A stretch of DNA of 64,000 nt from the sequence record OK283619.1. One strand, 5' to 3'. Each line of letters starts with the position of its first letter. Position 1 is the first letter of the stretch. The position numbers and the translations under genes were made by a program. This document shows, piece after piece, positions 1 through 64,000 of the stretch. The DNA is from Escherichia phage LPEK22. The notes under the pieces were generated by a model. The model did no database searches. It had not been told where the DNA came from and saw only the letters and a program-made list of their open reading frames with translations.

Positions 1-3000
1 CCTTCCCCTACGCGTATTGGGGATTCCGTTACTATTTGTGATGCTTATGGGAAATTTGCCACTTACCCATTGACCGTGTCTCCTTCTGGAAATAATTTGT
101 ATGGCTCCACTGAAGACATGGCTATAACAACTGATAACGTATCAGCAACGTTCACTTGGTCTGGACCTGAACAAGGTTGGGTTATCACATCCGGCGTCGG
201 TCTTGGCCAAGGCCGTGTCTACAGTCGTGAAATCTTTACACAAATTTTGGCGTCTGAAACAAGTGCTGTCACTCTCAATACTCCACCAACAATCGTGGAC
301 GTGTATGCTGACGGAAAACGTCTTGCGGAATCCAAATATTCACTAGATGGGAATGTAATCACTTTCAGTCCTTCTTTGCCAGCCAACACAGAACTTCAGG
401 TGATTGAATATACTCCGATTCAATTGGGTAATGGCGGTGGTTCTGGTTCTTCTACGATTACCTGGGTCTATAATGGGGGTTCAGCGATTGGCGGTGAAAC
501 CGAAATCACGTTAGACATCGTTGTTGATGATGTTCCGGCCATTGATATAAACGGAAGTCGCCAGTATAAAAATCTGGGGTTCACATTCGATCCATTAACC
601 AGTAAAATCACTCTTGCGCAAGAACTGGATGCAGAGGATGAAGTTGTTGTAATTATCAATGGAACGCCAAACATCTATAATCAAATTGATTATACTTTGC
701 GGGAAGTGGCTCGTGTAACCAATGTTAAAGATACAGAGGTCGTTTATTTTAGTGTTGGTGCTGTGTTAAGCGGGTATAAAGTTATCTACGATAAAATAAC
801 ACAGAGATCATATTTTATTCCAGAGTTACCGACTGGAACCACGGCAGTCAGCCTTAGTTCTTCGGCTGTGCTTGTACATTCTGCTGGTAGTGTTGATCTG
901 GGCGCATTAGCTGTATCTCGTGAAGAATATGTTACCTTGGCTGGGACATTTGATTCTGGTGCTGTCATCAATACTAAAAATGAATTACTCACCCATACTG
1001 ATGGAAAGTATCGTTGGGATGGTACACTTCCTAAAACTGTAGCTGCTGGCTCAACACCTGCAACAACTGGAGGCGTTGGTTCGGGAGCGTGGTTGAGTGT
1101 TGGTGATGCCACTGCCCGCCAGTGGGTAGCTAATAATTATATCAATAGTAAATTCGAGAAGTTTGGGTCTTTCTTGCAAGGTTCAGTTTTAACCACCAAC
1201 GAGCAAGCTCTTGTTGATTCAAGTGGTCTTTTCTGGGTTAAATATGGTGCTATACAAAGTGGTGGTTATACAGTAGCGCCGGGAACTGTTCCAGACTATC
1301 CCGATTTTTACTGTGTTGGATATTTAACAGATTATGATTGGCAGTCTGTTACAAACTGGGGTGCTGATAACAACTATTCTATCGCAGATAAGATCGGTGT
1401 AGACGCGGTCGATGCTATAAACCTCGCAGGTTATCATGCGGAGAAACGTGCGGAACTATTCGGATCCCAGCAAGTTGTCATGGTTCCTGCTGGCACTTAT
1501 CTGTTGGATAAAACGACTCTTGTGGAAGGCACGGCGCATGGTCTGACTATTTATCGTAATCAGGAAGTTATGATTTTTCTTCGCAACAACGTTACTTTCA
1601 TCGGCGATGGCGACGCAACGTTACTGTATGTTGCCGATGGTGTTGTTGAGCGCAATAAGGAAAACGGGGGCACTAAAGGCTTTGTAGTTTTCGGTGATGG
1701 TATTCGTGAAATTCAGAACGCATATGTCCACGATATGCTAATTGATGAAAATGGTGACAATAACCTTGTCCCGCCATTGAACTGGTCTGGAGCACAAGCT
1801 CATTGTCCAGCAGTAGCTTGTTACGAAGGTAGTAATGGTGTGACTGTTTCTGGAGTTAACGTCAAGAATGCTCCTGGTGCAAACGTAATGGTATTCCAGG
1901 AAGCTCAGGCAGCGTTCAACAGCTACAATACGCGTGTAGAGAATTGCAACTTCTATCGCGTTGCTGACGCTGTGACTGGAAACAGTAACCTAATAGACCA
2001 CTCATCAATAAGAATTCATTCCGATGGCTACGTTATAAATAACGTTAAATGTATCCAGCCAACCATGTCAGACATGTGTACGGTATTTGAGTGTCATGGT
2101 AATGGGATCGTTGATGGATGCATCACCAAAAAAGCTCGCTACCCATTCCTGAAGGCTAACGACGGTGCTACATCGACATCTATAGTCACCTTCACAAATA
2201 ACGTCTGTGAGGACGCAGGTAGTGCTTTGGTTCTGGATACCGTACCTAACGTTACAACTGTTGCCAGATTTATTGGTAATACTGTAACGCTACGATCAGA
2301 AAAGCAAGTTATCGGGTATCCTAATACTGCGGCATTCACAACACAGCAGCCGTCTGTTTTGTCATCTGACCCAACCACTATTAATGCAATTATTTACTCT
2401 GCAAATAATAACATATTGCAAAAAAACAGAGCCGCAGATTGGACAACTGAACAAAAAGCTGCAAACGTTGCTTATGACCTGGACTATTTCAAAGAAGTTG
2501 TTAGTGAAAATAACACTTTCTCAGGTTTTTGGGGGTGTGTTCGCTTGGGTAAACAAAAAACAGGTGCTACTTTCAACAGCAATGACTCTTTTGTCTCTTG
2601 CGGGACCAACGGTTCACCTCAATTATCAGACAACACAGCCATAAGGTTTACCAATAAATTTGCCAACGATTATCTTGTTCACCTTGATGAAATGCATATT
2701 AAATGGAATATGACAAAATGTCAGTTTGGTGGTGTCCTGGGTTTATTGCAACAAGCAGCAGGAGTGACTGTTGGTGTTGTGCAATTCACTGCTGATATTA
2801 AAACAGATAGATGGATGCATCCAGCGCTTGGGATAGCTCCACTATCCGTACAGGATTACTACTTCAACATTGATGTATACAGTGATGTGAATACCAGTGA
2901 ACCTTTATACGGATACGCTGGTATTCATGGGCAAATTAATGTTGACTCGCCAACTCAACCATATGTTAAACAATTTTACAAATACAAACCAAACACCCAG

Positions 3001-3168
3001 AATGGATGGTGGTTTAAAGGCATTTTAGCAACTGACACAACTTCTGTTCCTGACAGGCCTTTTGGTAATGCGTCTGGTGACAGATATGATGTTATTGCTG
3101 GGGCATCAAATATTTTCGGGTATCGACATAATGGTACAACATGGGATGCAATGAAATTTACATCATAG
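1..3168 (+). CDS. Tailspike protein, 5'-partial (reading frame open to window start; track start at 70 is a TTG). Long N-terminal extension, then the shared anchor module, then a C-terminal domain.
   Basis: Frame has no stop from nt 1. Residues about 236-370 (VKDTEVVYFSVG...YRWDGTLPK...GAWLSVGDA) are about 70 percent identical to the N-termini of the ORFs at 3272 and 8300. Beta-helix or depolymerase fold of the C-terminal part is assumed, not shown. Confidence 0.75.
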   Translation, partial: PSPTRIGDSVTICDAYGKFATYPLTVSPSGNNLYGSTEDMAITTDNVSATFTWSGPEQGWVITSGVGLGQGRVYSREIFTQILASETSAVTLNTPPTIVDVYADGKRLAESKYSLDGNVITFSPSLPANTELQVIEYTPIQLGNGGGSGSSTITWVYNGGSAIGGETEITLDIVVDDVPAIDINGSRQYKNLGFTFDPLTSKITLAQELDAEDEVVVIINGTPNIYNQIDYTLREVARVTNVKDTEVVYFSVGAVLSGYKVIYDKITQRSYFIPELPTGTTAVSLSSSAVLVHSAGSVDLGALAVSREEYVTLAGTFDSGAVINTKNELLTHTDGKYRWDGTLPKTVAAGSTPATTGGVGSGAWLSVGDATARQWVANNYINSKFEKFGSFLQGSVLTTNEQALVDSSGLFWVKYGAIQSGGYTVAPGTVPDYPDFYCVGYLTDYDWQSVTNWGADNNYSIADKIGVDAVDAINLAGYHAEKRAELFGSQQVVMVPAGTYLLDKTTLVEGTAHGLTIYRNQEVMIFLRNNVTFIGDGDATLLYVADGVVERNKENGGTKGFVVFGDGIREIQNAYVHDMLIDENGDNNLVPPLNWSGAQAHCPAVACYEGSNGVTVSGVNVKNAPGANVMVFQEAQAAFNSYNTRVENCNFYRVADAVTGNSNLIDHSSIRIHSDGYVINNVKCIQPTMSDMCTVFECHGNGIVDGCITKKARYPFLKANDGATSTSIVTFTNNVCEDAGSALVLDTVPNVTTVARFIGNTVTLRSEKQVIGYPNTAAFTTQQPSVLSSDPTTINAIIYSANNNILQKNRAADWTTEQKAANVAYDLDYFKEVVSENNTFSGFWGCVRLGKQKTGATFNSNDSFVSCGTNGSPQLSDNTAIRFTNKFANDYLVHLDEMHIKWNMTKCQFGGVLGLLQQAAGVTVGVVQFTADIKTDRWMHPALGIAPLSVQDYYFNIDVYSDVNTSEPLYGYAGIHGQINVDSPTQPYVKQFYKYKPNTQNGWWFKGILATDTTSVPDRPFGNASGDRYDVIAGASNIFGYRHNGTTWDAMKFTS

Positions 3169-3170
3169 TA

Positions 3171-3198
3171 AAAACCCCGCTTCGGCGGGGTTCTTATT
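3171..3198 (+). terminator. Rho-independent terminator after the first tailspike gene
   Basis: ccccgcttcggcgggg hairpin plus ttcttatt. Confidence 0.75.
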
Positions 3199-3231
3199 AT
3201 ATCCATGTTTATAAAATTTTGTTAATTCAGA

Positions 3232-3238
3232 CTAAATA
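3232..3238 (+). promoter_or_regulatory. Late-promoter-like motif CTAAATA(cc) upstream of a tailspike gene
   Basis: T4 late promoters are TATAAATA. The variant [C/T]TAAATAcc recurs upstream of many late genes in this window. Confidence 0.45.
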
Positions 3239-3271
3239 CCCCATATTGGTCATCCTTTATGGGGTATTATC

Positions 3272-5368
3272 ATGATTTCTCAATTCAATCAACCACGCGG
3301 CTCCACTTCCATAGAAGTTAACAAACAATCTATCGCTCGAAATTTCGGTGTCAAAGAAGACGAAGTCATTTATTTCACTGTCGGTATTGATCTCAGCGGA
3401 TTTAAAGTAATTTATGATGAGTCTACCCAACGGGCTTATTCTCTTCCTTCAGGTATTGTTTCAGGAACGACTGCGATAAGTCTGAACGAACAAGCCATCC
3501 TTACTCATTCTTCTGGCTCTGTTGATCTCGGGGAATTAGCAGTAAGCCGCGAAGAATATGTGACTTTACCTGGTTCTTTTAATTTCGGCCATACTATTAA
3601 TGTGAAAAATGAACTTCTTGTTCACGATGATGAAAAATATCGATGGGATGGTGCATTACCTAAAGTTGTTCCTGCTGGTTCAACTCCAGCATCAACTGGT
3701 GGCGTTGGTTTAGGTGCTTGGGTTAGTGTTGGTGATGCTGCATTTAGGCAGGAAGCTAATAAGAAATTCAAATATTCAGTAAAGTTATCTGATTATTCTA
3801 CATTACAGGATGCAGCGACAGCAGCCGTAGATGGATTGCTTATTGATGTTGACTACACTTTTACTGCAGATGAGAATGTAGATTTTAGCGGTAAAGTTTT
3901 AATCATTGAATGCAAAGGAAAATTCATTGGCGATGGTATGTTGGTTTGGAATGGTTTGGGTGCGGGCTCAGTAATTAAGAAACCGCACATGCATACTAAA
4001 ACTACGCCGTATACTGTTTACCGATTCGATGCAAACGGTAATTGGGTTACAGACCCAACACAAGTTCTGGCATCTGTTCAGCAGCGTTTGGATGTTGGAT
4101 ATAAGCCAAATATTAACGATTTAGATATTTGGGACGACCTTCCTGATAATGTAAAAAATCAGGTTGCTGGTGCTACTTTGCGAATAATGAGCGGCGATAA
4201 TATCATCGTAGAGAACCCAGAAGCTACATTTGGTGGTTATCTATTTACTTTATGTAATAGGATTCTTGTTAAGAATCCACGCAATTTTATTGCTTTGGAA
4301 TCGGGCATTACATTTGAGAACCATCATACAACTGCATGGGGTACTGGCAACTGGGTTGTTGGGGGTGAGATAAAATATGGCTCTGGTTCCGCTGTACTGT
4401 TCATTCGCAATGATGGTGGTACAGACCATGATGGTGGAGTAAGGGATTTAATCTCATACCGTGTTGGAGAATCAGGTATTAAAACCTATCAGAACGAAAT
4501 TGGAGGTCGTTCAGCCAGGAACTACCGTTTAGTGTTCGACAATATAACTACAATCCAGTGTTACTATGATGGTATTGATGTTAATGCTGACACAGGGTCG
4601 CCAACTGAACGTGTGGATGACTACTCACTCGCAGAGTATCCATGGTTCCACCTACCTACTCAACATATCATCCGTAATATTATTACTCGTGATTGTATGG
4701 GGATTGGTGCTTGGTGGGATGGTCAGAAAAATATTATTGATAATGTTGTTACTTATGAGGCCCATAAGGAAGGCGTCTTCGATAGGGGTACTAACAATGA
4801 TATTACTAACATTACTGTAGTAGGTGCGAATAAGGATTTAACTAACCTAAATCAGCTTACCTGTGAGGGAGGTAGTAGACTTCGTGGTATTAACATCCAT
4901 GCATATACTACACAAGGTTACGCTATATACGCTCCGTCTTCAGAAGTAAGTAATGTTTCCTGTGCTGGTTCCGGTACTAAGAAATTACTATGTACCTATA
5001 TAAGCGATATTCAGGGAGGTAATATCAATGTTCAGCATAGTGCCAACCAAATGACACTTGCAATGCAACCTGCTATGGGTGGTACTACAAACCCATCTTT
5101 GCTTATGACGGCAGATTGCCAGGTTGCTACACCAGGGGGTGAGGCAAGTATTGTCAAGCTTTCGGCAATTCAGGAGGGTGTACGTGTAGGTGAGTTTCAG
5201 CTTAACCGCTTAGGCTTTAAGCATATGAGTATACCTGCTGCCCCTTTACAATTACCAGAGAGCGCTCTGGAACATAATTCATCTATAGGATTCTTCTTCG
5301 GAAGTGACGGAGCATTGAGGTTGCTTGCTAAAAAACCAGATGGAAGTTATGTAACATACACACTTTAA
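3272..5368 (+). CDS. Tailspike protein (698 aa) with N-terminal shared anchor module
   Basis: ATG start. N-terminal 150 aa (VKEDEVIYFTVG...YRWDGALPKVVPAGSTPASTGGVGLGAWVSVGDA) matches the module in the other tailspikes. Preceded by terminator and late-promoter-like motif. Confidence 0.8.
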   Translation: MISQFNQPRGSTSIEVNKQSIARNFGVKEDEVIYFTVGIDLSGFKVIYDESTQRAYSLPSGIVSGTTAISLNEQAILTHSSGSVDLGELAVSREEYVTLPGSFNFGHTINVKNELLVHDDEKYRWDGALPKVVPAGSTPASTGGVGLGAWVSVGDAAFRQEANKKFKYSVKLSDYSTLQDAATAAVDGLLIDVDYTFTADENVDFSGKVLIIECKGKFIGDGMLVWNGLGAGSVIKKPHMHTKTTPYTVYRFDANGNWVTDPTQVLASVQQRLDVGYKPNINDLDIWDDLPDNVKNQVAGATLRIMSGDNIIVENPEATFGGYLFTLCNRILVKNPRNFIALESGITFENHHTTAWGTGNWVVGGEIKYGSGSAVLFIRNDGGTDHDGGVRDLISYRVGESGIKTYQNEIGGRSARNYRLVFDNITTIQCYYDGIDVNADTGSPTERVDDYSLAEYPWFHLPTQHIIRNIITRDCMGIGAWWDGQKNIIDNVVTYEAHKEGVFDRGTNNDITNITVVGANKDLTNLNQLTCEGGSRLRGINIHAYTTQGYAIYAPSSEVSNVSCAGSGTKKLLCTYISDIQGGNINVQHSANQMTLAMQPAMGGTTNPSLLMTADCQVATPGGEASIVKLSAIQEGVRVGEFQLNRLGFKHMSIPAAPLQLPESALEHNSSIGFFFGSDGALRLLAKKPDGSYVTYTL

Positions 5369-5380
5369 TTTATCTTGAGC

Positions 5381-5409
5381 AAAAACCCCGCTTTGGCGGG
5401 GTTCTTATT
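5381..5409 (+). terminator. Rho-independent terminator after the second tailspike gene
   Basis: ccccgctttggcgggg hairpin plus ttcttatt. Confidence 0.75.
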
Positions 5410-5441
5410 ATACCTTTGTTCATAAATTTTATTAGTTCAGA

Positions 5442-5448
5442 CTAAATA
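5442..5448 (+). promoter_or_regulatory. Late-promoter-like motif CTAAATA(cc)
   Basis: Same motif, upstream of the third tailspike gene. Confidence 0.45.
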
Positions 5449-5483
5449 CCCCATATTGGCAAATCCTTATGGGGTATTTTCAA

Positions 5484-8249
5484 ATGACCAGAAATGTAGA
5501 AGAATTATTCGGCGGCGTAATCACAGCTCCCCACCAGATTCCTTTCACGTATAAATCAAATGTCGGTGGAGAAACTTTCCTTTCTTTGCCGTTCCATCCC
5601 GTCACTGGTGTTATCACAATCAACGGTGGTATGCAAGTTCCGTTAGACAACTTTGAAATCGAAGGAAATACATTGAATCTCGGACGCGCATTGTCCAAAG
5701 GCGATGTTGTGTATTGCTTATTCGATAAAATTCTTTCGCCAGAAGATACAGCCAAAGGTATCCGCATATACAAATTTCAGGCCGTAGGAGGTGAAACCGA
5801 GTTCACTCCTGATTTCACATCTTATGGAGTCCAATCTCTTTATATCGGTGGCGAGTACAAAACCCCCGAAATTGAATATTCCTATGACAGTACGACAGGA
5901 AAAGTATCTTTGCAAACTGCACTGACTGCAGGCGTTTGGGTAGTCGCTGAAATGTCTGTTAAACAACCGAATATCAGTCCGGCGTTTGACCGAAGTATTC
6001 AAGAAATCGCCCGTTCTGCTAATGTAAAAGACTCTGAAGTCATCGTTAGTACGGACACCATATCTTTGTTGGATGGGAAGAAAGTTGTTTATGACATAGC
6101 GGCGCAAACCAGTTATGGTTTACCAACCATTCCTGATGGTTCTGTCATTTCTTCTGTATCTGCTGGGAAATTGAATTACAATCCAGGTGATGTGCAGGTT
6201 GATTTGTTGCCTTTAGAAGATTCATTTATTAATGTGATAAACACTCTGGGGCGAAATGATGGTGCCAAGTATATTGGAGAATGCCATTCTGTTGCTGATC
6301 TCAGGAATACTGAACCCACTATGGATGGACAACGCATTATTCTTAAGCAACACACTGCGGGTACTCTTCTTGGTGGAGGGGTATTCCGTGCGTTAATTGA
6401 TGGTACAGGAAAGACTGATAATAACGGTACTGTGATCAAAACTGTTGGCGGCGCAGCATGGTTACGTGTTAATGCTGATAGAGTTAACCCATTCATGTTT
6501 GGTGCTTTGGGTGGTTCTAATGATGATACTATTCCAGTACAATCTTGTGTGGATAGTGGTAAGGCCACACAATTAACTGGTGTACATTACGTTAGCAATA
6601 TCCAGTTAAAATATAATACGTCGTCTATTTATGGGTCTGGATTACATTACTCAAGGTTGCATCAGTTGCCTTCTGCTACTGGGAATTGTATTACCATAAA
6701 AGATACATGCTCCCTTATTGTATTAGACGCCTTTGGGGTATATGGCACAGGTGCACAACAAGGCACGTCATTTACTGCGGGCACAACAGGTATCTATGTA
6801 GAAACTCCTTCAGGTCTCTCAGCCGATTATCCGTTCCACACTACCGCAGACCCAAGACGGGACTTGTGTATTTCTAAGGTCCATATAGCAGGTTTTGATG
6901 AATATGGGTTAAATATTGATAGTGGTAACTTTAGTGTTACTACAGATTCTCTTTTAGTCAACCACATCAATCAGGTGGGTGTCCGTTGTGCTACTACTGA
7001 TTGGACTTGGACAAATATCCAGGTTAATACCTGCGGTAAACAATGTCTAGTTCTTGATGGTTGTGGTAATGGTCGTATTATTGGCGGTAAATTCATTTGG
7101 GCTAACTGGCAACCTTATGGTACAGTAGGACAGTTCCCAGGCATTACTATTAATAACAGCCAGAATATGGTTATTAATGGTATTGAGGTACAAGATTGTG
7201 GCGGGAATGGTATTGAGATTAGCGAGTCATATTCAATTTCCATGAACGGATTGAACACCAATCGTAACGGCATCAATGCTAACAACACTTTCTACAACAT
7301 CGTATTTAACAAAAGTGATGCAGTTATCAACGGATTCGTAGGACTCAATTATGCCGCGAATAGTGGTTCAGGTGCTAACTCTAGTGCAGGCAATTTTCAG
7401 TTCCTGTCTAATGATTGTAGTGTCACCATTAATGGTGTGGTTGAGACTGGTTATATGGGCATTAACTTTATTGGTGATAACAATATTATCAACCCCACCA
7501 ATTCCGACCTGAGCATTAACGGATTGGTTAATTATTCCAAGACTGGTTTGCAAACCATGAACGAGACCCCTACATTTGATGGTGTTAGCACTACACCTGT
7601 TTATGTAAGTGTCCCATCTTCTGTAGGGCAAGTAAATGGTCTGAGACTATCACAAGCCAACAAAGATAAATTACTGTATTCAAGAACAGCAGGTCCAGAA
7701 GGTATTACCATGGCTGCTGTTGTAGTACCCACCATATCTGGAGCTGAAGTATTTAACTTCATGGCCATTGGTTCAGGGTTTAGTGATACATCCAACAGTC
7801 TTCATCTTCAATTAGTTATAGACGCTTCTGGAAAACAAACAATTGCTTTGCTATTGGGGGGCGATGGTACAACCCAAATTTTATCTGGGGATTTACCTAA
7901 CGACCTTAAACTACAAAGTGGTGTACCATATCATATAGCTATTGGTGCTAAACCTGGATATTTCTGGTGGAGTATTCTTAATATTCAGACGGGTAAGAGA
8001 ATCAGACGGTCATTCCGAGGCGCTTATTTAGCCGTACCATTTAATTCTATATTCGGATTAACTTCTTCATTAACATTCTTCTCGGATAGCAATGCTGGTG
8101 GGGATGCTTGTTCTGGGGTGGGCGCTAAAGTGTATGTTGGTATGTTCTCTTCCGAGAACGATTATGTAGCTTCACGATACTACAATCTGATTAATCCGGT
8201 AGACCCTACTAAGTTAATTAGTTACCGTATATTGGATTCTTCTATTTAA
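5484..8249 (+). CDS. Tailspike protein (about 921 aa) with N-terminal extension and a diverged anchor module
   Basis: ATG at 5484 preferred over the in-frame ATG at 5469, which lies inside the upstream hairpin. Residues about 180-250 (ANVKDSEVIV...VVYDIAAQTSYGLP) are a diverged copy of the module. C-terminal domain fold not verified. Confidence 0.7.
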   Translation: MTRNVEELFGGVITAPHQIPFTYKSNVGGETFLSLPFHPVTGVITINGGMQVPLDNFEIEGNTLNLGRALSKGDVVYCLFDKILSPEDTAKGIRIYKFQAVGGETEFTPDFTSYGVQSLYIGGEYKTPEIEYSYDSTTGKVSLQTALTAGVWVVAEMSVKQPNISPAFDRSIQEIARSANVKDSEVIVSTDTISLLDGKKVVYDIAAQTSYGLPTIPDGSVISSVSAGKLNYNPGDVQVDLLPLEDSFINVINTLGRNDGAKYIGECHSVADLRNTEPTMDGQRIILKQHTAGTLLGGGVFRALIDGTGKTDNNGTVIKTVGGAAWLRVNADRVNPFMFGALGGSNDDTIPVQSCVDSGKATQLTGVHYVSNIQLKYNTSSIYGSGLHYSRLHQLPSATGNCITIKDTCSLIVLDAFGVYGTGAQQGTSFTAGTTGIYVETPSGLSADYPFHTTADPRRDLCISKVHIAGFDEYGLNIDSGNFSVTTDSLLVNHINQVGVRCATTDWTWTNIQVNTCGKQCLVLDGCGNGRIIGGKFIWANWQPYGTVGQFPGITINNSQNMVINGIEVQDCGGNGIEISESYSISMNGLNTNRNGINANNTFYNIVFNKSDAVINGFVGLNYAANSGSGANSSAGNFQFLSNDCSVTINGVVETGYMGINFIGDNNIINPTNSDLSINGLVNYSKTGLQTMNETPTFDGVSTTPVYVSVPSSVGQVNGLRLSQANKDKLLYSRTAGPEGITMAAVVVPTISGAEVFNFMAIGSGFSDTSNSLHLQLVIDASGKQTIALLLGGDGTTQILSGDLPNDLKLQSGVPYHIAIGAKPGYFWWSILNIQTGKRIRRSFRGAYLAVPFNSIFGLTSSLTFFSDSNAGGDACSGVGAKVYVGMFSSENDYVASRYYNLINPVDPTKLISYRILDSSI

Positions 8250-8299
8250 AAAATACACCCCTCTTAGGAGGGGCTTACTAGAAAAACAAAGAGGTATGT

Positions 8300-10612
8300 A
8301 TGAACGAGATGTTTAGTCAAGGTGGTAAGGGTTCAACTGGAATCCTAACCAACAAACAAGCAGTAGCTAGACACTTTGGGGTTAAGCAATCTGAGATTGT
8401 TTACTTTTCGGTTGGTGTAGATTTAGGGGGGTATAAAGTTATCTATGACAAGGAAACGCAAAGAGCTTATTCCTTACCTGCTGGTATTGCTTCTGGTACT
8501 ACTGCCGTCAGTCTTAATACTGCTGCTGTACTTGTACATTCAGCAGGTTCTGTAGACTTAGGTGCATTAGCTGTATCTCGTGAAGAATACGTAACCTTAC
8601 CTGGTTCGTTTGATTCTGGCTCTACGCTTAACGTTAAAAATGAATTACTCACTTATACAGATGGTAAGTATCGCTGGGATGGAGCATTACCTAAAGCTGT
8701 CCCTGCCGGTTCAACTCCTGCATCAACTGGTGGTATTGGTCTTGGCGCGTGGGTTAGTGTTGGTGATGCTTCTTTGAGAACACAACTGGCAAACGGCAAT
8801 GGCTCGTTGATTGGAATTCACCCGCAGGGAACGCTAAATAATGTATTAACTGTGCGCACACCTGAACAGTACAATGCGGTAGGCGACGGAATAGATGACG
8901 ATACTTCAAAATTAAAAGAAATGCTTTCAGACATAAACAACGTTCCTGAAACACTTCCTGATGCTGCGGCTGTAAACTCGTACATGGAGCAAGTAGCAGT
9001 AAAAATTAACCTGACCAAGTTATACCGATTCACAGAGACGCTATACATACCCCCAGGTGTTTCAATTGAAATGCCAGCACCAAACTTTTTTACTCGTGAG
9101 TGTAAGCAAGGATTGTTTTATGACCCAGTAGATAAGAATACAGCAGCAATCAGCTTAATGGTGTACCGTAAACAACCTGATGGTTCATACAAACTCAATA
9201 AAGATGTAGATTATTATCCTACTGGGTTAGATATTGATAATGGGTACGCTGTAACATGTGCCAGAAAAATTGATATTAGTAACCTTAACCTGATTACAGC
9301 ACCAGGTGTAAAGGTTGGTGTTAAATGGATAGGTGGGGCAGGTTGCACTACAAAAGGGTTATCTATTGGGGAGAATACAGGGAGCGATATTACAACAGCA
9401 AGACTGCCAAGAGTAGGATTGTTGCAGTCAGCATCATGGGGTTCTGTTCATGAAAATCTACGCATCCTGTATAAAACTCAGGGCGCAGTGTTCATTGACT
9501 CTAATGGCGGTGCTACTGTAAACAATGCTTACATTTCCCGCCTTGGTAATACCAATGGTGAGCTAGAACAAGCGGTGTATAAACCAGCAGGGTTTACTGA
9601 GGTAGGTGATGTTGCCATCACTCAGTTTGCAGGTTCAGAGGTTAAGTTTAATAGCCCAATCATCGAACAAGCATCATTCGACTTTGTTCACGCTGGCCGG
9701 GATACTGATTCCTACGGTTTATTTATGGTTGATAAACCCCACATTGAATCATCTGGTGGGAAGAAAAAACATAGTTTCTACCTGATCAATACCAGTTCAG
9801 ATGTTACGTTGTCAGGGGTAGGTCTTTCCGGACAAGACCCTGATCTAGATAGTATGTACTTCCTTAAAAACTGCCCAGAAACTGCCCGAAATGTTGTCAG
9901 AGGACAAATGCCAGTAGGTGGTTTAAAACTCGTTAGAGGTACTGGTAACTACCCTACATTGGTACTCGACTGTACAAATATGGGAAGTCAATTCCAATTT
10001 GGGGAAGTTGGTGACATTTTCTATATCAAAGATGTTGTTGGTGTAAAAGCAGACACTCTATACATAGATCCTGTAAATGGTAATAACTACAACTGGGGAT
10101 TTAACGGAACCAAACCTATAAGAGAGCTACTTAATATTTCAAAGTTATGCCAGCTATTCAAGTGCAAAAGAGTTTATCTTAACCCAGGTGAGATAGCCAT
10201 TACCTCTAACACGGAGTTGCCGATGGTTAATTTTGAAGGTACTGGTAGCTTGAAGGCAAATTCTGGTAGTAGCTTCCTTATCAAAACCGGTGGGACATTA
10301 TCATTAATTGGGCTTGCTGGTATATCTACAGATGGCGGCCATATGTTTAGAGTCTCCACCACGGAAAAAGTAAACATACATACTAACTGCCCAGTGGATT
10401 CTGGTGCGGCCTATGTTGTACTAAGTGAGATTCAGGGTAATATTGAATACAGGCAATTATTCTATTCTGTAAATTGTTCTAAGTATGTAGGTGCAACAGC
10501 TGGACAAACTATCGCTGGTGTCATGGTTAAGACAGCGTCAAGACCGACAGGAATAGATGCTGATCCAGTTGATGGTAATACTTCTCTAACCTATAAAATT
10601 ATAGGATCATAG
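8300..10612 (+). CDS. Tailspike protein (770 aa) with N-terminal shared anchor module
   Basis: ATG with RBS aaagaggt. N-terminal 150 aa about 75 percent identical to the ORF at 3272. Followed by a strong hairpin plus T-run terminator. Confidence 0.8.
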   Translation: MNEMFSQGGKGSTGILTNKQAVARHFGVKQSEIVYFSVGVDLGGYKVIYDKETQRAYSLPAGIASGTTAVSLNTAAVLVHSAGSVDLGALAVSREEYVTLPGSFDSGSTLNVKNELLTYTDGKYRWDGALPKAVPAGSTPASTGGIGLGAWVSVGDASLRTQLANGNGSLIGIHPQGTLNNVLTVRTPEQYNAVGDGIDDDTSKLKEMLSDINNVPETLPDAAAVNSYMEQVAVKINLTKLYRFTETLYIPPGVSIEMPAPNFFTRECKQGLFYDPVDKNTAAISLMVYRKQPDGSYKLNKDVDYYPTGLDIDNGYAVTCARKIDISNLNLITAPGVKVGVKWIGGAGCTTKGLSIGENTGSDITTARLPRVGLLQSASWGSVHENLRILYKTQGAVFIDSNGGATVNNAYISRLGNTNGELEQAVYKPAGFTEVGDVAITQFAGSEVKFNSPIIEQASFDFVHAGRDTDSYGLFMVDKPHIESSGGKKKHSFYLINTSSDVTLSGVGLSGQDPDLDSMYFLKNCPETARNVVRGQMPVGGLKLVRGTGNYPTLVLDCTNMGSQFQFGEVGDIFYIKDVVGVKADTLYIDPVNGNNYNWGFNGTKPIRELLNISKLCQLFKCKRVYLNPGEIAITSNTELPMVNFEGTGSLKANSGSSFLIKTGGTLSLIGLAGISTDGGHMFRVSTTEKVNIHTNCPVDSGAAYVVLSEIQGNIEYRQLFYSVNCSKYVGATAGQTIAGVMVKTASRPTGIDADPVDGNTSLTYKIIGS

Positions 10613-10613
10613 T

Positions 10614-10644
10614 AAAAACCCCGCTTCGGCGGGGGTTTTATTTC
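10614..10644 (+). terminator. Rho-independent terminator after the fourth tailspike gene
   Basis: ccccgcttcggcggggg hairpin plus ttttatttc. Confidence 0.8.
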
Positions 10645-10666
10645 TATCCTGTTTGTTGGCTGTATA

Positions 10667-10684
10667 CTAAATATCTCTATAAAT
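10667..10684 (+). promoter_or_regulatory. Late-promoter-like motifs (ctaaata and tataaatg) upstream of the 1612-aa gene
   Basis: tactaaatatctctataaatgg. Confidence 0.4.
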
Positions 10685-10705
10685 GGCACTCTATGGAGCA
10701 TCAAA

Positions 10706-13700
10706 ATGCAATCTACAAATTTAAACCGTCGCCCGTATTGGGATGACTGGAATCCTGGGAAACGTTTTTCACGGATTCTTTTTCGTCCGATGCCTATCAA
10801 GGTTCAGACTCGAGAACTGAACCAGATGCAGACTATTCTTCAGGATCAAATTGAAAAACTAGGCAACCATTTGTTCAAAGATGGTTCTATGGTTATCCCT
10901 GGCGGTCTGACGATTACCAATGCCGCAGTCTCTTTGAAATTCACTTTGGCTGGTGGTACTGAATTCACTGATCTGGAAGGTATTTCTGAACTCTACGTTT
11001 TGGGGAAGGACAATAATGCCAAAGCACGTGTGTTGTCTCTTGAACGTGATCTGTCTGCTCCTGATACGATGCTGGCTATCCTTGAGATGACTGAAGCGGG
11101 TAATGCTGACGGATTCCATGTTAACGATAATCTGTATTTCCAGACTTACGACGTGAATGATAATTTCATTCGTATTGGTTATGGTATCGCAGCTGCAGTA
11201 ACTGGTTCTATCGTCGCTCGTATGACGAAAGGCGTTTACTTCATTCGTGGGATGTTCCTAGACGTTGATGACGCAACTCTTATCGTTGATAAAACTTCTA
11301 ACATCACTTCCCACCGCATCGGATTTAAAGTCACCGAAACTATTGTCACCGAAACAGAAGATGAATCCCTTTATTCAAATGCTCAGGGAACGATTAACTC
11401 CAAAGCCCCAGGCGCTCATCGTCTTCGAATAGATCTGGTCTTATCTCGATTTGATTATGACGCCGTGGTTGAAGATTTTGTTGAACTGGCCAAAGTTCGT
11501 GATGGTAAAATCCAGTCTATGGTGACTCAGTCCACCTATAATATTCTGGAAGACACGTTGGCCCAACGGACGTATGAAACCAACGGCGATTACAACGTTT
11601 CAACGCACCAGATCGACATCCGCGAACACCTGAAAGTCAATAACAATGGCGGGGTATTCAATGCCGCTGATGGCGGTGACGAGAGCAAATTTGTTTCTGT
11701 GATGAAACCAGGCATCTCCTATGTTCGCGGTCGACGTATCGAAAATGTCGGGGAAGAACTGGTTATTGTCGACAAGGCGCGGGATACCGATGTCCTGAAT
11801 AACACCCCTGTTGCGGTGGCCACAGGCAATTATCTGGTCACTAAGAATTCTAAAGGTGTGCCAGTGATATCCCGCACCGTTCGATACAAATTACTGAATG
11901 CTTCAGGCGTTACCCAGGCTACAGCACTTTGTATATCAGCTGAACGTAATTCAACAGAATTTCGTCTGTATATGCGCGACCTGGTCGTTACTGGCGATGC
12001 ATCCACTATCACCAAAGTGTCTTACGAAGAAAGCGGTATCACCATGTTCTCTGCTGAACTGGAATCCAATCAGTTTAACCAGAGTTCTATGATAGATCTG
12101 ATCTTCTCTCTTCCGGTATTCGGTGTCAAGACTTTAGCACCAACTGGCTCCGTGGATATCAACTACACTGTTCTCAGAACGTATAAAGTGACGTTGGACA
12201 ACAGCGGCGCGGGTTCTATTTCTGCTCCATTGGGATATAGTTTTTCCCCAGAATTTTCGTTGTACTCTGCAGCGAAATCTGATGGTTCTGAAGCGCAGTT
12301 CGATATCTCTGGTTCTTTGTCTTTGACTGGTTCTCCGGTCGGTTCGGCGCTGCAGATTTCTCTGGGCAGTGGTAATGCTAACCAGTCAATCAATTTGCTG
12401 GCGCTGATGATTCGTACCACGGCCACAATCAAAACGAAGACCATCACTGAAACAACTGAAACAGTGACATTCACCTCGCAGACTAGCCGTCCTTTGGCGA
12501 ATCACGATGGTTGGAAATTGGTGTCGGTCAAAAACGATACTGGCGCAGACGTGACCTCCAGCTTCGTCCTAGATGGCGGACAGCGTGATGCAGGGTATTA
12601 CAAGTCTAACTTGTTATCCAGCGCTGGAGCAATCTCAGGGACGTATACAGTGGTGTATCAATACTTCGCCCACAGTTCCGGTGATTTCTTCTCTGCTGAT
12701 TCGTATACTTCGATGGATTATAAAGATATCCCGAATTATACATCTTCTACATCAGGCGCGGTGTACGGCCTGGCAGATAGTTTGGATTTCCGTCCGAAAA
12801 TCACCAACGGAACTTCTGACACAGATATGGTTCGTCCAAACACTGCAGTTATTCTGGACACAGAATATTATCTGCCGCGTATCGACGCGATTTATCTGGC
12901 AGACAACGGCGTGTTTGGTGTGGCTCGTGGCATCAGTTCTAATAATCTGGCTTCTCCAGCAATCCCAGCGAACGCCATGCGTTTGTATGAATTGTTGATC
13001 CCGCCGTATACACCGAATATTGATGATATCCAAATTCGAACTATTGATAATCGTCGTTATACAATGCGCGATATCGGTAAACTGGAAACCCGTATTTCCA
13101 ATGTTGAATACTATACCTCTCTGTCACAGCTGGAATCTTCAGCGATGACACAGCAAGTGTTCGACCCCATTACGGGTAATCCTCGTTTCAAAAATGGTAT
13201 CGCAGCTGATCCGTTCAAAGACTTCCGGTTGATTGATGACTTGTCTGAAGATTGGATGGGTTCTATCGATACCGAAAACGGACGTCTGCGCCCGTTTGTA
13301 CAACAAAACGTTGTTGACATGACTCCGGTTGGCTGGAACAAAGTGATGGATGGGATGGTGGTTTGTAATTACACGCCTGAAATCTCGGTGAACCAAGAAT
13401 ATGCGACGACGACGATCAACGTTAACCCGTATGCAGTATTCAATTGGGAAGGTTTCTTGAAGATTAACCCGACCACAGACTACTGGTTCGAAAACTATTA
13501 TGTTGCGCCGCGTATTATCAATGAAACGATCAACACCCGTGGTACTGTACAAGAAGGTTCAGTGTACGGAACATGGCGTACTGTTTCTGTTTCTGATCGT
13601 GTTTGGGAACCGCATGGTGCTGGTGGTGTGTGGTGGGGATATCGTTACCGCACGACTGTTTCTGCCCGTGATGTCACCACATATACATACACGGACAAAA

Positions 13701-15544
13701 CAACCACGACCATGACTGGTGAACAGATTGTGGAGACGCAAGTTATCCCATACATGCGCGAGATCGATATTTCTTTCGACGCATCTGGGCTGCGACCTTT
13801 CACTCGTATGTATGCGTTCTTCTCTGGTCGTGACGTCAATCTGTATTGCAAACCGAATGGTGGTAATTTCGGAGACCCAATCACCACTGATGCCAATGGT
13901 GCTGTTAAAGGTGTATTCCGCGTTCCACAGAACGATACAATCAAGTTCAACACAGGCGACAACGTGTTCCGCTTAACGGATAGCCCTGTTGACAGTAAAT
14001 CTGCGGATGATACACTGACCAATGCAGAAATTGTTCATAAATCTTTCGGTAAGAAACAAGGTATTCAAAAGACCTTTGTCAACACTCGTGTCCTGGGTTA
14101 CACTGCTAGTACTCGCACCGAAACTTCTACTTCTGAAGTGGTTGTTGATCAATGGCGTGATCCGATTGCCCAATCGTTTATGGTGGCGACTAAGATTGGC
14201 GGCGAGTATATCGAAGGCGTGGAAGTATTCTTCTCTACCAAGTCACGTGATGTTCCGATCACTCTGGAAATTCGCGAGATGGAGAATGGCTTACCTTCTC
14301 ATACAGTCATTACTCGTAAAACTTTGAACCCGTCTGAAGTGACGATCTCTACAGACTCTTCCGGCGGTACGAAGTTCACCTTTGATTATCCGGTGTATCT
14401 GCAAGCATCGACTGAGTTTGCTATCGTTTTGTTGGCGAATACTCAGGATTACAACGCGTATATCGCGGAAATGGGCAAGAAAAACCTTCTGTCCAACGAA
14501 TATATCGCCAAACAACCGTATACAGGGGTGTTCTTCACTTCTTCAAACGGTTCTACATGGTCTCCAAACCAAATGGCTGATATGAAATTCCGCATATATC
14601 GTTGTAACTTCGCTGCGGGACAGAACGTTGTAACATTTGATCCGAAGCTCGGGCCAAAACAACGTCCGTTGGGATTGAACACTCTGAACTGCGTAAGCGG
14701 GTCTTCTGTTGTGACTGTGTTTGCAACTGGTCATGGTTTGGTTGCTGGGAACAATGTTACTCTTTCTGAATTGACAGGCGGTTGTGGCTTTACTCCTGAA
14801 CAACTTAACAAAACGTTTACTGTGACAGATGCGAGCTATACTTCATTCAAGATTGACGTCGGTACGGCAGCAGACAGCAATGGACAAATCGGTGGAGATA
14901 ATGCTTCTTTCTTGGGCAATTATCTAGTTGATATGTTCTATGCCAGCGTTACCAATTCGGCTCTGGAAGGTTCAATTCTGAAATTGGAATACCGTTATCG
15001 CGATGCCACTTCAAATTCTATGTCTGATTGGGCTGAGTTTGAAACTGACACTGACGTGGCATTGCCGACTGAAGGTATCTATCGCCAGGTCGGGGATTTC
15101 CAAATCCGAGCCACCATGACGCGTAGTGAAAACAACGTGTACACTGCTCCAATGATTGATGGCGATGACCTGAGCGTAATCTTCAACTCATACGGTGTGG
15201 ATCCATTTGAAGATGTCTTCAAATACGTGACAAAGGACATCGGATTTGATAATCCGTGTTCTACTGTGAAGTTGTTCTTTGGTGCAATGCTCCCATCTCA
15301 GTCTTCGATGAAGGTGCAGGTGAAACTTCTACGAGCAGGGCAAGAGATGGATAGTGTGGCTTGGGAAGACGTCACCCCAACTTCGCCTCTGGTTAACGAC
15401 GGTTCCACATTCTTTGAATATGAGTATGACAAGACTGTGGCGAGCAATAACCCGTTTGTTGGCCTGAAAGTCCGAGCGCTTGTACGGGGGAACCGCGTTG
15501 CTCCTCCATCATTCAAAGACTTCCGTCTTATTGCTCTGGCATAA
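10706..15544 (+). CDS. Very large virion-associated structural protein (1612 aa), function unassigned
   Basis: Uninterrupted 4.8-kb ORF, ATG with GGAG RBS, late-promoter-like ctaaata and tataaatg upstream. T/S/N/G-rich fiber-like composition. Sits between the tailspikes and the neck genes. Confidence 0.6.
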   Translation: MQSTNLNRRPYWDDWNPGKRFSRILFRPMPIKVQTRELNQMQTILQDQIEKLGNHLFKDGSMVIPGGLTITNAAVSLKFTLAGGTEFTDLEGISELYVLGKDNNAKARVLSLERDLSAPDTMLAILEMTEAGNADGFHVNDNLYFQTYDVNDNFIRIGYGIAAAVTGSIVARMTKGVYFIRGMFLDVDDATLIVDKTSNITSHRIGFKVTETIVTETEDESLYSNAQGTINSKAPGAHRLRIDLVLSRFDYDAVVEDFVELAKVRDGKIQSMVTQSTYNILEDTLAQRTYETNGDYNVSTHQIDIREHLKVNNNGGVFNAADGGDESKFVSVMKPGISYVRGRRIENVGEELVIVDKARDTDVLNNTPVAVATGNYLVTKNSKGVPVISRTVRYKLLNASGVTQATALCISAERNSTEFRLYMRDLVVTGDASTITKVSYEESGITMFSAELESNQFNQSSMIDLIFSLPVFGVKTLAPTGSVDINYTVLRTYKVTLDNSGAGSISAPLGYSFSPEFSLYSAAKSDGSEAQFDISGSLSLTGSPVGSALQISLGSGNANQSINLLALMIRTTATIKTKTITETTETVTFTSQTSRPLANHDGWKLVSVKNDTGADVTSSFVLDGGQRDAGYYKSNLLSSAGAISGTYTVVYQYFAHSSGDFFSADSYTSMDYKDIPNYTSSTSGAVYGLADSLDFRPKITNGTSDTDMVRPNTAVILDTEYYLPRIDAIYLADNGVFGVARGISSNNLASPAIPANAMRLYELLIPPYTPNIDDIQIRTIDNRRYTMRDIGKLETRISNVEYYTSLSQLESSAMTQQVFDPITGNPRFKNGIAADPFKDFRLIDDLSEDWMGSIDTENGRLRPFVQQNVVDMTPVGWNKVMDGMVVCNYTPEISVNQEYATTTINVNPYAVFNWEGFLKINPTTDYWFENYYVAPRIINETINTRGTVQEGSVYGTWRTVSVSDRVWEPHGAGGVWWGYRYRTTVSARDVTTYTYTDKTTTTMTGEQIVETQVIPYMREIDISFDASGLRPFTRMYAFFSGRDVNLYCKPNGGNFGDPITTDANGAVKGVFRVPQNDTIKFNTGDNVFRLTDSPVDSKSADDTLTNAEIVHKSFGKKQGIQKTFVNTRVLGYTASTRTETSTSEVVVDQWRDPIAQSFMVATKIGGEYIEGVEVFFSTKSRDVPITLEIREMENGLPSHTVITRKTLNPSEVTISTDSSGGTKFTFDYPVYLQASTEFAIVLLANTQDYNAYIAEMGKKNLLSNEYIAKQPYTGVFFTSSNGSTWSPNQMADMKFRIYRCNFAAGQNVVTFDPKLGPKQRPLGLNTLNCVSGSSVVTVFATGHGLVAGNNVTLSELTGGCGFTPEQLNKTFTVTDASYTSFKIDVGTAADSNGQIGGDNASFLGNYLVDMFYASVTNSALEGSILKLEYRYRDATSNSMSDWAEFETDTDVALPTEGIYRQVGDFQIRATMTRSENNVYTAPMIDGDDLSVIFNSYGVDPFEDVFKYVTKDIGFDNPCSTVKLFFGAMLPSQSSMKVQVKLLRAGQEMDSVAWEDVTPTSPLVNDGSTFFEYEYDKTVASNNPFVGLKVRALVRGNRVAPPSFKDFRLIALA

Positions 15545-15596
15545 ATAATGTTGAAAGGTGGGCGTAAAGCCCACCAAACCAATAGAGGATAAAGAT

Positions 15597-15845
15597 ATGC
15601 GTGGAGTGAAAGTACAGGGGCACGCATCCATGTTGAGAAGCAGTTCTTGCCCTGGCGCGATTATTTGCACCGATCACGCCGCTGGCATGGCTGCATTGCA
15701 AGCCCGTCAACGCAATGAAACCCGTGAAGCCACCATTGTTGAACAATCAAACCAGATATCTAATCTGGAGGCGACAATCAAAATGATGGCCGAAAAGTTG
15801 GGGATCGAAATCCCCGAAGGAGGTCAGAATGGCGACGCAAGCTGA
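15597..15845 (+). CDS. Hypothetical protein (82 aa)
   Basis: ATG at 15597 with aggat RBS, downstream of a hairpin. Track start at 15558 is an alternative start codon. Confidence 0.35.
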   Translation: MRGVKVQGHASMLRSSSCPGAIICTDHAAGMAALQARQRNETREATIVEQSNQISNLEATIKMMAEKLGIEIPEGGQNGDAS

Positions 15846-16170
15846 AAGAACGGGGCTTGACATCCGTGGTATCTTAACCGCTGTCGTGGCTTCTGCATTG
15901 GTCTCGGCAGCATCGTTCCTTTGGTTCATGGGCGGGATGGAAACGCGCGTGAATGTATTGGAACGAGATTCCAACAAGATGGATCAAGTTCTTCAGAAAG
16001 TGAATGACATGAGTGAACGTATGGCGATCATGAATACTGACCTCGCATATGTCAAACAAAACATGGCTGAGTTAAAACTCAATAGCAGCAGTCTTTCAGA
16101 TGATGTTCGCACACTGCGGATTACTGTATCTGATTTGCAGCAAAAGGGGAATAACAATGGCCGTCAATAA
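15829..16170 (+). CDS. Hypothetical membrane-anchored coiled-coil protein (113 aa)
   Basis: ATG with strong RBS gaaggagg. One hydrophobic helix (ILTAVVASALVSAASFLWFM) followed by a heptad-like region. Confidence 0.45.
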   Translation: MATQAERTGLDIRGILTAVVASALVSAASFLWFMGGMETRVNVLERDSNKMDQVLQKVNDMSERMAIMNTDLAYVKQNMAELKLNSSSLSDDVRTLRITVSDLQQKGNNNGRQ

Positions 16171-16909
16171 GATTCGAGACAAAAAATCTTTTATGAATTA
16201 TGTCTTGCGTAAATTGGGTGCTCCTGTGATCCAAATTAACCTTGACAGTTCACAAGTCGAAGATGCAGTCGATGATGCTCTGCAGAAATTTTGGGAATAT
16301 CATCGTGATGGTAGCCAAGATGCGTTCTTCCTGTACCAAGTTAAACAAGAAGATATCGACAAGGGATATATAGAATTTCCCGATGATATTGACGATGTGA
16401 TTGAAGTTATCCCTGGACCTCCTATTGAGTCAATCGGAAACTGGGCAACTCCTCAATGGCAAATGGCTCAAGCAATGCTTGTCCCCAAAGCAGCGCTGGT
16501 TTCTATTCGTCTCATTGATTATGTTTCCATGCAACAACGCCTGTCGGATATCACAAGCGTCTTAAATGTTCGCCGTAATTTTGTGTACAAGAAGTTCCAG
16601 CGACGCCTTTACCCGCAGTTTGCTGCCATTGTTGATGAAACTCTGGCTTTTCGTTGTTATCAAAATATCGACCCCGAATCGGAAGAAAACGCTGAAGCAT
16701 GGAATGATATGTGGTTGAAAGCGTATGCGACTGCATTGGTCAAGCGCCGTTGGGCAGAGGTGCTTAAGAAGGCAAGAGGCATCCGTCTCCCTGGTGGTAT
16801 CGAACTGGATGGTGATAGTATGTTCAGTGAGGCCGAGACCGAGATAGAGCGGCTGGAGGAAGAATTGCGTACTGGTCAGCAATACCCCATTGATTTTATG
16901 ATGGGATAA
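16157..16909 (+). CDS. Neck protein, T4 gp13-like
   Basis: ATG at 16157 with RBS aagggga. N-terminus (VLRKLGAPVIQINLDSSQVEDAVDDALQKFWEYHRDG) and C-terminus (YATALVKRRW...LPGGIELDG) align with T4 gp13 as recalled. Confidence 0.8.
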   Translation: MAVNKIRDKKSFMNYVLRKLGAPVIQINLDSSQVEDAVDDALQKFWEYHRDGSQDAFFLYQVKQEDIDKGYIEFPDDIDDVIEVIPGPPIESIGNWATPQWQMAQAMLVPKAALVSIRLIDYVSMQQRLSDITSVLNVRRNFVYKKFQRRLYPQFAAIVDETLAFRCYQNIDPESEENAEAWNDMWLKAYATALVKRRWAEVLKKARGIRLPGGIELDGDSMFSEAETEIERLEEELRTGQQYPIDFMMG

Positions 16910-16913
16910 GAGA

Positions 16914-16939
16914 AGGCGGGTTATCCCGCCTTTCTTTTT
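16914..16939. terminator. Bidirectional rho-independent terminator between convergent genes
   Basis: aaggcgggttatcccgcc hairpin followed by tttcttttta. Confidence 0.7.
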
Positions 16940-17150
16940 ATAACTTGATGTCGCGTCCGGAAGGATCTGAATTTGCTAGAATATAACCATCAACCACGTT
17001 CTTTTCGTCCCACCATTCAATAAAATCATTTCCCTTTTCGCCTTTGATAAGACCCACAATGTTATATGAACCATCGGCGATTTTAGCATCTACACAGATA
17101 ATTCTCACACGCCTTCCGTCACGAGTTTCTTTAATATCTTCAACCTTCAT
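16938..17150 (-). CDS. Hypothetical protein (70 aa), antisense to the structural operon
   Basis: ATG on minus strand with good RBS (gagga, 9 nt upstream). Ends at the bidirectional terminator. Confidence 0.45.
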   Translation of the reverse strand: MKVEDIKETRDGRRVRIICVDAKIADGSYNIVGLIKGEKGNDFIEWWDEKNVVDGYILANSDPSGRDIKL

Positions 17151-17181
17151 TTATCAATTCCTCAAAAGAATTAATGATTGA

Positions 17182-17188
17182 CTAAATA
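17182..17188 (+). promoter_or_regulatory. Late-promoter-like motif upstream of the gp14-like gene
   Basis: gactaaatacc. Confidence 0.45.
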
Positions 17189-17211
17189 CCTTCAAAATTG
17201 AGGGTAAAGTC

Positions 17212-17853
17212 ATGGCTACTTCAAAATATTTCAACTATACAGCACATCAAGGTACTCAAAAATTAATTGATGACTTGGTGGTCGAGATGATACAATTGCG
17301 TGGGATTGACGTCAAGTATATCCCACGTTCTATTGTTGAAAAATACCCAATTTTAAACGAGGCCGAACACAAATTCGACCAAGCGTTTGACATCGAAGTG
17401 TATATGCAGGATTATCAAGGCTTCAACACACAGATGTGGGAAAAGTTCGGCGGTATCCAATTACAAGATGAAGTGACATTCACTATTGCTCGTCGTCGTT
17501 TTTCAGAAGTTATTGGTAATGGTCCAGGCCTTGAACAAATGCCTCAAGAAGGTGATTTGATATATCTGCCTATGGCTAACAAAATATTTAAAGTGAATAA
17601 CCCGAATAACGATGAAGAATTCATGCAATTTGGGAAATGGTACACATATTCCCTACCATGTACGTTGTTCCAATACGGTAACGAAGATTTCGATACAGGT
17701 GTATCTGAAATAGACGATATTGATAAACGATTGCAGGATCTGGAAGGAGACGGTGTGTACAAAGACGCCAGCCTGCAAACGGATAACCAATTTGCGGACG
17801 AAATAGAGAAAGATCTTTCGCCCAATAAAATGAAGATAGACTTCGGGGAATAA
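17212..17853 (+). CDS. Neck protein, T4 gp14-like
   Basis: LIDDLVVEMIQLRGIDVKYIPRS, LQDEVTFTIARRRF and PQEGDLIYLPMANKIFKVN align with T4 gp14 as recalled. gactaaatacc motif upstream. Confidence 0.8.
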   Translation: MATSKYFNYTAHQGTQKLIDDLVVEMIQLRGIDVKYIPRSIVEKYPILNEAEHKFDQAFDIEVYMQDYQGFNTQMWEKFGGIQLQDEVTFTIARRRFSEVIGNGPGLEQMPQEGDLIYLPMANKIFKVNNPNNDEEFMQFGKWYTYSLPCTLFQYGNEDFDTGVSEIDDIDKRLQDLEGDGVYKDASLQTDNQFADEIEKDLSPNKMKIDFGE

Positions 17854-17855
17854 TC

Positions 17856-18554
17856 ATGGCCAGACCATTTGAAAAATATTTCTATCATGAATCATTGTTG
17901 AAATACATACATGTGTTCAACGCTATCATGTCAGATTTAAAAGTCAAAACCGAACGTGGCTTGATGGAAATCCCGCTGCATATGGCCATTGGCCGCCGTA
18001 ATGACCTCAACAGGAACGTGCCAGCCAATATGCTGCCATTTGCAACAATGTCCTTTGGTCAGTTCGAAATCAATAAACAGGTGACGAAGTCATACCACAA
18101 CCAAATATCGACCGCTACGGCACGGTCCAAACAACGCATTCCGATCATTATAGATTTTGAATACAATATCAGAACTAAAAAATTGGTCGAAATGTTGCAA
18201 GTATTAGAACAAATTTATTCTGTGTTCACTCCTTCTGTTGACTGTCAGATAAAGGACAACGATACTTTATCTCAAGATCAGAACGTGAAGATAATGTTGG
18301 TAAATCACACGATTTCTGACAACTGGGAAGGGGACGCAACAGAATCACCACACATAGATTGTTCATTCAATTTTCAATTACATGGTCACATCTATGGAGA
18401 AGATTATTGGGTTGATGATGGTTCGGGCGGTGGGGATCCAAACGTCATCAAAGAGATAATTATTGAAATGTCTAATGATTTGAACATGCCATGGTCGGAA
18501 CTTCCTGAGTGGTTCCGAGTTGATAAAGACGGCATACATCATCCGGAGGATTGA
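17856..18554 (+). CDS. Tail sheath stabilizer / tail completion protein, T4 gp15-like
   Basis: N-terminus (FEKYFYHESLLKY...) and FEYNIRTKKLVEMLQVLEQIYSVFTP resemble T4 gp15 as recalled. Position between gp14 and terminase. Confidence 0.75.
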   Translation: MARPFEKYFYHESLLKYIHVFNAIMSDLKVKTERGLMEIPLHMAIGRRNDLNRNVPANMLPFATMSFGQFEINKQVTKSYHNQISTATARSKQRIPIIIDFEYNIRTKKLVEMLQVLEQIYSVFTPSVDCQIKDNDTLSQDQNVKIMLVNHTISDNWEGDATESPHIDCSFNFQLHGHIYGEDYWVDDGSGGGDPNVIKEIIIEMSNDLNMPWSELPEWFRVDKDGIHHPED

Positions 18555-18556
18555 TC

Positions 18557-19237
18557 ATGAGCAATATGTCAGAAAGGTTACTCGCCACGCTTGATGCAGT
18601 GACCGCCCGAGACGAAGTCGGGAAGGAGGCGATGGAGGCTGTCGCCCCTCGTCCAGGTATTGACTTCGATGAAAATACAGGTGAATGGTTTGGTGAACGT
18701 CCGGAAGGGTATCAGCCGATTCCTGAACCTCCTTCATTGGAGGATATTGCTTCCAAGGAATCCAAAGTACCTGAGTTTGCGGACACTGATGCTACAACGG
18801 ATTACAAACGGATACGCGACACAACATATGCCATGCAAGAAGCCACAATGTTCATGATGGGACAAGCCGCTAAATTGGCTGCATCCACAGAAGCTCCGCG
18901 AGCATTTTCTGTTTTCCGTGAATTGGGTGAACTCATGCGCGGTCTGAATAAAGACTTGATGGAAAACCAGAAAACCATCAAGGCAGTAACAGGTGATAAA
19001 GAACCACCTGTTGATGACACGACAGTGGATGTTACAACTTCACCAGACGGAACAACAACAGTATCGGTTGGGAAAAAGGCGCGATCTTCTCGCGATTTAT
19101 TGAAGACGATTGAAGATGCCCGCCGTCGCGCTGAAGAAAGATCACAAGCAAAGGCCGCACAACAACCAGAAGATGAAATCATTGATGGTGAAACAGTTGA
19201 TGTGAAGGAAGAAGACGATGGCGTATCAGAAGCGTGA
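18557..19237 (+). CDS. Terminase small subunit, T4 gp16-like
   Basis: ATG at 18557 after RBS ggagga (track start at 18551 is TTG). Position immediately upstream of, and overlapping, the large terminase. Weak similarity to T4 gp16. Confidence 0.65.
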   Translation: MSNMSERLLATLDAVTARDEVGKEAMEAVAPRPGIDFDENTGEWFGERPEGYQPIPEPPSLEDIASKESKVPEFADTDATTDYKRIRDTTYAMQEATMFMMGQAAKLAASTEAPRAFSVFRELGELMRGLNKDLMENQKTIKAVTGDKEPPVDDTTVDVTTSPDGTTTVSVGKKARSSRDLLKTIEDARRRAEERSQAKAAQQPEDEIIDGETVDVKEEDDGVSEA

Positions 19238-21428
19238 TATAGAATATGCCCCAATTAAAACGGGGTTCAAAATAGACGATGTGAAATTGCGTATGGACCA
19301 AACGTTCATGCGCAAACCTTCTGTGCGTGCTCCCCGAGTCGAGTTAATGCTGACAGATGAACAAGAAGACGAATTCGTTGAATGTTCAATGGACGCGCAT
19401 TACTTCGCCGCCAACTATTACAAGATAACCACGATCGATAAAGGCTTTATCCTTTTCGATATGCATGATTATCAGAAGCAGTTGTTCCATGACTTTCAGG
19501 ACTATCGATTCAATGCGGTCGTCCAGGCTCGTCAGTCCGGTAAATGCGTCCGTGGTGATACTCTTGTTTATGTCTATGATACAATCAGTCAACAAGAGTT
19601 GCATCTCACCATAGAAGAGCTTCACAAGCGCTTCGAAGGACCTAACCATGCTGTGCCACTGAATACCATTGGCAACCACAATAAGTTTGTAGACAGCCGT
19701 TTCGGGAAACGATATTTTGTTGAGTCCGACACTGGCTGGGTTCCGGTTATTGCCGCTCATAAAACGAAAGAATACGCTGAATACGTTGTCAGGACTGAAA
19801 CCGGACGCACAATTCATGTCGCAGATGAGCACATGTTCTTCAATGAATATGGGCGCGAAGTATTTGCTAAAGACATGGAGGCCGGAGATGCCATAATGAC
19901 CCAGGAGGGAATAGAATTCATCTCTGAGATCTGGGAGACTGGTGAGTACCACCACATGTATGACTTGCAAGTCAAGTCCAGCGATCAACGTTATTACACG
20001 AATGGGTTCCTCAGCCATAATACCACGGTCGTGGCTGCGTTTCTTCTTTGGTATGCGATGTTCCACTCAGACAAAGAAATCGCGGTACTGGCAAACAAAG
20101 AGAAACAAGCGATTGAAATTCTTGACCGTATCAGGAAGGCGTATCAGGACCTCCCATTCTTCCTTCAGCAGGGTTGTGAGAAGTTTGGTTCTACACTGAT
20201 AGAGTTTGAGAACGGCTCTAAGATATATGCTTATGCAACGTCTTCGGACTCTATTCGTGGTCGTTCTGTATCTCTCTTGTACGTGGACGAAGTAGCGTTC
20301 ATCGAAAATGACTTTGAATTTTGGGAATCAACATTCCCAGCGATCGCATCTGCTGATACTTCACGTTGTATCCTGACCAGTACTCCGAAAGGCCAGCGAG
20401 GGTTGTTCTACGATATCGTTACAAAAGCCGACCCACGCCATCCACAATACAACGATTTCCATCTTACCGAAGTCCCTTGGTACAAGGTTCCGGCGTACAC
20501 CAAAGACCCTGATTGGGAAACCAAACAACGCGCTCGTCTGGGGGATGCTCGTTTCGATCAAGAATTTGGCATTAAGTTCCGTGGTTCCGTGGGTTCATTG
20601 ATTCCGGCCAAATGCTTAGATAAAATGACGTCCAAGTTGTATCGGGAACCTAATGAATTCACCAAGATTTATAAGGAATACGACCCACAACGTCTCTACT
20701 TTGGGATTGCGGACACTGGGAAGGGGGTGGAAGGAGATTATTCCGTCTTAACAATTCTGGATATAACTGAATATCCGCATGTCATAGCAGCCAAGTACAG
20801 GAATAACACGATACCTCCTATGATGTATGCATACACGATAGCTGATATGTGCACCGAATACGGGGAATGCCCTGTCCTTGTTGAAACAAACAACGACGTC
20901 GGTGGACAGGTTATCACGATCTTGTATCAAGAAATTGAGTATCCAGAGATCATATTCACGTCGACGGATAACAAAGGGACAGGGAAACGGATTGGTGGTC
21001 GTAAACCAGAGCCAGGCATTAACACCAACAGGAAAGTGCGATCTATTGGTTGTGCTAACCTGAAAGCGCTTATTGAGAAAGAAATGTTGGTGATCGAAGA
21101 CCAAGACACGATAGATGAACTCAGCACATTCGTGTTCCGTGGTGCGCGTTATGAAGCAGATGATGGATGCCACGACGACTGCGTTATGCCGTTGGTATTA
21201 TATTCTTGGGCAGTTAAACAAGAATGGTTCAGTGATCTGACTTCTACCAGTATTTCTCAAGACATGAGAAATAGAATGTCTTCGACTGAGTCACAACAAG
21301 TATTCCCGTTTGGTGGTTTAGTCGTGGGAGACACTCCATCTGGAACTGAGCATCTCCCTGGGTTCGGTGGTGTTCAAGTCTTCGACGAACGTTCAGGGAT
21401 GACAATGGACGAGTGGTTTAAGAATTGA
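19218..21428 (+). CDS. Terminase large subunit, T4 gp17-like, interrupted by an in-frame mini-intein
   Basis: Exteins join as ARQSGK|TTVVAAFLLW, matching the T4 gp17 Walker A (SRQLGKTTVVAIFL). Downstream ATPase and nuclease regions are colinear with gp17. Confidence 0.9.
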   Translation: MAYQKRDIEYAPIKTGFKIDDVKLRMDQTFMRKPSVRAPRVELMLTDEQEDEFVECSMDAHYFAANYYKITTIDKGFILFDMHDYQKQLFHDFQDYRFNAVVQARQSGKCVRGDTLVYVYDTISQQELHLTIEELHKRFEGPNHAVPLNTIGNHNKFVDSRFGKRYFVESDTGWVPVIAAHKTKEYAEYVVRTETGRTIHVADEHMFFNEYGREVFAKDMEAGDAIMTQEGIEFISEIWETGEYHHMYDLQVKSSDQRYYTNGFLSHNTTVVAAFLLWYAMFHSDKEIAVLANKEKQAIEILDRIRKAYQDLPFFLQQGCEKFGSTLIEFENGSKIYAYATSSDSIRGRSVSLLYVDEVAFIENDFEFWESTFPAIASADTSRCILTSTPKGQRGLFYDIVTKADPRHPQYNDFHLTEVPWYKVPAYTKDPDWETKQRARLGDARFDQEFGIKFRGSVGSLIPAKCLDKMTSKLYREPNEFTKIYKEYDPQRLYFGIADTGKGVEGDYSVLTILDITEYPHVIAAKYRNNTIPPMMYAYTIADMCTEYGECPVLVETNNDVGGQVITILYQEIEYPEIIFTSTDNKGTGKRIGGRKPEPGINTNRKVRSIGCANLKALIEKEMLVIEDQDTIDELSTFVFRGARYEADDGCHDDCVMPLVLYSWAVKQEWFSDLTSTSISQDMRNRMSSTESQQVFPFGGLVVGDTPSGTEHLPGFGGVQVFDERSGMTMDEWFKN
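19545..20021 (+). mobile_element. Mini-intein (159 aa) inserted between the Lys and Thr of the terminase P-loop
   Basis: Begins with Cys (CVRGDTLVYVYD), ends with His-Asn (NGFLSHN), +1 residue is Thr. Contains a TxxH-type block B (GRTIHVADEH). No LAGLIDADG or HNH endonuclease domain evident. Confidence 0.85.
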
Positions 21429-21431
21429 TCA

Positions 21432-21438
21432 CTAAATA
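21432..21438 (+). promoter_or_regulatory. Late-promoter-like motif upstream of the sheath gene
   Basis: cactaaatatc. Confidence 0.45.
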
Positions 21439-21480
21439 TCTTTCAAATTGAGCGAAACTCTACCGAGAAGGAATAACATT

Positions 21481-23376
21481 ATGGCAACTCAAAGCTTCAG
21501 CGTTGCGCCGTCCGTTCAGTGGACTGAGCGTGATGCCACGCTTCAGACGTCCCCGTCCGTTGTTGTTCAGGGCGCGACCGTCGGCAAATTTCAATGGGGT
21601 GAAGTTGAACTTCCAGTGCTGGTGACTGGTGGTGAGACAGGTTTGGTGAAGAAATTCTTCAAACCCAACGACAGTACTGCGACAGATTTCCTTGTGATTG
21701 CAGACTTTTTGTCTTACAGCTCTATGGCATGGGTGACTCGTGTTGTTGGTCCTCTGGCCAAGAACTCTGTCACCAAAGGCCAGACAGCCATCACGATCAA
21801 AAACAAGCTGGATTTTGAAACAGCAAGTCCGTCAGCGTCTATCACTTGGGCTGGTCGTTATCCAGGTTCCCTGGGTAATGATATTGCTATCAATGTTTGT
21901 GACTCCGCTGGATTTCCGACCTGGGAATTCCGCAACAACTTTGCGTACGCACCTCAGTCTGGTGAATTCCATGTTGTGGTTGTAGACAAAGTTGGGCGCA
22001 TTACTGACTCTGAAGGCGCAGTCGGTCAGGTTGATCGTATATCTGTTTCTGGCACGGCAACTGCAGCTGGCACCATCAGTGTGGCAGGTGAAGATATTGC
22101 ATATCTGGATACTGATACTCCGGCCACTTTGGCGACCAAAATCGGCGCGGCGCTGACGGCGCTGACAGATGTTTATTCTTCTGTCGTTGTTAAGTCTAAC
22201 ACTGTCATCGTGACCCATAAAGCTATTGGTCCCCAGACAGTTACTGCTATTGTTCCAGATGATAAGGGGCTGACTGCAACCGCCGTGATTACCACTGTTG
22301 GCGCATCTGGTTCTATTATCGAAAAATACGAACTCATGCAGAACACACAGGGTTCCAAAAAGTCCGATGGCGCGAATGCGTACTTCAAAGATGTCATCAA
22401 TGATACATCAAATTGGGTGTACACCTTCGCTACCGCTCTGGCCGCAGGTGTTGTTGAATTAGAAGGCGGCGTAGACGATTATAACATCAACCGCGTGGCG
22501 GCTATCCAAGTCTTGAACAATGCCGAAGCATATGATGCGAAGCCAGTATTTGCATACTGTGAAGAGTTGATTGAGCAACAAGCATTGATCGACTTATCTA
22601 CTGAGCGAAAAGATACAGTATCTTTCGTATCCCCGCTCCGTGATACGGTTGTTGGCAACCGTGGTCGTGAAATGGATGATGTCGTTGCTTGGCGTGAAAG
22701 CCTTGTTCGCGACTCTTCTTATTTCTTCATGGATGATAACTGGGCATATGTGTACGACAAGTACAACGACAAAATGCGTTGGATTCCGGCTTGTGGTGGC
22801 ACCGCAGGTGTTTGGGCGCGAAGCATTGAAATCGCGGGTATCTACAAATCTCCGGCGTTCCACAACCGTGGTAAATACAACAACTATAATCGAATGGCGT
22901 GGTCTGCGTCTTCTGATGAACGTGCTGTGTTGTACCGCAATCAGATCAACAGCATCGTAACCTTCTCCAATGAAGGCATCGTCCTGTATGGTGACAAAAC
23001 TGGCCTGACCCGCCCGTCGGCGTTTGACCGTATCAACGTTCGTGGCCTGTTCATCATGGCTGAGCAGAACATCGCCGCAATCGCCAAATACTATCTTGGT
23101 GAGAACAATGACGCGTTTACACGTAGTCTGTTCAGCAATGCGGTTCGTCCATATATTCGCCAGCTGGCAAATATGGGCGCGATTTACGATGGTAAAGTCA
23201 AGTGTGATGAAGATAACAACACTGCTGATGTCATTGCGGCAAACCAAATGGTTGCTGGTATCTGGTTGAAGCCTGAGTACAGCATAAATTGGGTGTATCT
23301 TGACTTTGCTGCAGTTCGACCAGATATGGAGTTCAGCGAAATCGAATCCGGTGGCGGCATCGTTGCTGCTTCATAA
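21481..23376 (+). CDS. Tail sheath protein, T4 gp18-like
   Basis: YDKYNDKMRWIP and LYGDKTGLTRPSAFDRINVRGLF match T4 gp18 motifs as recalled. ATG at 21481 with RBS gaagga (track start at 21448 is TTG). Confidence 0.9.
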   Translation: MATQSFSVAPSVQWTERDATLQTSPSVVVQGATVGKFQWGEVELPVLVTGGETGLVKKFFKPNDSTATDFLVIADFLSYSSMAWVTRVVGPLAKNSVTKGQTAITIKNKLDFETASPSASITWAGRYPGSLGNDIAINVCDSAGFPTWEFRNNFAYAPQSGEFHVVVVDKVGRITDSEGAVGQVDRISVSGTATAAGTISVAGEDIAYLDTDTPATLATKIGAALTALTDVYSSVVVKSNTVIVTHKAIGPQTVTAIVPDDKGLTATAVITTVGASGSIIEKYELMQNTQGSKKSDGANAYFKDVINDTSNWVYTFATALAAGVVELEGGVDDYNINRVAAIQVLNNAEAYDAKPVFAYCEELIEQQALIDLSTERKDTVSFVSPLRDTVVGNRGREMDDVVAWRESLVRDSSYFFMDDNWAYVYDKYNDKMRWIPACGGTAGVWARSIEIAGIYKSPAFHNRGKYNNYNRMAWSASSDERAVLYRNQINSIVTFSNEGIVLYGDKTGLTRPSAFDRINVRGLFIMAEQNIAAIAKYYLGENNDAFTRSLFSNAVRPYIRQLANMGAIYDGKVKCDEDNNTADVIAANQMVAGIWLKPEYSINWVYLDFAAVRPDMEFSEIESGGGIVAAS

Positions 23377-23384
23377 AAATGACC

Positions 23385-23411
23385 AACCCCGCTTCGGCGG
23401 GGTTTTCCTTT
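23385..23411 (+). terminator. Rho-independent terminator after the sheath gene
   Basis: ccccgcttcggcgggg hairpin plus T-run. Confidence 0.8.
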
Positions 23412-23434
23412 GTCTTATTGATTTGAGTTATTGA

Positions 23435-23893
23435 ATGATATACGCATACAAAATTGAAACGATAACTAATGGAAAGGTCTACATCGGTGTGACCAATCAC
23501 CCACAACGAAGATATGATCAGCATTTTGCGAATGCTTTTCATCATGGAGTCCAAAGTGAATTGTATGATGCTATGCGTAAGTATGGAACATCTGGATTTA
23601 CTTTCGTTGTAATTGCTCAGACCGATGAAGTCCATAAATGGGAATTAGAGAAGCAACTCATCGCTCAATATAATTCTTATGAGATGGGTTACAACATGAA
23701 TAAAGGCGGTAATGATGGAAGTCATATGCTGGGTAAAACTGCAGCAAAATTGACATCCACAGGTGAACACATTGGTCTTGTTTCTCTCATAGATCCCCGT
23801 TGGGAATTGTGTGAAATCGAACCTGTTTCAAGTAATGTTCATCATGGTTTCGATCTTTCTTCCATGAAGATTAAAAGATTGACGACTAATTAG
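23435..23893 (+). CDS. Free-standing GIY-YIG homing-endonuclease-like protein (152 aa)
   Basis: N-terminal IYAYKIETITNGKVYIGVTNHPQRRYDQH carries the GIY...YIG...R...H core. Inserted between the sheath and tube genes, downstream of a terminator. Confidence 0.7.
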   Translation: MIYAYKIETITNGKVYIGVTNHPQRRYDQHFANAFHHGVQSELYDAMRKYGTSGFTFVVIAQTDEVHKWELEKQLIAQYNSYEMGYNMNKGGNDGSHMLGKTAAKLTSTGEHIGLVSLIDPRWELCEIEPVSSNVHHGFDLSSMKIKRLTTN

Positions 23894-23923
23894 AATTGTG
23901 TACTCTTATTTGGAGATATAAAA

Positions 23924-24457
23924 ATGGCGACAGTCAATGAGTTTCGCGCAGCCATGTCACGAGGGGGCGGCGTACAACGCCAACACCGCTGGCGTGTGAC
24001 TGTAAACTTTCCTTCTTTTGTTGCTGGTTCCGACACAATTCGTGACGTGTCCTTGCTGGCTGTAACCACCAACACCCCAACAGGTCAGCTGGGCGAAATT
24101 CTGGTGCCCTGGGGTGGTCGTGAACTTCCGTTCCCAGGGGATCGTCGTTTCGAAGCGCTTCCTGTGACGTTCATTAACGTGGTGAACAACGCTCCATACA
24201 ATGCTTTTGAAGTGTGGCAGCAATTCATCAACGGTAGTGAAAACAACCGCGCCAGCGCGAATCCAGATGATTATTTCCGTGATATCATCATGGAACTTCT
24301 GGACGCGAATGACAACGTGACTAAGACATGGACTTTACAGGGCGGCTGGCCTCAAAACCTCGGCCAACTGGAACTCGATATGTCGGCAATGGACTCTTAC
24401 ACACAGTTCACTGTCGACTTGCGTTATTTCCAAGCCGTTTCTGACAAGTCATTGTAA
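23924..24457 (+). CDS. Tail tube protein, T4 gp19-like
   Basis: C-terminal WTLQGGWPQNLGQLELDMSAMDSYTQFTVDLRYFQA parallels T4 gp19 (GLWPTNVGELQLDWDS...FEVTLALDYWE). RBS tggagat. Confidence 0.8.
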   Translation: MATVNEFRAAMSRGGGVQRQHRWRVTVNFPSFVAGSDTIRDVSLLAVTTNTPTGQLGEILVPWGGRELPFPGDRRFEALPVTFINVVNNAPYNAFEVWQQFINGSENNRASANPDDYFRDIIMELLDANDNVTKTWTLQGGWPQNLGQLELDMSAMDSYTQFTVDLRYFQAVSDKSL

Positions 24458-24524
24458 TGTCCTCGGTGCTGGGGGAATGTTATTCCCCCTCACTAATTAC
24501 AAGAAAACGTTGAGGACTTAGATC

Positions 24525-26207
24525 ATGGCTGGATACGGCATGGGGTTCTTCGGTTTGTTTGGTGGCGGCGGTTTAGTCAATGCCAAAGTCGACACCGATA
24601 AGTTAGCCCAAAAACAAGATGAATTGTTGCTCACCAAGGCGACAGTTGTTGCTCTGGACGATGCTCAAGACGGTTCTATAATCCTTCAGGGCGGTGCAAA
24701 CACCTACAACTATGTTGGCGTTGAGAGTGAACTTCTCAGCGTTAAAACAGTTGTGGAAGAATATCAGTCCATGGCTCAACAGCCTGAAATTCGCAAAGCT
24801 GTGGACATTATTGTCAATGATGTTGTCACCTGTGAGGAAGATGAAACTCCAGTGACAGTAAACCTTGACAAAGTTGAAGGGATATCTGATACTGTTAAAG
24901 AATCTATCACCGAATGCTTCAAAGAAGTTATGCACTTGATGGACTTTGACAATACAGCATATCAGAAGATCCGGAAATGGTATGTTGACGGTCGACAAGC
25001 ATATCATGTCATCGTTGATCCCACGAATAAAAAAGGCGGGATCAAGAAATTGGTTATGCTTGATTCTCGTTGCATTCGTCCTGTCTATATCGTTGAGAAG
25101 GCGATGCGTGAAGGCGGTATTGAAGCAATAGAATCTGTAACATTGAAGTATTATTACAACCCGAATTATAATCGAAACCAATTCACTGGCCAATCTGGTA
25201 CTTCTCAAAACTTCCAGCCTTCACAGCAAGAACTCGTATTCGATGACGAAAGCATTGTTTACATCGATAGTGGTGAAGAGCCATTGGCCAATGGTATTGT
25301 CCCAGGCCTTTTAAATCCTGCTATCCGTCCGTTGAACAACCTGGTTACGACTGAAGATGCGACTGTAATTTATGCCATCACTCGCGCCCCTGAGAAACGC
25401 GCATTCTATCTTGACGTCGGTACTCTCGGTAAGAAATCTGCTGAAGAATACATGACCATGATGATGGGTAAATTCAAAAACCGCAACGCATATGACCGCA
25501 CCACTGGTAAGATAACAGGTAATGCCCATCTTATGGGTATTGCAGAGGATTATTGGTTGCCGCGCCGCGAAGGTCAGAATGCTACAGAGATTGCGACTGT
25601 TGGGGGTGGGAATCAATTGGGCGAAATGGATCACGTGAACTATTTCCGTGAAAAACTCTATGATGCTCTAATGATCCCTAAGAGCCGCCTCCAAGAGGAA
25701 GGATCTATTAACATTGGGGGTTCTAACCTTGCGGAGATTACACAGGAAGAGCTGCGCTTCAGCAAGTTCTGTGCTGGGTTACGACGCCGTTACTCCCATT
25801 TCTTTATGGAATTCTTGCGCCGCCAGTTAATTTTGAAAGGCGTTACGGATGAAAAGGATTGGAATGAGAAGATCAAACCGTTTATAAAGTTTGAATTCAC
25901 ATCCGATAGTTACATTCGTGAACAACAAGAAAACGCTATCTTGAATGATCGTCTGGCTTCATTGAACACTGTTGAGCCATTTGTTGGTTCCATTTTCTCC
26001 ATAGACTACGTCATGAGAAATGTATTGCGTATGTCTGATGAAGAAGTTAAAGAACAACAAACGAAGATCGCGGAAGAGAAGAAGAAAGGTCTCTATCCGA
26101 AGGTTCAAGCAGATGAAACTGGCAATTATAGCGGTTCAGATGTTAGTCCGTTGAAGTTTAAACCTGAGACTATCCCATTCTCCGGTTCAACAGACGATAG
26201 TATTTAA
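24525..26207 (+). CDS. Portal protein, T4 gp20-like
   Basis: AITRAPEKRAFYLDVGTLGKKSAEEYM...YDRTTGKITGN...EDYWLPRREGQNATEI aligns with T4 gp20 as recalled. Confidence 0.9.
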   Translation: MAGYGMGFFGLFGGGGLVNAKVDTDKLAQKQDELLLTKATVVALDDAQDGSIILQGGANTYNYVGVESELLSVKTVVEEYQSMAQQPEIRKAVDIIVNDVVTCEEDETPVTVNLDKVEGISDTVKESITECFKEVMHLMDFDNTAYQKIRKWYVDGRQAYHVIVDPTNKKGGIKKLVMLDSRCIRPVYIVEKAMREGGIEAIESVTLKYYYNPNYNRNQFTGQSGTSQNFQPSQQELVFDDESIVYIDSGEEPLANGIVPGLLNPAIRPLNNLVTTEDATVIYAITRAPEKRAFYLDVGTLGKKSAEEYMTMMMGKFKNRNAYDRTTGKITGNAHLMGIAEDYWLPRREGQNATEIATVGGGNQLGEMDHVNYFREKLYDALMIPKSRLQEEGSINIGGSNLAEITQEELRFSKFCAGLRRRYSHFFMEFLRRQLILKGVTDEKDWNEKIKPFIKFEFTSDSYIREQQENAILNDRLASLNTVEPFVGSIFSIDYVMRNVLRMSDEEVKEQQTKIAEEKKKGLYPKVQADETGNYSGSDVSPLKFKPETIPFSGSTDDSI

Positions 26208-26214
26208 AGTTCAA

Positions 26215-26221
26215 CTAAATA
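26215..26221 (+). promoter_or_regulatory. Late-promoter-like motif upstream of the prohead core genes
   Basis: aactaaatata. Confidence 0.4.
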
Positions 26222-26248
26222 TAGAAAATTAATTCGGAGATCAAAATC

Positions 26249-26419
26249 ATGAGCGCAATTGATATCGTTCGTGCAGTAATTGACGGTGACACTGAAACTG
26301 CTGTTGCAGAATGCAACATGGAACTTGATGCACGTAGTCAAGAACTATTAAACCAAGGCACAGCATATGTTCTGGATTCTATCGCAGCTGATATGAATTC
26401 AAACAACAACGGCCAGTAA
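26249..26419 (+). CDS. Small acidic protein (56 aa), prohead core gp67-like by position
   Basis: ATG with RBS, between portal and protease as in T4 (20-67-68-21). Not in the ORF track because it is under 60 aa. Confidence 0.35.
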   Translation: MSAIDIVRAVIDGDTETAVAECNMELDARSQELLNQGTAYVLDSIAADMNSNNNGQ

Positions 26420-26427
26420 GGAGATGC

Positions 26428-26745
26428 ATGATGGAAATCACAGAGATCGCCACGTTCGCTGATTTCCTGGCCTCTCGTATGGACGAGCAGCGAGTCATCG
26501 ATAAAGTGAACGCTCGTGGTAAACGCCGCCGCCGCTTGAAATGTGCCCCTGGGTTCAAATTGTCGGCTGATGGTTCACGTTGTGAAGTCATGGATGCCAG
26601 CGAACGTCGTGTGCGCAAAATCGGCAACCGAAAAGCTCTTCGCTCCAAAAAGCGTATGGGTATGGGCTACCAACGAAAAATCGAGCGTCGTAAGAAAAAG
26701 GCTATGAAGTTCCGCAAAATGATGGGACTGAGTAAGAACAAGTAA
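26428..26745 (+). CDS. Highly basic small protein (105 aa), prohead core / internal protein (gp68-like by position)
   Basis: Very high Arg/Lys content (RGKRRRRLK...RKKKAMKFRK). RBS aaggag. Confidence 0.5.
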   Translation: MMEITEIATFADFLASRMDEQRVIDKVNARGKRRRRLKCAPGFKLSADGSRCEVMDASERRVRKIGNRKALRSKKRMGMGYQRKIERRKKKAMKFRKMMGLSKNK

Positions 26746-26752
26746 GGAGTTT

Positions 26753-27421
26753 ATGATGAAACTGTTGCGTGAGATCACAGCGATAGGGAAGGATCTTCAA
26801 ATCGGTGAGGATACGACCTCAACTGGTGGGAAGGCCATGTTCATCGAAGGTCCGTTTGTGATGTGTAACCAAGTAAACCGGAACGGGCGTAACTATGATC
26901 TACAGAAAGTGGGTATCCCTGCTGTCGAAGCATATGACAAAGAGTATATCCAAGATCGTCGCGCAATCGGTGAAGTCACACATCCTGACTATCCTTTCCC
27001 TAATCTGGTGGAAGCAGCGCTCAAAACCGAATCCCTTCGCTGGGAAGGCACCAATGCCATCGGTCGGGCGCGAATTTTAAATACACCAAAAGGCCAAATC
27101 ATACGTGCATTGGCTGAAGCAGACTTCAATCTGGCCGTGTCTACACGTGGTCTGGGTGAGACCAAGTCAGTAAACGGTTATGACGACGTTCAACCTGGCT
27201 TTATGCTCACCGCTGTTGATGCAGTCGACCGTCCTTCTGGACAAGTTTGTTATGTTAAGGCTGTGAGTGAATCTGTTGAATGGCAGCTTGATGAGGCTTC
27301 TGGTATTTGGATGCCTCGGGATGTTAAAGGAAACGTTGTTGATCAGTTGGTGAAAGCCAATATTCAAGTAGAAGACGACTTCCTGCGCCGCCTTGATGCA
27401 GCATTGAATCATCTGGGCTGA
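26753..27421 (+). CDS. Prohead core protease, T4 gp21-like
   Basis: AIGEVTHP, GRARIL and VSTRGLGE parallel T4 gp21 (ALGELNHP, GRARVI, VSSRGLGS). Confidence 0.85.
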   Translation: MMKLLREITAIGKDLQIGEDTTSTGGKAMFIEGPFVMCNQVNRNGRNYDLQKVGIPAVEAYDKEYIQDRRAIGEVTHPDYPFPNLVEAALKTESLRWEGTNAIGRARILNTPKGQIIRALAEADFNLAVSTRGLGETKSVNGYDDVQPGFMLTAVDAVDRPSGQVCYVKAVSESVEWQLDEASGIWMPRDVKGNVVDQLVKANIQVEDDFLRRLDAALNHLG

Positions 27422-27432
27422 AATTCAGCTCA

Positions 27433-27439
27433 CTAAATA
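27433..27439 (+). promoter_or_regulatory. Late-promoter-like motif upstream of the scaffold gene
   Basis: cactaaatact. Confidence 0.45.
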
Positions 27440-27467
27440 CTGAAAAATCGTTCAGAAGGAAACTATC

Positions 27468-28307
27468 ATGAAACCTGAATTGCAAAAACTGTTTGAAGGC
27501 GTTAATGGCCTCAGCACCGATTTCTTGGACAAAGTATCTGGTCTGCTGGAATCTAAAGTTGAAGCCGCCCGTCTGCAAGCTATTCAAGAAACTGAAGCGG
27601 CTGGTAACGTTGAGCGCCTGACTCTGGTAGAAGCCCACCAGAAAGAAGTCGCAGACCTTAAAGAAAATTTCACTCTTCAGTTGGCGGAAAAAGTTGATTC
27701 GTTCCTCAACGCGGTTGTTGAAGAATGGGCTAACAAAAATGCTCCGGCTATTGACGCTCAGATCAAAACCGAAGCTGCTGAACGCTTCCTCACTGGTTTC
27801 TCTAATGTTCTGAAAGAAGCAGGTGTTAGTTTCGCCACTGACCCAGACGGTCAGATTGCAGCTCTCACCAACCGCCTGGCTGAAGCAGAGCAACGCGCCA
27901 GCATTGCCAATACTGAATTGGCTCAGCTCAAAGAAAGTGAAACCAAACGCCAGCGCAATGATGTCATTGATCGTATTTGTGAAGGTATGGTTGACACCAA
28001 GAAAGACACTGTTGTCAACCTGCTGGAAGGTATTGAATTCCAGACCGAGTCTGAATTTGAATCCCGTGTGCGCACCTTCCGTAACCTGGTAGAAGGCAAA
28101 GATGACTTCTCTGATAAAGTCGGCAAAGACAATGAAAAAGGCAAGCCGGATGGCGACAAGTCTGAAAAAGACATCAAAGAAGGTAAAAAACCGAAGAAAG
28201 AAGGTGAAGCCGACGATGATGACGATGACGATGATGACAAAGACGAAGTTGGCAAAGAAGTCAACGAAGCCGTCCGTCGCCAGATCAGTGCTTTGCTGAA
28301 CGGCTAA
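27468..28307 (+). CDS. Prohead scaffolding protein, T4 gp22-like
   Basis: Alpha-helical, acidic, with a C-terminal poly-Asp tract. Position between protease and major capsid gene. Confidence 0.7.
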   Translation: MKPELQKLFEGVNGLSTDFLDKVSGLLESKVEAARLQAIQETEAAGNVERLTLVEAHQKEVADLKENFTLQLAEKVDSFLNAVVEEWANKNAPAIDAQIKTEAAERFLTGFSNVLKEAGVSFATDPDGQIAALTNRLAEAEQRASIANTELAQLKESETKRQRNDVIDRICEGMVDTKKDTVVNLLEGIEFQTESEFESRVRTFRNLVEGKDDFSDKVGKDNEKGKPDGDKSEKDIKEGKKPKKEGEADDDDDDDDDKDEVGKEVNEAVRRQISALLNG

Positions 28308-28398
28308 TTTTAGCAGCCACAGCCCTCGAAAGGGGGCTTGATTTTGAACTACTAAGTAATTTCAACTTAACTGAATATCAATGTAAGGAACGAGCATC

Positions 28399-29721
28399 AT
28401 GACTAAGAAACTTGTAACCGAAGAAATGCGCAAACAGTGGCTGCCAGTTCTCCAAAAAGAATCTGAAGCTATTCAACCTCTGTCTGCCGAAAACGTAACC
28501 ATCCGTCTGATGCAGAACCAGGCTGAATGGAACGCAAAAAACCTGGGCGAATCTGACGCACCTGGTTCTGTGAACAGCACTGTCGGTAAATGGCAGCCAG
28601 TTCTGATCGACATGGCAAAACGTCTGGCGCCGATCAACATCGCGATGGACTTCTTCGGTGTTCAGCCGCTGTCTGGTCCTGACGGTCAGATCTTTGCACT
28701 GCGCGCTCGCCAGGGTATTGGTGACAGTTCCAACACCGCACAGTCTCGTAAAGAACTGTTCATGCAGGAAGCCGATTCCGGCTATTCCGGTGATGGTACT
28801 GTACAGGCTGGCGACCCGTCAGGCTTTAGTCAGGCTGAGATCGAAGGTTCCGGCTCTGGCGTGACCACTATCGGTAAAGGTATGCCGTCAACCGACGCGG
28901 AACTGCTGGGTACTACCACCAATCCGTGGGCGCGTGTTGGTATCACCGTTCAGAAAGCGACCGTTACTGCCAAGTCTCGCGGCCTGTATGCTGATTACAG
29001 CCATGAACTGCGTCAGGATATGATGGCAATTCACGGCGAAGACGTGGATAATATCCTGTCTGACGTGATGGTAACTGAAATTCAGGCGGAAATGAACCGT
29101 GAATTCATCCGTACCATGAACTTCAGTGCTGTTCGCTTCAAAAAATTCGGCACCAACGGTGTTGTTGATATCGCGCAGGACATCTCTGGTCGTTGGGCGC
29201 TGGAAAAATGGAAGTTCCTGACTTTCATGCTGGAAGTTGAAGCGAACGGTATCGGTGTTGACACCCGTCGTGGTAAAGGCAACCGTGTTCTGTGTTCTCC
29301 GAACGTGGCATCCGCTCTGGCGATGTCTGGCATGCTGGACTATGCTCCAGTTCTGCAGGAAAACACTAAACTGGCTGTTGACCCGACTGGCCAGACCTTC
29401 GCTGGTGTTCTGTCCAACGGTATGCGCGTCTATGTTGACCCGTATGCTGTAGCAGAATATATCACTCTGGCATACAAAGGCGCAACTGCGCTGGATGCCG
29501 GTATCTTCTTCGCGCCGTATGTGCCGCTGGAAATGTACCGCACCCAGGGTGAAACCACCTTCGCTCCGCGTATGGCGTTCAAAACCCGTTACGGCATCTG
29601 TGCTAACCCGTTCGTACAGATTCCGGCTAACCAAGACCCGCAGGTTTACGTGACTGCTGACGGTATTGCTCAAGACAGCAACCCGTATTTCCGCAAAGGT
29701 CTGATCAAATCTCTGTTCTAA
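28399..29721 (+). CDS. Major capsid protein, T4 gp23-like
   Basis: DFFGVQPLSGPDGQIFALRARQG parallels T4 gp23 (FDICGVQPMNSPTGQVFALRAVYG). Strong codon bias. Followed by a terminator. Confidence 0.9.
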   Translation: MTKKLVTEEMRKQWLPVLQKESEAIQPLSAENVTIRLMQNQAEWNAKNLGESDAPGSVNSTVGKWQPVLIDMAKRLAPINIAMDFFGVQPLSGPDGQIFALRARQGIGDSSNTAQSRKELFMQEADSGYSGDGTVQAGDPSGFSQAEIEGSGSGVTTIGKGMPSTDAELLGTTTNPWARVGITVQKATVTAKSRGLYADYSHELRQDMMAIHGEDVDNILSDVMVTEIQAEMNREFIRTMNFSAVRFKKFGTNGVVDIAQDISGRWALEKWKFLTFMLEVEANGIGVDTRRGKGNRVLCSPNVASALAMSGMLDYAPVLQENTKLAVDPTGQTFAGVLSNGMRVYVDPYAVAEYITLAYKGATALDAGIFFAPYVPLEMYRTQGETTFAPRMAFKTRYGICANPFVQIPANQDPQVYVTADGIAQDSNPYFRKGLIKSLF

Positions 29722-29739
29722 TCGACAGGTTTTGATAAC

Positions 29740-29768
29740 AAACCCCGCTTCGGCGGGGTTTTTCTTTA
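29740..29768 (+). terminator. Rho-independent terminator after the major capsid gene
   Basis: aaccccgcttcggcggggtt hairpin plus tttctttat. Confidence 0.8.
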
Positions 29769-29815
29769 TAGGGATATGTAAGATAATAAAGCCTCATTTA
29801 TCAAAGGAGGTTAAA

Positions 29816-30052
29816 ATGTCTCATCAATTATCTGGCGGTGCAGTCGATACTCTATTCGTTCTTTTCTGGTTTGGACCTCGTGAAGCTGGGGAAATACCTG
29901 CTAAATCTGGAGAAGCCGAATTGGCCTCCCTGGGGTTTTGTAAACGAGTTGATGTTAAAAACGTACCAAAAGGTCGAGATACACATCTGTGTGTACTCAC
30001 CGAGGAAGGTTACAAATACGCATATCTGAAATATGTTTCTCAAAATGCGTGA
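29816..30052 (+). CDS. Hypothetical protein (78 aa)
   Basis: ATG after RBS aaaggagg (track start upstream is an alternative start). Confidence 0.45.
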   Translation: MSHQLSGGAVDTLFVLFWFGPREAGEIPAKSGEAELASLGFCKRVDVKNVPKGRDTHLCVLTEEGYKYAYLKYVSQNA

Positions 30053-30139
30053 TTGTTTATCGTAACGATTTAATACGCGAATAGTTCAATAACAATTCCT
30101 GTTGTACGATATAACTTTCTTACAACAGGAGTATCAGTC

Positions 30140-30454
30140 ATGACAACCCGAAATATTACCTCTGAACAATCCGTGTCACAAATCCTCATTAATTCCCGCA
30201 CCCAAAAAGAACGTCTTTTTGACATCCTCACTAATGTGATCAATATTCGTCGACAATTAGATGGTGAATTTCCCGAATCTGATTCTGAAGAAAAATCAAC
30301 ACACAATCCAGGTCTTGTTGGTGCTATCCTTAACATACAAGGAGAGCAGGACGATATCATCGATAGAATCAATGCCCACATGGACGTCATCCATACTAAA
30401 CTGGGAACGTTTTATCACCCAAATTGTGAAGACGAGTCTAAAGATAATTGTTAA
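30140..30454 (+). CDS. Hypothetical protein (104 aa)
   Basis: ATG. RBS aggag lies in the 3' arm of a hairpin (30098-30129). Confidence 0.45.
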   Translation: MTTRNITSEQSVSQILINSRTQKERLFDILTNVINIRRQLDGEFPESDSEEKSTHNPGLVGAILNIQGEQDDIIDRINAHMDVIHTKLGTFYHPNCEDESKDNC

Positions 30455-30515
30455 TGTTTTCAATAAATGGGTAATGAACCATCATTACCCAACTTTCACA
30501 ATAGGAATACAACTC

Positions 30516-30710
30516 ATGGCAAAAGAAACTCTTAACAATGAAAACTCCAACTTTGCAGAATGGCATACCGAATTAGAGCGCGTTGCCCGTTCTCAACATG
30601 GTTCTGCCGCTGATGCAGATGCTTGGCGTGAAGATTATGAATCTGGAAAAACTCCACGTCAGGCTTGGGAAGACGAATGGGGGTGGGATGATGCCGACTC
30701 TAATCCGTAA
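30516..30710 (+). CDS. Hypothetical small protein (64 aa)
   Basis: ATG at 30516. The longer track ORF from 30261 overlaps the ORF at 30140 out of frame and is probably not its true start. Confidence 0.3.
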   Translation: MAKETLNNENSNFAEWHTELERVARSQHGSAADADAWREDYESGKTPRQAWEDEWGWDDADSNP

Positions 30711-30921
30711 GATATATCTGGATAAGAACTATTTGGAATCTAAAATCGAAGTTTTCACGGCTCAAAAAATATTTGAAGACGGTGAAACGAGATATTATCT
30801 GAATCCAGACCTTTATCTCCCAGGAAGTAATTTGAATCGCGACATATCCCAAATAGACGGCACAATCATTCGTTGGGAAATAGCGACGCAAGAAGACAAC
30901 TGTCACAACATAACACTTTGA
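30685..30921 (+). CDS. Hypothetical small protein (78 aa)
   Basis: ATG at 30685 after a G-rich RBS. The upstream part of the track ORF overlaps the previous gene. Confidence 0.3.
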   Translation, partial: GMMPTLIRKIYLDKNYLESKIEVFTAQKIFEDGETRYYLNPDLYLPGSNLNRDISQIDGTIIRWEIATQEDNCHNITL

Positions 30922-30936
30922 AGAGAGAACTACATC

Positions 30937-31383
30937 ATGTCTAAACAAAATTATATCTTTATTAGTCCAGGACGTTCCCAGTTTTTTCGTAGCGACATCG
31001 ATACACCTATCGAAGGTTTTCGCATTTTCAAATGCTATAAATTGGCCAGCGGTGACATTGATTATCAAAGTCACGACAATGACCGCCAAGACTTGGTTGA
31101 TAACGGTTGGGAAGAAATAGATTCTCCTCAATATCTGACCGTCAACCTTTATTATATGAAGGAAAGCGGTAAATATTATTCGACTGGGGAGTTGAAAATC
31201 CGAGTTTCAGAAGCCCAATCCAATCCAGCAAAAAGTTGGTATGACACGCAAGAGTTAGTGCGTGATCTCCTGAAGAAAGGCGAACTGCCTGGCTTGGTTA
31301 AAGGTTCCCGTTTTGATACCTTCATGTCCTGTGAACAACACCCGTGCTATGTTCCGACTTTATTTAAAATCAGCAACATGTGA
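30937..31383 (+). CDS. Hypothetical protein (148 aa)
   Basis: ATG with upstream gagagaactacatcATG context shared with the ORF at 32106. Confidence 0.5.
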   Translation: MSKQNYIFISPGRSQFFRSDIDTPIEGFRIFKCYKLASGDIDYQSHDNDRQDLVDNGWEEIDSPQYLTVNLYYMKESGKYYSTGELKIRVSEAQSNPAKSWYDTQELVRDLLKKGELPGLVKGSRFDTFMSCEQHPCYVPTLFKISNM

Positions 31384-31394
31384 GAGATTAATAT

Positions 31395-31769
31395 ATGAGC
31401 AATTTACCACTGCTTCAAGTCGGCGATGTGTTCGTTCTCACAGAAGAAATGACCATTGAAACTCAGGTGCCTAAGCATTTCTTGTATTCTAATTGCAAGG
31501 GAGATTGGCAAACGGACTCTGGTTATATCACCCCTGAGGGATTCTTCGGTTACATGCAAGGGCATTATGTCGTTACCAAAACAGCTCTACAAGGAGGTAG
31601 CGCTGGTCACGACCCATACCCAGACGGTCATCATGTTTGGGCACAGCATACCGAAAATGAACGCATCAGGATCTGTTTTTATCAGACAGGCAGCTTCAGA
31701 AACATGCACCGTAACGTTCCAGTAGTCGGAAAAGCCAAGGCGCAAACATGGACTTGGGAGAAATTATGA
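31395..31769 (+). CDS. Hypothetical protein (124 aa)
   Basis: ATG with RBS gagag. ATGA overlap with the next ORF. Confidence 0.5.
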   Translation: MSNLPLLQVGDVFVLTEEMTIETQVPKHFLYSNCKGDWQTDSGYITPEGFFGYMQGHYVVTKTALQGGSAGHDPYPDGHHVWAQHTENERIRICFYQTGSFRNMHRNVPVVGKAKAQTWTWEKL

Positions 31770-32002
31770 GAATCAAAAAGATTGGAGCAAGCCCGTTGAC
31801 GGGCACTATCTTCCAAGGTACATTGAATACCAAAACCAGTATGTGGGTAGGTGAGAAGACCGACGTGACTAACGACTGTGTAGCGGCTACGGCTGAACAT
31901 ATGCGCCACATCAAGAAAGACTACTGCTTCCCTACTAAAGACGGCAAGTTCCTGGTGCTGAGCGCTGAGGTTCACGACACTCTTCCTGATCGCTTCAAAT
32001 AA
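31766..32002 (+). CDS. Hypothetical protein (78 aa)
   Basis: ATG at 31766 after gggagaaatt. Confidence 0.45.
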   Translation: MRIKKIGASPLTGTIFQGTLNTKTSMWVGEKTDVTNDCVAATAEHMRHIKKDYCFPTKDGKFLVLSAEVHDTLPDRFK

Positions 32003-32105
32003 ATTTAAAATTTATTCAATAAACGGGGTTTACTTCTTCAATAAACCCCGTATACTTCATTCCATAAGCAGCACAACACTGACTCTGAAATGAAGGAACT
32101 ACATC

Positions 32106-32570
32106 ATGACAACCGTAAAAATCTCCGTCTGGGCATTCAACAATTTCACCAAATTTGACGCGTTTGTTAAAAACGCTCTGGGCATCACCAACATAGAATC
32201 TTTCACTTCTTATGACCGCGAAGATCAGGTCAAAATGCTTCGTCCTGAAATCGACCTTGACGCAATGCTGAACGCCATCAAGAATCACGATGACAACCTG
32301 GCTGAATTCGAAAACCTCCGCACCTCTATCTTCAAAAAGAACGGTGGCATTCGTAAGCTGAGCAACAAAACCATCAAATATGTCACCGAAGGGTTCTTTG
32401 TGGTGTTCGACTTCATAGAAACCAAGCCGAACGAACTTCGTAAAGATTTAGACGGCAACGTTATCACCCTGAAAATATTTGGCGAAGCCAAAGCCGATAT
32501 GATGCGTGACGGCCTATGTGATGAGACATTCACATACGACGAATATTGCGATCAGTGCCAAGATCTGTAA
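32106..32570 (+). CDS. Hypothetical protein (154 aa)
   Basis: ATG with RBS aaggaa. Preceded by a hairpin at 32023-32051. Confidence 0.5.
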   Translation: MTTVKISVWAFNNFTKFDAFVKNALGITNIESFTSYDREDQVKMLRPEIDLDAMLNAIKNHDDNLAEFENLRTSIFKKNGGIRKLSNKTIKYVTEGFFVVFDFIETKPNELRKDLDGNVITLKIFGEAKADMMRDGLCDETFTYDEYCDQCQDL

Positions 32571-32638
32571 TTTGTTCTAAACCATTTGAACGGGTATGTT
32601 AAAATCATACCCAACCCCTACAAATAGAGGACTATAAC

Positions 32639-32956
32639 ATGGCTTGTAAAACACCAGAAATGAAATTAGTTGTTTCGTCAAAGGGACGTCGCAGCCGCAG
32701 TCGAAATCTCATCACCCGTTTAGATATTCTACGTCAAAAATATCAAGGTCACAGCGTGTTCACGCGCATCCGTAACGCATTAAAGGAAGGGCGAACCGAG
32801 TTGGAGCTATATCGTCCAAACGGTTCGACTCGTGCGTATCAGACCACCGACGGTTTGCTGGAACTGATCCGCCTCTCGGGAATGAGCATAGAACCTCGTT
32901 CATCAGGGACTCCCTTGTGCAGCCTGTATGTAATCGGCAATCTTGGGGCGCTGTGA
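32639..32956 (+). CDS. Hypothetical basic protein (105 aa)
   Basis: ATG with RBS agagga. Confidence 0.45.
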   Translation: MACKTPEMKLVVSSKGRRSRSRNLITRLDILRQKYQGHSVFTRIRNALKEGRTELELYRPNGSTRAYQTTDGLLELIRLSGMSIEPRSSGTPLCSLYVIGNLGAL

Positions 32957-32961
32957 GTTCT

Positions 32962-33384
32962 ATGAAGAAGTATATCGTTCTTATAACGGGTTCCCGTTCT
33001 ATAACTGAGCGGGATAAAATCTTCGCCAAACTGGATGAACTGTTAGATCCCCACGAGATCGAAACTTTTATAGAAGGTGAAGCGGTTGGTGTGGACTTGA
33101 TATCTCGTGATTGGTGTGAAATCAATTATGTCCATGTTACACCAATGGAGATCCCTAAGAATTATCACACGATATATGGGAAAGGCGCAGGAAACCAACG
33201 TAACAAAGATATGTTAGACAAAGCTATGACCCTGGCCAAACAAAAAGGTCTTGAGGTCTTTGGAATTGCATTATGGGATGGTTCGTCTACTGGGACGCAA
33301 GACATGATTACCCGCATGAAAAAAGCAGGTGTCAATGTCAATATCACTCTCATGGGCAAACCCAAAACCAAACGATTGTTATAA
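32962..33384 (+). CDS. SLOG / DprA-like Rossmann-fold protein (DUF2493-like), 140 aa, tentative
   Basis: MKKYIVLITGSRSITE...IETFIEGEAVGVD...GKGAGNQRNKDM resembles the SLOG (Smf/DprA/LOG) fold pattern. Recognition by eye only. Confidence 0.4.
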   Translation: MKKYIVLITGSRSITERDKIFAKLDELLDPHEIETFIEGEAVGVDLISRDWCEINYVHVTPMEIPKNYHTIYGKGAGNQRNKDMLDKAMTLAKQKGLEVFGIALWDGSSTGTQDMITRMKKAGVNVNITLMGKPKTKRLL

Positions 33385-33418
33385 ATATGTTTGCCTTCAC
33401 ACCCATATGGAGTTAGCT

Positions 33419-33589
33419 ATGCTGCAATTAATTTTGATTCTTTGCGTCGCTTTTACCATGTACTTTCTGGCGCGAATCAGTTATATCACACTAAATGATC
33501 TGAAAAATACACCACGCGAACCTAAATTTATATTTCTAAAGAAATACACCAAAAAGTTCTGCGAGAATTTTATCTATCATCTTCCGTGA
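33419..33589 (+). CDS. Small hydrophobic membrane protein (56 aa)
   Basis: One predicted TM helix (LQLILILCVAFTMYFLA). Start uncertain. Confidence 0.25.
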   Translation: MLQLILILCVAFTMYFLARISYITLNDLKNTPREPKFIFLKKYTKKFCENFIYHLP

Positions 33590-33590
33590 T

Positions 33591-33618
33591 TATAAATACC
33601 CCCAAAATTGGGGGTATT
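33591..33618 (+). promoter_or_regulatory. TATAAATA late-promoter-like box fused to a 9-bp-stem hairpin immediately upstream of the ATG at 33621
   Basis: tataaataccccc aaaatt gggggtattt. Arms aataccccc / gggggtatt. Confidence 0.45.
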
Positions 33619-33620
33619 TT

Positions 33621-34349
33621 ATGAACGCACAAATCTACGATGTCCTTTCCTCTGGTAATGCATTTAGCAACCCGCTTCCGTCCCTCTCCGGTCCCTCACA
33701 GGATTTAATCACCAGTGGTAGTACCAATATACCATTGATAACTGCCAACGCGACTCCGGAGATGCAGGCGGCTATGGTTGCTGGTGGACTAACACCAGAA
33801 AAACTCACAGCAGCCACCACCATGTATAGCGCCGCCAACACGGGGATAACGACACTGAACACATATGGCGACCAAAGTATCAATGACGCGTATTCTCGCA
33901 TCGGTACTTCCGTGTCATACAAATCAGGTCTGAAGGGTATATCACGAGAGCCAAACAATTGTGATTTGATCAACAAGGCTTTTGGTGTTGTTCAGGATTT
34001 AGGACGCCAATGGCTGAATGCTATGGAAGGTGCTCTACAGACCGTAACAAACAAGATATCGGAATTGTATGACATGATTATGGAAGGTGCCTCAGAAGGG
34101 ATGGCAAAACTACAGCAATTGGCTGCTGAAGTAACAGGACATATCAATGAGGCAATAACCGCAGTCAACGGGGTTATAAGTGATATTACAGATGGTATAG
34201 CCGCAGAACTTGCTCACATTGAAAGCATGATCAAAGAATGTCTAAACTTCTCTTTTGCGAATGTTCTTGGAGAATGGGCTAAAGATCTCTGTGCTGGAGG
34301 CGTTATTGATAAAATAGGGACTCCAGAATTAAAAGAGTCCCTGAAATAA
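33621..34349 (+). CDS. Hypothetical protein (242 aa)
   Basis: ATG immediately after the TATAAATA plus hairpin element at 33591-33618. Confidence 0.5.
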   Translation: MNAQIYDVLSSGNAFSNPLPSLSGPSQDLITSGSTNIPLITANATPEMQAAMVAGGLTPEKLTAATTMYSAANTGITTLNTYGDQSINDAYSRIGTSVSYKSGLKGISREPNNCDLINKAFGVVQDLGRQWLNAMEGALQTVTNKISELYDMIMEGASEGMAKLQQLAAEVTGHINEAITAVNGVISDITDGIAAELAHIESMIKECLNFSFANVLGEWAKDLCAGGVIDKIGTPELKESLK

Positions 34350-34970
34350 TTAATGTCTAGCGGGGAGAACTCCCACTGGTTCGATACCTTCCATCACCAG
34401 GGAGTTCACCCCAACATCACTCATTCGAATCCATACTTTACCGCCTGGTCTTATTTCATAGATGTTCATTTCATTACCCACAGCAGATCCATTAACGAAA
34501 ACACCCTGAGTGGCAATTCGGATCGGAGATTTGGTGTTATTAACTATCTGAAATGATATTGCAACGTCTCTGGTGATTTCTACGTCCCTTGCTTGAGTAT
34601 TCCTTCTGAGTTTGTCAAAGAAAGAAGGGTTGAAAGTCGCTATGATGCTATTATTCTGAGAGTAATAAATACTTGCGGATAGATATGGGATCTTTCCTTC
34701 GTCACCTTTCCTCAATAGGGGAATCGTGGTTTTCCAGTATGGTCTCAGTGACTGGTTGTTATCATCAAAACAACCAACAGCTTGAAGAGTCTGGAAGTTC
34801 TGAAAATCAGATACTACTTGATTCAGAATATTTTTATTGCATTTATCAATGTCGGCTGAGATGTTAACAGGTATGGTTCTGATTTCAGGATCCCAGAGGT
34901 CGGTTACAGAAATGACGGACGTGACAAAGATACGGCAACTTGTGAGTGCAAGCACCATTATCATCGTCAT
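34350..34970 (-). CDS. Hypothetical secreted or membrane protein (about 206 aa), antisense to the flanking genes
   Basis: Minus-strand ORF. ATG at 34970 gives a hydrophobic N-terminus (MTMIMVLALTSCRIF). The track start at 35048 is a TTG. Confidence 0.4.
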   Translation of the reverse strand: MTMIMVLALTSCRIFVTSVISVTDLWDPEIRTIPVNISADIDKCNKNILNQVVSDFQNFQTLQAVGCFDDNNQSLRPYWKTTIPLLRKGDEGKIPYLSASIYYSQNNSIIATFNPSFFDKLRRNTQARDVEITRDVAISFQIVNNTKSPIRIATQGVFVNGSAVGNEMNIYEIRPGGKVWIRMSDVGVNSLVMEGIEPVGVLPARH

Positions 34971-35033
34971 GATCCATTTTCTGAATCCGCGTATCAGGAA
35001 CACTAAAACGTTCTCCACAGCAAAGGTGCTAAC

Positions 35034-35531
35034 ATGACAGGTGTACAATTCAAAAACGAAAATCCTAATTTCGCGGCTTCCGATAAATGGCGCTTAACTA
35101 TCGGAGACCTGATATTGCTTACTCGTTCAATACATGACTTCAGTATTCCTGGAGTGTATTCTGAAGGTATCGAGGGACCATCCCCTGGCGATGTGCTCAA
35201 CTCCATACCTTCAGAACGTCTCACGTATGACCCCATCGTATTTACGTTCGTTATCGATGAGAGTTGGTACAACTGGGAACAGATTTACAATTGGATTGCG
35301 TCCAATGCTGGATCTGATTTAGCTGTTAGCCGTGACATCACCATCGACCTTCTTGATAACATGAATCGCCCTGTTGGTCTACAATTGTTGTTGGAAGAAG
35401 CCCGTCCCACAGCTTTGGACAACGTATTGGTGGATGTGGATGCTGCGGTTCCCCAACTGGTCACGACTGTCACGTTCAAATATTTGAAACTGACTCCGAC
35501 TCGCGTCACCCGCGAAATTGATAAACAATAA
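35034..35531 (+). CDS. Hypothetical protein (165 aa)
   Basis: ATG with RBS aaggtg. Confidence 0.5.
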   Translation: MTGVQFKNENPNFAASDKWRLTIGDLILLTRSIHDFSIPGVYSEGIEGPSPGDVLNSIPSERLTYDPIVFTFVIDESWYNWEQIYNWIASNAGSDLAVSRDITIDLLDNMNRPVGLQLLLEEARPTALDNVLVDVDAAVPQLVTTVTFKYLKLTPTRVTREIDKQ

Positions 35532-35569
35532 GTTATAATACAGAGAGTTGAAACAGCAGGGAATAAATC

Positions 35570-36025
35570 ATGAGCGAAACAAAACTTGAAACGATGAAAA
35601 CCGAAGATATAATGGCAGAATTGGAGCCTCTTATTTCGGTAAATCCTGAAGACATGAACTTAGACCAAATGTCATTGAAAATTGGTCGTTCGTGGATGAC
35701 TGTGCAACGCCATTATATTCGTGAAGGAAGATATCTGGAGTATCTAACTGGCAAATTCCGCCAAATAGATCTCTATTTACGCCGATTTTATGCAGGGGAA
35801 TTGCCGCCCAACGTTTATGTTGAACGCCCATTAAAAGTTCGACCCCTGAAATCTGATATAGATGTATGGGTAAAAGCAGATGATGATTATATCGAATTGT
35901 CTAGCATGCTTCAAGAGCAGAAAGCCAAAGTCAAGTTCATCGAAAGTTGCTTAGATCGTTTGAACAAACTCGGATATGAAGTGAAGAATGCTATTGATTG
36001 GCGAAAATATTTGGATGGGATGTAA
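35570..36025 (+). CDS. Hypothetical protein (151 aa)
   Basis: ATG with RBS caggga. TAATG overlap with the next gene. Confidence 0.5.
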   Translation: MSETKLETMKTEDIMAELEPLISVNPEDMNLDQMSLKIGRSWMTVQRHYIREGRYLEYLTGKFRQIDLYLRRFYAGELPPNVYVERPLKVRPLKSDIDVWVKADDDYIELSSMLQEQKAKVKFIESCLDRLNKLGYEVKNAIDWRKYLDGM

Positions 36026-36771
36026 TGGTTTCTCTACAGGCTTTGCGCAAACTTAATGACTTTGAAAATCGTCATCATACATTTCAGCAATATTCCTTGC
36101 CGTTTAAGGAACTGACTTGCGTAACTACCGAAAATGGTCGTCACTATGTTTCCCCCACTGGAGTCAAACTAACTTCAGTGACGACCATGTTAGGGCGTAC
36201 TGGTGACCACACATGGTTAGAAGCCTGGCGGGACAAGTTGGGGCATGAAGCTGCTGATATAGAAACACATCGTTGCGCAGACCGTGGGGAAAAACTTCAT
36301 TTGGCTTGTGAGTTGTATCTCAAAAACAGACCAATGAAGGAAGTTCTGGAAGCTGCAGGGGAATACGTGTTTATGTTCAAACAGGTTTTCCCCTACCTTA
36401 ACAAAATGAGCAAGATATATGCACAAGAGATTCCATTATATAGCGAAGTCCTGGGTCTTGCTGGTCGTGTTGACCTCATCGGGGTTTACGAAGGAATTCC
36501 AAGCATAATCGATTTCAAAACATCTAACACCCTAAAAACTCGAAGCATGATAGAAGATTATAGTATTCAATTGTGTCTATACTCAGTCATGTTTCAACAA
36601 ATGTTTAATGTCAAGATAGAGCGTTTAATCAATATTATATCCAACGAAAATGCCCTTGTTCCCACCATAATCGAATTCGATCGCAAAGACGTTATTTCTA
36701 AAATGTTTGACCGTGTCCGTCTGTATCACAAAATGAACAAAGAACAGAACGGAATCTGGGCGGATCGCTAA
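36025..36771 (+). CDS. PD-(D/E)XK family nuclease (RecB/Cas4-like exonuclease fold), tentative
   Basis: GRVDLIGVYEGIPSIIDFKTS fits the D...(D/E)xK catalytic core. ATG at 36025 overlaps the upstream stop. Confidence 0.55.
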   Translation: MVSLQALRKLNDFENRHHTFQQYSLPFKELTCVTTENGRHYVSPTGVKLTSVTTMLGRTGDHTWLEAWRDKLGHEAADIETHRCADRGEKLHLACELYLKNRPMKEVLEAAGEYVFMFKQVFPYLNKMSKIYAQEIPLYSEVLGLAGRVDLIGVYEGIPSIIDFKTSNTLKTRSMIEDYSIQLCLYSVMFQQMFNVKIERLINIISNENALVPTIIEFDRKDVISKMFDRVRLYHKMNKEQNGIWADR

Positions 36772-36774
36772 ATA
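36768..36774 (+). promoter_or_regulatory. Late-promoter-like motif upstream of uvsW
   Basis: gctaaatactc, about 27 nt before the uvsW ATG. Confidence 0.4.
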
Positions 36775-36800
36775 CTCCATAATATTGGGGGAAATTAGTG

Positions 36801-38300
36801 ATGTCTGAGATCCAAATAGTCAAAGTGAACGAAGTTAGAATGCGGATCCTTACCGAGGATTATATCCGTGAAGAACTCAACGATTACTTCAAATTTGAAG
36901 ATCCTAATTTCCAACCGAATCCGTTCAGTAAATGGGACGGCGTAGTGCGGCTGTTCACAAAGAGTTCTGGGCTTATCGACATCGGCCTGTTATTTGAGGT
37001 GTTCAAATTCTGTAAGATGAACGGTTACACCATCAAATTAGATCCGACCTTAAAATATATTCAAGATATTCCGGATGAAGAAATTCATGCGTTCATCGAT
37101 ACATTGAATGCGGTGTACCGAGACGAAAACAAACAATATCAAAAAGCGATTGTCCGCGATTATCAATTTGATTCTGTTGCCACAGCAATACGCCAAAGCA
37201 GATGTGTCCTCGAAGCTGCCACGAGTGCTGGCAAATCCTTTATTTTGTACATCATGGCGCGTTACTACAGGCAACGCAGAGATGCCCTCGAAAGTAATCT
37301 GAGGACGTTAATTGTTGTACCATCCATTCATTTGGTGACTCAGTTGTATGACAACTTCGAAGAATATAGCCACGGGACAGAATGGAAGCCATTGATGAAC
37401 GTCCAGACAATATACGAAGGGGCAACGAAAGAGATTTTCAAACCCATAGTTATTTCAACTTGGCAAGGTATCCAGAACCAACCCAAAGAGTGGTTCCATC
37501 AATTTGGAGATATCGTCGTCGACGAAGTACATACATCAAAATCAGATAAATTGTCTTACATCTTGAACAACTGTATTAACGCTGATCAACGTTTGGGAGT
37601 AACCGGAACCCTGGCGAATACAAAGGTCGCAGGGTTACAAGTCGTTGCTCACTTTGGCGCATATCATAAAATTATTACAGCGCGCGATTTAATCGATCTA
37701 GGATATGCGGTAGACATCAATGTTAATATGATTGAAGTCATACATCCTATGGCAGACTGTATTGAAATGCACGGTGCTGAGTATCAAAAGGAAATAGAAT
37801 TCCTCATTGCTAACGAACGCCGCAATGAATTGATAGCCCGAATGGCTCTATCTTTGAAAGGGAACGTCGCAGTCATGTTCGAACGTATCGATGCACACAT
37901 GATGTTGGTTTATGAAATGCTATCGGCAGTCAAGAAAAACGTATTCGTCATCAACGGGGAAGTCAAGACAGAAGTTCGTAAACAGATTCAGGCTGCTATG
38001 GAAGAAGGGGAAGATATAACACTGTTGGCATCATATGGTACTATGCAACAGGGCGTATCTATCAAAAAACTCCATCATCTGATATTGGCCCATCCCAGCA
38101 AATCTTATATCCGTGTTATACAGACATTGGGGCGTTTGATGCGCCAGCATTCCTCTAAGGATGTTGCGCGAATCTGGGACCTGGTAGACAACCTGCGTTA
38201 CAACGGTTCCTACAACCATGCTCTCAGGCATTCTCATGAGAGATATAAATTTTATCTTATGGAGCGCCACCCTGTTAAAATGAAAAAAGTGGCGCTCTAA
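36801..38300 (+). CDS. uvsW: UvsW-like DNA helicase
   Basis: KWDGVVRL, ATSAGKSF (Walker A), STWQGIQNQPKEWFHQFG, DEVH, ASYGTMQQGVSIKKLHHLILAH, QTLGRLMR and WDLVD align along the length with T4 UvsW as recalled. ATG at 36801 (track start is GTG). Confidence 0.9.
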   Translation: MSEIQIVKVNEVRMRILTEDYIREELNDYFKFEDPNFQPNPFSKWDGVVRLFTKSSGLIDIGLLFEVFKFCKMNGYTIKLDPTLKYIQDIPDEEIHAFIDTLNAVYRDENKQYQKAIVRDYQFDSVATAIRQSRCVLEAATSAGKSFILYIMARYYRQRRDALESNLRTLIVVPSIHLVTQLYDNFEEYSHGTEWKPLMNVQTIYEGATKEIFKPIVISTWQGIQNQPKEWFHQFGDIVVDEVHTSKSDKLSYILNNCINADQRLGVTGTLANTKVAGLQVVAHFGAYHKIITARDLIDLGYAVDINVNMIEVIHPMADCIEMHGAEYQKEIEFLIANERRNELIARMALSLKGNVAVMFERIDAHMMLVYEMLSAVKKNVFVINGEVKTEVRKQIQAAMEEGEDITLLASYGTMQQGVSIKKLHHLILAHPSKSYIRVIQTLGRLMRQHSSKDVARIWDLVDNLRYNGSYNHALRHSHERYKFYLMERHPVKMKKVAL

Positions 38301-38305
38301 CCATT

Positions 38306-38671
38306 TCAAAGATCTTGGTTCACATAGGCGGGGGTTGCCTCGCCTTCTTTGTTGGAACCAAATAAACAGTCGATCGTGCCAATACATTGTTGTAGCACTT
38401 TCGGCTCAAGAATCTGAGAAAACAATTCTTCATTAGATGCCAGCAGTGGAACAACTTTCACTTCCCGCGCCTGGCCTTGTTGAATAATGCCAACATACAG
38501 ACCTTTGTTATTTGGGAGTAATGGTATCACCAACATCGGTGACACAATAAACCCCGATGTACAGAAAAGACTTTGTAAATAAACGCCTTTTAATGACGGA
38601 CGTTGTTCTGCTATGGAAAGAATTACTTCTTGGTCTTCCCCTACTGCGTATAAACCAACAAATTGCTTCAT
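38306..38671 (-). CDS. Hypothetical protein (121 aa), minus strand, divergent from the clamp gene
   Basis: ATG on minus strand, convergent with uvsW. Function unknown. Confidence 0.45.
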   Translation of the reverse strand: MKQFVGLYAVGEDQEVILSIAEQRPSLKGVYLQSLFCTSGFIVSPMLVIPLLPNNKGLYVGIIQQGQAREVKVVPLLASNEELFSQILEPKVLQQCIGTIDCLFGSNKEGEATPAYVNQDL

Positions 38672-39010
38672 ATATTATTTCTCACGTGTTAGCAAACTTG
38701 ACTACATAATAATGTCATGTTCTGTTTAGACCAAATAAAATATTTTAATTGTTGAATAAAAATCGCTTTCTTGTTGAACAATCCGTGCGTAATATACGAG
38801 TTGTGAGCTTTGCGAGCAACGAGTATTATCACGAGCGAAGCGAGTAGACTGATAAAGAAAGGTTTTATTAAAACAGAATATTATAAATGCCGTCAGGCAT
38901 TTATTTATCGCGCGTAGGGCAATTTATCACTTGTTCTATAACTACAAACACGCGATACTAATTTGCGTCAAATATGACTTGAACCCCACTATATTTTGAG
39001 GATACAACTA
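38672..39010. promoter_or_regulatory. Long AT-rich divergent intergenic region (about 340 bp) with short direct repeats
   Basis: Largest non-coding gap in the window. Lies between the divergent minus ORF at 38306-38671 and the clamp gene. Contains TTGTTGAA twice and a cluster of ACGAG/GCGAG repeats at 38796-38844. Confidence 0.4.
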
Positions 39011-39679
39011 ATGCAAGAGATCACTCTCTCCGAACGCACTTTACAACTGCTGGCTAACTTTGAAACCATCTGCCCCTCTATCGTTCTGGCACCTGGTAAA
39101 AAGTTGCGCACTGTTAACGATTCCAGTACAGTTATCGCTATTGCCGACATTGACGAAGACTTCCCGTTCGAATTCCCGATTCTGGATCTGACCAAATTGC
39201 TGGCAATCCAGCGTCTGCCGAGTTTTAAAGGCGGTAAAATTGAAATGTCGGAAGACCACATTTTGCTGAAAGGTGAAAACTCCCAACTGCAATTCTGGCG
39301 TTCCGCTAAAGAACTGACTGTCGTTCCGGCAGACAGCATCGATCTCCCGTCTGTAGAATTTGAAGCAACAGTCACTCCTGAAAAAATGAAAGAGCTGACC
39401 CGCGCATGTTCTACTCTGGGCCACAAAACTGTACGCCTGGTTGCCAGCGGCGGTAAAACTCGTCTGGTGGGCACGACCACTACTATCGACAATTCCAACG
39501 ATTACACTGTTGAGTTGGGTGAAACAACTCTGGGTGATTTTGCTATGCCTGTTGATGTGGTCAACCTGAAAATGATCGAAGGCAACTACGTGATCCGCGC
39601 CTGTGCCGAAATGCAACTGGTTAACTTCCAATCCGCAGACGGCACCATCAACTATTACGTCGGCATGCAGCTGGATTAA
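39011..39679 (+). CDS. Sliding clamp, T4 gp45-like
   Basis: LQLLANFETICPSIVLAPG parallels T4 gp45 (LLKNFATINSGIMLKSG). ATG at 39011 with RBS gagga (track start is TTG). Lies upstream of the clamp loader. Confidence 0.8.
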   Translation: MQEITLSERTLQLLANFETICPSIVLAPGKKLRTVNDSSTVIAIADIDEDFPFEFPILDLTKLLAIQRLPSFKGGKIEMSEDHILLKGENSQLQFWRSAKELTVVPADSIDLPSVEFEATVTPEKMKELTRACSTLGHKTVRLVASGGKTRLVGTTTTIDNSNDYTVELGETTLGDFAMPVDVVNLKMIEGNYVIRACAEMQLVNFQSADGTINYYVGMQLD

Positions 39680-39708
39680 TCAATAACGATTCGGCGCTTT
39701 ATTATCGG

Positions 39709-39740
39709 TGGCGGGGGTTTCCCCGCCCTTTGAAACGTTT
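39709..39740 (+). terminator. Hairpin, possible attenuator or terminator between clamp and clamp loader
   Basis: gcgggggtttccccgc hairpin followed by an interrupted T-run. Confidence 0.45.
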
Positions 39741-39757
39741 TATCTAAAGAGGCTGCA

Positions 39758-40747
39758 ATGTCTAACATCACTATCGTCACAGATCAATACGCGTGGGAAA
39801 ACAAATATCGTCCTGACAATCTGGATGAGATCGTCCTCCCTTCAGACGTCCGTGCAAAAATCCATGGCTATGTTACATCAGGCAATGGAAACATCCCCTC
39901 AATGCTGTTCTATTCCCCTCAGCCTGGTACGGGCAAGACTACTTCTGCTCTGGCTGTGTGTAACGAAATCGGTTGTATCAAACCGTTGATGATCAATGCG
40001 TCACTGGATAACAGCATTGATGTCATCCGTGACCGTGTTATTCAATACGCAACTGGCGTCAGTGTTTTCGGTGGCCGCAAAGTCGTTATCCTCGATGAAG
40101 TTGAGCGACTTTCCATGGCGGCGCAGGAATCCCTGAAAGGCATCGTAGAGAAAGTCTCAAAAAACTGCTCCTTCATCCTGACGACTAATGCGAAACAGCG
40201 CGTTAACGAACCTCTGCGTTCCCGCTGTCGTGAAATTGATTTTATCTGGTCTGAAAAGGAAGCAGATGAAGTTAAACTTCAATTCATGCGTCGTTGCGCA
40301 ACTATCCTGACAGAGGAAGGCATTCCGTATGAAGCTGGTGTAATTGCTTCCATTGTGAAATCATATTTCCCAGATAATCGCAAAATTATGGGAACTCTTC
40401 AGGATAATGCCACCACGTTTGGTAAAATCGATGAACGCGCTCTGGCACAGGTTAAAGCAGGGGAATTCCAAGCGTTGGTGGATTTCCTAAAAACCAATGA
40501 TTGGGCTGGGATGAAGCAGTGGGTGACCGACAACCAAAACTACATCACTGAAGATTTTTATTCCCGTTTCTTCCATTTCTGCGTTCCCCAGAACAAGGAA
40601 AAGACTCCTTTGATTCAAAACGAGTCAATCCCTGATCTGGTATGCGTATGTGGTCAGTCTCAGATTGAACATCGTTCCGTCGGCGACGTCTGGTTACACG
40701 GCGTTTACTTCTTGACTAACGTCATGCTCAACATCAAATGGAAGTAA
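39758..40747 (+). CDS. Clamp loader large subunit (AAA+), T4 gp44-like
   Basis: Walker A PQPGTGKTT, Walker B ILDEVERL, RFC-box-like SRC. Confidence 0.9.
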   Translation: MSNITIVTDQYAWENKYRPDNLDEIVLPSDVRAKIHGYVTSGNGNIPSMLFYSPQPGTGKTTSALAVCNEIGCIKPLMINASLDNSIDVIRDRVIQYATGVSVFGGRKVVILDEVERLSMAAQESLKGIVEKVSKNCSFILTTNAKQRVNEPLRSRCREIDFIWSEKEADEVKLQFMRRCATILTEEGIPYEAGVIASIVKSYFPDNRKIMGTLQDNATTFGKIDERALAQVKAGEFQALVDFLKTNDWAGMKQWVTDNQNYITEDFYSRFFHFCVPQNKEKTPLIQNESIPDLVCVCGQSQIEHRSVGDVWLHGVYFLTNVMLNIKWK

Positions 40748-40751
40748 TATT

Positions 40752-41174
40752 ATGGCCGCTCCGTCACTGTTCGATTACCTCGGTGCGTTGAATAGCACCA
40801 AAGAGAATCTGTTGATGACCGAAGACCCCGAAATCAGAAAGGCTTTTGATCCTTTCATGACTCGGCGCGGCCTTGCTCAGAGTAAAGACACGCTTGTGGT
40901 TGCCGAACAAATGAACCGCTTCCATGCCATTACTCCTTGGATGCAATGGAACCTGGCGTTTCATAGCATTCCGGCAAAACGTCGCTATGACAAGTGGTCT
41001 AAGAAGGGAGCTATGGATCCTGATGTGAAATTGATTTCTGAGTATTATTACATCAGTCCTGAAAAGGCTTCAGAATATGTTCGATTCCTGCCGAAAGAAG
41101 TCCTGGCTGAAATCAAGGCGAAGGTCGAACGTTCCAACAGCAACGAAAAAGCCAAACCGCGCAAGGCTAAGTAA
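40752..41174 (+). CDS. Clamp loader small subunit, T4 gp62-like
   Basis: IPAKRRYDKWSK parallels T4 gp62 (VPRGKRYGKWAK). Position immediately after the gp44-like gene. Confidence 0.7.
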   Translation: MAAPSLFDYLGALNSTKENLLMTEDPEIRKAFDPFMTRRGLAQSKDTLVVAEQMNRFHAITPWMQWNLAFHSIPAKRRYDKWSKKGAMDPDVKLISEYYYISPEKASEYVRFLPKEVLAEIKAKVERSNSNEKAKPRKAK

Positions 41175-41203
41175 TTCAAATAATTGTTAAAGGGGTATGA
41201 GTC

Positions 41204-41668
41204 ATGGCGCGTAATACGCTGGACATCTTAAAACTTTCAGCTGTCAACGATGAGGCCAGCATTGTTGACTGTATGGTTGAAGTTCAATTGAACCAAGACA
41301 AACCAGGGATTTTCCTGGGTATCAAGGAAACGCTGAGTCGGATAGGGGTTAACACTCGTCAAGAGCCTAACACCTTGTATCAAACGTGCCATATTCTGCA
41401 TAAATTTGGCAGATATCACATCGTGCATTTCAAGCATCTTTTCATGCTAGATGGGCACTACAACGGCTTTACGCGTGAAGATGTCCTGCGTATGAATCGG
41501 ATTATACGGCTTCTGGAGCAATGGAATATGGTTAAGATCTTGCATCCGGAACAAATAACCGAAGTGGCTGACATGTCTCGGATCAAAGTTGTAAAACATG
41601 ACCAAGTTTCTGAGTGGAAACTGGTTCCAAAATACACCATTCGCCCAAGTCGGGCAAAAAGCGAATAA
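41204..41668 (+). CDS. regA: RegA-like translational repressor
   Basis: LYQTCHILHKFGRYHIVHFKHLFMLDG and EWKLVPKYTI match T4 RegA (LYQSCHILQKKGLYYIVHFKEM, EWKLVPKYTI) as recalled. Confidence 0.85.
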   Translation: MARNTLDILKLSAVNDEASIVDCMVEVQLNQDKPGIFLGIKETLSRIGVNTRQEPNTLYQTCHILHKFGRYHIVHFKHLFMLDGHYNGFTREDVLRMNRIIRLLEQWNMVKILHPEQITEVADMSRIKVVKHDQVSEWKLVPKYTIRPSRAKSE

Positions 41669-41684
41669 CTGGAGTCGCTATATT

Positions 41685-42548
41685 ATGACAACTACATTTA
41701 ATAAAAACGTGAGATTGAATTTGGCTTTTGGTAATGCGGCTGGAGATATTACAGCCCCTGACTTCGGTAAAATTCGCAATCAGGCCAAACTGGTTCTGGA
41801 AGAGACCCGCGAATTACTGGAAGCGGCTTATTTCGATCATGACATCAAACTTGAGCTGGTGGCAACTCCAAAAGAAGACACCGATGATGTTGATATGGAT
41901 AAAATCCTGAAAGCCATCATGGACGCTCAGGGTGATATCACAACTGTTAATGACGGCGTGGCCCATATCGCTGGTTTTAATGGTGATGAATGTTTACAAC
42001 GCGTGTTTGCCTCTAACATGAGCAAATTTATTCGCTCAGAAGATGAAGTCGGTCCGGCACTGGAATATTATTATTCACGCGGTTTCCCAGATGGCCAGTT
42101 ACGCGTTGAAGGTGAATTCCCTCAGGCATGCATCAAAGTGAATGAGACTGTGATGTGGAATGGCAAAGAATATCCGAAAGGAAAATTCCTGAAAAACATG
42201 GCTGTGTTCAAAGAGCCTGATTTCTCTGATATGCTGACGAATACCCCTTCCCGTCAGATCAATGACATCGTTGCCAGCATGGCAATTGAAGAAGGTCAGG
42301 TATTTGTTGATGATATGAACGGCGTGGCGTTGGTATCTCCAAAAACGTTGGAAGTAATTCTTTCTATGGCAGTTGAAAAATCTTCTCGACCCGTAGATGT
42401 TAACGGCCAAATTGAAAGTTATGTGCCAGCGTATATCATTAACGATACCAATATGCCTAAGCTGTGTGGGGTGTGGGGTGCTAATGTTCGTGTATACGCG
42501 TGCGCACCTGTTCAAAACACTGTGACACACCTCTCTCGCTTCGATTAA
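41685..42548 (+). CDS. Hypothetical protein (287 aa); N-terminal region is possibly a MazG/HisE-like nucleotide pyrophosphohydrolase
   Basis: ATG at 41685 with GGAG RBS (track start at 41598 overlaps regA). LVLEETRELLEAA resembles the EExxE metal-binding helix of MazG-type all-alpha NTP pyrophosphatases. Weak. Confidence 0.45.
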   Translation: MTTTFNKNVRLNLAFGNAAGDITAPDFGKIRNQAKLVLEETRELLEAAYFDHDIKLELVATPKEDTDDVDMDKILKAIMDAQGDITTVNDGVAHIAGFNGDECLQRVFASNMSKFIRSEDEVGPALEYYYSRGFPDGQLRVEGEFPQACIKVNETVMWNGKEYPKGKFLKNMAVFKEPDFSDMLTNTPSRQINDIVASMAIEEGQVFVDDMNGVALVSPKTLEVILSMAVEKSSRPVDVNGQIESYVPAYIINDTNMPKLCGVWGANVRVYACAPVQNTVTHLSRFD

Positions 42549-42572
42549 TATAATCCGTTATTCACTAAACAA

Positions 42573-42600
42573 CAGAGGCTATAATGGCCTCTGTTTTTGT
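42573..42600 (+). terminator. Rho-independent terminator
   Basis: cagaggc/gcctctg stem with tataatg loop, followed by tttttg. Confidence 0.7.
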
Positions 42601-42617
42601 ATTCTAGAGAGGATACC

Positions 42618-43823
42618 ATGAAAGATAAACCACATGACATCCCATATTGCGGTGTCCGTGAAACCAAAATCAAATCAGCCCATCCTATGTTAAGTTCATT
42701 CCACCGCCAGCTGGCATATGAATGGATGAGGGATCGTTATGCGATACATGTCAAGAAGGACGTGCAATGCCTTCCAGCGCCATGGACGGATAATCCGGTA
42801 TTACGCCAAGTCAAGTTTTGTAACGTGCGGAGAGAGCACGATAGGCAGTCTCGAAATTTGATCAATAATATCATCCTCGATCAGGATCTCACGCTATCTG
42901 ACAAAATGTTCAACTGTGTATTGTTCCGCATGTACAACATGTGGGAACCTATACAGGCTTTGGGTGGTCCATGGACGATCGAAGAATTCGGAAACATAAA
43001 TCTTGAATGGTGTCGAGATGTTCTTCAGGAATTCGAATCTAAAGGTGGCAAAGTTTTCACCAATGCGTTTAATACAGGCGGTCTGAAACAATGCCTGGCT
43101 TTCCCTGAACTAGTTGTCAACCACAAGGAGCAACGCTTTGGCGGCATGAAGGTAAAAGTCCATCGGGTTGGCGGTGTTATAGATGAAATGGATTACAAGG
43201 TTGCCAAGAAGCTGGCCGAAGATAATCCTGGTGAATACAAAATAGAAGGCTGGGAACCATACATGCCGATGCGAGTCATCCGCTCTTTGAAGGCATTCGT
43301 CAACAAACACCCTCATTACTTTGATCGCCTCAGGGAATTTAGCCGTCCCGACTCTGTTTACCAGGCGATGTATGACGACATTGAGGGGCTTGGACCATTC
43401 TTGGCATACCAGATTTGGGTTGATTTTACATACATCGATGAATATCCATTCAGTGAAAACCACTTCACTATCGCTGGTCCAGGTTGCCGTGCTGGTATCG
43501 ATCTGTTATTTTTGGACAAGGACGGCATGACGCATGAAGAATGCATATTCTGGGTTCGTGATCATCAAGATCAATTGTTCGCTCAGTACGGGTATAAACG
43601 TAATGAATTTTGGTCGGCAGAAGAACCGGAAGACCGTTGCATGAATGTTATGCAGTTGGAGAACATGTTCTGTGAACTTCAGAAATATACCCGCTGCGTT
43701 GAGGCGGTGATGCGCGGGGAGAAACCTCGAGGAAAGGTGGGGTATAATGGTGGTGAAGTTAATCAGCCATTACAGAAGACTCCCGTTCGTTCTATTAATC
43801 TGTTAGAGAAGATGAAAAAATGA
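42618..43823 (+). CDS. Hypothetical protein (401 aa), unassigned enzyme-sized ORF
   Basis: ATG at 42618 with RBS agagagga (track start is TTG). No P-loop, no thymidylate-synthase or ThyX motif seen. Confidence 0.55.
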   Translation: MKDKPHDIPYCGVRETKIKSAHPMLSSFHRQLAYEWMRDRYAIHVKKDVQCLPAPWTDNPVLRQVKFCNVRREHDRQSRNLINNIILDQDLTLSDKMFNCVLFRMYNMWEPIQALGGPWTIEEFGNINLEWCRDVLQEFESKGGKVFTNAFNTGGLKQCLAFPELVVNHKEQRFGGMKVKVHRVGGVIDEMDYKVAKKLAEDNPGEYKIEGWEPYMPMRVIRSLKAFVNKHPHYFDRLREFSRPDSVYQAMYDDIEGLGPFLAYQIWVDFTYIDEYPFSENHFTIAGPGCRAGIDLLFLDKDGMTHEECIFWVRDHQDQLFAQYGYKRNEFWSAEEPEDRCMNVMQLENMFCELQKYTRCVEAVMRGEKPRGKVGYNGGEVNQPLQKTPVRSINLLEKMKK

Positions 43824-44227
43824 AACCCGTAAAACATCATCGTTCATGGAAAGTATGCCCAGCGTGTTCAAGTCGGGCGACAAAATTGTTCAACATGAAT
43901 ACTGGGAAATATGAATGTCAAGTCTGTCGGCATCATTATGATGATCCAAAATGTCGATCTTTGGTCGACAAAATTTATAAATTTATCATTTTGTTGGGTA
44001 ATTGCGAGCAATATCAATATACCGTGTATGGTGATAGTTTAAGCCAGATCGATAAACATCTTTTGAAATTGATTTCGAAATACGATAAAGAAAGCAAGCG
44101 CCCTGTGCGCGTTGTGAGTACTCCAAAGGGTTATCCAAAGGGAACAAGATCAGTTACGGTTGTTGGTTACACCAGTTATGACGGGAAACGGTTCAGAAGT
44201 ATTCGAGTAAACATGATTCCCGTTTAA
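43820..44227 (+). CDS. Zinc-ribbon protein (135 aa)
   Basis: CPAC...CQVC pattern. ATGA overlap with the upstream gene. Confidence 0.5.
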   Translation: MKPVKHHRSWKVCPACSSRATKLFNMNTGKYECQVCRHHYDDPKCRSLVDKIYKFIILLGNCEQYQYTVYGDSLSQIDKHLLKLISKYDKESKRPVRVVSTPKGYPKGTRSVTVVGYTSYDGKRFRSIRVNMIPV

Positions 44228-44323
44228 ACTTTTCAATAAATCTTTTCAGCGTATATTGACCTCACTTTAACGACGCGCCCCGATAAGGGCGCTCACTTTG
44301 AACTGAAACAGGAAGACTATACC

Positions 44324-46342
44324 ATGGCAGAATTCAAACCCTTCGCAACGGCAGTTAATAACAACGTGCTGGCGATGTCCGCAACTGGTCTGTTCATGAC
44401 CAATATCGATAAAGATGCTCTTTGGGATCTGTATCTGGCATCTTTCCCTGCTGGTACTAACCCGCTGTACCGCGAACGTACTGAACACGATTGCACCTGC
44501 TGTAAACAATTCATCCGTAACATCGGCGGTGTTGTCACCATCGATTCAGAACTGAACGTAATTTCTATCTGGGACAACATTGATCTGGGTAATGAATATG
44601 ACGTGGTGGCTGCGGCTCTTTCCGCGTATGTCAAACAACACGCAATCGTCGATGTTTATTTTAACGATTCTGCCAAAGTCGGCCTGTCTCACAATCACGA
44701 ATCTGGTGAAGATGGCAAAATCCGTACTTACAATCATTTCCATACCCAATTACTTGGTAGCTATGTTCTGCGTCCGGACGCAATCGCTTCGAAAAAAGGT
44801 GAAATCCGCCAGGCTATTGAATTGTTTGAACGCGGTCTGCGTGAAATTACTCTGGAATCAGCTGAAATCGTTCTGGAACTGATTGACCAGAATTCTCTGT
44901 ATCGCGGCGCAGAACACAAAGCAGCAGTGAAGGGATTTGTTGAAACCAAAAAGGCATATGAACAAGTCCCCGAATCAGCCCGTTCTCTTTGGGCATGGCA
45001 TACTGGATACCGTTCAAACAATCATGTTCCACACGGCATCCGCAACACAGTTATCGGCACTCTGCTGACAGATATCAGCGAAGGCGTGGAACTGGAAAAG
45101 GCTGTTAAATCGTTTGAATCCAAAGTTGCTCCGGCGAACTACAAACGTCCGACAGCGCTGGTTTCAAAATCCATGATCGAAAACGCTCAGAAAGAAGTTA
45201 TTGCTCTGGGTTTGGAAGACTCACTGGCGCGTCGTTATGCGGTTTACGATGATCTGACAATCAACAACGTTCTGTTCGCAGATCTGGCCGCTCAGAAAGC
45301 GATGGATCCGTTTGCACAGCTGGCCGCCGAAGTGAAAACTCCGACCAAATCCCTGGAAAAAGTTGAAGAGATCAGCGTTGATGATTTCCTGAGCAATGTT
45401 CTGCCAAAAGCGCATTCAATGGAAGTGCTTGTAGAGAATTCTCATACTAGCAACCTGATGTCCCTGGTTGCTCCGGCGAACCCAGATGCGCCTAACCTGT
45501 TCAAGTGGAACAACGGTTTCTCCTGGTCTTACAACGGTGAAGTGACCGATTCCATTAAAGAACGTGTAAAGGCTGCTGGTGGTAAAGTTGACGGGTATCT
45601 GCGCGTTTCCTTGGCGTGGCACAACAACGACGACCTCGATCTGCATATGTTCAACAACATGGAGCACGTTTACTTCCGTGATCGCCGCTCTATGACAGGT
45701 GCCCATCTGGATATCGATATGAACGGTATGGATGGTATTGATCCAAACCGCGCTCCGGTGGAAAATATCATCTTTACAGATGAAAGCAAGCTGCGCGATG
45801 GTGAATACCGTTTCGAAATCCACAACTACAATCAACGTGAAAAAATCGACGAAGGGTTTGAAGTCGAAGTAGAATACAAAGGCGCAACGCATCGTTTCAG
45901 CCATCCTGGCCTGAAAGATCAGGGGCGTATCACTGCAGTCATCCTGACTGTTAAAGACAAACAAGTTGTTGGCATTAAGTCCGAACTGGCTAATGTTGAT
46001 AAGTCTAAAGAAGTTTGGGGTATCAAGACCGCGACCTTCCAGAAAGTACAGCTGGTTCTGAATTCACCAAACCATTGGGATGGGGAGCAAACTGGTAACA
46101 AGCATGTGTTCTTCATTCTTGAAGGCTGTGCTAATCCTGAAGGTACTCGTGGTTTCTACAACGAATATCTGAAGCCGGAACTGGATAAACATCGTAAGGT
46201 TTTTGAAATGTTGGGTAGTAAAATGAAAGTCCAGCCGAATGAAAACCAACTGTCCGGTCTGGGATTCTCGACGACGCAACGCAACCACGTGTTCGTCAAA
46301 GTGTCCGGCGCGTTTAACCGTACTGTAAAAGTCATTTTCTAA
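44324..46342 (+). CDS. Hypothetical protein (672 aa), unassigned
   Basis: Long clean ORF with ATG and upstream caggaagactataccATG context. No motif recognised by eye. Confidence 0.6.
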   Translation: MAEFKPFATAVNNNVLAMSATGLFMTNIDKDALWDLYLASFPAGTNPLYRERTEHDCTCCKQFIRNIGGVVTIDSELNVISIWDNIDLGNEYDVVAAALSAYVKQHAIVDVYFNDSAKVGLSHNHESGEDGKIRTYNHFHTQLLGSYVLRPDAIASKKGEIRQAIELFERGLREITLESAEIVLELIDQNSLYRGAEHKAAVKGFVETKKAYEQVPESARSLWAWHTGYRSNNHVPHGIRNTVIGTLLTDISEGVELEKAVKSFESKVAPANYKRPTALVSKSMIENAQKEVIALGLEDSLARRYAVYDDLTINNVLFADLAAQKAMDPFAQLAAEVKTPTKSLEKVEEISVDDFLSNVLPKAHSMEVLVENSHTSNLMSLVAPANPDAPNLFKWNNGFSWSYNGEVTDSIKERVKAAGGKVDGYLRVSLAWHNNDDLDLHMFNNMEHVYFRDRRSMTGAHLDIDMNGMDGIDPNRAPVENIIFTDESKLRDGEYRFEIHNYNQREKIDEGFEVEVEYKGATHRFSHPGLKDQGRITAVILTVKDKQVVGIKSELANVDKSKEVWGIKTATFQKVQLVLNSPNHWDGEQTGNKHVFFILEGCANPEGTRGFYNEYLKPELDKHRKVFEMLGSKMKVQPNENQLSGLGFSTTQRNHVFVKVSGAFNRTVKVIF

Positions 46343-46379
46343 TTGATTTGACCACAAATTCGTAATAAGGAACAATGAA

Positions 46380-46751
46380 ATGTTTGATCAAGCAACCCGT
46401 TTAAAACTGCGTTTCAACTCTAACAAAGGTCTGCTGTCTGTTGAGCAGGTTTGGGATCTGAACCTGAATGCCCTAAACGAACTGGCGAAAGACCTCAGCC
46501 GTCAGGTGAAGGAAGCCGCCAGCGATGAAGAAGATTTCATCGGCGTGAAAAGCGCAGTCGACTCTCAGTTACAACTGCGTTTCGATATCGTGAAAGCGAT
46601 CATCGGTGTCAAACTGAAAGAACGTGACGAAAGCGCAACCGCCGCCGAACGTAAAGCGAACAACCAGGTTATTCTGGAACTGATCCAGCGTAAGAAACAG
46701 CAGGAGCTTGAAGGTAAATCTGTTGAAGAACTGGAAGCGCTGTTGAAATAA
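46380..46751 (+). CDS. Hypothetical coiled-coil protein (123 aa)
   Basis: ATG with RBS taaggaa. Followed by a strong terminator. Confidence 0.5.
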   Translation: MFDQATRLKLRFNSNKGLLSVEQVWDLNLNALNELAKDLSRQVKEAASDEEDFIGVKSAVDSQLQLRFDIVKAIIGVKLKERDESATAAERKANNQVILELIQRKKQQELEGKSVEELEALLK

Positions 46752-46771
46752 TCTGTCGGCTCCGGCCTGAG

Positions 46772-46800
46772 CAACCCCGCCTTGTGCGGGGTTTCTTTTG
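46772..46800 (+). terminator. Rho-independent terminator
   Basis: ccccgccttgtgcgggg hairpin plus tttcttttg. Confidence 0.75.
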
Positions 46801-46810
46801 GAGAAATATT

Positions 46811-47047
46811 ATGAAACAAATTACTAAGACAGTACAAATCACCCAATATCAAACGGATGACGGCAGAGTGTTCGATACTCTTGGTCAGGCCGAACATTAT
46901 GAGAAGATGAAGTCCGGTATTCGCAAGGTATGCCCTTCTTGTGATGGCAAAGGTCGCGACTCTCCGTCTGGCGACGGGCGTGATATGACGACTTGTCATT
47001 ATTGTGGTGGTAAAGGCTGGGTAGAAAAGAAAGAGATATGGGGTTAA
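46811..47047 (+). CDS. Small zinc-ribbon protein (78 aa)
   Basis: ATG at 46811 (track start is GTG). CPSCDGKG...CHYCGGKG. Confidence 0.4.
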   Translation: MKQITKTVQITQYQTDDGRVFDTLGQAEHYEKMKSGIRKVCPSCDGKGRDSPSGDGRDMTTCHYCGGKGWVEKKEIWG

Positions 47048-47457
47048 TGAAACCTGTCATCTGTGATTACTGCGGCCTTCCTGCCAAATACGTCGGGGGT
47101 GATGTTGTATACCCCCACCGCCCTGAACTCCGCAATCTGAAGTTCTGGGTGTGCACTCCATGTGACGCCCGAGTCGGTTGCCATAAACATGGTGATGGAA
47201 AGACCCCTATGGGAAGGATGGCGAATGCCGCTCTCCGTGCTGCTAAGCAGGAAGCTCATAGGTCGTTTGACCCTATCTGGAAAAGTGGGCAGAGGAGCAG
47301 GAGTGATGCTTACAGCTGGCTGGCTCATAATCTGGGGATCAAGAAGCGCGATTGCCATATCGGCTTGTTCGATATCGACACGTGCCGTAAAGTAATATCT
47401 GTGTGTGACCAACTAGAGGTGTCAAACGATGTCAAAGGAAATACAAGAATCTTTTGA
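47047..47457 (+). CDS. Cys-rich hypothetical protein (about 136 aa)
   Basis: ATG overlapping the upstream stop (TAATG). CDYCG...CTPCD pattern. Confidence 0.4.
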   Translation: MKPVICDYCGLPAKYVGGDVVYPHRPELRNLKFWVCTPCDARVGCHKHGDGKTPMGRMANAALRAAKQEAHRSFDPIWKSGQRSRSDAYSWLAHNLGIKKRDCHIGLFDIDTCRKVISVCDQLEVSNDVKGNTRIF

Positions 47458-47680
47458 AAAGTTATCTCAGGTAATGACCGATTGCAACCGCCGAAATTAT
47501 TGCGATGAAGCGTATACGCAATTGAAAACCGTCGTCGAATCTGAGTTGAATAACCTTTCAACTTTTAAAGATATTCAGACCGAAGTGCTATATCTGTCGG
47601 ATGAAGATTTAAGGCGTTGTCCCCGCAAGATTTACCAATTACTGGATCGTTTGGTGAAAGTGGGGGTGGATAATGGGTAA
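47429..47680 (+). CDS. Hypothetical protein (83 aa)
   Basis: ATG with RBS gaggtg. Confidence 0.4.
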   Translation: MSKEIQESFEKLSQVMTDCNRRNYCDEAYTQLKTVVESELNNLSTFKDIQTEVLYLSDEDLRRCPRKIYQLLDRLVKVGVDNG

Positions 47681-48398
47681 TCGTGAAGGGATTAAACTCA
47701 CTCCAGAACTTCTAAAGTCCCACATCGCCGAAGTGATTTATGAAGACCGTGAAGTCGGTGGTCATCGTGTCATTACATGCCACTTCAAGATGGACAATGG
47801 CTTCGTCGTCTGGGGGAAGAATAGTTCAACTTCTATCGACCCAGCCAACTTTGATGAAGAGTTGGGTAAGAAACTGGCCTATGAAAAGACCTTCTCCCAG
47901 CTGTGGGAACTGGAAGCATATCGCGCGATGGTAGAAAAGCAGATCATCGATGTGTCCGTCAAAGATGCTAAGATCAACATTGATGAATATGTGTCAGAAA
48001 GGGAAGCGATACATGAGATGGGTGGTTCTGAATTCCTTAAGGGTAAAGGACAATCTGTCGTGTTTCGTCATCCCAAGGATCCAAGTCGGGGATTTCGAGT
48101 TGAATTTGTTCGCACCGATAACGAACGTTATAACGAACGACGTAATGGTGAAGCAAGATCTTTGGTGGAAGCGTATCTTCGCTCGTTCATGACTTCTGAA
48201 GAACTAAATTCTGAACTTGTTTTGCGTTTGGCGAAAACGTGTAATGCTGCTTCAGGGGATTATCCGTGGTGTGACCTGTCAGAAGACAAACGCCAAGCAG
48301 CTTGTGATCGTGTTAAGAAATTCTTGTTAGATCCGAAAGCCGAACCTGATGATTCCGTGGGGGCGCTGTATAGAGCCATCGTGGTGTCATACTTGTGA
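47673..48398 (+). CDS. Hypothetical protein (241 aa) with N-terminal phage Gp49/gp66-like domain, tentative
   Basis: LTPELLKSHIAEVIYEDREVGGHRVITCHFKMDNGFVVWG...LAYEKTFSQLWELEAY resembles the N4 gp49 / Sf6 gp66 family pattern as recalled. Confidence 0.45.
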   Translation: MGNREGIKLTPELLKSHIAEVIYEDREVGGHRVITCHFKMDNGFVVWGKNSSTSIDPANFDEELGKKLAYEKTFSQLWELEAYRAMVEKQIIDVSVKDAKINIDEYVSEREAIHEMGGSEFLKGKGQSVVFRHPKDPSRGFRVEFVRTDNERYNERRNGEARSLVEAYLRSFMTSEELNSELVLRLAKTCNAASGDYPWCDLSEDKRQAACDRVKKFLLDPKAEPDDSVGALYRAIVVSYL

Positions 48399-48497
48399 TT
48401 TTCAAAAGTCTTTCAAAATCAATAACGTCCGGCAAATTGCTGGGCGTTTCAATTAACAAGCCAAGGTATAATGGTCTAATTGTAAAGCGAGGAAATC

Positions 48498-48857
48498 ATG
48501 TCCGTAAAAATGAAAGGTGTTGAATTCAACGCCTACTATAACGATGACGAATATTGGGAAAAGGGTGCTTGGCACGATGATCATTGCGTCAAAGTTAATG
48601 GAGAATACCGTGAAGAACTCGATGAAAATATTCCAGACGATGCTGATGTCGTAATTGAGTCAGGCACAGTTTATATCCCTGTAGCTGGAGAAAGTGGTGC
48701 TGAAGAGAAAGATATCCAGTTGGTCACTCATTTCAAGAATTGGCGTAAGAAAAAGAACTTTTCTTTCATTGTTGTGATTGTAAAGAAAGATAAGGCGTCG
48801 GAAGTCCGTGAAGCCCTGAAGAATATTTCTGGTGTCATGGAAGTGAAAGGGAATTGA
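48498..48857 (+). CDS. Hypothetical protein (119 aa)
   Basis: ATG with RBS gaggaa. Confidence 0.45.
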   Translation: MSVKMKGVEFNAYYNDDEYWEKGAWHDDHCVKVNGEYREELDENIPDDADVVIESGTVYIPVAGESGAEEKDIQLVTHFKNWRKKKNFSFIVVIVKKDKASEVREALKNISGVMEVKGN

Positions 48858-48858
48858 T

Positions 48859-49029
48859 ATGACCAAACCATTTTTGCGTTCAGGAGTTGACTCTCTTGAC
48901 TCACAGTTTAAACCCAGCGAAGTTTTAATCCAACAGATTGAAACTAATCGCGAATTCATAGAACACATGCTGGCGAAGCCGGAAGGTGAAGCCGTCCATA
49001 CCACTAAAGAAGGTAATAACGATGATTGA
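48859..49029 (+). CDS. Possible small ORF (56 aa)
   Basis: ATG with RBS aaggga. Overlaps the start of the vWA gene. Under 60 aa, so absent from the track. Confidence 0.2.
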   Translation: MTKPFLRSGVDSLDSQFKPSEVLIQQIETNREFIEHMLAKPEGEAVHTTKEGNNDD

Positions 49030-51238
49030 ATCATTAACATTTAAGAATGCGGTTGCGACCGTCGCGCCGTCTAACCATGTAATCGTTGTGGATATCTCCG
49101 GTTCCATGTATCGTTCACTTCCAGAAGTCCGTAAGCATCTGAAGGAGAACCTGCCTTCCCTGGTGAAACCGGAAGATACTGTGAGCATCCTTTACTTTTC
49201 ATCTCGCGGTGATTTCGGAACGGTATTTGCCGGACGTCAGATTAACAGTGCAACTGACCTCAGTGAGATCAATAATCTAATTGACCGTTTCCTGAAGCCT
49301 TCTGGTTGTACTGGTTTTGTTGAGCCGCTGAAACTGGCTGCGGAAACTGCCATTAGCCTGAATAAACCTGGTTATGTTAACAACCTGGCATTCATGACCG
49401 ACGGGTATGACAACTGCTGGCGTTCTAATGAAATCCTGGATGCCGCTGAAGTACTGCCCAAAGCGTTTGATAACATTACCTTCATCGAATACGGTTGGTA
49501 TTGTAATCGCGAACTGCTGGGGCTAATGGCAGAACGTTCTGGTGCGACCCACGTATTCGCCGAAGGACAGAATGAATATCAGACCGAATTGGAAAACGTG
49601 CTGAAAACTTCTTCACCGAAAGTTGTAGTCGATGTTCCTCTGGTTTATACCCATGCCATTTATGTTGAAAATGGCGTGGCGACTGTTTTAGCTGTGCATC
49701 CTGATGAAGAGCACCCTATTGGCCACGTCAGCATCCCTGAAAGCGTTTCTCAGCTGTGGGTTGTAAACCCCAACATGATCGACCAGCTGGATAATCTGGC
49801 AGACATCCAAGCGGCATACGTGCTGGCATTTTACGGCGTGTATACCATGGACGCCGATCTGGTCTGGGCCGCGCTGAAGAAGACGGGTGACGTCCGCTTC
49901 ATCAAACAGTACAGCAACTGTTTCACCAAGCAGGACTATTCCAACATCAAAGTCGATCTGACTCAGGCTATCGTAGACGAATCTCTGCGAGGAGTTGATG
50001 GCATCGATTATAATATGGTTCCGGCTGAAGACGCCACCACCATTGTTGATGTTCTGACGTATCTGGCTGAAGCAGATGTCTCTATCGTCACCAAGCATCC
50101 ACTATTCTCTTACAAGAGCATTGGGCGCGGTACTGTACAGAAAGTTGATGACACCGAAGACAAGTTGGCCGAAGAGATTGCGAATGCGACTTCTAAAGAA
50201 GAGCGTAAAGCCCTGGCGCTCAAACTGGCCGAGCACGAAGATTGGACCCCCGAATTCAATCCGGTTGATGATAAAGGGATTGTCCCGATCAGCAATTTGG
50301 TCTACAATTCAGAACGTCCTAACATCAGTGTGCAGACAGTTCAACACGGAACGGTTGTTGTGCCTGAGTTTGTACAGAAGAAATATGAACTTCCTGAAGA
50401 GCTGGGGACCTGGCGTTATCGCAATTACACCATTGTCAAGGATGGTATCATCAACCTGAAAACAATGCCTATCACTGCAGATTCTCCGATTGTTCGGGCT
50501 AAGGTGGCACAGGATTTGACTGCCATGGGTGTTCATGTGTTTGGTGGACCGGAAGTCTTCATTGTAAATCTGGAAAGTGTCCCAATGGTTAACCGCGCCA
50601 TGACAAAGAATATCAGTGCTGCTGAATTCTTTGCAGACAATGTGCGCCGTGAAGCATTGAAGGCAAAACAGAAAGTTCTGAAATTCTACCGTGATGAACT
50701 GGTTGGTAAAGGCAACGCTACTGGTCTGGCTTCAAAATATGGCAAAGAAGCAGCTGATTTCCTGTCAGCAAACGGAATTCGCGACTATGGATTTTCACCG
50801 AAGACTTCTTCTGTAGAATCAACCGATGTCTATATGAGTCGTGAATTGAATGTGAAAATCAAAGGCGCATCTTCACTGCCGAGCATCGCGTCTGTTATCA
50901 AAAAACAGACGGACGGTAAAAAACTGAATGTCGCTGATCAGCTGATCGCTAATGCCCTGGCTGAATACAATGCATTTGTTAAATCGCCGATGATCACCAG
51001 CGTACCGGAAGAGACTCAGAAAAAGCTGATTGAAAGCTGGATCGGAGACGCAGCAAAAGCGGCCATTAACGAAGTCCGCGCCCTGAACAAAACGCTGTCC
51101 AAGGTAGTTTATGGGATTGTTGCAGGCCATGGTTGGTTTACCGACCTGGATTTGGAAGAATCCACTATGGATGTGGAAGTTGATGGGGTGAAATACACCG
51201 TCACTGCCGAACTGGCTGAAAAAGAAGTCAAAATCTAA
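49022..51238 (+). CDS. von Willebrand factor A (vWA) domain protein with MIDAS motif (738 aa)
   Basis: ATG at 49022 with RBS aaagaaggt (track start is GTG). N-terminal VVDISGSM...FMTDG fits the MIDAS pattern (DxSxS...T...D). Long C-terminal region unassigned. Confidence 0.7.
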   Translation: MIESLTFKNAVATVAPSNHVIVVDISGSMYRSLPEVRKHLKENLPSLVKPEDTVSILYFSSRGDFGTVFAGRQINSATDLSEINNLIDRFLKPSGCTGFVEPLKLAAETAISLNKPGYVNNLAFMTDGYDNCWRSNEILDAAEVLPKAFDNITFIEYGWYCNRELLGLMAERSGATHVFAEGQNEYQTELENVLKTSSPKVVVDVPLVYTHAIYVENGVATVLAVHPDEEHPIGHVSIPESVSQLWVVNPNMIDQLDNLADIQAAYVLAFYGVYTMDADLVWAALKKTGDVRFIKQYSNCFTKQDYSNIKVDLTQAIVDESLRGVDGIDYNMVPAEDATTIVDVLTYLAEADVSIVTKHPLFSYKSIGRGTVQKVDDTEDKLAEEIANATSKEERKALALKLAEHEDWTPEFNPVDDKGIVPISNLVYNSERPNISVQTVQHGTVVVPEFVQKKYELPEELGTWRYRNYTIVKDGIINLKTMPITADSPIVRAKVAQDLTAMGVHVFGGPEVFIVNLESVPMVNRAMTKNISAAEFFADNVRREALKAKQKVLKFYRDELVGKGNATGLASKYGKEAADFLSANGIRDYGFSPKTSSVESTDVYMSRELNVKIKGASSLPSIASVIKKQTDGKKLNVADQLIANALAEYNAFVKSPMITSVPEETQKKLIESWIGDAAKAAINEVRALNKTLSKVVYGIVAGHGWFTDLDLEESTMDVEVDGVKYTVTAELAEKEVKI

Positions 51239-51244
51239 ATTCAA

Positions 51245-51272
51245 CTGGCGGGGAAACCCGCCTTCATTTTGA
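51245..51272 (+). terminator. Rho-independent terminator
   Basis: ggcggggaaacccgcc hairpin plus ttcattttg. Confidence 0.7.
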
Positions 51273-51275
51273 GAT

Positions 51276-51593
51276 ATGCTTATGTCAAACAAACCAACTT
51301 ATGTTGAAGTAATGCGTGTTCTGGCTCAGTACGCTTGTGACAACCTGAACATGGAAACCTGGCGCAACGGGGATCACAAGGACAAGTTTGATAACATTGA
51401 TGATAATATCGATGCTTTAGCGCCGTTACGGGTTAAGAATGATCTCGGCGGTGACGATCTTGACATGATTGAGCTGGTCATGGAAATCGAAGAAGAGTAC
51501 GATGTAGAAATTAGTGACGAGTGGGTGGGTAAACATGGAGATGATCCTACCCTCGGAGAGTTAGCTGAACTCGTCGTTGTTCTCTGCAAATAA
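51276..51593 (+). CDS. Acyl-carrier-protein-like protein lacking the phosphopantetheine-site Ser (Ser to Asp)
   Basis: DLGGDDLDMIELVMEIEEEYDVEISDE aligns with the ACP helix II region ([20 protein letters not shown]..EIPDE). The position of the conserved Ser is Asp. Confidence 0.6.
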   Translation: MLMSNKPTYVEVMRVLAQYACDNLNMETWRNGDHKDKFDNIDDNIDALAPLRVKNDLGGDDLDMIELVMEIEEEYDVEISDEWVGKHGDDPTLGELAELVVVLCK

Positions 51594-51602
51594 TAATCCA
51601 TG

Positions 51603-51632
51603 AAATCCCCAATAATTATTGGGGATTTTTAC
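51603..51632 (+). terminator. Rho-independent terminator
   Basis: aaatcccca/tggggattt stem followed by a T-run. Confidence 0.75.
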
Positions 51633-51724
51633 TTTCAAAGGCTTTACTTGAATAAACATTTGCCGTATTATTCAATAACTGGCTAACGTGGGGTTGGTCA
51701 GAAATTGAATAGGTTGATTATAAC

Positions 51725-51964
51725 ATGTCAAACAAGAAAGTAGAAACGGCAGTAGAAATAGACCGCAATTGGGGCTTGCTCCGCGCTAAAGGATTCCGCC
51801 GTGTGTACATGACTAAGGAAGTCTATGCTTCGCGCCGAGATGTTATCATTAGCAAGAAAGGAAAAGTATGGGTTGCTGAAGAGGTTGATGCCGAAACGGG
51901 TGTCGTCGGTAAGGTTAAAGCCAAGGCGAATATTCTTTTCGCTCTTCTGAAGCATATCAATTAA
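51725..51964 (+). CDS. Hypothetical protein (79 aa)
   Basis: ATG start. Confidence 0.4.
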   Translation: MSNKKVETAVEIDRNWGLLRAKGFRRVYMTKEVYASRRDVIISKKGKVWVAEEVDAETGVVGKVKAKANILFALLKHIN

Positions 51965-52023
51965 TTCTATAAATTATGGCGGGGTATGATTACCCCGCCG
52001 ATTTGAAATGCAGGAACTATACC

Positions 52024-52479
52024 ATGACCCGTATCAATGTTATTCCCGTTGAATCTCTTTGCGACCAACACCTCCTTGCCGAGTACAAAGAACTTGCGCC
52101 AGTTGTCCTTAACGTGGTGAATGGAAAACGCCGTAATCTCAAGGGCGCTCCAAAGCAGTACAAACTCAACGAAGGTCATGTGCTGTTCTTCCGCGACAAA
52201 CTCATTTATCTGATCGAGCGCTACGATCAGCTTGTTGCCGAACTGATTTCTCGTGGGTATGTTGTCAACTATCCTTCGCTCCGCAATCAGGTGACGTCTG
52301 ACAATCGACAGGAACTCGCGATCTATTTGAACGATTACCAACCGACCCAGGCAGCAGTAGAAGAGAATGCCGAGCGCATTGTCGAACGTCTGAATGGCAT
52401 GGGCAAGATCACGTATAACAGAACACCAGTAGATCCATCCTACATGGTGAACGTTATGAAACAAACATTCCAATTTTGA
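52024..52479 (+). CDS. denV: Pyrimidine-dimer DNA glycosylase, T4 endonuclease V (DenV)-like
   Basis: N-terminus MTRINVIPVESLCDQHLLAEYKEL parallels T4 DenV ([24 protein letters not shown]). ATG at 52024 with RBS (track start upstream is an alternative start). Confidence 0.85.
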   Translation: MTRINVIPVESLCDQHLLAEYKELAPVVLNVVNGKRRNLKGAPKQYKLNEGHVLFFRDKLIYLIERYDQLVAELISRGYVVNYPSLRNQVTSDNRQELAIYLNDYQPTQAAVEENAERIVERLNGMGKITYNRTPVDPSYMVNVMKQTFQF

Positions 52480-52491
52480 AGAGACTATATC

Positions 52492-52770
52492 ATGACAGAT
52501 CAAAGAAGTATTGCTCGTTCGGAAATCAAAGATATTATACAGAGCAAAACCAACGAAACTCATGCTCAATCCAGAATGCTATCTCGATTTGTTGAAATTA
52601 AGTTTGACATTGAAGAGAATAACAATCGGAGAGCGCTGGAGGGAATGTTGGCGATTATCTTGGGCCATGTCACCAATTCAGCATACGACATGGATGATTT
52701 AACTCGTTTGTTGAACGCCCAGAATAACGTTGGGAATTCTGTTCGCGAATTGCTGTTTAAGTCCGAATGA
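52492..52770 (+). CDS. Hypothetical protein (92 aa)
   Basis: ATG start. Confidence 0.4.
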   Translation: MTDQRSIARSEIKDIIQSKTNETHAQSRMLSRFVEIKFDIEENNNRRALEGMLAIILGHVTNSAYDMDDLTRLLNAQNNVGNSVRELLFKSE

Positions 52771-52807
52771 ACTAACTAAGGGATAATCCTATATCCCGAG
52801 GTGTGTC

Positions 52808-53257
52808 ATGTTCCTTACATCCTTTATTGACTGGATGAATATCATAAATGGCCTGAGGATTCCTGTTGGGAACCTCGGGCTTTCTCGTTCTTCTATGCCG
52901 CAAATCGATGCCGACAAACAAGAAGATTTTCACAAATATCTTGAAGACAACGGCGTGTCCATAGATGCTGCGCAAGTGCCCATCAAAATGCTTCGTCTTA
53001 CCCAGAACGAAATCAATAAAATGAAGGTCTGGAAGATTATGAAGCAGATCAGAAATAAGAAGCCCATGGGTCGAGTTTGGGTGTCTTCTGACAATTACGT
53101 TGTTGACGGGTCTCACCGATTTGTCGCTGCGTTGAACATGGACGGCAAACAGCGCATGAAGGTCTACAAAGTTGATTTGCCAGCGATGGAATTTGTTAAA
53201 CTCGCTAAACAGTTTCAGGGTGTGCGATACAGAACGGTCAGCGATACCCGTTTCTGA
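52808..53257 (+). CDS. ParB/Srx-like nuclease-domain protein (149 aa), tentative
   Basis: VVDGSHRFVAA resembles the DGxHR core of the ParB N-terminal domain. RBS gaggtg. Confidence 0.45.
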   Translation: MFLTSFIDWMNIINGLRIPVGNLGLSRSSMPQIDADKQEDFHKYLEDNGVSIDAAQVPIKMLRLTQNEINKMKVWKIMKQIRNKKPMGRVWVSSDNYVVDGSHRFVAALNMDGKQRMKVYKVDLPAMEFVKLAKQFQGVRYRTVSDTRF

Positions 53258-53336
53258 ATACGATAGTTTATTGAAACCCTTTACTCAACATGGTGACAGC
53301 CCTATCATTTTATCCAATGAAATAAGGAGAATCACC

Positions 53337-54026
53337 ATGAAACGTTTAATCATCGGGGTTGTGCTGGCTGGTCTGGCACTTCCTGCCACCGCCAAGCTGA
53401 ACTCCACAGGTGAAAAACTGTGGTCTGATCTTTCCTACTGTGCTGGGTTCTCCCAAGCCGTCGCTATAGACAAAACTGGTTCCATAGAGAACTTTGCTGA
53501 ACTCTGGACCACAGGTAATGTCACAGATGCCGTTGTAAATGCTGGTATTGAGTTTAATCGATATAAGCAAGGCGCGTTCAACCTGAAAGGATATATGAAC
53601 GACAAAGAATTTAACCGAGGAGGCATGGAGGCTGGCGATCTTATTATGACTGGTCGTATGGGTACACAAGGACGAATGACCGTAAGACAGTGCCGTTCTC
53701 TTCCTTCTCCAGCATTACAAAAAGGTGTGCAGGTTGGCCGACGTCAGCTGGATCTCATCAATGATGGCAACCAATGCATCAAGGTGTTTGAATATAGTGC
53801 CGACCAAGAATCAGATCGACGTTTGAAAAAGGAATGGCGGACTCGCGCCCTTGGCCTGAGAGCATGGCTGGTGGAAAATGATCATTATTATGAAGACCGT
53901 GTTCAGAATGGTTTGAAAGATCTTTCCACTAATTTGTCTGTCAATCTTGATGATCCAAGGCTTTCCCGTGAACTCAAGCAAACAAGAATTGACTGTGATA
54001 ATATGATGAAGGAGAACGAAAGATGA
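53337..54026 (+). CDS. Secreted / periplasmic protein with signal peptide (229 aa)
   Basis: ATG at 53337 after RBS aaggaga. N-terminus MKRLIIGVVLAGLALPATA is signal-peptide-like. Confidence 0.5.
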   Translation: MKRLIIGVVLAGLALPATAKLNSTGEKLWSDLSYCAGFSQAVAIDKTGSIENFAELWTTGNVTDAVVNAGIEFNRYKQGAFNLKGYMNDKEFNRGGMEAGDLIMTGRMGTQGRMTVRQCRSLPSPALQKGVQVGRRQLDLINDGNQCIKVFEYSADQESDRRLKKEWRTRALGLRAWLVENDHYYEDRVQNGLKDLSTNLSVNLDDPRLSRELKQTRIDCDNMMKENER

Positions 54027-54343
54027 AAATCAAAATCTTATTGTTATTCCTGTGCACTTTCATGTCTTCCCAAGTATTGGCAGCTCCGGCCAGTAAGTTG
54101 AATATTTGTGCTGCTTGGTTGTCTACATATCAACAATTCCATCCGGATGATAAGGATACATCAATTCTTTTATCTGATTATGAAGGTGAATTGAAACGCC
54201 TTGATCTCTATAGTGTGGACCAGATAGAGAATGCGCTTGATTTATCTATGATGGAATCTGCCGCAGACAACAGCAAACAGACTATTAAAGATCTGACGAT
54301 GTGTCGTGAAATTGCAACTAATTTCGTTGGAAATCAAAGATAG
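54023..54343 (+). CDS. Small secreted protein with signal peptide (106 aa)
   Basis: MKIKILLLFLCTFMSSQVLAAP signal-peptide-like. RBS gaaggag. Confidence 0.45.
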   Translation: MKIKILLLFLCTFMSSQVLAAPASKLNICAAWLSTYQQFHPDDKDTSILLSDYEGELKRLDLYSVDQIENALDLSMMESAADNSKQTIKDLTMCREIATNFVGNQR

Positions 54344-54392
54344 TTTCAGGTTAAAATTTTATTCCCCATTGAACTGAAAGGTGTATTTCGTG

Positions 54393-55184
54393 ATGATCAT
54401 TACCAAAAAGATCGCTGAGGCGATCGTTGAAAAGAATAAAATGTTCGCACCTAACAAAGCAAAGGTTATTCTGATCCATGATGATGGTCGCGTGGTCTTC
54501 GCTGAAAAATTTGAGCAAGGGTGCGCTTTCTGGTTTGCAGACACGATGCGTGAAAGCAAGCTACAGGGCATCATTTACAAATTAACTCTGGTTGCCAAGC
54601 GCAACGACCAGGGTGACTGGGTTACGGTTTGTGATTTCAGCTCCAAGGTTGATACTCGACCAAAATCTCGCCAAGAGAGAATTCTGGAAGCTCAGGAAAA
54701 ACTTGTTGCTGCTCGTACTTCACCAGTCATTAAGCCAGCAGTCATCTCCCCTTCTATTGATCTGCCGCCTGTCAGCCAAAAGGCTGTTGAGCAATATGCA
54801 GAAAAACGAAAAGAAGAACCCGTGAAGTCTCCGGTTGAGAATAAAGAAGAATCTGAATTTATTTCAATCAGGCAGTTATGTCCGCAAGAAAGGCGATTTT
54901 CTTCACCAAATGATTTATTCGTGTCTTTCCGGTCTAATGGGAAGATTATATTGTGCAAAACCCTACGGGAACAATTGCAGTGGCCTAACATCAATATGAT
55001 GGTGAGTCGGAACTTCAAACGATTCGCAATCGGTGAAGGTAAAGATTATCCTGTTAATAAGAGCGGAACATATGCAAATCGTCATATGTGCGACAAATTG
55101 TCTTTCCCAAACGATTCTGGCACTATTCGTGTTCGTTTAGAATGGGATGAAAGTTTGAACATGTATGTCGGTGATATAAAATAA
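54393..55184 (+). CDS. Hypothetical protein (263 aa)
   Basis: ATG at 54393 (track start is GTG). Followed by a terminator at 55207-55238. Confidence 0.5.
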   Translation: MIITKKIAEAIVEKNKMFAPNKAKVILIHDDGRVVFAEKFEQGCAFWFADTMRESKLQGIIYKLTLVAKRNDQGDWVTVCDFSSKVDTRPKSRQERILEAQEKLVAARTSPVIKPAVISPSIDLPPVSQKAVEQYAEKRKEEPVKSPVENKEESEFISIRQLCPQERRFSSPNDLFVSFRSNGKIILCKTLREQLQWPNINMMVSRNFKRFAIGEGKDYPVNKSGTYANRHMCDKLSFPNDSGTIRVRLEWDESLNMYVGDIK

Positions 55185-55206
55185 TTCAATAACATTAGGG
55201 CGGTTA

Positions 55207-55238
55207 TTATTAAACCGCCTTTTATTTGAGAGATCTAT
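55207..55238 (+). terminator. Rho-independent terminator
   Basis: ggcggtt/aaccgcc stem plus ttttatttg. Confidence 0.7.
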
Positions 55239-55241
55239 ATT

Positions 55242-55910
55242 ATGAACAACAAGAGCCGTATTATCATCGGGGCTGACCAGGGTAATTTATATTTTGAAAG
55301 ATCTGATGTTGTCGCCCACGCTATCCTTCCCACTGGAATTTCCGTTTATTGTGTGGAACATCCTGACCCTGCAGTTAAACGTCTTTGCTATGTCTCCCGT
55401 GAAAATGGACTAATTGTATTGCCAGAAGGCGCGATTATGCGCGCTCGTTTTTGGCCGATCGATTTTAATTCCATGAGCAATAGGGAGATCGACGCCCGTT
55501 TCTTCGTACATAATATGAACCGGACTCTGAAAAATGAAACTCAGAGAGTTGTTCATTTCGACAATGAAACTCATGGAGTGACGTTAGAATTCAGAACTCG
55601 TGGTGAAGCTCTTCAGGTGAAGAAATCAAGCTGGAAAACTGAAGGGACGTTCACATATGATTATGCGTTAATCGACAAATTGTGTAATCAGTTTCGCATT
55701 AGCCTGACTGCCAACGACGATTTAGGTCAGTATGTTGTATGGACAGCCCGTTCACCACATATGAACGGTATCATGATGGAGAGTGAAACTCGTAATCGCG
55801 CTGTGCTCCAACTGCTGCTGTTAGACGCGTATTCTCGCAACCCGTTGGAATATCTGTCTCGGGAACAGATTGATAACGCGCTTTCTCATTGTAACCGTCT
55901 GGAGGTGTAA
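55242..55910 (+). CDS. Hypothetical protein (222 aa)
   Basis: ATG start. Confidence 0.5.
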   Translation: MNNKSRIIIGADQGNLYFERSDVVAHAILPTGISVYCVEHPDPAVKRLCYVSRENGLIVLPEGAIMRARFWPIDFNSMSNREIDARFFVHNMNRTLKNETQRVVHFDNETHGVTLEFRTRGEALQVKKSSWKTEGTFTYDYALIDKLCNQFRISLTANDDLGQYVVWTARSPHMNGIMMESETRNRAVLQLLLLDAYSRNPLEYLSREQIDNALSHCNRLEV

Positions 55911-55911
55911 T

Positions 55912-56199
55912 ATGTCCGGCGTATGGTGTGATGTATTGTTGGTAAGATTTTCAAACGGGATGGATAATCAGATCATTTCATTCTTTTATCCTGTTCCCTT
56001 TTCTTCTATGGGTCTGACTGTCAAGCGCGTTCTTGACATAGAAGAAAAACTCAACACGATGCCGTATATGGCGCGACCACACGTGCTGGGTTGTGAACTG
56101 TTAAACGAAATGATGATTGACGAGAATCTTGTTGAAACAATTATCACGCGTGAACAGATGAAAACCATACTGTCTCAGGGAGAACCCCATGTCGAATAA
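55912..56199 (+). CDS. Hypothetical protein (95 aa)
   Basis: ATG at 55912 after RBS ggaggtg. Confidence 0.4.
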   Translation: MSGVWCDVLLVRFSNGMDNQIISFFYPVPFSSMGLTVKRVLDIEEKLNTMPYMARPHVLGCELLNEMMIDENLVETIITREQMKTILSQGEPHVE

Positions 56200-56509
56200 A
56201 CCGTTTGAACTTAAATTTCGCGTTTGGCATATTCCCCAGGTTCCTGGGATCGCTTTTCATGTTGAGGTTCCAACATTTGAAGAAGCGCAGCGCCTGAAGA
56301 ATACTCTGGCTGATTACGACCTGTTTCAGTATAACAATAACATCAAGCCGGATTATTGTAATGCTTCCGGCGTTCAAATATACCAACATGATCTGACTGA
56401 AGAAGATCTAAATGATATGGGTCTGGATGATCGTTGGGTTGATATCGAAGATATTGACGAACTCAACGATTATTTTGATCATCTGCGTAGCACAGGGTGG
56501 GAAATATGA
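56189..56509 (+). CDS. Hypothetical acidic protein (106 aa)
   Basis: ATG start. ATGA overlap with the downstream gene. Confidence 0.45.
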   Translation: MSNKPFELKFRVWHIPQVPGIAFHVEVPTFEEAQRLKNTLADYDLFQYNNNIKPDYCNASGVQIYQHDLTEEDLNDMGLDDRWVDIEDIDELNDYFDHLRSTGWEI

Positions 56510-56715
56510 TCGGGTTAATCCGTTATCTGTTCATATTCGTAATTTCAACATTCATTTTATTTTTCTTTTTCAAATACTTGAAAGAGACTAAAATCTACCG
56601 AAGTAAACGTTGGCGTAAACGGGTGAGGGTAACTTTCCTGCTGCTGATTTCTTCGGTTACAATAACCGCACTCACATTGGGTGCATATATCTACATTTTT
56701 GAAGGGGTACATTGA
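56506..56715 (+). CDS. Small membrane protein with two predicted TM helices (69 aa)
   Basis: ATG at 56506. Hydrophobic stretches flank a basic loop (RSKRWRKRVR). Confidence 0.4.
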   Translation: MIGLIRYLFIFVISTFILFFFFKYLKETKIYRSKRWRKRVRVTFLLLISSVTITALTLGAYIYIFEGVH

Positions 56716-57506
56716 TGTTCAAGAAATTGGTGTTTGGTGCAATTATGGTTCTGGCTGCAAGTCTACTTTCTGGTTGTGGTGGCGTTATCGATGAAGGTAA
56801 TGTCGGCGTTCGCACCCAATGGGGTGAAGTAGACATGAACCCTGTAACAGCGGGGATCTACACCAGCTTTGTTTCAAGCGTGGATGTTTACACGACCAAA
56901 GAAGCCGTTGTGAGTCTGACGAAAATGACGCCAAAGGCCAAAGACAACCTGACCTTGGAAGATCTGGATGTGGACGTTTATTACACACCGAACGTCGCGA
57001 AGGTTCCTTGGTTCCATACCAAATTTGCAGGTCAGAGCGCTGAACTCGGTGACGGCACGATAGCGGTGGGATTCAACCTGGTTAAAACCGCCGCAGCATC
57101 CTCAACGATGGACGCCGTTTCCTCTTTGGATTCTATGACAATTCACACCCAACGGGCTGAGTTAGAAAAGATGATCAAGGAACGCACCCAGCAGCAATTG
57201 GAAACTGCTGCGCCTGGCATGTTCACAATCACACGTGTGTTGGTGAAAAAGGCGCTGACAGATCCTTCGATTGAGCAATCTATCCGTGATAATGTCATGG
57301 CCGACAAACGTTTGGATACAGCAAGAAAGAACGTTGAAATTCGAGACCAAGAAGCCAGGGCGAATCAGAAACTGACGACATCTCTGACACCTGAATATTT
57401 ACAACACGAATATAACATGGTGTTGCAATCTTGCGCCAACAGCGGGAAATGTACTCTGATTGTTGATGGTTCAGGCTCAAGTAAAATGCTAAACGTCGGC
57501 AAATAA
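56715..57506 (+). CDS. Lipoprotein, possibly SPFH/band-7-like (263 aa)
   Basis: Signal peptide plus lipobox (AASLLSGCGG). RBS gaagggg. The SPFH resemblance (NVGVRTQWGEV...) is by eye only. Confidence 0.5.
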   Translation: MFKKLVFGAIMVLAASLLSGCGGVIDEGNVGVRTQWGEVDMNPVTAGIYTSFVSSVDVYTTKEAVVSLTKMTPKAKDNLTLEDLDVDVYYTPNVAKVPWFHTKFAGQSAELGDGTIAVGFNLVKTAAASSTMDAVSSLDSMTIHTQRAELEKMIKERTQQQLETAAPGMFTITRVLVKKALTDPSIEQSIRDNVMADKRLDTARKNVEIRDQEARANQKLTTSLTPEYLQHEYNMVLQSCANSGKCTLIVDGSGSSKMLNVGK

Positions 57507-57589
57507 ACGCTTTATTCAATAGTATTTGTTAGGTAAGCTGTAGTCCTCTTGTAGTGAAACATCGTAAACAACTAACTGGAGTAATCCGA

Positions 57590-57868
57590 ATGAACCGTAC
57601 TGATTTTATCGCTCACATCGCTCAAACCCAGGGTATGACCAAAGGCGAAGCTGAGAAAATCGTTGCATCTTTTATCAATGGCGTGAAAACTGCAGTCGCG
57701 GCTGGCCAATCTGTCCAATTCGTAGGCTTCGGCGCGTTCGAAGTTAAACATCAGGAAGCGCGCACTGGCCGCAACCCGCTGAACGGACAACAGATCCAGA
57801 TCGAAGCGAAAAATGTAGTTAAATTCAAAGTCGGTGAAGGTCTGAAAGCTGCTGCCAACGGCCAGTAA
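57590..57868 (+). CDS. HU/IHF-family histone-like DNA-binding protein
   Basis: MNRTDFIAHIAQ...VQFVGFGAFEVKHQEARTGRNPLNGQQIQIEAKNV aligns along the length with bacterial HU (...[35 protein letters not shown]). ATG at 57590 with GGAG RBS. Confidence 0.85.
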   Translation: MNRTDFIAHIAQTQGMTKGEAEKIVASFINGVKTAVAAGQSVQFVGFGAFEVKHQEARTGRNPLNGQQIQIEAKNVVKFKVGEGLKAAANGQ

Positions 57869-57928
57869 TCACACCAGGCGTCGGCTCAGCGCATGTCTGC
57901 AGTGCAGCGGCGCAAGGCTAAAAGGAGA

Positions 57929-57956
57929 AGCCGAGGTTAATGCCTCGGCTTTTTCG
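57929..57956 (+). terminator. Rho-independent terminator after the HU-like gene
   Basis: agccgagg/cctcggct stem plus ttttt. Confidence 0.8.
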
Positions 57957-58003
57957 TTGTTGGGATTCGGGTAAACTATAACAGAATCCAAAGGAGGAAC
58001 AAC

Positions 58004-59725
58004 GTGACAGCATTTAATCAACACCGAAAGGCGATTGACGCCATAGGCCGTAAGGTTCCTGTGGAAGAAATACAACGCCTTACCAAAGATGAATTCCCAT
58101 ATGACAAAGCGAACCCAGGCCAGATGGAATGCATCGTCGAAGCCATAGATGCGCTTATCAACAAAAAGGTTAAACATGTCATCATTGAAGCTCCGACAGG
58201 TGTCGGTAAATCTTTGATTGGCACTACCATTCATAAAGTGATTCGCCATCTAGTTTTACAGGCTGATCCTTATGGGCAATTTCGCACTTCTATCAGCACC
58301 CCGACCAAAGGTCTGCAAGATCAGTATGCTGCTGAAAAGGCGGTGGCGATAGACATCCTAAAAGGCAAGAAGAACTATCGTTGCCACGTACATCCAGATG
58401 TGTATTACAATGCTGTCCAATGCCGTATAGCATGCCGTGACGGGCATTGTAGCAAACGCCGCTGTCCTTATGTACAGGCGCGTAATTTGTGGACGGATAT
58501 TTCATCATTGCGTTGTACTAATGCTGCCATGATGATCGAAATGTGTACAACCATCTGCATGAAGCCCGAAAACCGTTCCGATATGCTGATCCTTGACGAG
58601 TGCCATAAAATGCCCTCTACGCTCCTAGAGCACACGATCATGGAATACAATACAAAGGCCGTGGAGGGGCTGCGTTCTATCCCTGATGGCAAGGAGATCG
58701 TCTCTACCATTGGTGATATCGTAGAACGCACCAAGGACTATGTCCTGGGCAAGTTATATTCCTTGTCTGGTGAACTACATTCAATGTTTGAAGACCTCCA
58801 TCTCAAAGTAGAAAATTTGTTGGAAGTTCTTGAAGAATTGGTCGAAGATGATCGCTTGAGTGAAAGCCAAGTGATGAAACTCGCCGACATTATAGATGTC
58901 TTGCATAACTTGAGTGATTATTGCGGTATTATGTCTCAGACAAAGGCCAGCACCTTTATCGTACAGGAAAAGGGAGATGACTTTATTCGGTTTAAACCCG
59001 TTATGCCTTCTGATGTAAGTGAATTCGGGTTATTCCGAAAAGCTGATTATCACGTTCATATGTCAGCAACGATCTGTGGTATAGATTCGTATGCTCGTTC
59101 ATTGGGTATTCGACAGGGGGATTATCATTCCATTCAGATCGGCAACCCTATCCCGATTGAAAACAGAAAAGTCAACTATATGCCCATAGTGAAGATGACT
59201 AACAATATGGGTGACTATGAAATGAAAAGGTTGACGGAATATATTGATGAAATAATCGCGTTCCACCCAGGTCAGTCCGGTATTATCCATACAGTGAGTT
59301 ATGATCGCGCGTTGGCAATACAAAAATTCAGCAAATATCAGAATTTTATCCATGTTCCGCGCACCCGAAAGGCGTTGATGGATATTATGGAAAATGCTTT
59401 TAGAACAAAGTCCCCATGCGTCATTGCCAGTCCTGCCATGGAAGAAGGTTATGATTTCAAAGGGGATTACAGCCGTTTCCAAATACTGATCAAAGTCCCT
59501 TATGATTATCTGGGCGATCCACTGATAGCACATATCAATTCAGTGGATCCGTCGGCATATTTCCGCAATGCAGTACTGCGCATTGTTCAAATGTGTGGGC
59601 GTTCGGTCAGGGGTGTTGATGACTGGGCTGCGACATACATCATTGATTCATCTTTTGAATCTCTTATGATGCGCAACCCAGAATTCTTCCCAACCTGGTT
59701 CACCGATGCAGTGTTTGAGGTTTAA
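58004..59725 (+). CDS. DinG/Rad3 (XPD)-family Fe-S helicase, GTG start
   Basis: Walker A EAPTGVGKS, DEAH-type box ILDECH, four-Cys cluster between them (C..C....C....C). Strong RBS aaggagg 6 nt before the GTG. Confidence 0.8.
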   Translation: MTAFNQHRKAIDAIGRKVPVEEIQRLTKDEFPYDKANPGQMECIVEAIDALINKKVKHVIIEAPTGVGKSLIGTTIHKVIRHLVLQADPYGQFRTSISTPTKGLQDQYAAEKAVAIDILKGKKNYRCHVHPDVYYNAVQCRIACRDGHCSKRRCPYVQARNLWTDISSLRCTNAAMMIEMCTTICMKPENRSDMLILDECHKMPSTLLEHTIMEYNTKAVEGLRSIPDGKEIVSTIGDIVERTKDYVLGKLYSLSGELHSMFEDLHLKVENLLEVLEELVEDDRLSESQVMKLADIIDVLHNLSDYCGIMSQTKASTFIVQEKGDDFIRFKPVMPSDVSEFGLFRKADYHVHMSATICGIDSYARSLGIRQGDYHSIQIGNPIPIENRKVNYMPIVKMTNNMGDYEMKRLTEYIDEIIAFHPGQSGIIHTVSYDRALAIQKFSKYQNFIHVPRTRKALMDIMENAFRTKSPCVIASPAMEEGYDFKGDYSRFQILIKVPYDYLGDPLIAHINSVDPSAYFRNAVLRIVQMCGRSVRGVDDWAATYIIDSSFESLMMRNPEFFPTWFTDAVFEV

Positions 59726-60489
59726 TAACCCGCAATAAACGATAAATGGCACTTGATATTTGGTTCAAGTGTCGTTATCGTGATAATCATATTGTCCACA
59801 TCTTGGCTGAAAGATATATTTGCGATCGGTTTGGTTTGAACATGATTATACAGGCTATAAATCAGATCTTCACCACGATAACCGATTTTGCCATCAGTGT
59901 CCTGCCAATGACCGAGGGTAGACTCTCGAGCGTGTACTCGGAATTCGACCATATGAAACAATGCTTTTGGGATTGTCTTCAGTATGCTGGTCCCAACAAC
60001 CGGAATATCAATAGAAGAGTCGTTGGAGTTTCCTTCATAAACAGATTCCCAACCAAATATTGGATCACCTCCTGCCACAGGAGTTCTTTTCCAGTATTGG
60101 AATTCTGGGTTGCCCGAAGCGTTCTTTTGTAGGAGGATTACTTCACCGCCTTCAAAATTGGAAGTGTCTATATCGTCCCTTGCTAATAAATCTGCCGGAG
60201 AACCAATAAATTTCCAAGTTTCGCGATCTAAAATAGACTTATAATAATCGGTGAATACGTTGCTGTCGTTAGCTGCATTGATTGCGTCTTTAAGACCTTC
60301 ACCTGTGACCATCTCATTAAGTTTTAGCCACATGTTTTTGACAGCTGACGCAGCTGCGACTTGACCTTCAGTCCCACCCGCCGTGTAGTCATAAATGATG
60401 TCCAGCTTTTGTATGGAATCATTTATAGACAAGAGCAAACGCTCAATTTCTGGGGCGGTCAGACTGAAACGATATGCGCGTTCTGACAT
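59722..60489 (-). CDS. Hypothetical protein (255 aa), minus strand
   Basis: ATG on minus strand with RBS gaggaa. Its stop overlaps the helicase stop tail-to-tail (ttaa). Confidence 0.5.
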   Translation of the reverse strand: MSERAYRFSLTAPEIERLLLSINDSIQKLDIIYDYTAGGTEGQVAAASAVKNMWLKLNEMVTGEGLKDAINAANDSNVFTDYYKSILDRETWKFIGSPADLLARDDIDTSNFEGGEVILLQKNASGNPEFQYWKRTPVAGGDPIFGWESVYEGNSNDSSIDIPVVGTSILKTIPKALFHMVEFRVHARESTLGHWQDTDGKIGYRGEDLIYSLYNHVQTKPIANISFSQDVDNMIITITTLEPNIKCHLSFIAGY

Positions 60490-60531
60490 GATTCGTTCCT
60501 CATCGATAAAACCAGTTTGGGATACTTATAC

Positions 60532-61059
60532 ATGATTGAAATATACACTGACGGGGCATCATCCCCTCAGAAGACACGAGCCGCTGGTTGGGCATTTGCC
60601 ATCAGTCCAATCACTGGAGAGCAATGGAAAGTGTTTTATGGGTATTTACCCCCGCCGTCAACGAACAATATAGCTGAGTTACTCGGGGTTATAAACGCAA
60701 TGAAGATCCTATGGAAATTCTCTAATTGCGGTGAACGCTGCATTCCCCCAGCCCGCATCATATCCGACAGCCAATATGTTATCAATAGCGTTTTGGAGTG
60801 GCGTCGTAAATGGGAATATGAAGGAATGCCGCCTAAGAACACAGAACTTCTGCTCGAGTTGTTCGATTATTATGACAAAGTTTGTTCAATTTGTGAACTT
60901 GAATTAAAATGGGTGAAAGGTCATGCAGGAACGATGGGCAACGAAATTGCGGATCAGTGGAGCGTTAGAGCCAAAGAAGATAGTTCAATGGTTCTTGAAA
61001 ATAACCGTTTCTCGGTCAAGAAAGTCGTTGGTTCTTTCAATGAATTCATTGGTATTTGA
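60532..61059 (+). CDS. Ribonuclease HI (RNase H1-type)
   Basis: IYTDGAS...AGWAF...NNIAELLGVINAM...SDSQYVIN...WVKGHAG..GNE.AD carries the catalytic-residue pattern of RNase HI. ATG at 60532 (track start is TTG). Confidence 0.85.
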   Translation: MIEIYTDGASSPQKTRAAGWAFAISPITGEQWKVFYGYLPPPSTNNIAELLGVINAMKILWKFSNCGERCIPPARIISDSQYVINSVLEWRRKWEYEGMPPKNTELLLELFDYYDKVCSICELELKWVKGHAGTMGNEIADQWSVRAKEDSSMVLENNRFSVKKVVGSFNEFIGI

Positions 61060-61070
61060 GGATTATCACG

Positions 61071-61862
61071 ATGGGTATGAATTTTGTAGACAGGGGTGAT
61101 AACGTCACCAAATATTTCACAGACGAAGATAATGACCGTGTTGTTGGAATATTGAGAGATTGGATTCCGGCTCGCAAAAAGGCTTTGGCCGAAGGAACAC
61201 CCCTACCAAGAATCCCCAATTATGTGGCCATGAATGTTCAGATGATTATTAAGAACATGAGTATGCGCTACAACTATCGTGATTATCCATACCGCGAAGA
61301 CATGGTCAGTGAGGCCGTTGTCAACATCCTTCGTTACCTCCATACATTTGACGTCAGTCATATCGGCAAGAAAGGAAAAATCAATTTCTTCTCTTGGGTA
61401 ACGATGTGCGCCGATCGTTCATTCGCCAAGAAACTCACCAGTGAAGAAGAACACAATTATATCAAGTTGCGTTCATTTGAAGAAGCAGGTGGTTTCGCTG
61501 CATTATCAGATGACCCAGACTTCCAGCAACAGACATTCGTAGACAGCACTGGTATAACAATGGACTTCCGTGAGCGTATCGGAAATTTTGAAACTAAGAA
61601 AGAAGCACAGCGCGAAAAGGAACGCCAAAAGCAAATCGCCATCAAAGAAGAGGAAAAGAATAAGAAAATTCCTCGCGGTATACTTCAATGTCTCACAAAG
61701 AGTGAAAATACCATTACCGCCGACGCCGAAGATAATTCAGACTATGACTTCGGCTCTACTCAATTCAATCTGGAAGACGAAATATGTTCTATGGAACCAG
61801 ATTGGGAAGAAGCAAAGAAACGAGCATTAGAACGGGAGCAACAAAATAATGGCGATTGCTAA
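61071..61862 (+). CDS. Late-transcription sigma factor, T4 gp55-like, with C-terminal extension
   Basis: QMIIKNMSMRYNYRDYPYREDMVSEAVVNILRYLHTFD and INFFSWVTMCADRSFAKKLTSEEE parallel T4 gp55 as recalled. 263 aa against about 185 aa in T4; extra Lys/Glu-rich C-terminal region. Confidence 0.75.
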   Translation: MGMNFVDRGDNVTKYFTDEDNDRVVGILRDWIPARKKALAEGTPLPRIPNYVAMNVQMIIKNMSMRYNYRDYPYREDMVSEAVVNILRYLHTFDVSHIGKKGKINFFSWVTMCADRSFAKKLTSEEEHNYIKLRSFEEAGGFAALSDDPDFQQQTFVDSTGITMDFRERIGNFETKKEAQREKERQKQIAIKEEEKNKKIPRGILQCLTKSENTITADAEDNSDYDFGSTQFNLEDEICSMEPDWEEAKKRALEREQQNNGDC

Positions 61863-62964
61863 AATAGGCGATTTACATATCGGGAGCCGTAATGGTTCCC
61901 GTTACGTTCGAGAATTCATAAAGAATTATCTCATCAATTATTTTATTCCAGAATTGGTTGACGCCGATATTAAAGAAGTGTGGCAATTTGGTGATACGTT
62001 TGATGTTCGCAAATTCATGTATGGTCGCGATAAAGATTGGTTGAAAGATGAATTGACGCCAGCGCTGCGCAAAGCAGGTATTAAATGGAATGGCATCGTC
62101 GGCAACCATGATATCACGTTAGAAGAGTCCAATCGCATTAACTGGCCTTCTTATCTTAATGAATTGGCACCGGATGTTTATCATTATTACAGCGAACCAA
62201 CTGAAGTAATGATTGAAGGTGTCAAGACCCTCCTACTGCCGTGGATTAACAAAGAGAACTATGATGCGTCCATTAAAGCGATACAAGATACAGACGCCAA
62301 GTACTGTTTTGCGCATCTGGAGTTGGCAGGGTTCAAAATGTATCAGTCCTCTATATGTGATAAAGGTCAGATCGACGTGGCGCTCCTTTCGAAATTCGAG
62401 CGCGTGGATACCGGACATTTCCATACCCGTTCGATGGAAGGTAACATTCAGTATATTGGGACTCCTTATCACCTTACCTGGGAAGACCACAAAGACGGGA
62501 CGAACCGAGGATTCTATGTAGACGACATGAATGGCGGGGAATTGTTTATCCCCAACAACGAACAACAAACGTTGTTCCGGTTCGTGGAATACGACTACAC
62601 GCAAATGTCTTCTGACACCGAAGGTAATTGGATCGACCCCGATTGGTTAAACAATGTTTTGGGTATTGAAGGGCAAATCGTTAAGGTGATTGTACAGAAC
62701 CGTGACAATGCCAAGCATTATGAAAAGTTCTGTGACGCATTGAAGCGCTGTAAATGCATCGATTACAACTTCATCGATCGGACGATTACTGTTGCTTCCG
62801 AGAAGGTAGAAGTCACTGAAGAGATGGTGGCGACTGATGCTGTGGAAGTCCTGAAGAAAGATATCCGCGCCGCCAATAATATCCAGCGCCCTGAAAATGT
62901 TTGCAAATTAGCAGAACAATTCTATAATGCTGCCCAACAACGCCTGAACACATTGGATGCATAA
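61849..62964 (+). CDS. Recombination nuclease subunit, T4 gp47-like (Mre11/SbcD family)
   Basis: Phosphoesterase motifs GDLHIG, GDTFD, VGNHD, GHFH and YIGTP, colinear with T4 gp47. Confidence 0.9.
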   Translation: MAIAKIGDLHIGSRNGSRYVREFIKNYLINYFIPELVDADIKEVWQFGDTFDVRKFMYGRDKDWLKDELTPALRKAGIKWNGIVGNHDITLEESNRINWPSYLNELAPDVYHYYSEPTEVMIEGVKTLLLPWINKENYDASIKAIQDTDAKYCFAHLELAGFKMYQSSICDKGQIDVALLSKFERVDTGHFHTRSMEGNIQYIGTPYHLTWEDHKDGTNRGFYVDDMNGGELFIPNNEQQTLFRFVEYDYTQMSSDTEGNWIDPDWLNNVLGIEGQIVKVIVQNRDNAKHYEKFCDALKRCKCIDYNFIDRTITVASEKVEVTEEMVATDAVEVLKKDIRAANNIQRPENVCKLAEQFYNAAQQRLNTLDA

Positions 62965-62966
62965 TA

Positions 62967-64000
62967 ATGAACAATGTAGACCTATTATCAAAATTTGGTT
63001 CGCTGTTGAAAGAAGCGGACACTCCTGTTTCTGTTGAAGCACCATTTGAAATCCGTGGGGAAATTACCCACAAACTGACTTTCCATCGCGGTCGCGCTAA
63101 AAACTTTCGTTCTATCGGTAATGAATTCATGGAAATTGATTACCAACGCAACCCTGCAACCTTGGTTACATCCGATGACAATGGCGCTGGTAAATCCACC
63201 ATGCTTGTCTGGCTGCTGTTCTTCGTTCTGTATAATGACACATATAGCAAGAAAGAAAAGAAAGCCGGATTAGTCAATTCCCAAAACAAAAAGGAATGCG
63301 TGGGTGAAGTTGAGTTCTCCACTCGAGGAAGTGAATGGAAAGTCCGTCGTGGTATCAAACCTGATTTCGTAGAAGTCTATCAGATGGTAGACGGTGAGTG
63401 GAAGCAGGTCGTGAATGATGCGGCCAAAGCCGACATGAACAAATATATTGTGAACCTGATTGGCGTAGACCAGAAGATGTTTGAGAACTCCCTGGTTCTG
63501 GGCAAAGAGAAGTTCATCCCATTCACGGAAATGTACACTGCCGACCGTCGCGCTATGGTAGAGACAATCTGGGATTTGGGGTTCTTCAGTCTGATGAATG
63601 AAGATGTAAAAGCATCTATCAAGACAGTAACGAATGAACTCACGACGGTCACCAATGATTACGCCTTTCATGATGTAAATTTAAAAGGCCAGCAATCGCA
63701 GTTGGAACAGATCAATAATTCCAATGCGATGATCCAGCAACAATCTGCTGATATCCTTGTCCAAGAGAAGGAACGTCTGAATAGCCTGAATTCAGATATC
63801 AGCGCAGTGCAGGAACAACTGACAGAGTCCCGTGCTCAAGACTCTAAATTGGAATCAGAATTATCAGAAGTCCGTAATCGCCTGAATGCCGAAATGAAAG
63901 GGGATATCGATGCCATCAATGAAGAGTATGCGGCCAAAATCCAAGCAGTTCAGGATGAAGCCGATACCAAGGCTGAAGATTATGAACGCATAGAAGTATC
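62967..64000 (+). CDS. Recombination ATPase subunit, T4 gp46-like (Rad50/SbcC family), 3'-partial at window end
   Basis: Walker A DNGAGKSTML and NSQNKKE parallel T4 gp46, then coiled-coil. Frame open to nt 64000. Confidence 0.85.
   Translation, partial: MNNVDLLSKFGSLLKEADTPVSVEAPFEIRGEITHKLTFHRGRAKNFRSIGNEFMEIDYQRNPATLVTSDDNGAGKSTMLVWLLFFVLYNDTYSKKEKKAGLVNSQNKKECVGEVEFSTRGSEWKVRRGIKPDFVEVYQMVDGEWKQVVNDAAKADMNKYIVNLIGVDQKMFENSLVLGKEKFIPFTEMYTADRRAMVETIWDLGFFSLMNEDVKASIKTVTNELTTVTNDYAFHDVNLKGQQSQLEQINNSNAMIQQQSADILVQEKERLNSLNSDISAVQEQLTESRAQDSKLESELSEVRNRLNAEMKGDIDAINEEYAAKIQAVQDEADTKAEDYERIEV

What the first reader, a model, noticed from the sequence alone, without database searches (positions are those of the whole stretch)
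58004..60489. GTG-initiated Fe-S helicase overlapping an antisense gene tail-to-tail
The DinG/Rad3-type helicase (Walker A, DEAH-type box, four-Cys cluster) starts at a GTG 6 nt after a perfect AAGGAGG, with no in-frame ATG nearby. Its stop overlaps by 4 nt the stop of a 255-aa minus-strand ORF of unknown function, which is divergently paired with RNase HI across only about 40 bp. The arrangement is compact and unusual.
Basis: seen in the sequence. Interest (0 to 1): 0.4.

Follow-up and report, generated by a model that had tools for sequence, protein, structure and literature searches.

The report
Phage helicase beside reversed baseplate-like gene
This is an ordinary, already annotated stretch of a Kuttervirus (ViI/CBA120-like) phage genome: an iron-sulfur DNA helicase that starts at GTG, followed by one reverse-strand late gene for a virion protein that resembles the T4 baseplate protein gp9.

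Summary
The window is a Kuttervirus (Ackermannviridae) genome, about 99% identical to SFP10 and CBA120.

**Helicase (58004-59725, +).** This is CBA120 orf124, an XPD/Rad3/DinG-superfamily helicase.
- All SF2 motifs are present.
- Four cysteines are invariant: C127, C140, C149 and C154.
- The GTG start with its Shine-Dalgarno sequence is conserved in five enterobacterial-phage genera.
- Starting at the first ATG (codon 41) would delete the conserved FPY..GQ motif.

**Minus-strand ORF (59722-60489, 255 aa).** This is not an orphan of unknown function.
- Its LIMEstone1 ortholog, ORF093, is a virion protein confirmed by mass spectrometry.
- Its C-terminal domain is homologous to T4 gp9 (hhalign 94.6%, E 6.6e-8).
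- It is preceded by a T4-type late promoter: TATAAGTA here, and a perfect TATAAATA in four sister genera. The promoter lies in the 42-bp spacer, 1 nt from the RNase H start codon.

**The 4-nt stop overlap.** It is a TTAA in which two TAA stops share bases.
- It is kept in four genera.
- It is absent in phiMAM1 (0 nt) and in Vibrio phage VP-1 (456-nt gap).
- Another reversed gene in this window abuts its neighbour with 0 nt.

**Verdict.** Compact phage gene packing, already annotated. The gp9 link is a modest refinement, and it contradicts a review that says the family lacks gp9.

The parts
57928..57951 (.). GC-rich hairpin (AAGCCGAGG/CCTCGGCTT) with a T-run, downstream of the HU-like gene. It is a probable intrinsic terminator that separates HU from the helicase. 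It is also the only terminator-like site that a minus-strand late transcript would meet after crossing the helicase gene.
   Evidence: terminator-like, minus-strand version. The sequence shows the plus-strand TTTTT tail. The orthologous site is annotated as a 'putative factor-independent terminator' in LIMEstone1.
57972..57977 (+). -10-like hexamer TAAACT (TAnnnT), 26 nt upstream of the helicase GTG. A probable promoter element for the helicase.
   Evidence: A TAnnnT hexamer (a less clear AT-rich GATAAAAT stretch in VP-1) sits at the equivalent distance in 10 Ackermannviridae phages: TAAACT, TAGAAT, TACAAT, TATAAT. The sigma-70 scan found no canonical -35. This is an inference.
57991..57997 (+). 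Shine-Dalgarno sequence AAGGAGG, 6 nt before the GTG.
   Evidence: GGAG(G/A) is conserved at this position in five genera.
58004..59725 (+). XPD/Rad3/DinG-superfamily Fe-S DNA helicase, 573 aa, 65.3 kDa, GTG start. It corresponds to CBA120 orf124, Vi01_106c and LIMEstone1 ORF094.
   Evidence: Pfam Helicase_C_2 7e-12. phrog_2488 'DNA helicase' 9e-265. Profile against PDB: 9kqh 8.6e-22, DinG 5.3e-16, XPD 1e-12. Annotated identically in CBA120, ViI and LIMEstone1.
58382..58465 (+). Compact Fe-S cluster module: C127-x12-C140-x8-C149-x4-C154, lying between motif Ia and motif II (DECH).
   Evidence: The four Cys are invariant in alignment A4. C127, C149 and C154 align with E. coli DinG Cys120, Cys199 and Cys205. 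Metal binding was not tested.
59722..59725 (.). TTAA: the shared stop-stop overlap. The plus-strand TAA is at 59723-59725 and the minus-strand TAA is the complement of 59722-59724.
   Evidence: TTAA or CTAA is kept in Kuttervirus, Limestonevirus, Taipeivirus and Nezavisimistyvirus. It is not kept in phiMAM1 or VP-1.
59722..60489 (-). Late gene for a 255-aa (28.5 kDa, pI 4.8) virion structural protein with a gp9/gp10-like C-terminal beta-sandwich. It corresponds to CBA120 orf123, Vi01_105 and LIMEstone1 ORF093.
60496..60501 (-). Shine-Dalgarno sequence GAGGAA, 6 nt before the ATG of the gp9-like gene.
   Evidence: GAGGA/AGGAG is conserved at this position in all 10 phages compared.
60523..60530 (-). 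T4-type late promoter element TATAAGTA (consensus TATAAATA). It lies 33 nt upstream of the gp9-like ATG and 1 nt from the RNase H ATG on the other strand.
   Evidence: The orthologous position holds a perfect TATAAATA in LIMEstone1, 0507-KN2-1, phiEa2809 and phiMAM1, and xCTAAATA in Vibrio phages. LIMEstone1 annotates it as a 'putative late promoter'.
60532..61059 (+). RNase HI, 175 aa, ATG start, divergent from the gp9-like gene across 42 bp. It has no Shine-Dalgarno sequence, because the late promoter occupies that position.
   Evidence: Pfam RNase_H 5.9e-24 covering the protein from residue 2. phrog_531. A 528-nt CDS is annotated in ViI and LIMEstone1.
61071..61862 (+). gp55-like late sigma factor, the factor expected to read the late promoter above.
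   Evidence: Annotated as 'late sigma transcription factor' in CBA120, ViI and LIMEstone1 at the syntenic position. Pfam gave no hit.

Best explanation
This is the conserved replication and recombination block of a Kuttervirus phage, in the order HU, helicase, RNase HI, gp55, gp47, gp46. One virion gene is inserted in it in the opposite orientation.

- **Helicase.** It is an XPD/Rad3/DinG-superfamily SF2 enzyme with a minimal four-Cys Fe-S module. It is translated from a GTG that lies 6 nt after a strong Shine-Dalgarno sequence. It is probably transcribed from its own promoter just downstream of the HU terminator.
- **Reverse-strand gene.** It encodes a 28.5-kDa virion protein whose C-terminal domain is homologous to the C-terminal domain of T4 baseplate protein gp9. 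It is most likely a trimeric peripheral baseplate or adaptor protein.
- **Late promoter.** The gene is expressed late from a gp55-type promoter, TATAAGTA. That promoter is squeezed into the 42-bp spacer shared with RNase HI and takes the place of an RNase HI Shine-Dalgarno sequence.
- **Stop overlap.** The TTAA overlap follows from tight packing: a C-terminal Tyr codon TAT plus TAA on one strand reads TAA on the other. It is not a regulatory device.

Shown here: gene identities, motif and Cys conservation, start-codon and promoter conservation, synteny, and remote homology and fold similarity to gp9. Virion presence comes from published mass spectrometry.

Inferred: Fe-S binding, helicase polarity, late timing, baseplate location and trimeric state.
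For: Identity of the locus:
- About 99% nucleotide identity to SFP10 and CBA120, with 260 phage records covering at least 80% of the query.
- The same CDS coordinates are annotated in CBA120, ViI and LIMEstone1.

Helicase:
- Pfam Helicase_C_2 and phrog_2488.
- Invariant Q, I, Ia, II (DECH), III, V and VI motifs, and four invariant Cys.
- Profile hits to DinG, XPD, Rad3, CHL1 and FANCJ.

GTG start:
- It is the first start codon after the upstream stop. The next ATG, codon 41, lies after the invariant FPY..GQ motif.
- GTG plus GGAG is conserved in five genera even though the N-terminal peptide differs. The Vibrio clades use ATG at the homologous position.

255-aa protein:
- 38 close homologs at 55-100% identity, with 58 invariant columns.
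- LIMEstone1 ORF093 was confirmed in virions by ESI-MS/MS, with 8 peptides.
- BLASTP to T4 gp9 gives E 0.005, collinear over the C-terminal domain.
- hhalign gives 94.6%, E 6.6e-8.
- PF23618 (T4_gp9_10_C) is the only Pfam family that recurs among the family members.
- Foldseek's top hit for the first, lower-confidence model (pLDDT 64.6) is T4 gp9, E 3.6e-8.

Late promoter:
- TATAA(A/G)TA is a conserved island in an otherwise diverged spacer.
- The gp55 gene is adjacent.

Packing:
- The junction varies between genera.
- A second reversed gene abuts its neighbour with 0 nt.
Against: - No transcript or N-terminal proteomic data for this phage were found. The literature searches turned up no Ackermannviridae transcriptome.
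- The Kuttervirus promoter has a mismatch (A6 to G) to the T4 consensus.
- TATAARTA is not enriched in the window: 4 matches found against 3.8 expected.
- Homology to gp9 is detectable only for the C-terminal roughly 100 residues. The N-terminal 150 residues match neither PF07880 nor the gp9 profile.
- Global TM-scores to gp9 are low, about 0.35.
- A 2024 review states that Ackermannviridae lack gp9-gp11.
Confidence: 0.8

Rival explanations
1. The convergent 4-nt overlap is a regulatory device. With no room for a terminator, late transcription of the minus-strand gene would run antisense through the whole helicase gene to the hairpin at 57928-57951. That would shut the helicase off late in infection, by transcriptional interference or by duplex RNA formation.
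For: - No terminator-like site lies on the minus strand between 59722 and the hairpin at 57951-57928.
- The overlap is kept in four genera.
- A late promoter is present.
Against: - The overlap is lost in phiMAM1 (0 nt).
- It is replaced by a 456-nt spacer in VP-1.
- It is interrupted by an extra gene in Vibrio phages 207E48.1 and D533.
- Equally tight junctions occur at other reversed genes in this genome.
- TTAA arises trivially from Tyr-TAA. From general knowledge, 4-nt convergent overlaps are the commonest class in prokaryotes.
- No transcript data exist.
Confidence: 0.12
2. The helicase actually starts at the downstream ATG (codon 41, position 58124), as some records annotate it (533 aa in Klebsiella phage T751). 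On this view the GTG is an annotation artefact.
For: One cluster, P0228 from Klebsiella phage T751, is annotated at 533 aa. ATG is the commoner start codon.
Against: - An M41 start removes the invariant F31, G39 and Q40 of the Q-motif.
- There is no Shine-Dalgarno sequence before 58124.
- GTG plus Shine-Dalgarno is conserved across five genera, and the Vibrio homologs start with ATG at the homologous N-terminus.
- All 26 aligned homologs carry at least about 8 residues before the FPF motif.
Confidence: 0.04
3. The 255-aa virion protein is not a gp9 equivalent. It would be a different accessory structural protein, such as a head or neck decoration or a tailspike-complex adaptor, that merely shares a common beta-sandwich domain with gp9, gp10 and the N-terminal anchor domains of podovirus tailspikes.
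For: - Only the C-terminal domain shows sequence homology.
- The N-terminal region carries a fiber-like motif that is repeated in long tailspike-like proteins.
- Ackermannviridae have no long tail fibers for a gp9 to connect.
Against: - Gp9 proteins are the top hit with two programs and two independent models.
- PF23618 is the only Pfam family that recurs among the members.
- The size (255 aa against 288 aa) and the three-part layout are similar.
Confidence: 0.3

Closest known systems
CBA120 orf124 / Vi01_106c / LIMEstone1 ORF094 (Ackermannviridae 'DNA helicase', phrog_2488)
   Same: The protein is 84-99% identical. It has the same 573-aa GTG-initiated CDS, the same neighbours and the same overlap.
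   Different: Nothing substantive. The window is another isolate of the same genus.
E. coli DinG and archaeal/eukaryotic XPD/Rad3 (Fe-S SF2 5'-3' helicases)
   Same: It has all the helicase motifs, DE(A/C)H, the Helicase_C_2 domain, and four Cys between motifs Ia and II that align with the DinG cluster ligands.
   Different: - It is shorter (573 aa against 716-760 aa).
- Its Fe-S module is very compact, with the four Cys within 28 residues. DinG has about 73 residues between Cys120 and Cys194.
- It scores far below the DinG and YoaA equivalog cut-offs (58 bits against 598).
- Pfam DEAD_2 does not hit it.
T4 gp9 (baseplate wedge / long-tail-fiber connector; PDB 1QEX; Pfam PF07880 + PF23618)
   Same: - Similar size.
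- It is a virion protein.
- The C-terminal beta-sandwich is homologous at the profile level.
- It gives the best structural match.
   Different: - The N-terminal and middle regions have no detectable sequence homology to PF07880. They are predicted to be largely helical over about 100 residues, followed by a small four-strand segment.
- The gene is not in the baseplate cluster. It stands alone and reversed among the replication genes.
- Ackermannviridae carry tailspike complexes, not long tail fibers.
LIMEstone1 ORF093 'unknown structural protein' with an annotated late promoter
   Same: It is the ortholog (82% identity). It has the same flanking genes, the same 4-nt overlap (CTAA there) and a late promoter at the same position.
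   Different: LIMEstone1 has a perfect TATAAATA. The Kuttervirus genomes have TATAAGTA.

Membership tests
XPD/Rad3/DinG-type Fe-S SF2 helicases | Conserved SF2 motifs Q, I (Walker A), Ia, II (DEAH-type), III, V and VI | tested here: met
   FPY..NPGQ at residues 31-40, APTGVGKS at 63-70, DECH at 198-201, MSAT at 353-356, SPAMEEGYDFKGD at 476-488 and QMCGRSVRG at 529-537. Core residues of each motif are invariant in 26 homologs.
XPD/Rad3/DinG-type Fe-S SF2 helicases | Four-cysteine Fe-S cluster domain inserted between motifs Ia and II | tested here: met
   C127, C140, C149 and C154 are invariant. They align with the DinG Cys120/199/205 region. This is a sequence-level test only.
XPD/Rad3/DinG-type Fe-S SF2 helicases | Family-specific C-terminal helicase domain (Pfam Helicase_C_2) and significant similarity to solved family members | tested here: met
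   PF13307 scores 46 bits against a cut-off of 25.3. The profile gives E 8.6e-22 to 1e-11 against 9kqh, DinG, XPD, Rad3, CHL1 and FANCJ.
XPD/Rad3/DinG-type Fe-S SF2 helicases | Bound [4Fe-4S] cluster and 5'-3' unwinding activity | not testable with these tools
   This needs purified protein: UV-vis or EPR spectroscopy and helicase assays.
DinG orthologs (NCBIfam NF008729 equivalog) | Score above the curated equivalog cut-off (598 bits) | tested here: not met
   58.4 bits. It is a superfamily member, not a DinG ortholog.
T4 gp9 (baseplate wedge tail-fiber connector) | C-terminal domain PF23618 (T4_gp9_10_C) | tested here: met
   hhalign of the family profile against the gp9 profile gives 94.6%, E 6.6e-8, aligning residues 158-254 with gp9 177-281. 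BLASTP gives E 0.005. 5 of 58 family members hit PF23618, with best E 0.004; the window protein itself gives no Pfam hit. The homology is remote but consistent.
T4 gp9 (baseplate wedge tail-fiber connector) | N-terminal coiled coil plus middle beta-sandwich, PF07880 (T4_gp9_10_N) | tested here: not met
   No member hits PF07880. hhalign aligns only the C-terminal domain. Foldseek aligns the full length, but with TM of about 0.35.
T4 gp9 (baseplate wedge tail-fiber connector) | Component of the virion, located on the baseplate periphery as a trimer | tested here: inconclusive
   Virion presence is shown for the LIMEstone1 ortholog by mass spectrometry. Location and oligomeric state are not testable here. 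No solved structure contains this protein.
T4-type (gp55-dependent) late promoter | TATAAATA element about 6-8 nt upstream of the transcription start, upstream of a late (virion) gene, in a phage that encodes gp55 | tested here: inconclusive
   - The window has TATAAGTA, which matches 7 of 8 positions, at 60523-60530.
- Four sister genera have a perfect TATAAATA at the orthologous position.
- The gp55 gene is adjacent.
- The transcription start has not been mapped.
- The motif is not enriched in the window.

The most novel reading that the evidence does not exclude
The 255-aa protein is the 'missing' gp9 equivalent of Ackermannviridae. On this reading it is a trimeric peripheral baseplate protein that anchors or senses the branched tailspike complex (or the unexplained 'prongs') and helps trigger sheath contraction. 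This would contradict the published view that the family lacks gp9-gp11. Its lone reversed position among replication genes, with a late promoter that doubles as the RNase HI leader, would then be a family-wide signature.
Probability: 0.4. Interest if true: 0.4.

Novelty: already known. Interest (0 to 1): 0.15.

Why it matters
The arrangement itself matters little. It is standard compact phage gene packing and is already annotated in more than 250 genomes.

Three by-products are useful.
- Comparative support for the GTG start settles inconsistent helicase annotations (573 aa against 533 aa).
- RNase H is mis-annotated as N-terminally truncated in the CBA120 RefSeq record.
- The 'hypothetical' virion protein has a gp9-like C-terminal domain. 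That gives structural biologists working on Ackermannviridae baseplates and tailspike attachment a concrete candidate, in a family that a review describes as lacking gp9.

Tried and rejected
- **Single-sequence searches of the 255-aa protein** against Pfam, NCBIfam and the PDB (by sequence and by profile) gave nothing. PHROGs gave only families of unknown function.
- **The first AF2 model**, built from 27 close homologs, was poor (pLDDT 64.6). It improved to 88 only after distant homologs from the representative search were added.
- **The plus-strand hairpin at 60069-60083**, inside the gp9-like gene, was tested as a possible helicase terminator. It has one compensatory pair in ViI, but the T-tract is not kept there and the stem is lost in Taipeivirus, phiEa2809 and phiMAM1. 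It also coincides with the conserved peptide TPVAGGD. I rejected it as a conserved terminator.
- **TATAAATA-like motifs** are not enriched in the window, so the window alone cannot validate the late promoter. Only the cross-genus conservation does.
- **Rfam** gave only one sub-threshold hit, inside the HU gene.
- **Literature searches** for an Ackermannviridae transcriptome or for mapped Kuttervirus late promoters found nothing usable. The CBA120 paper states that the late promoter of ViI-like phages was not identified.
- **Long proteins that match residues 61-88 repeatedly** gave no informative Pfam names, apart from one pectate-lyase-like beta-helix.
- **The TTG at 60517** was considered as the RNase H start. 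I rejected it because it is out of frame in LIMEstone1.
Full report
**What the window is.** A megablast of 57500-61100 finds 271 phage records. 260 of them cover at least 80% of the query. The best are Salmonella and Escherichia Kuttervirus phages (SFP10, CBA120, BSP101 and others) at about 99% identity. The window is therefore a ViI-like Ackermannviridae genome. In CBA120 the same stretch is annotated in this order:
- orf125, DNA-binding (HU-like) protein
- orf124, DNA helicase (1722 nt)
- orf123, hypothetical protein (768 nt, opposite strand)
- orf121, RNase H
- orf120, gp55 late sigma factor
- orf119 and orf118, gp47 and gp46

ViI and Dickeya phage LIMEstone1 have the same layout.

**Checking the observation.** Every sequence statement holds.
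- The GTG is at 58004. AAGGAGG is at 57991-57997, and the spacer is 6 nt.
- The upstream in-frame stop is at 57938, with no start codon in between. The next in-frame candidates are GTG at codon 20, which has no Shine-Dalgarno sequence, and ATG at codon 41.
- The helicase stop (TAA, 59723-59725) and the stop of the 255-aa minus-strand ORF (complement of 59722-59724) share the palindrome TTAA, so the overlap is 4 nt.
- RNase HI starts at ATG 60532. The Pfam RNase_H match begins at its residue 2, and ViI and LIMEstone1 annotate the same 528-nt CDS. This leaves a 42-bp divergent spacer.

**The helicase.**
- Pfam gives Helicase_C_2 (7e-12) with weaker ResIII and DEAD matches. PHROGs gives phrog_2488, 'DNA helicase' (9e-265).
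- NCBIfam's best matches are DinG, YoaA and Rad3, but far below the equivalog cut-offs: 58 bits against 598.
- A profile of 26 homologs that reach down to 32% identity hits solved structures. These are a 5'-3' helicase 9kqh (8.6e-22), E. coli DinG (5.3e-16), XPD (about 1e-12), Rad3, CHL1 and FANCJ.
- In that alignment the Q-motif, Walker A, Ia, DECH, III, V and VI motifs are conserved, with invariant core residues. Exactly four cysteines are invariant: C127, C140, C149 and C154. The fifth local cysteine, C144, is not.
- C127, C149 and C154 align with DinG Cys120, Cys199 and Cys205. From my own knowledge, these are [4Fe-4S] ligands.

The protein is not a DinG ortholog, and its Fe-S module is unusually compact, with the four Cys within 28 residues.

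**The GTG start.**
- The orthologous helicases of Kuttervirus, Limestonevirus, Taipeivirus, Nezavisimistyvirus (phiEa2809) and Miltonvirus (phiMAM1) all begin with GTG, 6-8 nt after GGAG(G/A). This holds although the N-terminal peptides differ (VTAFNQ..., VFLQTK..., VVYEQS...).
- The Vibrio-phage clades use ATG at the homologous N-terminus.
- Starting at Met41, as one Klebsiella phage record does (533 aa), would delete the invariant F31, G39 and Q40.
- GTG is not rare here. 3 of 22 sampled CBA120 CDSs are annotated with GTG.
- The start is therefore well supported and unremarkable.
- A TAnnnT hexamer lies at about -32 to -27 from the start codon in nearly all ten phages; VP-1 has a less clear AT-rich stretch. 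It sits just downstream of the HU terminator hairpin at 57928-57951 (the terminator is annotated in LIMEstone1). This suggests that the helicase has its own promoter, which is an inference.

**The minus-strand gene is real and is a virion protein.**
- It has 38 close homologs at 55-100% identity, all about 255 aa, with 58 invariant columns.
- tblastn finds it in 357 phage records.
- Its LIMEstone1 ortholog (82% identity) is ORF093, annotated as a 'confirmed structural protein'.
- In the LIMEstone paper's Table 2, ORF93 is an 'unknown structural protein' of 28.32 kDa, with 40.78% coverage and 8 unique peptides (PMC3296691). The window protein computes to 28.46 kDa.
- ViI calls it a 'conserved phage associated protein'.
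- Several records call it a 'putative structural protein', and two call it a 'baseplate wedge protein'.

**What kind of virion protein it is.**
- Single-sequence searches found no Pfam, NCBIfam or PDB match.
- An exhaustive profile search of 1.84 billion representatives found only 59 relatives, mostly 245-260 aa.
- An AF2 model built from close homologs was weak (pLDDT 64.6). Even so, Foldseek against the PDB ranked T4 gp9 (1qex) first, at E 3.6e-8.
- Foldseek against viral models recovered the Vibrio-phage orthologs and also gp9 and baseplate-wedge entries.
- Adding the distant relatives raised the model to pLDDT 88.1.
- At the sequence level, BLASTP to T4 gp9 gives a collinear C-terminal match (E 0.005).
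- PF23618 (T4_gp9_10_C) is the only Pfam family hit by more than one family member: 5 of 58.
- hhalign of the family profile against a 43-sequence gp9 profile gives 94.6% probability, E 6.6e-8, over residues 158-254 against gp9 177-281.
- The N-terminal roughly 150 residues show no sequence homology to the gp9 N-terminal domain (PF07880).

I therefore file the protein as gp9-like in its C-terminal domain and overall size. I do not file it as a demonstrated gp9 family member.

A 2024 review states that Ackermannviridae lack gp9-gp11 (PMC11721090). The TSP4 anchor region is known to contain gp9/gp10-like domains (PMC8825819).

**Why the gene is reversed, and how it is expressed.**
- Upstream of its ATG lie a GAGGAA Shine-Dalgarno sequence and, 33 nt upstream, TATAAGTA (60523-60530, minus strand). 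This is one mismatch from the T4 late promoter TATAAATA.
- At the orthologous position LIMEstone1, Klebsiella 0507-KN2-1, phiEa2809 and phiMAM1 all have a perfect TATAAATA. The Vibrio phages have xCTAAATA. The rest of the spacer diverges.
- LIMEstone1's record annotates this element as a 'putative late promoter'.
- The gp55 late sigma gene lies 0.5 kb away.
- The motif is not enriched in the window by itself, so the support is comparative.
- The element sits 1 nt from the RNase HI ATG on the other strand. RNase HI therefore has no Shine-Dalgarno sequence. The shared 42-bp spacer is dual-use.

**Is the tail-to-tail overlap special?** It is not.
- TTAA, or CTAA in LIMEstone1, is kept in four genera.
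- phiMAM1 has TGA/TCA abutting, with 0-nt overlap.
- Vibrio phage VP-1 has a 456-nt gap.
- Vibrio phages 207E48.1 and D533 carry an extra 229-aa gene between the two. That gene itself overlaps the gp9-like gene by 4 nt.
- In this same window another lone reversed gene, 34350-35003 (CBA120 orf170, also GTG-initiated), abuts its convergent neighbour with 0 nt, as TAATTA.
- The overlap follows from a C-terminal Tyr codon TAT or TAC followed by TAA. From general knowledge, 4-nt convergent overlaps are the commonest convergent class in prokaryotic genomes.
- A regulatory antisense role cannot be excluded. No minus-strand terminator-like site lies between 59722 and the hairpin at 57951-57928. Nothing specifically supports such a role either.
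- The one plus-strand hairpin inside the gp9-like gene (60069-60083) is not conserved beyond Kuttervirus.

**Verdict.** The finding is accurate as a description and ordinary as biology. It is a well-annotated, compact phage module. The new content is a better-supported annotation of the 'hypothetical' gene as a late, gp9-like virion protein, plus two annotation corrections. Interest is low.

Noticed in passing
window 60532-61059 (compare L001 6132-6560): RefSeq CBA120 annotates RNase H as 142 aa from an internal GTG. This omits the N-terminal 33 residues (MIEIYTDGASS...) that carry the first catalytic Asp. The Pfam RNase_H match and the ViI and LIMEstone1 annotations support the 175-aa ATG start at 60532.
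   Followed up: partly
window 60490-60531: RNase HI has no Shine-Dalgarno sequence within 12 nt of its ATG. The divergent gene's late-promoter element occupies that position (TACTTATA on the plus strand). The in-frame TTG at 60517 is out of frame in LIMEstone1, so it is not a conserved alternative start.
   Followed up: partly
window 34350-35003 (-) and 33621-34349 (+): This is a second lone reversed gene (CBA120 orf170, 217 aa, GTG start after GGAGAA). It is convergent with orf171 with 0-nt spacing (TAATTA) and divergent from gp3 across about 30 bp. orf171 has a perfect TATAAATA 22 nt upstream (33591-33598). LIMEstone1 ORF129, a 25-kDa 'unknown structural protein' listed close to gp3 (ORF127) in the LIMEstone1 structural-protein table, may be the ortholog of orf170. 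I did not verify this.
   Followed up: partly
window ~38301-38995: About 700 nt between the orf165-type helicase (36798-38300) and gp45 (38996-39679) are unannotated in RefSeq CBA120. The stretch contains minus-strand ORFs of 118-121 aa (38031-38387 and 38306-38671).
   Followed up: no
window 60069-60083 (+): A hairpin, CTCCTG-CCA-CAGGAG followed by TTCTTTTCC, lies antisense within the gp9-like gene. ViI keeps the stem through a compensatory pair (CTCCCG/CGGGAG) but loses the T-run. The stem is absent in Taipeivirus, phiEa2809 and phiMAM1. It is probably a by-product of the conserved peptide TPVAGGD.
   Followed up: yes
window 59722-60489 (-), residues 61-88: The segment GLKDAINAANDSNVFTDYYKSILD matches a unit that is repeated 5-9 times in long (500-965 aa) metagenomic proteins. 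One of them has a pectate-lyase-like beta-helix. This suggests a fiber or tailspike-type repeat motif (NxFTDxxKxxLD).
   Followed up: partly
L006 5726-6415 and L011 4226-4915: Distant Vibrio Ackermannviridae have an extra 229-aa gene of unknown function between the gp9-like gene and the helicase. It also overlaps the gp9-like gene tail-to-tail by 4 nt.
   Followed up: no
L007 5004-5744 (Acinetobacter phage nACB2): The most distant phage homolog of the 255-aa protein (N-terminal half, 27% identity) lies in a different context. It is co-oriented with its neighbours and sits after a topoisomerase gene, so the divergent pairing with RNase H is not universal.
   Followed up: no
database records: Public annotations give inconsistent gene lengths. 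The gp9-like protein is 308 aa in Shigella phage ChubbyThor and 279 aa in Klebsiella phage K5lambda5, against a consensus of 255 aa. The helicase is 533 aa in Klebsiella phage T751, against 573 aa.
   Followed up: partly
window 57972-57977: A TAnnnT -10-like hexamer is present at about -32 to -27 from the helicase start in the Ackermannviridae loci compared, with a less clear AT-rich stretch in VP-1. No canonical -35 was found. It may be a middle-type or phage-specific promoter.
   Followed up: partly

What the first reader, a model, noticed from the sequence alone, without database searches (positions are those of the whole stretch)
61071..61862. Late sigma factor gp55 homologue with a charged C-terminal extension
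The first about 120 aa align with T4 gp55, but the protein continues for about 80 more residues, including a Lys/Glu-rich stretch (KKEAQREKERQKQIAIKEEEKNKK). This could change how it docks with the sliding clamp and co-activator, consistent with a late promoter motif ([C/T]TAAATAcc) that differs from T4 TATAAATA.
Basis: partly seen in the sequence, partly recalled or inferred. Interest (0 to 1): 0.35.

Follow-up and report, generated by a model that had tools for sequence, protein, structure and literature searches.

The report
Kuttervirus gp55 with extra acidic tail
This is the already annotated late-gene sigma factor (gp55) of a CBA120/ViI-type enterobacterial phage; its Lys/Glu-rich stretch is the normal linker of this protein family, and the only real oddity is an uncharacterised acidic tail of about 50 residues after the predicted sliding-clamp-binding motif.

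Summary
The ORF is real (61071-61862, +, 263 aa) and is 100% identical to CBA120 orf120, "gp55 sigma factor for late transcription". The window is a Kuttervirus (Ackermannviridae) genome. It is not a frameshift or fusion: 137 phage records carry it at 99% identity or more.

Homology to T4 gp55 runs to about residue 178, not 120. The family profile matches to about residue 207.

The Lys/Glu-rich stretch (aa 176-199) is the charged linker typical of the gp55 family; T4 is the atypical member. It leads to PRGILQCL (aa 203-211). That segment aligns with the clamp-binding motif at which short relatives end, and it resembles the phage's own DNA polymerase C-terminus.

The true addition is a 52-residue tail (aa 212-263). 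Its proximal half is acidic (net charge -10), carries DFGxTQFxLE and is under purifying selection. Its distal half is a swapped cassette that overlaps the gp47 start.

CTAAATA (not TTAAATA) is a real late-promoter motif here, but it is already published. It also occurs in phages whose gp55 lacks the tail, so it says nothing about the extension.

Overall this is an ordinary, known gene with a modest, untested tail.

The parts
61058..61062 (+). Shine-Dalgarno GAGGA for gp55; it overlaps the RNase H stop codon TGA (61057-61059)
   Evidence: Read directly from the sequence.
61071..61862 (+). gp55 late sigma factor CDS, 263 aa plus TAA
   Evidence: ORF. 100% identical to CBA120 orf120. PHROG 234, E=1.6e-53.
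61125..61604 (+). aa 19-178: sigma-R2-like helices plus helix-loop-helix core, homologous to T4 gp55 residues 11-160
   Evidence: Profile against PDB 7d7c_F, E=1.8e-7. Foldseek best hit 7d7c_F, TM 0.70. Model helices at 18-41, 50-66, 76-88, 106-138, 153-160 and 166-199.
61596..61667 (+). aa 176-199, KKEAQREKERQKQIAIKEEEKNKK: charged helical linker, 67% charged, net charge +4
   Evidence: Modelled as a continuation of helix 166-199, pLDDT about 77-86. The same columns are charged across the family. Charges.
61668..61703 (+). aa 200-211, IPRGILQCLTKS: predicted sliding-clamp-binding motif (SCBM), internal rather than C-terminal
   Evidence: Short homologues end 2-5 residues after this motif. The PHROG profile is matched up to aa 207, position 177 of 181. 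Same pattern as the CBA120 and Taipeivirus gp43 C-terminus RRVNLL[SA]MMGKKG. Binding itself was not tested.
61704..61802 (+). aa 212-244, proximal tail: aa 215-244 carry net charge -10 and no Lys or Arg; contains DYDFGSTQFNLEDE; mostly disordered in the model
   Evidence: pLDDT below 50 for aa 212-235. Conserved in Kuttervirus, Agtrevirus, Taipeivirus and Limestonevirus. For aa 215-240, dN/dS is 0.10-0.22 in four of the five comparisons that could be computed and 0.71 against Taipeivirus. Charges.
61803..61859 (+). aa 245-263, distal tail: variable cassette; the last 5 codons (NNGDC) overlap the gp47 start
   Evidence: Three cassette types are shuffled between genera. Overlap with the gp47 ATG at 61849.
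61849..62964 (+). gp47 (SbcD/Mre11-like) gene; it overlaps gp55 by 14 nt, and the gp55-gp47-gp46 order matches T4
   Evidence: PHROG 100, E=3.8e-108. CBA120 and T4 annotation.
39011..39679 (+). gp45 sliding clamp gene, the presumed partner of the motif at aa 200-211
   Evidence: Translation identical to CBA120 orf163. PHROG 223, E=1.5e-65.
3232..3238 (+). CTAAATA late-promoter-like site, 40 nt upstream of the tailspike ATG at 3272
5442..5448 (+). CTAAATA site upstream of the tailspike gene (ATG 5469)
10667..10673 (+). CTAAATA site, 39 nt upstream of ATG 10706
17182..17188 (+). CTAAATA site, 30 nt upstream of the gp14 ATG at 17212
21432..21438 (+). CTAAATA site, 49 nt upstream of the gp18 ATG at 21481
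26215..26221 (+). CTAAATA site just downstream of the portal gene and upstream of a small gene
   Evidence: CBA120 orf192.
27433..27439 (+). CTAAATA site, 35 nt upstream of the gp22 ATG at 27468
36768..36774 (+). CTAAATA site, 33 nt upstream of the UvsW ATG at 36801

Best explanation
The ORF is the Kuttervirus orthologue of T4 gp55, the late-promoter specificity subunit that replaces sigma-70 on host RNA polymerase.

Layout, N- to C-terminus:
1. A sigma-R2-like helical core plus helix-loop-helix (aa ~19-178). By analogy with T4 it docks on the beta-prime clamp helices and reads the -10-like late element, which here is CTAAATA.
2. A Lys/Glu-rich helix (aa 176-199). This is the charged spacer normal for the family, in the position of T4's 21-residue linker.
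3. A short hydrophobic motif, PRGILQCL (aa 203-211). This is the homologue of the sliding-clamp-binding motif and tethers the holoenzyme to the phage clamp gp45, together with the gp33-like co-activator encoded elsewhere in the genome.
4. A lineage-specific 52-residue tail. The proximal acidic half, with DFGxTQFxLE, is conserved and probably modulates the clamp or electrostatic interactions. The distal half is a poorly constrained gene-boundary cassette that overlaps the gp47 translation start.

Shown here: identity, fold, architecture, conservation pattern, partner genes and promoter-site placement.
Inferred: binding to RNA polymerase, to the clamp and to the promoter, and any role of the tail.
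For: - Identity: 100% identical to CBA120 orf120.
- Family and fold: PHROG 234 E=1.6e-53 over aa 12-207; profile hit to T4 gp55 7d7c_F, E=1.8e-7; Foldseek top hit 7d7c_F, probability 1.00, TM 0.70.
- Promoter-pocket residues: of the seven tested in T4 (N13, L54, R57, F86, H95, Y97, T99; PMC7892883), four are identical in the alignment (N21, R66, F93, T111), one is conservative (M63) and two differ (F107, W109).
- Linker: the charged stretch is the family norm.
- Motif: relatives of 197-224 aa end within 2-5 residues of the G[LI]xx[FLM][LMF] motif. The phage's own gp43 ends RRVNLLSMMGKKG, and Taipeivirus gp43 ends RRVNLLAMMGKKG.
- Partners: gp45 is in the window; a gp33-family protein is in CBA120 (phrog_254, E=4e-23).
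- Tail: found only at gp55 loci of Ackermannviridae, in 268 records with one place each, and it is the longest among 198 family members examined.
- Selection on the proximal tail (aa 215-240): dN/dS 0.14 against another Kuttervirus and 0.10-0.22 against Agtrevirus and Limestonevirus, but 0.71 against Taipeivirus. The distal tail is replaced wholesale.
- Promoter: CTAAATA sits 27-49 nt upstream of late genes, P about 9e-9.
Against: - No biochemical evidence exists for this protein.
- The clamp-binding assignment rests on alignment position and motif resemblance. The motif is basic here, whereas T4's is acidic.
- The gp33-like C-terminus (ARLLKGELKSKKLI) fits the pattern only loosely.
- Synonymous sites are saturated in most comparisons, so several dN/dS values could not be computed.
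- The AlphaFold model is only moderate (mean pLDDT 74.5, pTM 0.53, 24-sequence alignment).
- The function of the tail is a guess.
Confidence: 0.8

Rival explanations
1. The conserved tail motif (D-F-G-x-T-Q-F-x-L-E-D/E) is a second, PIP-box-like clamp-binding site. One gp55 would then grip two protomers of the gp45 trimer, or hand over between them, giving stronger or differently regulated clamp-dependent activation than in T4.
For: - The motif is conserved across four genera and is under purifying selection in most comparisons.
- Variants read Q-F-S-L-E-D-I-M, which is Q-x-x-L-x-x-h-h, the PIP-box pattern (recalled from memory).
- About 20 disordered residues separate it from the first motif. 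That is enough to reach a neighbouring protomer.
- In the T4 model one gp45 protomer stays free (PMC7892883).
- A few unrelated gp55 lineages also carry a second hydrophobic-acidic cluster after the motif, for example P0063, P0088 and P0094.
Against: - The window's own variant (QFNLEDEI) fits the pattern less well.
- The phage's other clamp motifs are basic, not acidic.
- No other CBA120 protein carries the tail motif.
- Miltonvirus and more distant relatives lack it.
- No docking or binding test could be run.
Confidence: 0.15
2. The tail has no specific function. It is a tolerated, disordered read-on created by rearrangements at the gp55/gp47 boundary, and it persists because the end of gp55 must overlap the gp47 translation start.
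For: - The tail is absent from outgroups, and its length forms a graded series from 0 to 49 residues.
- The distal part exists as at least three cassettes shuffled between genera, and it is truncated in Limestonevirus and MK-13.
- The terminal NNGDC is explained by the overlap with the gp47 start.
- A homing endonuclease sits next to the gene in Dickeya phage Kamild.
- pLDDT is below 50 for aa 212-235.
- In T4, loss of the gp55 clamp motif only impairs activation (PMC7892883).
Against: The proximal half (aa 215-240) keeps its sequence at pS 0.4-0.7 with pN 0.09-0.25, giving dN/dS of 0.10-0.22 in four of five computable comparisons. It also keeps a strict absence of basic residues. Neither is expected for neutral filler.
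Confidence: 0.3
3. One reading: the extension re-shapes docking with the clamp and co-activator in a way that goes with the altered late-promoter motif.
For: The phage does use CTAAATA rather than TATAAATA, and the protein is longer than T4 gp55.
Against: - In T4, promoter reading is done by the sigma-R2-like domain, and C-terminally truncated gp55 still forms open complexes (PMC7892883).
- Aeh1 uses CTAAATA with a 173-aa gp55.
- A tail-less relative has CTAAATA upstream of a likely late gene, whose counterpart in a sister contig carries a tailspike domain.
- The K/E stretch is family-typical.
Confidence: 0.05
4. The long ORF is an artefact, either a sequencing frameshift or a fusion of two genes.
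For: None found.
Against: - The identical ORF occurs in independent genomes: 137 records at 99% identity or more.
- The tail is present in 268 records.
- The reading frame is intact in seven genera-spanning relatives.
- Tail-less relatives have no extra ORF between gp55 and gp47.
Confidence: 0.01

Closest known systems
CBA120 orf120 and the gp55 of other Kuttervirus phages ('sigma factor for late transcription')
   Same: The amino-acid sequence is 100% identical to CBA120 orf120 and to many Salmonella phages, with the same RNase H - gp55 - gp47 - gp46 neighbourhood.
   Different: Nothing differs from CBA120. Vi01 itself and some other Kuttervirus phages carry a different distal-tail cassette, 57.7% identical over the tail.
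Bacteriophage T4 gp55 (PDB 7D7C/7D7D)
   Same: Same fold (TM 0.70) and homologous over T4 residues 11-160. Most promoter-pocket residues are conserved. Same plan of core, then linker, then clamp-binding motif. Same partners (gp33, gp45) and the same position next to gp47/gp46.
   Different: - Only 18% pairwise identity.
- H95 and Y97 are replaced by F107 and W109.
- The linker is a charged helix rather than a flexible segment.
- The clamp motif is basic and internal (PRGILQCL) rather than acidic and terminal (SLDFLYEAND).
- It has a 52-residue acidic tail.
- Its promoter is CTAAATA rather than TATAAATA.
Aeromonas phage Aeh1 gp55
   Same: Uses a CTAAATA late promoter (PMC1524935). Has a Lys-rich linker followed by GGLSFLEDDEDDSE, a clamp-type motif with a short acidic end.
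   Different: It is 173 aa with no long tail, and it keeps the T4-type H-A-Y pocket residues.
Sigma-70 family region 2
   Same: Helical domain of the same type, as shown for T4 gp55 (PMC7892883). Weak Foldseek hits to mycobacterial SigA and to the SigE N-terminal domain.
   Different: No Pfam Sigma70_r2 match for the window protein, and T4 gp55 scores only E=0.087, below the cut-off. There are no regions 3 or 4.

Membership tests
T4-type late sigma factor gp55 | Significant sequence or profile similarity to gp55 proteins | tested here: met
   PHROG 234 E=1.6e-53. Profile against T4 gp55 7d7c_F, E=1.8e-7. 1971 library clusters at E<=0.001. Pairwise BLASTP alone is marginal, E=0.005.
T4-type late sigma factor gp55 | Sigma-R2-like helical domain with a long H4 and a helix-loop-helix | tested here: met
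   AlphaFold model, pLDDT 74.5, with a long helix at 106-138. Foldseek best PDB hit 7d7c_F, probability 1.00, TM 0.70, 149 columns.
T4-type late sigma factor gp55 | Promoter-pocket residues shown by mutagenesis in T4 (N13, L54, R57, F86, H95, Y97, T99) | tested here: inconclusive
   By the alignment: N21, R66, F93 and T111 are identical, M63 is conservative, and F107 and W109 differ. The consequences are unknown (PMC7892883).
T4-type late sigma factor gp55 | Short hydrophobic sliding-clamp-binding motif at or near the C-terminus, after a variable linker | tested here: inconclusive
   A motif of the family's pattern is present at aa 203-211 and aligns with the C-terminal motifs of short relatives. 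Here it is 52 residues from the C-terminus. Binding was not tested.
T4-type late sigma factor gp55 | Co-occurrence with the gp45 clamp and the gp33 co-activator | tested here: met
   gp45 lies in the window at 39011-39679 (PHROG 223, E=1.5e-65). CBA120 orf084 matches phrog_254, the gp33 family, at E=4.2e-23; it lies outside the window.
T4-type late sigma factor gp55 | A-T-rich -10-like element, with no -35 element, upstream of late (virion) genes | tested here: met
   CTAAATA sits 27-49 nt upstream of tailspike, neck, sheath and scaffold genes, P about 9e-9. It is a variant of TATAAATA, and CTAAATAcCcc is a published motif. Absence of a -35 element was not examined.
T4-type late sigma factor gp55 | Binds RNA polymerase core and directs late transcription | not testable with these tools
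   Requires biochemistry or genetics.
Sigma-70 family (Pfam Sigma70_r2/r4) | Match to the region 2 and region 4 models | tested here: not met
   No Pfam or NCBIfam family at E<=0.1. T4 gp55 itself is also below the cut-off, so this says little.

The most novel reading that the evidence does not exclude
In Ackermannviridae the gp55 clamp-binding motif has become internal and is followed by a conserved acidic, PIP-box-like second motif (TQF[NS]LE[DE]). The tail could give bivalent or switchable binding to the gp45 trimer. Alternatively it could fold back on the basic linker and motif as an autoinhibitory, DNA-mimicking element, taking over part of the job that gp33 does in T4. The 8-residue resemblance to the non-conserved N-terminus of T4 gp33 (TQFSLNDI against TQFSLEDI) would then not be chance.
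Probability: 0.12. Interest if true: 0.4.

Novelty: already known. Interest (0 to 1): 0.15.

Why it matters
It matters little as it stands. The gene has been annotated as gp55 in hundreds of deposited Ackermannviridae genomes, and the promoter motif is published.

The useful outcome is a corrected anatomy. T4, the reference protein, is atypical in its linker, so comparing with T4 alone makes an ordinary family feature look like an extension.

The one untested feature is the acidic tail after an internal clamp-binding motif. If the tail does contact the clamp or mask the motif, it would be a small but concrete variation on how a sliding clamp activates transcription. It would be easy to test with peptides and in vitro transcription.

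Tried and rejected
1. **Overlapping gene in the +1 frame (ORF 61570-61830).** The frame is stop-free for 66-92 codons in all seven relatives, but its limits shift. The purine-rich K/E codons explain this, so it was rejected.
2. **Tyr97-to-Trp109 as the determinant of C at -12.** Aeh1 uses CTAAATA yet keeps H-A-Y, so this was not claimed.
3. **Tail borrowed from another phage gene.** tblastn of the tail finds only gp55 loci.
4. **Tail motif shared by other CBA120 clamp clients.** A regex scan of all six frames finds it only in gp55.
5. **T4 gp33 N-terminus (MTQFSLNDI) versus tail variants (KTQFSLEDI).** Seven of eight residues match. However, the N-proximal third of gp33 is variable or missing in relatives (PMC2988020), and it lies outside the gp33 family profile. 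It was kept only as a low-probability lead.
6. **Pfam and NCBIfam.** Neither has a model for gp55, even for T4's, so they are uninformative.
7. **phmmer of the single protein against PDB.** It found only noise; the profile was needed.
8. **dN/dS.** Synonymous sites are saturated in many comparisons.

Full report
**What the window is.** The 2.5 kb around the finding is 99.3-99.7% identical to Salmonella and E. coli phages of the genus Kuttervirus (Ackermannviridae), including S118, CBA120 and Det7. The ORF at 61071-61862 (+) encodes 263 aa. It has ATG 61071, a GAGGA Shine-Dalgarno 8 nt upstream, and a TAA stop at 61860-61862. The protein is 100% identical to CBA120 orf120, annotated "gp55 sigma factor for late transcription". 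It is at least 99% identical in 137 phage records, and 281 records cover at least 80% of it. The neighbours are RNase H upstream and gp47/gp46 downstream. T4 has the same gp55 - gp47 - gp46 order. A sequencing frameshift or fusion is therefore excluded.

**Is it a gp55?** Yes.
- Pfam and NCBIfam have no model that detects even T4 gp55.
- PHROG 234 (late sigma transcription factor) matches at E=1.6e-53 over aa 12-207, which is profile positions 4-177 of 181.
- Pairwise BLASTP to T4 gp55 is weak: 18% identity over aa 52-160, E=0.005.
- A profile of 24 Ackermannviridae-type homologues (A1) hits T4 gp55 in the PDB (7d7c_F) at E=1.8e-7. Profile positions 19-178 align with T4 residues 11-160.
- An AlphaFold model (mean pLDDT 74.5) has 7d7c_F as its best PDB match, with probability 1.00 and TM 0.70 on the target.
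- An exhaustive profile search finds 1971 clusters of relatives. The 149 representatives examined have a median length of 203 aa.

**Where the extra residues are.** The homology in fact runs to about aa 178.

- *Reference layout in T4.* The ordered structure ends at residue 153. [quoted passage not shown]
- *Family layout.* Aligning 200 family members to the profile shows the same plan everywhere. A conserved [YF]E.K ends the core. A charged linker of variable length follows, then a short hydrophobic motif G[LI]xx[FLM][LMF], then a few residues.
- *The K/E stretch.* The window's KKEAQREKERQKQIAIKEEEKNKK (aa 176-199, 67% charged) lies in the linker columns. Among 118 non-Ackermannviridae representatives these columns are 60% charged at the median, and 85% of them are at least 50% charged. 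The K/E stretch is therefore the family norm, and T4's linker is the unusual one.
- *Its likely role.* The model extends the last core helix through this stretch (helix 166-199, pLDDT about 77-86). That would make a spacer of roughly 50 Å (my estimate at 1.5 Å per residue). The distance that T4's linker has to span is 45 Å (PMC7892883).

**The clamp-binding motif.** PRGILQCL (aa 203-211) aligns with the C-terminal motifs of short relatives.
- Proteins of 197-224 aa end within 2-5 residues of it, for example KMPVGLLQYMRGSK, PPKGLMVFLEEGQE and NGLARLMESKKNG.
- The gp55 of a related Vibrio phage (218 aa) ends NGLAKLFASQKEKSE.
- Aeh1 gp55 ends GGLSFLEDDEDDSE.
- The phage's own DNA polymerase ends KRRVNLLSMMGKKG, and the Taipeivirus polymerase ends KRRVNLLAMMGKKG. 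Both show the same hydrophobic-hydrophobic-polar-hydrophobic-hydrophobic pattern with basic flanks.
- The clamp gene gp45 is in the window at 39011-39679.
- A gp33-family protein (phrog_254, E=4e-23) is encoded elsewhere in CBA120.

I therefore read aa 203-211 as the SCBM. This is an inference from position and pattern, not a binding test.

**The real extension.** After the motif come 52 more residues (aa 212-263). This is the longest such tail among the 198 family members examined. Tail lengths form a graded series from 0 to 49 residues within the wider clade. tblastn of the tail finds it only at gp55 loci of Ackermannviridae, in 268 records with one place each.

- *Proximal part.* In the segment aa 215-244 the net charge is -10, with no Lys or Arg. 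It contains DFGxTQF[NS]LE[DE], which is conserved in Kuttervirus, Agtrevirus, Taipeivirus and Limestonevirus. Most of it is disordered in the model, with pLDDT below 50 for aa 212-235.
- *Selection on the proximal part.* For aa 215-240, against another Kuttervirus (AR2819) pN is 0.09 at pS 0.43, giving dN/dS 0.14. Against Agtrevirus and Limestonevirus dN/dS is 0.10-0.22. Against Taipeivirus it is 0.71, and against Miltonvirus it could not be computed. Overall this indicates constraint.
- *Distal part (aa 245-263).* It behaves as a swapped cassette. The window shares ICSMEPDWEEAKKRALEREQQ with Agtrevirus P46FS4. Kuttervirus AR2819 shares IMDSPTLL..GEK with Taipeivirus. Limestonevirus and MK-13 end early. 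Vi01 itself carries a tail only 57.7% identical.
- *The terminal NNGDC.* It is conserved because those codons overlap the gp47 start at 61849.

**Promoter motif.**
- CTAAATA occurs nine times on the coding strand and once on the other.
- Seven of the nine lie 27-49 nt upstream of a start codon of an ORF of at least 60 aa, binomial P about 9e-9. The count is eight if the 56-aa gene after the portal gene is included.
- The genes served are tailspikes, gp14, gp18, gp22 and UvsW.
- TTAAATA sites are all intragenic.
- T4's TATAAATA is not enriched: 3 sites found against 2.5 expected.
- CTAAATAcCcc is already cited as a regulatory motif of this phage group (PMC7283392).

The motif does not bear on the extension, for three reasons:
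1. In T4 the element is read by pockets in the sigma-R2-like domain. C-terminally truncated gp55 still binds polymerase and forms open complexes (PMC7892883).
2. Aeh1 uses CTAAATA (PMC1524935) with a 173-aa gp55.
3. A 216-aa tail-less relative has its only CTAAATA in 20 kb about 35 nt upstream of the start of an 844-aa gene. The counterpart of that gene in a sister contig carries a tailspike domain.

Of the seven T4 pocket residues, four are identical here, one is conservative, and H95 and Y97 become F107 and W109. Aeh1 keeps H-A-Y, so I do not claim these changes explain the C at -12.

**What the tail might do.** Three readings remain.
- *Neutral gene-boundary filler.* This fits the distal half but not the constrained proximal half.
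- *A second clamp contact.* Variants read Q-F-S-L-E-D-I-M, which is PIP-box-like. About 20 disordered residues separate it from the first motif, and the T4 model leaves one clamp protomer free.
- *An acidic element that masks the basic linker and motif.*

None of these could be tested here. A curious 7-of-8 match between tail variants (TQFSLEDI) and the N-terminus of T4 gp33 (TQFSLNDI) is probably chance. That part of gp33 is variable or absent in relatives (PMC2988020), and it lies outside the gp33 family profile.

**Novelty and verdict.** The gene and the promoter motif are known. The paper on the related phage ΦSboM-AG3 already lists gp55, gp33 and gp45 homologues (PMC3121705). I found no paper in the searchable library that discusses the tail. 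That is a limit of the library, not proof of absence. The finding is a correctly spotted but mis-delimited feature of an ordinary, annotated gene, and I score its interest as low.

Noticed in passing
window 3239-3264 and 5449-5474: Directly after CTAAATA at the two tailspike genes there is a CCCCATA...TATGGGG hairpin in the 5' leader. RNA folding gives -14.2 and -10.9 kcal/mol, with z-scores of -2.1 and -1.2. This probably accounts for the 'cCcc' in the published CTAAATAcCcc motif.
   Followed up: partly
window 36768-36774: A CTAAATA late-type site lies 33 nt upstream of the UvsW helicase start (36801). A recombination and replication gene therefore appears to be under late control.
   Followed up: no
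L005 14707-16011 (Logan ERR11525546_188, 139 kb contig): This phage-like contig encodes the tail-less gp55 relative P0047. It also encodes a 434-aa protein with Sigma70_r2 and Sigma70_r4 domains a few kb downstream of gp46/gp47.
   Followed up: no
L010 473-1207 (Dickeya phage Kamild): A putative homing endonuclease is inserted between RNase H and gp55. This fits a recombination-prone gene boundary.
   Followed up: no
L009, L008, L007 (AR2819, 0507-KN2-1, P46FS4), gp55 codons ~241-258: The distal-tail cassettes do not follow the taxonomy. The window (Kuttervirus) matches Agtrevirus P46FS4, whereas Kuttervirus AR2819 matches Taipeivirus. This indicates recombination between genera at the gp55/gp47 junction.
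   Followed up: partly
phage record OR844944 ('Enterococcus phage Efm 3-10', 38.5 kb): The record carries a gp55 that is 99.6% identical to this Kuttervirus protein. It is probably a mislabelled or contaminated record.
   Followed up: no
window 60517-61059; CBA120 orf121: The RNase H ORF here is 175-180 aa, and the Pfam RNase_H match starts at residue 7. CBA120 annotates only 142 aa, so its start codon was probably called too far downstream.
   Followed up: no
L007 1179-1589 (Salmonella phage P46FS4): The gp47 (SbcD-like) homologue is annotated as 'cell division trigger factor', which looks like a misannotation.
   Followed up: no
L015 (Vibrio phage K441 DNA polymerase C-terminus): The clamp-motif-like RVNLFALGG is internal and is followed by a 30-residue Lys-rich tail. 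Post-motif tails are therefore not confined to gp55 in this wider clade.
   Followed up: no
window 61570-61830 (+1 frame inside gp55): An 86-aa Lys/Arg-rich ORF overlaps the 3' half of gp55. The frame is open in all relatives, but with shifting limits, as expected from purine-rich codons. It is not a conserved gene.
   Followed up: yes
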